15,304 bases of DNA from Octopus sinensis (Eukaryota). Position numbers and translations under genes: made by a program. How positions within the stretch are numbered: the first letter of the stretch is position 1; each line of letters starts with the position of its first letter. The notes below the pieces were generated by a model. The model saw only the letters and a list, made by a program, of their open reading frames with translations. It searched no databases and was not told where the DNA came from. Positions 1 to 15,304 of the stretch are shown piece by piece. The stretch is taken from contig NW_021825506.1 of assembly GCF_006345805.1 (NCBI RefSeq), positions 1 through 15,304 on the forward strand, written 5' to 3'.

Positions 1-278
1 CTGTGTTTATGAAATTTTGGTATCTCTACTGTAAGGCTTCATTTCCCACGCGCCAGCTAATTTATTTCGTCCTTAGTCGAAAGACACCTGTTGTTATGTC
101 CTGTTATTATTTTTATTGTATTTATAATTGTATTTATATTTCTGTAACATTGTCCGTTTTTCCGTCCTTGTTTTTGTATACATTCGCTGCTTTCTTCCAA
201 GGTATCTAATACTCTTAGCTTAGTTTTTCCTTGGGGCTGGCCAGATTGGAGAAATCTTGAGTATAGCCAGCCGAAATT

Positions 279-449
279 TCAAGGATAATCTGGAACTCGA
301 CTGAAGAAAGAAAACTTCGAATGATTGGTCCTTGTTTTCTTTGTATCGTCTATTGGATGTTTGGCGTTCCTTTCCATTTCTCTCATATTCCGCATGTTCC
401 GCTGCATCAAAGATGAAAGTGCTGAGACTGTGTCTATGTCTGCCGGAGA
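279..449 (-). CDS. Speculative terminal coding exon (56 aa, SPADIDTVSALSSLMQRNMRNMREMERNAKHP...RVPDYP*), product unknown
   Basis: Minus strand: GCTAAT branch-like motif, pyrimidine-rich tract and TAG at 452-450, then 56 open codons to TGA (281-279); AATAAA downstream at 117-112 and 66-61. The segment is non-repetitive and CpG-rich. No protein family recognised. Confidence 0.15.
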   Translation of the reverse strand, partial: SPADIDTVSALSSLMQRNMRNMREMERNAKHPIDDTKKTRTNHSKFSFFSRVPDYP

Positions 450-534
450 CTACGCGAACGATTAAAAGAATTAGCAGAAGCAAAGTACATGTTACCTGGT
501 CGCAGACTTTTGAGAGAGTCGTCTGGCTGTGTTT

Positions 535-1627
535 ACACCCACACACACATACAAAGACACACAGACATATACTCACACACACACAAAGACACACACACAG
601 AAAGACACACACACAAAGACACACAGACACACACATACAAAGACGCACACATACAAAGACACACACATACAAAGACACACACATACAAAGACACACACAG
701 ACATATACTCACACACTTACAAAGACACAAACACACAAAGACACACACATACAAAGACACACACATACAAAGACACACACATACAAAGACACATACTTAC
801 AAAGACACACACAGACTTAAACACACATTCAAAGACACACACATATAAAGACACACACAGACTTAAACACACACACATACAAAGACACACACACACACAC
901 AAAGACACACACATACAAAGACACACACATACAAAGACACACACATACAAAGACACACAGAGACATATACTCACACTCTCACAAAGACACACATACAAAG
1001 ACACACACATACAAAGACACACACATACAAATTTACACACATACAAAGACACACACAGACTTAAACACACAGATACACACACACACATACAAAGACACAC
1101 ACATACAAAGACACACATATACAAAAACACACATATACAAAAACACACACAGTCAAAGACACACACATATAAAGACACACACAGACTTAAACACACACAT
1201 ACAAAGACACACACACACACACAAAGACACACACACACAAAGACACACACATACAAAGACACACACATACAAAGACACACACATACAAAGACACACACAT
1301 ACAAATTTACACACATACAAAGACACACACAGACTTAAACACACAGATACACACACACACATACAAAGACACACACATACAAAGACACACACATACAAAG
1401 ACACACATATACAAAAACACACACATTCAAAGACACACACATATAAAGACACACACAGACTTAAACACACACACATACAAAGACACACACACACACACAA
1501 AGACACACACACACAAAGACACACACACACAAAGATACACACATACAAAGACACACACATACAAAGACACACACAGACATATACTCATACACAGACTTAA
1601 ACACAACACACACACACACACACACAC
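535..1627 (+). repeat. CA-rich minisatellite, base unit ACACACACATACAAAG (16 bp), with variant units and a higher-order repeat
   Basis: Many tandem ACACACACATACAAAG units with recurrent variants (CAGACTTAAA, CAGACATATACTC, CAAATTT). Confidence 0.95.
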
Positions 1628-1713
1628 GTATTTCACATGATCTTTCTACATATTTATTAACCCATCACAACATGATTCCTCACCGAATTCTAATAGCCTT
1701 TCTTTGACATTCT

Positions 1714-1748
<35 letters not shown>

Positions 1749-1765
1749 GACACACACACACACAC
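1714..1765 (+). repeat. (CT)n(CA)n compound microsatellite
   Basis: Directly visible dinucleotide runs. Confidence 0.95.
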
Positions 1766-1859
1766 GTACCCCCAGTATCACTGCCTCTACCATAAGCTTA
1801 TATTTATCTCTTCTCAGCATCACTTTCATCCCCCACAACCCCCTATCTACACTTCCTCT

Positions 1860-2322
1860 TTAGATTTCTGCTACTACCACATATTCCTCTCCTCTTCCCT
1901 CTTCTCCTCATCTTCTTCTTCTTCTCCCTTCCTTCTATCCTTCCTTTCCCGCCGTTCCTCCACCTTCCCCCTCCCCTTCCTCTACCTCTACTGCTATACT
2001 CTACTCTTTTTCATCGTCGTCGCCTTCCTCCTCTTCCGCTTCATCATCATTTTCCTCCTCCTCTACCTTCTCTCCTCATCCACTCCCGTCTCCCATAGCT
2101 CCTTTTCTTCCTCCTCATTTTCATCTTTCTCCTCCTCCCCTCCTTCTCCTCTCCTCTCCTCCTCCTCCCCCCTTCCCCTCCTACAAATTCGTCGTTATCA
2201 TCATCATTATCATCGTCACCCTTATCAATCATCATCATCATCATCATCAGTACTATCGTGATCTTCCGCCGCCTCCTCCTGCTAATCATCATCGTCATCA
2301 CCATCATCATCACCATCATCAT

Positions 2323-2354
<32 letters not shown>

Positions 2355-2381
2355 TCATCACCATCATCATCACCATCATCG

Positions 2382-2425
<44 letters not shown>

Positions 2426-2500
2426 GTGGACGTCATCATCATCATCATAACTTCCCACTCTACCCCTCCTCCTCCTCTTCCTCCTCCTCCTTATATCCTA
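1860..2500 (+). repeat. Polypyrimidine low-complexity tract (CTT/CCT) grading into (CAT)n and then (CCT)n
   Basis: C/T-rich ~1880-2185, (CAT)n ~2196-2450, (CCT)n ~2461-2490. Confidence 0.9.
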
Positions 2501-2665
2501 ACCCCCGCCCCCACCCACTACTCATCCCTGCATAAACCATTCTAAAGTCCGGATTTTTAAAAGCCCCACGTGACGTTTATTCCAGTTCTTTCTTTGGATC
2601 TCAGTAATTAGATCTGGAGCTGTTTATTAAGTGCTTCATTCAATTAGGAACTGGTGTCTTTCAAA

Positions 2666-3986
2666 CACCACCACCACCACCTCCACCACCACCACCACCA
2701 CCTCCACCACCACCACCACACCACCACCCACCACCACCACCTCCACCACCACCACCACCAACACCTACACCAACCACCCCACCACCACCTACACCACCAC
2801 CACCACCACCCACCACCACCAACCTACACACCACCACCACCTACACCACCACCACCACCTCCACCACCACCCCACCTACACCACCACCACCACCACCACC
2901 TACACCCACCACCACCACCACCTACACCACCACCACCACCTCCACCACCACCACCACCTACACCACCACCACCACCACCACCTACACCACCACCCACCTA
3001 CACCACCACCACCACCTACACCACCACCTACACCACCACCACCACCACCACCTCCACCACCACCACCACACCTACACCCACCACCACAGACACCACCACC
3101 ACCACCACCACCTACACCACCACCACCTACACCACCACCACCCACCTCCACCACCACCACCACCTACACCCACCACCACCACCACCACCACCTCCACCAC
3201 CACCACCACCCACCACCACCACACACCTCACCACCACCACCACCACCACCACCAACACTACTACCCACCACCACCACCACCACCACCTACAACCCCACCA
3301 CCACCTACACCCACCACCACCCCCTCCACCACCACCCACCACTACACCACCCCACCACCACCACCACCTACACCACCAACCACCACCACCTACACCACCA
3401 CCACCACCTCCACCACCACCACCACTACACCACCACCACACCACCACCTACACCACCACCACCACCTACACCACCACCACCACCTACACCACCACCTACA
3501 CCACCACCACCACAACCACCTCCACCACCACCACCACCACCTACACCACCACCACCACCACCACCTACACCACACCACCTACACCACCACCACCACCTCC
3601 ACCACCACCACACCTACACCACCACCACACCACCACCACCTCCACCACCACACCACCACCCACCACCACCACCTCCACCACAACACCACCACCCAACACA
3701 CCACCACCTACACCACCACACACCACCACCACCACCACCACCGCCACCACCCCACCACCACCACCACCTACACACCACCACCACCTACACCACCACCACC
3801 AACACACCACCACCTCACCACCACCACCTACCACCACCACCACCACCACCACCTACACCACCACCACCACCACCACCACCACCACCACCACTATAGCCGC
3901 CACCCCTACTGCCGTCACTATTGCTGTCACCGTCGTCACTGCCCATCGCCACTACTACTACTACTACTACTACCACCAACACCACC

Positions 3987-4027
<41 letters not shown>

Positions 4028-4515
4028 CACTACCGCCACCACTACCATCACCACAACCATCACCACTACCGCCACTACTACTACTACTACTACTATACTA
4101 CTACTACTACAATTACCACCACTTCCATCAACACCATCATAACTCCACCGCTACAAATAACGTACGGTACCACCACTACCACCACATCCATTACCACAAA
4201 ACGTCACCTCCACCACCACCACCATCAGCACCCCTTCCACCACCACACCACCACCACCACACCACCACCACCACCACCACCACCAACCACCACCCCCCAC
4301 ACCCACCACCACCACCACCTCCATCACCACCACCACACACCACCACCACCACCACCACCACCACCACACCACCACCTCACCACCACCACCACCCACCACC
4401 ACACCACCACCACCTCCACCACCACCACCACACCACCACCACCACCACCCACCACCCACCACCACCACACCACCACCACCACCACCACCACCCCCCCACA
4501 CCACACCACCACCAT
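2666..4515 (+). repeat. Long imperfect (CAC)n array with CTACAC/CTCCAC interruptions and an internal (CTA)n block
   Basis: (CAC)n 2666-3891, (CTA)/(CAC) ~3947-4108, (CAC)n ~4208-4515. Confidence 0.95.
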
Positions 4516-4586
4516 CAGCACTGTCATCACAAGCACGTCATCATCGGCACCATCACAGCCACAAATAGCAGCATTTAGTTGTTATA

Positions 4587-4660
4587 AGCGTTGTTAATAT
4601 TGTTGCTGTTGTTGTTTGAGTTGTCATTGATGTTGTTTTTGTTGTTGGCGGTGTTGTGGT
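4587..4660 (+). repeat. Degenerate (TGT)n/(GTT)n tract
   Basis: TTGTTGCTGTTGTTG-type repeats. Confidence 0.7.
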
Positions 4661-5116
4661 TTAACAGCAGGTCAAAGATAATGCAGTACAAATAAGACGG
4701 AAAAATGTTCCATTCGTGACCATCCCTCAAAGGTTAATTTATCTAATGCACCATTACCTATTCAGATGGCAAAGATTGATCTGAGGGAAATTTGGCAGCT
4801 TTTCTAGCAAGCCCTTTGACGAAATTCGCTAGAAATACATCTAAAAGCAAAACTCAAAACAAAAACGAGATACTTTCAACGGCCCATAAAACAGAAAAGC
4901 AAGTCTTTCTCTGATGTATATATATTAGTAAAAAGTAAGAGATTATTCCAAAACATTTACCAGTTTGCTCTCAGGTATTCAGAATATGTTATTCAACAGT
5001 TAACATATAAATCTAATGAAGTTCTTAGGAGATAAGAAATTAGGAGAATATTCCGTTGGATAATTCTGAATATATTTGCTTAACCTTATGGGTTTCCTGG
5101 CGTATAAATATCAACA

Positions 5117-5300
5117 AGATTAATAATAATGATTATTCCGAAGTAGCAAAGGCATTACGTTTAATTCTATAATAAGGTTGTAATTGCCACGATTACTAAT
5201 CGGTGCAACTGAAACGAGTGTTGGTCTTAAAAGGCAGACTATAATTATAGAATTTAATTAATGGTATTGCTACTTCGGAGTAATCCATATTTTTAATATT
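5117..5300. mobile_element. MITE-like fold-back element with ~55-bp imperfect inverted arms
   Basis: GATTATTCCGAAGTAGCAA...TTAATTCTATAAT (~5131-5173) is inverted to ATTATAGAATTTAA...TTGCTACTTCGGAGTAATC (~5245-5285); a third arm lies at 6632-6706. Confidence 0.5.
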
Positions 5301-5350
5301 GTCAACACACACCCACACACACACATCTACACACACATATCAAAGTAAGT

Positions 5351-5737
5351 GGATGGAAGCACTCCGTCGGTTACGACGACGAGGGTTCCGGTTGATCCAA
5401 ATCAACGGAACAGCCTGCTCGTGAAATTAACGTGTAAGTGGCTGAGCATTCCACAGACACGTGCACCCTTAACGTAGTTCTCGGGGATATTCAGCGTGAC
5501 ACAGAGAGTGACAAGGCCGGCCCCTTGAAATACAGGTACAACAGAAACAGGAAGTAAGAGTGAGAGACAGTTGTGGTGAAAGAGTACAGCAGGGATCACC
5601 ACCATCCCCTGCCGGAGCCTCGTGGAGCTTTAGGTGTTTTCGCTCAATAAACACTCACAACGCCCGGTCTGGGAATCGAAACCGCGATCCTACGACCGCG
5701 AGTCCGCTGCCCTAACCACTGGGCATTGCGCCTCCAC
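5351..5737 (-). mobile_element. Full-length tRNA-derived SINE (family A), 387 bp, with a 12-bp target-site duplication
   Basis: Minus-strand head GTGGAGGCGCAATGCCCAGTGGTTAGG (A-box-like, 5725-5716) and GGTTTCGATTCCC (B box, 5683-5671); exact direct repeat ATCAAAGTAAGT at 5339-5350 and 5738-5749. Confidence 0.9.
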
Positions 5738-5860
5738 ATCAAAGTAAGTACTTAAATGTGAAACAAGATGGGCAACAATAGTACTCGAATACCGGAGGTA
5801 GAGTAATATGCTTTATTATAACGAAAGCTGCAAAAACATCACACAAAAATATCACCAAAA

Positions 5861-5902
5861 TGTGGTACTCAGAGTTTCGCGTTCCCGTTCGTCGGGCAGT
5901 TT
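5861..5902 (-). ncRNA. Second hammerhead-like motif (antisense copy, partly decayed)
   Basis: Minus strand AAACTGC-CCGACGA-ACG GGAA CGC-GAA-ACTC T GAGT-A-CCACA: near-palindromic stem III, but an A-C mismatch at the base of stem II and a poorly paired stem I. Confidence 0.35.
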
Positions 5903-5914
5903 AGATTGAGGATT

Positions 5915-5950
5915 TGTCCGACGAACGGGAACGTGAAACTCCAAGTAGCA
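5915..5950 (+). ncRNA. Minimal type I hammerhead-ribozyme-like motif (U4C core variant)
   Basis: TGT (stem I) - CCGACGA (core, canonical CUGANGA) - ACG GGAA CGT (stem II, GNRA loop) - GAA - ACT CCA AGT (stem III) - A (GUA triplet, predicted cut after 5947) - GCA (stem I, one G-U pair). Confidence 0.45.
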
Positions 5951-5997
5951 GTTTTTTGTGATACTTTTTGTGATGTTTTTGCAGTTTTAATAATAAA

Positions 5998-6131
5998 ACA
6001 CACATACATATATATACATATACATACATCGTATTTGTGTATATATGTATGTATATATATAGAAACACACACACACATATATATATAAATACACACACAC
6101 ACACGCACACATATATATATATCCCCAACCC

Positions 6132-6185
<54 letters not shown>

Positions 6186-6195
6186 ATATATATAT
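5998..6195 (+). repeat. Mixed (CA)/(TA)/(TATG) microsatellites followed by (TATC)n
   Basis: Visible runs; (TATC)n ~6132-6184. Confidence 0.9.
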
Positions 6196-6631
6196 GTAAT
6201 GTAAGGGAAGAAAGTTAGTATATATACAGTATATTAAATACATGAAATAAAGAATTGTATATAAGTTTACATATAAAAAGATCTGACTTACAGAGAATAG
6301 GAATGATAGAGAGATACTACAAGTGGGGTGATATTTGCTAAGGTATTAACAGCTGTTGGATTTGTAATACTGTTCCTCGTCCCCTTTAATTCTCTCTGTA
6401 AATTCTTTGTATGTTACAAAAAGATGGCATTTTTTAAAGAAAAATAGCGTCACAAATAATTTGATTAGAAGCTGGAAGCTCAGAGAAAAATATTTTAAAA
6501 GAGAAAAGAACCTACATATATGTTTCAGTCCTATCCTCTAGTTGATGGGAATTTCAAAACATTTGGTTTAATGCTAGGAAAGTTACCACATTCAAACTAT
6601 ATAGTTTGAATTCAAACTATATAGTTTATAT

Positions 6632-6706
6632 TCGTGGCAATTACAACCTTATTATAGAATTAAATGTATTGTCATCGCTACTTCGGAATAATCCTTATTT
6701 TAAATA
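6632..6706 (-). mobile_element. Solo inverted copy of the left arm of the 5117-5300 element
   Basis: 6632-6664 is an exact 33/33 reverse complement of 5160-5192; similarity continues through GCTACTTCGGAATAATC. Confidence 0.75.
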
Positions 6707-6957
6707 TATATCTTATCTATCTATCCTGGAATCAGTTTCGTAAATATTATAGACAGTATTTGTCATTCAAAGTACACATCTGAATAACTAAGAGCAAATT
6801 TCTTCACTCTGTTGGCTCTTATTATCTGCATACACTACAAGAACATGGGCGGCACTTATGCACGAAGTCTGATATTTACTTAATATTGTTGAGTACGCAT
6901 GTTACTCAGACCTAACAAGGTACCTCAATTTAAGTACCTAATTCAATTGAATCTTAA

Positions 6958-7240
6958 TTCTATATATATATATATATATTTATATATTGATTATTCAGTT
7001 TTATACTTTTTGTGATCAAGTTATATGTTTTATAAAAATATATTTTATTTTTTTATTTATGATTTGGTTTATGTCTATCATTTTTGAATTGCATAATAGT
7101 GATTTTTCTCGAATTTTATATTATATTAATTATTATATTATATTATATATATTATATTATATATATATATATATTATTATACTATATATATATAATATAT
7201 ATATATATTATATATATATATATATATATTATAATATAAT
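6958..7240. repeat. (TA)n and AT-rich low-complexity tracts
   Basis: (TA)n ~6958-6985 and degenerate TA/TAT ~7120-7240. Confidence 0.85.
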
Positions 7241-7321
7241 ATACTTAGCAAAAGCAATAGAGTGACTAAAGGGCTGAGAGTTTCGTGGCACGAACCTCAG
7301 GGTTCTCGAGGTACTCTGTTG

Positions 7322-7437
7322 TCCTTACTAAATATTTATAAAAATACAGTTATTTTATGAAATTCTTAATTATCTTTCAGAATTGATTGAAACAGAGGCT
7401 GTGTATTTCAATAGAAATATGGGAACTAAAGGGTTAA
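7322..7437 (-). mobile_element. Terminal fragment of a piggyBac-like MITE
   Basis: Ends ...AAAGGG|TTAA (7434-7437), i.e. TTAA|CCCTTT on the minus strand, the piggyBac terminus signature; no partner end seen. Confidence 0.35.
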
Positions 7438-7812
7438 AGTGAACATTTTGTAAGTATGCATGCGTGTCTTAACTCTTTGCCTGTCTAAAAAAAATCCGTA
7501 AGTTTGTCCTAATCGCCCATGTTTGTTTTCCGACCTTTGGTTAGCCTTTGTTCCATACGCTCTGAGTAATACCAAGATCTCCATTTATAAGTTCCAAGTT
7601 ACTTTGGTGGTTGAAAAAGCAAAAAAAACAAAAAAAAACCCCAAAAAACAAATAAAACAAAATTTGGGATGTGGCATCCATTCCTCATTGATGAGGGATG
7701 GACGTCAGGGAAACATAATTTGTGTATCATATTGGTATATACAAGACAGGCAAAGGTTGAAAAGTGCGTTTTTGTCATATTTATCAATAAAATAGAATTA
7801 TTTCTATGGATT

Positions 7813-7984
7813 AGGCGCAGGAGTGGCTGTGTGGTAAGTAGCTTTCTAACCAGCCACATGGTTCCGGGTTCAGTCCCACTGCGTGGTACCTTGGGCAAGT
7901 ATCTTCTACTCTAGCCTCGGGCCGACCAAAGCCTTGTGGGTGGGTTTGGTAGACGGAAACTGAAAGAAGCCAGTCGTATATATG

Positions 7985-8040
<56 letters not shown>

Positions 8041-8162
8041 TATATTGGCCTGCTCGCTTAGCCAGCAGGTGGCCGTCACTTAAAGGTTAAAACAATGCGA
8101 AACGCATTGTGACCAGCGATGTGTAGCAACATCTGATAGCCTGTCGGTCACGGTGATCACGG

Positions 8163-8201
<39 letters not shown>

Positions 8202-8416
8202 TGTGTGTGTTTGTGTGTCTGTGTTTGTCCCCCTAGCATTGCTTGACAACCGATGCTGGTGTGTTTATGTCCCCGTTACTTAGCGGTTCGGCAAAAGAGA
8301 CCGATAGAATAAGTACTGGACTTACAAAAGAATAAGTCCCGGGGTCAAGTTGCTCGATTAAAGGCGGTGCTCCAGCATGGCCGCAGTCAAATGACTGAAA
8401 CAAGTAAAGAGAGAGT
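7813..8416 (+). mobile_element. tRNA/CORE-like SINE (family B) copy 1, with expanded internal microsatellite and a nested insert
   Basis: A box TGGCTGTGTGG (7824-7834), B box GGTTCAGTCCC (7867-7877), CORE-like CCTTGGGCAAGT (7889-7900), TA/TG spacer, 3' module ending CAAGTAAAGAGAGAGT; collinear with 9398-9832 and 12237-12627. Confidence 0.9.
8047..8163 (+). mobile_element. 117-bp structured insert within (TA)n, probably a 5'-truncated retroposon 3' end
   Basis: Absent from the other family B copies; (TA)n on both sides; several stem-loops; ends in the short tandem TCACGGTGA-TCACGGT. Confidence 0.5.
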
Positions 8417-9032
8417 ATTCGTAACAAAATGGAACGCGTTAAGCAAATGTAACCACTCTATAAAAGCAATGCATTGAAAACAAATGTTTTAGATACGTTT
8501 TTTTAAAGGATATCTGAATAAAATAGACAATGCATTGTGCCATTTTCGGGTTCGCTTGCTTAGGAAAGCTTTTACGATCTGGAATTGCTGTGAGGCGAAA
8601 GATGAAATGAATTTTTTCATTAATATCAATGATTTTCCTGTTAAGGAATTAGAGAAGCAAAATTTGTAATGTGATTTGGCATTTATGGTTGATATGCAAT
8701 AAATGCCAGATTGCCGAATAAATGGTCAAAATCTGAAATTAGGGGAGCCGAACCAGTTTATTAATTTGCTAATTACAAGCAATTTTAAACCCATGCTGCG
8801 TTGGTTTATAAATCAACCCAAAAGCCTCTGCCTTTTCCAGCAATGCCAGAAGAGGAACCTGTGTTGGGCGAGAATGTTTTGGACAAATTTCCAAAACAAG
8901 ATTTTAAGATTTACAAGCCATGAACTCGGATATAAAAAAGAAAATGCAAAGCAACTTCCGGTGTGATACGCATCAACGATTCTCATCCCTTGCAAATTGA
9001 ATAAATCCATTTGAAGTGGGATATTTTGATAT

Positions 9033-9202
9033 CCGATGCTGGTCTGTGTACGTCCCCGTAACTTAGCGGTTTGGCAAAAGAGACCGATAGAAAAAGTACT
9101 TGGCTTACAAAGAATAAGCTCTGGGGGTCGATTTGCTTTACTAAAAGTTGTGCTCCAGCATGGCTGCAGTCAAAATGACTGAAACAAGTAAAAGAATAAA
9201 AG
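9033..9202 (+). mobile_element. Family B SINE, 5'-truncated 3' module (more diverged copy)
   Basis: CCGATGCTGG...ACTTAGCGGTTTGGCAAAAGAGACCGATAG...GACTGAAACAAGTAAAAGAATAAAAGA matches 8250-8410. Confidence 0.85.
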
Positions 9203-9397
9203 ATTGATAGTGACTTTGCAGTAAGTTTAAATATGAAGTTAATTACAGTTTGAAGGCAAATCATGGAATGCGTTCATTTTCTTCTTCGTAGAATTTTGTA
9301 GGTTTAGAAATTGAGAAAGAATGAAAACATTTATAACGTTTCCAGGGAATCCCTACTTTGTGAAAATGTTTCAGAGCAGTGAATCGTTGCAACATTA

Positions 9398-9617
9398 ACT
9401 CTCTTTACTCTTTTACTCATTTACTTGTTTCAGTCATTTGACTGCGGCCATGCTGGAGCACCGCCTTTAATCGAGCAACCCGACCCCGGGACTTATTCTT
9501 TTGTAAGCCCAGTACTTATTCTATCGGTCTCTTTTGCCAAACCGCTAAGTGACGGGGACGTAAACACACCAGCATCGGTTGTCAAGCAATGCTAGGGGGA
9601 CAAACACAGACACACAA

Positions 9618-9666
<49 letters not shown>

Positions 9667-9832
9667 TACGACAGGCTTCTTTCAGTTTCCGTCTACCAAA
9701 TCCACTCACAAGGCTTTGGTCGGCCCGAGGCTATAGTAGAAGACACTTGCCCAAGGTGCCACACAGTGGGACTGTACTCGGAACCATGTGATTGGTTAGC
9801 AAGCTACTTACCACACAGCCACTCCTGCGCCT
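9398..9832 (-). mobile_element. Family B SINE copy 3, full length
   Basis: Reverse complement of 7813-8416 without the nested insert; (GAGTAAAA)n-like tail; head AGGCGCAGGAGTGGCTGTGTGG. Confidence 0.92.
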
Positions 9833-9912
9833 AACTGCAAACGATTTCACAAGCGTTCATCGATATTGATTGGGTATAGATATCTTCTATTGTTGTTATC
9901 TTCTATATTCTA

Positions 9913-10309
9913 CTTGCAGTATCACCCGGCGTTGCTCGGGTTTGTAAGGGAAATAACTATATAAGCATTTTTAGAAAGTTATAGCCAAAAACTAGCAAAA
10001 AATGCATTAAAAATGGAAAAAAAAATGATGGTAAATTTAAAACAAAATCGTTGACTCATCGTAGACATTTTTAGAGAGTTACTTCCCTTATATAATAGCG
10101 AAAAATGCATTAAAATGGAAAAAAATTATGGTAAAATATTTTAAAAATCGTAGACTCATTGTAGACGCGCGCTAATACCCAGAAGGGCTCGATATGAATC
10201 ACGACTATAAGATATCCAGTTTTGGTTAAACTGCACTGCAAAATGTGGGAGTAGTTAGGAATCTAAATCGTAGGAGACAGACACACAACTTCACTTTTAT
10301 ATATAAAGA
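9913..10309 (-). mobile_element. Non-autonomous Helitron H1 (397 bp)
   Basis: Minus strand A|TC 5' end at 10310/10309; 3' hairpin (plus 9925-9940 CCCGGCGTTGCTCGGG) 12 nt from a CAAG|T end (CTAG with one change); no TSD; short GACA repeat near the 5' end. Confidence 0.8.
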
Positions 10310-10498
10310 TATAGTCGAACGGGCAAAATAGAAATAGAGAGACAGCTAGACAGAGAGAAAGAAAGGAAGGTAAAGATCCAGAAAATAATCGAGTTGATTC
10401 AGAAAACTGGAAATTGAAACTTCTGTCGCCAGGTACGAAAGCTTAGCAAAAACAAGGAGCTGTTGACCCAAACCATAAGATTATTAAAAACAGAATTG

Positions 10499-10819
10499 GG
10501 TAAAGATCCCTTTCCGTCGTGAATGACCATACGATTGCACCTAGAAAGTTCCCATCCGAGGCACAAGTCCGGGAAAGGCTGTTTATGGATGACCAGCAGT
10601 CACCCATGCAAGCCAGTCTCCCCCTCTTTACAGCACTGATGTTATCCAAGGGAAAGGCAAAGGGCCCGATACAGCTTGGCACCAGTGACTTTGCAACTCT
10701 TTTCTACAGCTGAGTGAACTGGAGCAACGTGAAATAAAGTGTCTTGCTCAAGAACACAACACACAGCCCGGTCAAGGAATCGAACTCATGGTCGTGAGCA
10801 CTGAGCCATGCGCCTTCAC
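10499..10819 (-). mobile_element. tRNA-derived SINE (family C) with shortened head and a 6-bp TSD
   Basis: Head GTGAAGGCGCATGGCTCAGTG, B box GTTCGATTCC, CORE-like TTCTTGAGCAAGACACTT; GAATTG at 10493-10498 and 10820-10825; 10591-10810 is ~94% identical to 14383-14601. Confidence 0.85.
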
Positions 10820-10904
10820 GAATTGCATTCTCTTTAAAGAGTTACGCAGTATCCTCCAAAATATATAACACGTTGAAGGACTATAAAGTCCGTGTTATTA
10901 AAAT

Positions 10905-11368
10905 ACAAAATTTGATAGCATCTGTGGACAAAATTTAATAGAATCTGTGAACAAAATTTAATAGAATCTGTGAACAAAATTTAATGGAATCTGTAAACAA
11001 AATTTAATAGAATCTGTGAACAAAATTTAATAGAATCTGTGAACAAAATTTAATAGAATCTGTGGACAAAATTTAATAGAATCTGTGAACAAAATTTAAT
11101 AGAATCTGTGGACAAAATTTAATAGAATCTGTGAACAAAATTTAATAGAATCTGTGGACAAAATTTAATAGAATCTGTAGACAAAATTTAATAGAATCTG
11201 TGAACAAAATTTAATAGAATCTGTGAACAAAATTTAATAGAATCTGTGGACAAAATTTAATAGAATCTGTGGACAAAATTTAATAGAATCTGTGGACAAA
11301 ATTTAATAGAATCTGTGGACAAAATTTAATAGAATCTGTGAACAAAATTTAATAGAATCTGTGGACAA
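10905..11368 (+). repeat. Tandem satellite, 20 x 23 bp (ACAAAATTTAATAGAATCTGTGG/A)
   Basis: Exact 23-bp period from 10905 to 11364 plus a partial unit; variation is almost limited to the last base. Confidence 0.97.
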
Positions 11369-11938
11369 CCTAATTTTTTTTATAGAAACGTCTATCTTCA
11401 CACAGAGGATCGTTCTGGTCCAAGCACTGTTGCTAATGTGAAGTAAATAAATTGCAAACATCAAGAAATATTTCCATGGTATTTCTGCGCGTTCAATGTC
11501 CGTCCTCAATTCATCGACTGTTGCTGGGTTTGTATCTTAAGCTTTATCGTTTATCTCCATGAAAATAAGTGTCTCATGGTGTGATGTTTGGTGAACGTGG
11601 AGAGTATTCCTCTAAACCTCTTCGTCCAACCCACCCGTTTAACAAAATCTTATCAAGGTTGGCCTTAACATTACTGTGATAATGTTGAGAAATAAAATTC
11701 CGAAGCTTCTAAAGTTCTCTCGAAAACTTCACATGACAAACTGTCGTAGAGAGTTCAAATAATTGTGACCGATGATATTACCGTAAAAAAGATGGTTTAA
11801 TTAATTCTCTGAATGATAAGCCACACCATACTGTAATTCTTTGTAGATTTGAATTATGCTCCTCCGTAATATATGGATTCTCAGGTTCCCAGTAAATGCA
11901 ACTGTGGTGGTTAATTGAGCAATTTAATTTTAATATAA

Positions 11939-12061
11939 ATTCATATACATACATAGTCTTTTAGTACAACAAGTCCAAGAAATAATTTTTCTGTCGCTTC
12001 ACACCTTTCTCTCTGCCTCCTTCTCTCTCTCTCTCTCTCTTTATGTTCATCATTTGTTGTT
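11939..12061 (-). repeat. 123-bp segment, inverted copy of 14970-15122
   Basis: Unique-(GA)n-unique-TATG layout; about 8 substitutions outside the (GA)n. Confidence 0.85.
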
Positions 12062-12236
12062 CTAAACAATCTTTGTTGGAAAGTGTGCATCTTGAACACA
12101 TCTTGGAAAATTCCACTCTTTGGTCTGGATCAAATTAAATGAGTTCATTGACCATTCTTTGGATGTCTCTTTTCCGATGAAAGGGCTTTAAAATGCGATG
12201 GACTTTAGATCTTGAAATCCCTGTCTCTCGACTCAC

Positions 12237-12627
12237 TCTCTCTTTTACTCTTTTACTTGTTTCAGTCATTTGACTGCGGCCATGCTGGAGCACCACCTTT
12301 AATCGAGCAACTCAACCCCGGGACTTATTCTTTGTAAGCCCAGTACTTGTTCTATCGGTCTCTTTTGCCGAACCGCTAAGTGACGGGGACATAAACACAC
12401 CAGCATCGGTTGTCAAGCAATGCTAGGGGGACAAGCACAGACAAACAAACATATATATATATACGACGGGCTTCTTTCAGTTTCCGTCTACCAAATCCAC
12501 TCACATGGCTTTGGTCGGCCCGAGGCTATAGTAGAAGACACTTGCCCAAGGTGCCACGCAGCGGGACTGAACCCGGAACCATGTGGTTGGTAAACAAGCT
12601 ACTTACCACACCGCCACTCCTACGCCT
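12237..12627 (-). mobile_element. Family B SINE copy 4, full length with a short spacer, nested in the mariner fossil
   Basis: Collinear with 9398-9832; internal microsatellite only ~35 nt. Confidence 0.92.
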
Positions 12628-12770
12628 TGTGTATATATTTCTTTGAATCCAGACAGTACTTCCTTTCTAGCACTCTTTCTTGCTTTGTGGGGCTCGTCTA
12701 TGCCGCGGTCCCCTGGAGCCTTCCTTGGGCACATTCTCAGCAGTTCCATCTACTTCAAACTTATTTCTAA

Positions 12771-13161
12771 CTACCAGTATCGCCCGGCGTTGCTCGGGTT
12801 TGTTTCGACCCTTTAGAATTGGAATTTTTGAAAAGTAAAAATTTTACATTATGTAGCTTGTTATTCTCTTTAAGTGAACATTTTTCTGGTTGAAATACAC
12901 CGAAAAATGGCGACACAGCAGTAAAAAAAATCGTACAAAATAGAGATTTTCATAGAAAAAAAGCACCATTTCTATGTAAATAATTTTTGGTGCTAACATG
13001 GTCCAATTTGAATGTTTTCTTCTACGGAAGGAAGAGCAAGCCTTCTTCTATCATACTCTCAATTTTGGTCAACTTGCACCGCAGGGTCTCGGAGGAAATA
13101 GTGTTAGTTGAAGGCTACCAAACCTGCCACACACAGACAACTTCAGCTTTATATATATAGA
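12771..13161 (-). mobile_element. Non-autonomous Helitron H2 (391 bp)
   Basis: TC 5' end at 13161-13160; hairpin 12783-12798; GTAG|T 3' end; roughly 90% identical to H3. Confidence 0.85.
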
Positions 13162-13551
13162 CTAGCAGTATCGCCCGGCGTTGCTCGGGTTTGTTTTGAC
13201 CCTTTAGAATCGGAATTTTTGAAAAGTAAAAATCTTGCATTATGTAGCTTGTTATTTTGCTGTAAGTGAATATTTTTCTGGTTGAAATACACCGAAAAAG
13301 GGCGACACAGCAGTAAAAAAAATCGTAAAAAATAGGGATTTTCATAGAAAAAAATCACCTTTTTTATGTAAATAATTTTTGGTGTTAACATGGTTCGATT
13401 TGAATTTTTTCTTCTTCGGAATGAAGAGCAAGCCTTCTTCTATCATACACTCAATTTTGGTTAACTTGGGTCTCGGAGGAGATAGTGTTAGTTGAAGGCT
13501 ACCAAACCTGCCATACACAGACAGACAACTTCTGCTTTATATAAAGAGAGA
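13162..13551 (-). mobile_element. Non-autonomous Helitron H3 (390 bp), head-to-tail with H2
   Basis: A|TC 5' end at 13552/13551; hairpin 13174-13189; intact CTAG 3' end at 13165-13162. Confidence 0.88.
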
Positions 13552-13771
13552 TTCGAGTCATGATAAATCGCACAGATGGAAGTATTTGAAACTCCTTTCT
13601 AAACAGTCTTTGTATATCGACTGCGTTTCCGGCCTCCCAGTTGTACTTCAGGAATACATTTCCTTCGTTCAGTGTTTAGTTCCGTTCCCCATTTCATATT
13701 GTAAAAATCTAAAAAGAAATAGAAGTTAAATTATGAGCTGTTAAATTGTGTATATTTTTTTGGCAACACCT

Positions 13772-14705
13772 TATGTATGTATGTATGTATGTATGTATGT
13801 ATGTATGTATGTATGTATGTATGTATGTATGTATGTATGTATGTATGTATGTATAATGTATGTATGTATGTATGCATGTATATATGTATGTATGTATATA
13901 TGTATGTATATATGTATGCATGTATGTATGTATGTACGTATGAATGTATGCATGTATGTATGTATATATGTATGTATGTATGTATGTATATATGTATGTA
14001 TATATGTATGTATATAGGTATGCATGTATGTATTTATGTATGTATGTATGTATGTATATATGTATGTATGCATGTATGTATGTATGCATGCATGTATGTA
14101 TGCATGTATATATGTATGTATATATGTATGTATATATGTATGTATGTATATATGTTTGCATGTATATATGTATGTATGTATATATGAATTTATGTATGTA
14201 TGTATGCATGTATGTATGTACGTATGTATGTATGTATAAATGTATGTATGTATGTATGTATGTATGTATGTATGTATGTATGTATGTATGTATGTATGTA
14301 GTAGGTATGTATGTATTATGTATGTATGTGTGTGTATTATGTATGTATGTATGTATGTATGTATGTATGTATGTATGTATGTGACCAGCAGTCACCCATG
14401 CAAGCCAGTCTCCCCTCTTCACACCACCGATGTTATCCAAGGGAATGGCAAAGGGCCCGATACAGCTTGGCACCAGTGACGTTGCAACTCGTTTCTACAG
14501 ATGAGTGAACTGGAGCAACGTGAAATAAAGTGTCTTGCTCAAGAACACAACACGCAGCCCGGTCCGGGAATCGAACTCATGATCATGAGCACTGAGCCAT
14601 GTATGTATATATGTTTGCATGTATGTATGTATGTACGTATGTATGTATGTATAAATGTATGTATGTATGTATGAATGTATGTATGTGTGTATGTATGTAT
14701 ATGCG
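13772..14705 (+). repeat. (TATG)n microsatellite array interrupted by a SINE fragment
   Basis: (TATG)n 13772-14381 and ~14602-14705, with TATA/CATG/TACG variants. Confidence 0.95.
14382..14601 (-). mobile_element. Family C SINE fragment truncated at both ends, inside (TATG)n
   Basis: 12 substitutions and 1 indel against 10590-10810; lacks the first ~9 nt and last ~90 nt; no TSD. Confidence 0.88.
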
Positions 14706-14969
14706 TGCGTCTGTGTATGTTTGCGTATTTGCGTGGTTGTGCGTGTCTGCGTGGATGTGAATATACTTTCTTTGTTTTAAAATTTCTTTGTTTACGGGTG
14801 TCTTACGGGTGTTGGGTATTGTGTTCTGTCCATCATAACTATTAATTTCCTAACTCAATTGGGAAATATAATTTGCTTATTTCCCCTCCAAAACTAATTT
14901 CCTGGCAGACATTATATACATTAAACGACAATTATTGACACAAACGAAAATAAAGTAAAAAAAAAAACA

Positions 14970-14989
14970 AACAACAAATGATGAATATA

Positions 14990-15029
<40 letters not shown>

Positions 15030-15122
15030 CAGAGAGAGAAGGAGGTAGAGAGAAAGGTGTGAAGCGACAGAAAAATTACTTATTGGACTTGTTGCACTAA
15101 GCGACTATGTATGTATATGAAT
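14970..15122 (+). repeat. Partner of the 11939-12061 segment, with a longer (GA)n
   Basis: AACAACAAATGATGAA...(GA)n...GGTGTGAAGCGACAGAAAAATTA...GACTATGTATGTATATGAAT. Confidence 0.85.
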
Positions 15123-15219
15123 ATACATATATACATACATATGTATATACATATATACATACATACATGAATATACATATATACATACATATGTATATAC
15201 ATATATACATACATAGATA

Positions 15220-15301
<82 letters not shown>

Positions 15302-15304
15302 TGA
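15106..15304 (+). repeat. Mixed TATG/TACA/(TA)n microsatellite
   Basis: Directly visible. Confidence 0.9.

Follow-up and report, generated by a model that had tools for sequence, protein, structure and literature searches.

The locus and its inverted repeat

The window considered here, meaning the whole stretch of DNA that was analysed, comprises 15,304 nt of Octopus sinensis contig NW_021825506.1 (assembly GCF_006345805.1). Its feature of interest is a hairpin-forming sequence in repeat-rich non-coding DNA, with microsatellites at both ends and, on one side, a tail sequence that has been interrupted by a SINE (Table 1). As set out below, we assign the hairpin to a Penelope-like element (PLE).

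Table 1. Features at and around the hairpin, in window coordinates
Feature	Position	Strand	Basis
(CA/TG)n-type microsatellite, tail-side flank of the PLE insertion	5296..5337 (limits approximate)	.	read from sequence
Terminal bases of the PLE tail extension, pushed away by the SINE; target-site duplication copy ACTTACTTTGAT at 5339-5350	5338..5350	-	
tRNA-derived SINE, box A/B-like head near 5733-5665	5351..5737	-	BLAST and flanking 12-bp duplication
One-sided PLE tail extension, ~75 nt, adjoining the hairpin	5738..5811	-	conserved across family loci
Arm 1, 5'-truncated PLE 3' terminus: hammerhead-like motif, T-rich tract, AATAAA (its complement at 5812-5817)	5812..5898	-	sequence, repeats, covariance model
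Hammerhead-like motif of arm 1: AAACTGC-CCGACGA(5896-5890)-ACGGGAACGC-GAAA-CTCTGAG-TA(5868-5867); predicted H17 = 5867	CCGACGA to TA, 5896..5867	-	
Hairpin loop, head-to-head junction of two truncated copies	5899..5914	.	repeat search and family copies
Arm 2, inverted 5'-truncated PLE 3' terminus, AATAAA at 5992-5997	5915..5997	+	sequence, covariance model
Hammerhead-like motif of arm 2: CCGACGA 5918-5924; stem II ACG-GGAA-CGT 5925-5934; GAAA 5935-5938; CTCCAAG; GUA 5945-5947	5918..5947	+	
Compound microsatellite (ACAT)n, (TA)n, (CA)n, (ATCT)n at the other end, likely the insertion target	5998..6197	.	sequence and repeat search

Both direct reading of the sequence and a repeat search identify the 186 nt at 5812-5997 as a genuine inverted repeat. 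Its inner arms (5845-5898 and 5915-5968) are 54 nt long, 83% complementary and separated by 16 nt, its outer arms lie at 5816-5847 and 5965-5996, and the innermost 27 bp of the hairpin, read from the sequence, are all paired, two of them as G.U. The fold energy of the 186 nt is -101 kcal/mol, compared with -37.2 +/- 4.2 kcal/mol for shuffled sequences (z = -15.2), and none of 200 shuffles equalled it. An earlier note, made from the sequence alone, had described an inverted repeat with a 16-nt loop and 27 paired inner positions, and repeat search, reading and folding all confirm that description.

The earlier note had also proposed that a read-through transcript would give a double-stranded RNA substrate for ADAR or Dicer. 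A transcript of this relic would indeed be expected to fold into a long, stable hairpin, whereas its suggested role as an ADAR or Dicer substrate follows from that fold only. Co-option of the hairpin for small-RNA production or editing, whether as a miRNA or siRNA precursor or as an ADAR target, would draw on its very high stability over 186 nt, and Rfam returned weak hairpin-shaped miRNA matches in the window (mir-196 at 25 bits). Every Rfam score was far below its gathering threshold, however, and the sequence is one among thousands of decaying copies, with no sign of conservation of the locus. We regard such a role as very improbable, and rejected the weak miRNA-model matches as shape artefacts of hairpins and microsatellites.

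The SINE beside the hairpin is a later arrival inside the PLE tail and lies outside the PLE unit. By BLAST, it is 95% identical to another copy (L050) over 388 nt. The 12-mer ACTTACTTTGAT occurs a second time at 5738-5749, and SINE copies elsewhere, compared by BLAST, terminate in ...CCGACGGAGTGC without that 12-mer. A common 3' tail of the neighbouring SINE and PLE was considered and rejected, the 12-mer found in both being the target-site duplication of the SINE. ARAGORN detected nothing in the window, because the tRNA-like head of the SINE is too diverged. The tail extension itself belongs to the family, as it is kept beside the hairpin in 43 of 56 loci (L001-L056) and in the long copies L069 (9797-9853), L073 and L083 it likewise lies behind the 3' end.

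The retroelement behind the arms

The window hairpin is one copy among thousands in a 2.7-Gb genome. Used as a query, the 186-nt repeat gave 1284 first-look candidates, and the 40 of these that were scored matched it along the whole or most of its length at 73-83% identity. Genome-wide, 2233 places matched a degenerate core pattern of 24 nt exactly, compared with none in a reversed control. Microsatellites stand at both ends of most family copies, including the window copy if the SINE is left aside, and likewise flank the relatives found in Argonauta and ENA.

Each arm represents the 3' end of a retroelement that measures 2.7 kb or more. Single arms come after a common non-palindromic body and are followed by AATAAAG and (TA)n (L035, L043, L048), and this body reaches at least 2.7 kb upstream of the arm, with variable 5' truncation points. 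The ORF remnant in copy L083 reads ...FLDVNLDL...RKVLxFNPAFNMAVKTNIGREF...CNCKDGTSCPLEGKC..GIVYRAKV / YxG..FKTxFYSH...CDLCLLEK...LNQKRELLNSCRH. It contains a CxCX5C linker (CNCKDGTSC), a GIY-YIG motif string (GIVY...YxG...R...H...E...N), and CxxC and CxH around the E and N of that string (CDLC...E...N...CRH). In alignments, the cysteines of these motifs show no or almost no variation in position. Two full-length relatives (P0070, P0074) have DKT and RW motifs at the N-terminus (SDKTRNLY, MRWRAFFF), and YRDDG is present in full-length homologues. The AlphaFold model of homologue P0005 (mean pLDDT 78.6), only ~40% identical to the octopus remnant, resembles retron, DRT and telomerase RTs (E 1e-6 to 1e-4). 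The best geometric matches of the C-terminal half were T4 EndoII, I-TevI and Hpy188I, all with E above 0.1. Pfam searches of the ORF pieces, of the read-through of one copy, of the homologues and of the full-length relatives gave no significant RT or GIY-YIG match, the best GIY-YIG hit (E 0.038) being below threshold, and a PDB sequence profile search gave no relevant match.

Judged by its motifs against the published text, and by the RT fold modelled for P0005 (~40% identity), the element appears to match the 'Hydra' clade of PLEs (Craig, Yushenova, Rodriguez and Arkhipova 2021, PMC8557442). Members of that clade, which is reported in Mollusca, have a single ORF with RT followed by a C-terminal GIY-YIG domain, a CxCX5C linker, a CxxC and a CxH that bracket the conserved E and N, and, at the N-terminus, DKT in place of DKG and an RW(K) motif; the octopus remnant shows the corresponding RT, linker, GIY-YIG and cysteine motifs, and its full-length relatives share DKT and RW. 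The clade is further characterised by short elements (<3 kb), (TA)n-type microsatellite targets and a hammerhead ribozyme near the 3' end (PMC8557442), all of which have counterparts here. More generally, PLEs are known for inverted, 5'-truncated copies, a one-sided tail and a microsatellite bias (PMC8557442), so that inverted termini, which the earlier note had named as a PLE trait, are a published one; head-to-head pairs also occur in relatives of the octopus element (L091, 1448 nt at 99%; L084, 619 nt at 99%; L088, ~850 nt). Apart from the core strand discussed below, the octopus family differs from the 'Hydra' clade in a tail of ~75 nt, compared with 30-40 bp there, and in a long 3' UTR (~1.3 kb) with internal simple repeats.

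Short, palindromic sequences of high copy number with TA-rich flanks are also what a foldback or MITE-type DNA transposon would leave, in which case the likeness to a hammerhead would be coincidental. We find this hardly credible: single arms are 3' ends of ORF-bearing retroelements with 5' truncation series, the non-palindromic 75-nt tail at one end makes the unit asymmetric, the head-to-head junction points vary between family copies, and a covariance model built from canonical hammerheads matches both arms (see below). No target-site duplication bounding the hairpin unit could be discerned. For annotation, short palindromic repeats with microsatellite flanks in cephalopod genomes can be twin PLE 3' ends rather than MITEs.

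The 186-base hairpin is very probably an old, decayed insertion of two head-to-head PLE 3' ends, each carrying a hammerhead motif with C at position 4. The terminal ~85-90 nt of the element would have been copied twice, head to head, so that both 3' ends face outwards into a microsatellite, with the ~75-nt tail extension on one end. Such an inverted, 5'-truncated layout is the usual leftover of PLE integration, and may have arisen by reverse transcription primed from both nicked target strands. Many hairpin copies have a common junction ~20 nt upstream of stem I, which may reflect an amplified hairpin source element rather than separate twin-priming for each copy. The window copy, ~15% diverged, has lost stem I, wholly in the minus arm and mostly in the plus arm, and the SINE struck it at a later time. 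In part supported by these results, the interpretation given in the earlier note, that the arms belong to a Penelope-like element, appears largely right: the arm forms the end of an element with RT and GIY-YIG motifs, in whose relatives the matching place is taken by canonical hammerheads. All structural features save the C4 core have already been described for PLEs (PMC8557442, PMC4209133). The window hairpin is ordinary repeat DNA, and the family-wide C4 core is the sole, modestly new point.

The hammerhead-like motif and its C4 core

Each arm can be read as a minimal type-I hammerhead, in which stem I is followed by a core strand of 7 nt, a stem II of 3 bp closed by a GNRA loop, GAAA, helix III and GUA. 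Helix III, at 9 nt and near-palindromic, would be complete only between two molecules. Along the core strand (C3 U4 G5 A6 N7 G8 A9), six positions fit and position 4 is C in both window arms, and G12 A13 A14, the A15.1-U16.1 pair and H17 are present in both (GAAA 5935-5938 and U5946-A5947 on the plus strand). The three-helix type-I layout, with stem I open and stems II and III closed, is found in the family consensus and in well-kept copies. In the window copy, stem I of the plus arm consists of 4 bp (TTGT/GCAG), two being G.U, and the predicted cleavage falls after A5947, preceded by T5946, which agrees with the cut site given earlier. In the minus arm, stem I is absent in cis and an A.C mismatch occupies 10.1/11.1. 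Helix I is thus damaged, and so is helix III of the plus arm, where the palindrome is broken; the window copy is probably an inert relic, as read from these features. The family consensus, AAACUGU...GCAGUUU, confirms the 7-bp ancestral stem I that the earlier note had suggested from the two arms.

A loose descriptor of the motif (CNGNNGA, stem II of at least 3 bp, GAAA, UH, stem I of at least 4 bp) occurs 0.09 times per simulated 15-kb window, and 0.01 times when the core strand is held to C[CT]GANGA; a descriptor match by itself is therefore weak evidence. The covariance-model matches and the genome-wide family place the motif far beyond chance. Relatives of the element (L085-L088, L090-L094) carry canonical CUGANGA motifs of equal architecture, either directly after the ORF or in tandem before it. 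Across seven of these canonical relatives, 90% of cells are paired and 10 of 13 pairs have changed on both sides, and none of 500 shuffles scored as high. A covariance model trained on those seven sequences only (R1) matched the plus arm of the window at 27.1 bits (E 2.6e-6, span 5910-5955) and the minus arm at 19.2 bits (E 8e-4, span 5903-5858), with the next best match at E 0.65. Well-kept octopus copies scored 36-41.6 bits, and the canonical relative L088, which was outside the training set, scored 50 bits. The proposal that both arms are hammerhead-type motifs is upheld by these matches. As for the covariation that had been suggested as a check on it, the stems covary in the canonical relatives but not inside the octopus family, where they are nearly invariant and the closing pair of stem I is not clean (among 100 copies, U-A 88, U.G 4, C-G 3 and C.A 5).

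Rfam hammerhead models, also suggested as a check, gave no match in the window, either at gathering thresholds or at E up to 10. They were absent from the best 150 of 209 matches for octopus copies, and for the canonical relatives, too, the best 150 included none. The Rfam negative says little, because even canonical relatives are passed over in this way. The earlier expectation that searches for CUGANGA would miss the C4 motif is upheld.

The earlier note had judged C4 to be a property of the family and not decay of this copy, and genome-wide counts agree. Among exact 35-mers, 292 have C4 and 20 have T4, and 25 have T at the free N7 CpG. The 20 T4 sequences can be ascribed to neutral CpG decay, because N7, which is free to vary, has decayed in a comparable number. 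The source elements of the family therefore had C4, whereas other repeats of the same genome retain U4. In this octopod lineage, the core strand CCGACGA, in place of CUGANGA, was already present in the sources of thousands of copies. In an Argonauta element, stem I is wholly different in sequence and the 10.1-11.1 pair is G-C, compared with A-U in Octopus, and pairing is kept in both. Position 4 of the Argonauta element is C in one arm and T in the other, at a CpG, and no further Argonauta copies were found in the protein collection, which leaves the ancestral state ambiguous.

A retrozyme-like family, in which tandem hammerhead units give circular RNAs, had also been suggested. PLE terminal repeats have been proposed as a source of animal retrozymes (bioRxiv 10.64898/2026.07.22.740005), which are likewise short, non-autonomous hammerhead sequences, and the palindrome of helix III would suit dimeric cleavage. 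Animal non-LTR retrozymes consist of direct tandem units yielding circular RNA, however, whereas the window and nearly all inspected copies have inverted or single arms, and in a hairpin transcript the ribozyme would be hidden. No tandem array of direct repeats was found at the window locus, and we found no evidence for this part of the earlier interpretation, which we consider very unlikely.

Possible activity of the C4 core

By analogy with PLE hammerheads, the motif of the source elements would presumably process tandem or read-through transcripts, weakly and in dimeric form; with C4 in the core, the reaction may be slow or fail altogether. One possible reading, about which we are somewhat doubtful, is that intact source copies have a working C4 hammerhead that cuts behind GUA and thereby processes PLE transcripts, acting for the most part as a dimer joined by the palindromic helix III. 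In its favour, the remaining core positions, the three helices and the cleavage triplet are preserved in a recently amplified family (the 292 identical 35-mers), and a comparison of the Octopus and Argonauta elements shows covarying stems. The minimum-energy structure of L054, from the youngest subfamily, comprises stem I and stem II. For lone arms, thermodynamic folding did not give the hammerhead as the minimum-energy structure, nor did it for one canonical relative, and CCCG...CGGG provides a rival hairpin that counts against cleavage. So does the A-U pair that replaces G-C at 10.1-11.1.

A change at this position is not without precedent. A natural U4C viroid variant, the identical catalytic-pocket change in a replicating element, is reported to be active enough in vivo for infectivity (Ambros and Flores 1998, as cited in PMC3088659), although the change is reported to lower activity in vitro considerably (PMC3088659). 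That variant is one in a viroid population, with reduced cleavage measured, whereas the octopus C4 is fixed across thousands of copies and known from sequence. In addition, minimal hammerheads of PLEs are poor cleavers anyway (Cervera and de la Pena 2014, PMC4209133), and Naiad PLEs have spread without canonical hammerheads (PMC8557442).

It is quite possible, although we stop short of calling it probable, that the motif is instead a dead or nearly dead descendant of a PLE hammerhead, whose fold is retained for another role such as transcript stability or recognition by the RT when it starts target-primed reverse transcription. Both octopod elements have a relaxed 5' core strand, with C4 in the octopus family and U at the invariant A6 in both Argonauta copies, while the helices, GAAA and GUA remain; the A6 departure, a point against cleavage, hints that catalysis may be relaxed. 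The motif also lies ~85 nt from the 3' end, a zone of RT-recognition structures in other retroelements; structures of this kind near the 3' end are established for stringent LINE/SINE pairs. Against such a role, to our knowledge no PLE RT-binding site has been mapped, and the strict retention of GAAA, G8-A9 and GUA would have no obvious reason if the fold alone were needed. The spread of PLEs may not need hammerheads at all (PMC8557442), which again would allow a fold without catalysis.

A bolder reading, which we think unlikely, is that C4 is a functional natural variant of the core, which octopod PLEs would have kept over tens of millions of years at thousands of loci overlooked by surveys based on CUGANGA, and that the twin-tail hairpins form a distinct non-autonomous class, which could be mobilised from a transcript of either strand and would supply abundant long dsRNA in a lineage known for heavy RNA editing.

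The two outcomes for the C4 core differ in what they would mean. Cleavage would show that the hammerhead consensus now accepted is drawn too narrowly and that PLE-type ribozymes are undercounted when animal genomes are surveyed. Lack of cleavage would make the family a natural case of a PLE that went on amplifying, up to thousands of copies, while its ribozyme was disabled and its fold intact, which bears on the question of the role of hammerheads in PLEs. Nothing changes in either case for the window itself, which holds a decayed relic.

Compared with known PLE ribozymes, the octopus motif combines familiar and divergent traits. As in the minimal hammerheads of Cervera and de la Pena (PMC4209133), it is of type I, with a short palindromic helix III that implies dimers, and it occurs as single motifs of truncated PLEs and in opposite-strand pairs. 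The pairs described there lie 100-700 bp apart, whereas the octopus cores are ~25 nt apart within one hairpin. Canonical hammerheads are stated to be universal in the 'Hydra' clade (PMC8557442), in contrast to the CCGACGA of the octopus family. Relative to the PLE minimal hammerheads (PMC4209133), the octopus motif has C4 for U4, A10.1-U11.1 for the usual G-C, and no bulged base between positions 9 and 10.1.

The repeat family and its parent element

Direct reading of the window bore out the description in an earlier note of the sequence at 5812-5997, and a repeat search resolved inner arms with a 16-nt spacer and outer arms (see table). The 186 nt are predicted to form a single long hairpin (-101 kcal/mol; dinucleotide shuffles, -37 +/- 4, z -15), and the predicted fold of a locus-spanning transcript is this long hairpin rather than either ribozyme, in keeping with the suggestion that the layout masks them. 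A loose hammerhead descriptor gave 0.09 matches per simulated 15-kb window (0.01 with C[CT]GANGA) and is not rare by itself, so the case must rest on other evidence.

When the octopus genome (2.72 Gb, 13,516 contigs) was searched with the 186-nt repeat, a repeat family emerged, with 1284 first-look candidates and 40 scored places that show 73-83% identity across the full length or most of it. In addition, a degenerate 24-nt core pattern had 2233 exact matches genome-wide and 0 in a reversed control. Across 26 copies aligned with their flanks, the family unit is the hairpin plus a non-palindromic piece of ~75 nt on one side only, bordered on both sides by microsatellites such as (TA)n, (CA)n and (GATA)n. 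Stem I of the consensus has 7 bp (AAACUGU/GCAGUUU), the length that had been guessed for its ancestor, and helix III is a near-palindrome (ACUC-U-GAGU).

Several of the best-preserved copies have a single arm, which follows a common non-palindromic body and precedes AATAAAG and (TA)n. This body is a repeat too, a search having given 888 first-look candidates truncated at many different 5' points, and a stepwise walk through copies extended the common sequence upstream of the arm to at least 2.7 kb. An ORF remnant in one octopus copy (L083) reads ...FLDVNLDL..., RKVLxFNPAFNMAVKTNIGREF..., CNCKDGTSCPLEGKC and GIVYRAKV and, past a frameshift, YxG..FKTxFYSH... and CDLCLLEK...LNQKRELLNSCRH. Of its 68 homologues at E 1e-3 or better, the top one, at 43% identity, comes from the octopod Argonauta hians and is a hypothetical protein; used as query, it found 1386 homologues at E 1e-30 or better, many of them ~700-750 aa and on contigs of 2.3-3.4 kb.

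Sequence searches of Pfam and the PDB yielded no name for this protein, and Pfam recognised neither reverse transcriptase (RT) nor GIY-YIG in the family of 1386 members; identification was therefore by published diagnostics, RT fold and endonuclease fold. Penelope-like elements (PLEs) of the Hydra clade are short, with a single ORF, a C-terminal GIY-YIG, no CCHH, a linker altered to CxCX5C, DKT in place of DKG, and an RW(K) motif; they insert into (TA)n, hammerheads are readily found in them, and they occur in Mollusca (PMC8557442). The octopus remnant shares with them CxCX5C, CxxC...E...N...CxH and the GIY/YxG string, whereas DKT, MRWRAFFF and YRDDG come from full-length relatives. The AlphaFold model of one homologue (P0005, mean pLDDT 78.6) matches retron and DRT RTs and telomerase (E 1e-6 to 1e-4), and on this modelled fold we take an RT domain as shown. 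A GIY-YIG domain is likely from the motifs; for the C-terminal half, modelled from P0050 (pLDDT 83.8), the best geometric matches, none significant, were T4 EndoII, I-TevI and Hpy188I, all three GIY-YIG nucleases. The arm, then, ends a body whose ORF remnant bears Hydra-clade motifs, which upholds the Penelope attribution of the earlier note.

Other PLE remnants were also seen. An inverted ORF fragment (...SSFYGHPKIHK...; L078:3-350, minus strand) directly upstream of a Hydra-type copy has a motif typical of canonical Penelope/Neptune-type RT N-termini and probably belongs to a second PLE type. An Argonauta locus has a second PLE-like ORF fragment (CNCRTRTICPG...VIYQCKV; L084:6860-7300) and, downstream, a further canonical hammerhead (CUGAAGA...GAAA-CGCG-UA; L084:8874-8899).

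Hammerhead descent and the C4 core

Relatives L085, L086, L087, L088, L090 and L091 have a canonical CUGANGA type-I motif 70-350 nt past the stop codon, often with a second, inverted copy upstream; full-length relatives L092-L094 have it 160-200 nt upstream of the ORF, where a tandem terminal repeat would place it. The motifs of these relatives are all built alike: a stem II of 3-4 bp, GAAAC, a near-palindrome of 9 nt in which one base at the centre stays unpaired (CUC-U-GAG, CUU-A-AAG, CAG-U-CUG and others), and GUH. Seven canonical relatives, none octopod, aligned with 90% paired cells and both-side changes in 10 of 13 pairs (0 of 500 shuffles as good). A covariance model trained on these seven matched the plus arm (27.1 bits, E 2.6e-6) and the minus arm (19.2 bits, E 8e-4) of the window, where the next match reached only 10 bits; good octopus copies scored 36-41.6 bits and a canonical relative outside the training set 50 bits. 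Judged by sequence, the motif noticed in both arms is thus a hammerhead by descent. Between the Argonauta and Octopus elements, stem I is wholly unlike (UGGUUAU/AUGACCA in Argonauta), the 10.1-11.1 pair is G-C in the former and A-U in the latter, and GAAAC-UCUGA-GUA is identical. Rfam release 15 (E up to 10) placed no hammerhead model among the best 150 matches for L085-L091, relatives from ENA assemblies and Argonauta, despite the canonical Hydra-clade hammerheads there.

The Octopus core strand is CCGACGA, with C at position 4. Exact motif-spanning 35-mers numbered 292 with C4 and 20 with T4, which makes C4 family-wide, as proposed, and not decay of the window copy; T at the functionally free N7, likewise a CpG, occurred in 25, so the T4 copies are the expected neutral CpG decay of a C4 source. 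The 292 identical copies also show that C4 elements amplified fairly recently. Other repeats of the same genome keep canonical U4 hammerheads with different stems (L045:2829-2880; L041:66-120 and 113-166; L038:1980-2046), and C4 is therefore specific to one PLE lineage rather than a genome-wide property. The two Argonauta arms differ, again at a CpG (CCGUAGA against CUGUAGA), leaving the ancestral base ambiguous, and share a U in place of the normally invariant A6. In one Octopus hairpin copy (G000:C9:94783111-94783190), both arms carry T4 and read as the canonical CUGACGA, which could reflect two independent CpG decays or copying from a T4 template.

Minimum-energy folds in the C4 family include a competing hairpin, possible because CCCG, formed by the end of stem I together with C3-C4-G5, is complementary to CGGG from stem II and its loop (L055:1490-1541; window 5855-5906, minus). 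In published work, U4C 'considerably decreases activity in vitro', yet the viroid stays infectious (PMC3088659), the minimal hammerheads of PLEs are poor cleavers that act mainly as dimers (PMC4209133), and Naiad PLEs spread without canonical hammerheads (PMC8557442). Two readings are therefore kept: the C4 motif may be a slow ribozyme, which we hold with some doubt, or a dead ribozyme retained for its fold, which is quite possible, if short of probable.

For PLEs, the element class, presence in molluscs, inverted truncated copies, tail, microsatellite bias, terminal hammerhead and opposite-strand hammerhead pairs are already known, and a natural U4C hammerhead has been reported before. Within the searchable literature, what is new is an octopod Hydra-clade lineage in which C4 stayed the standard core while thousands of copies arose, which is at odds with the statement that this clade universally has canonical hammerheads.

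Head-to-head layout and the window copy

PLE copies are heavily 5'-truncated, an inverted 5'-truncated copy can adjoin the 5' end to give inverted repeats, and microsatellite bias masks target-site duplications (PMC8557442). Head-to-head pairs in relatives (L091, 1448 nt, 99%; Argonauta L084, 619 nt, 99%; L088, about 850 nt) likewise agree with inverted termini as a PLE trait. The window hairpin is the short extreme of this layout, two tails of ~85-90 nt meeting at 5899-5914. Published PLEs have a tail of 30-40 bp at one end only (PMC8557442), whereas that of the octopus element is ~75 nt. Junction points vary among copies, many of them grouped ~20 nt before stem I. Hairpins may therefore each have formed at insertion, or a hairpin source element may have amplified as well.

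Features of the window
Feature	Position	Strand	Remarks
16-nt unit x64	541-1579		tandem repeat, ACACACACATACAAAG
(CAC)n	2666-4514		simple repeat, about 1.85 kb
Target-site duplication, 12 bp	5339-5350 and 5738-5749		ACTTACTTTGAT, from SINE insertion
tRNA-derived SINE	5351-5737	-	inserted later into PLE tail
Tail extension, ~75 nt	5811-5738	minus-strand side	found also after 3' end of long copies
Minus arm	5812-5898	-	AAACTGC-CCGACGA-ACG(GGAA)CGC-GAAA-CTCTGAG-TA-CCAC (read from sequence)
Plus arm	5915-5997	+	TTGT-CCGACGA-ACG(GGAA)CGT-GAAA-CTCCAAG-TA-GCAG (read from sequence)
Inner arms	5845-5898 / 5915-5968		
Outer arms	5816-5847 / 5965-5996		
23-nt unit x20	10905-11368		tandem repeat, 95% identity, ACAAAATTTAATAGAATCTGTGA
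(TATG)n	13772-14382		simple repeat, 0.6 kb

The window copy, with ~85% identity to a consensus of the copies nearest to it, is a damaged version of the family unit: in the plus arm, most of stem I is gone and the palindrome of helix III is disrupted (CTCCAAG), and the minus arm has no stem I in cis and an A.C mismatch within stem II. Its divergence of ~15-20% agrees with the Jukes-Cantor distance of 0.2 at which PLEs are reported to have expanded in Octopus (PMC13282606), and it is ordinary repeat debris. With the SINE discounted, the insertion is flanked by (CA)n on one side and by a compound (ACAT/TA/CA/ATCT)n microsatellite on the other. Another octopus copy (L020) has the entire SINE-plus-hairpin arrangement (82% over 722 nt) and a further one (L013) part of it, so the composite was duplicated or moved as a block. 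Simple and tandem repeats make up the remainder of the window, and no ORF in its whole length looks convincingly protein-coding. The third-best covariance match there (9903-9956, minus; CCUUACA...GAUAC...GUA; E 0.65) may be either a chance match or what is left, after heavy decay, of a hammerhead from a different PLE.
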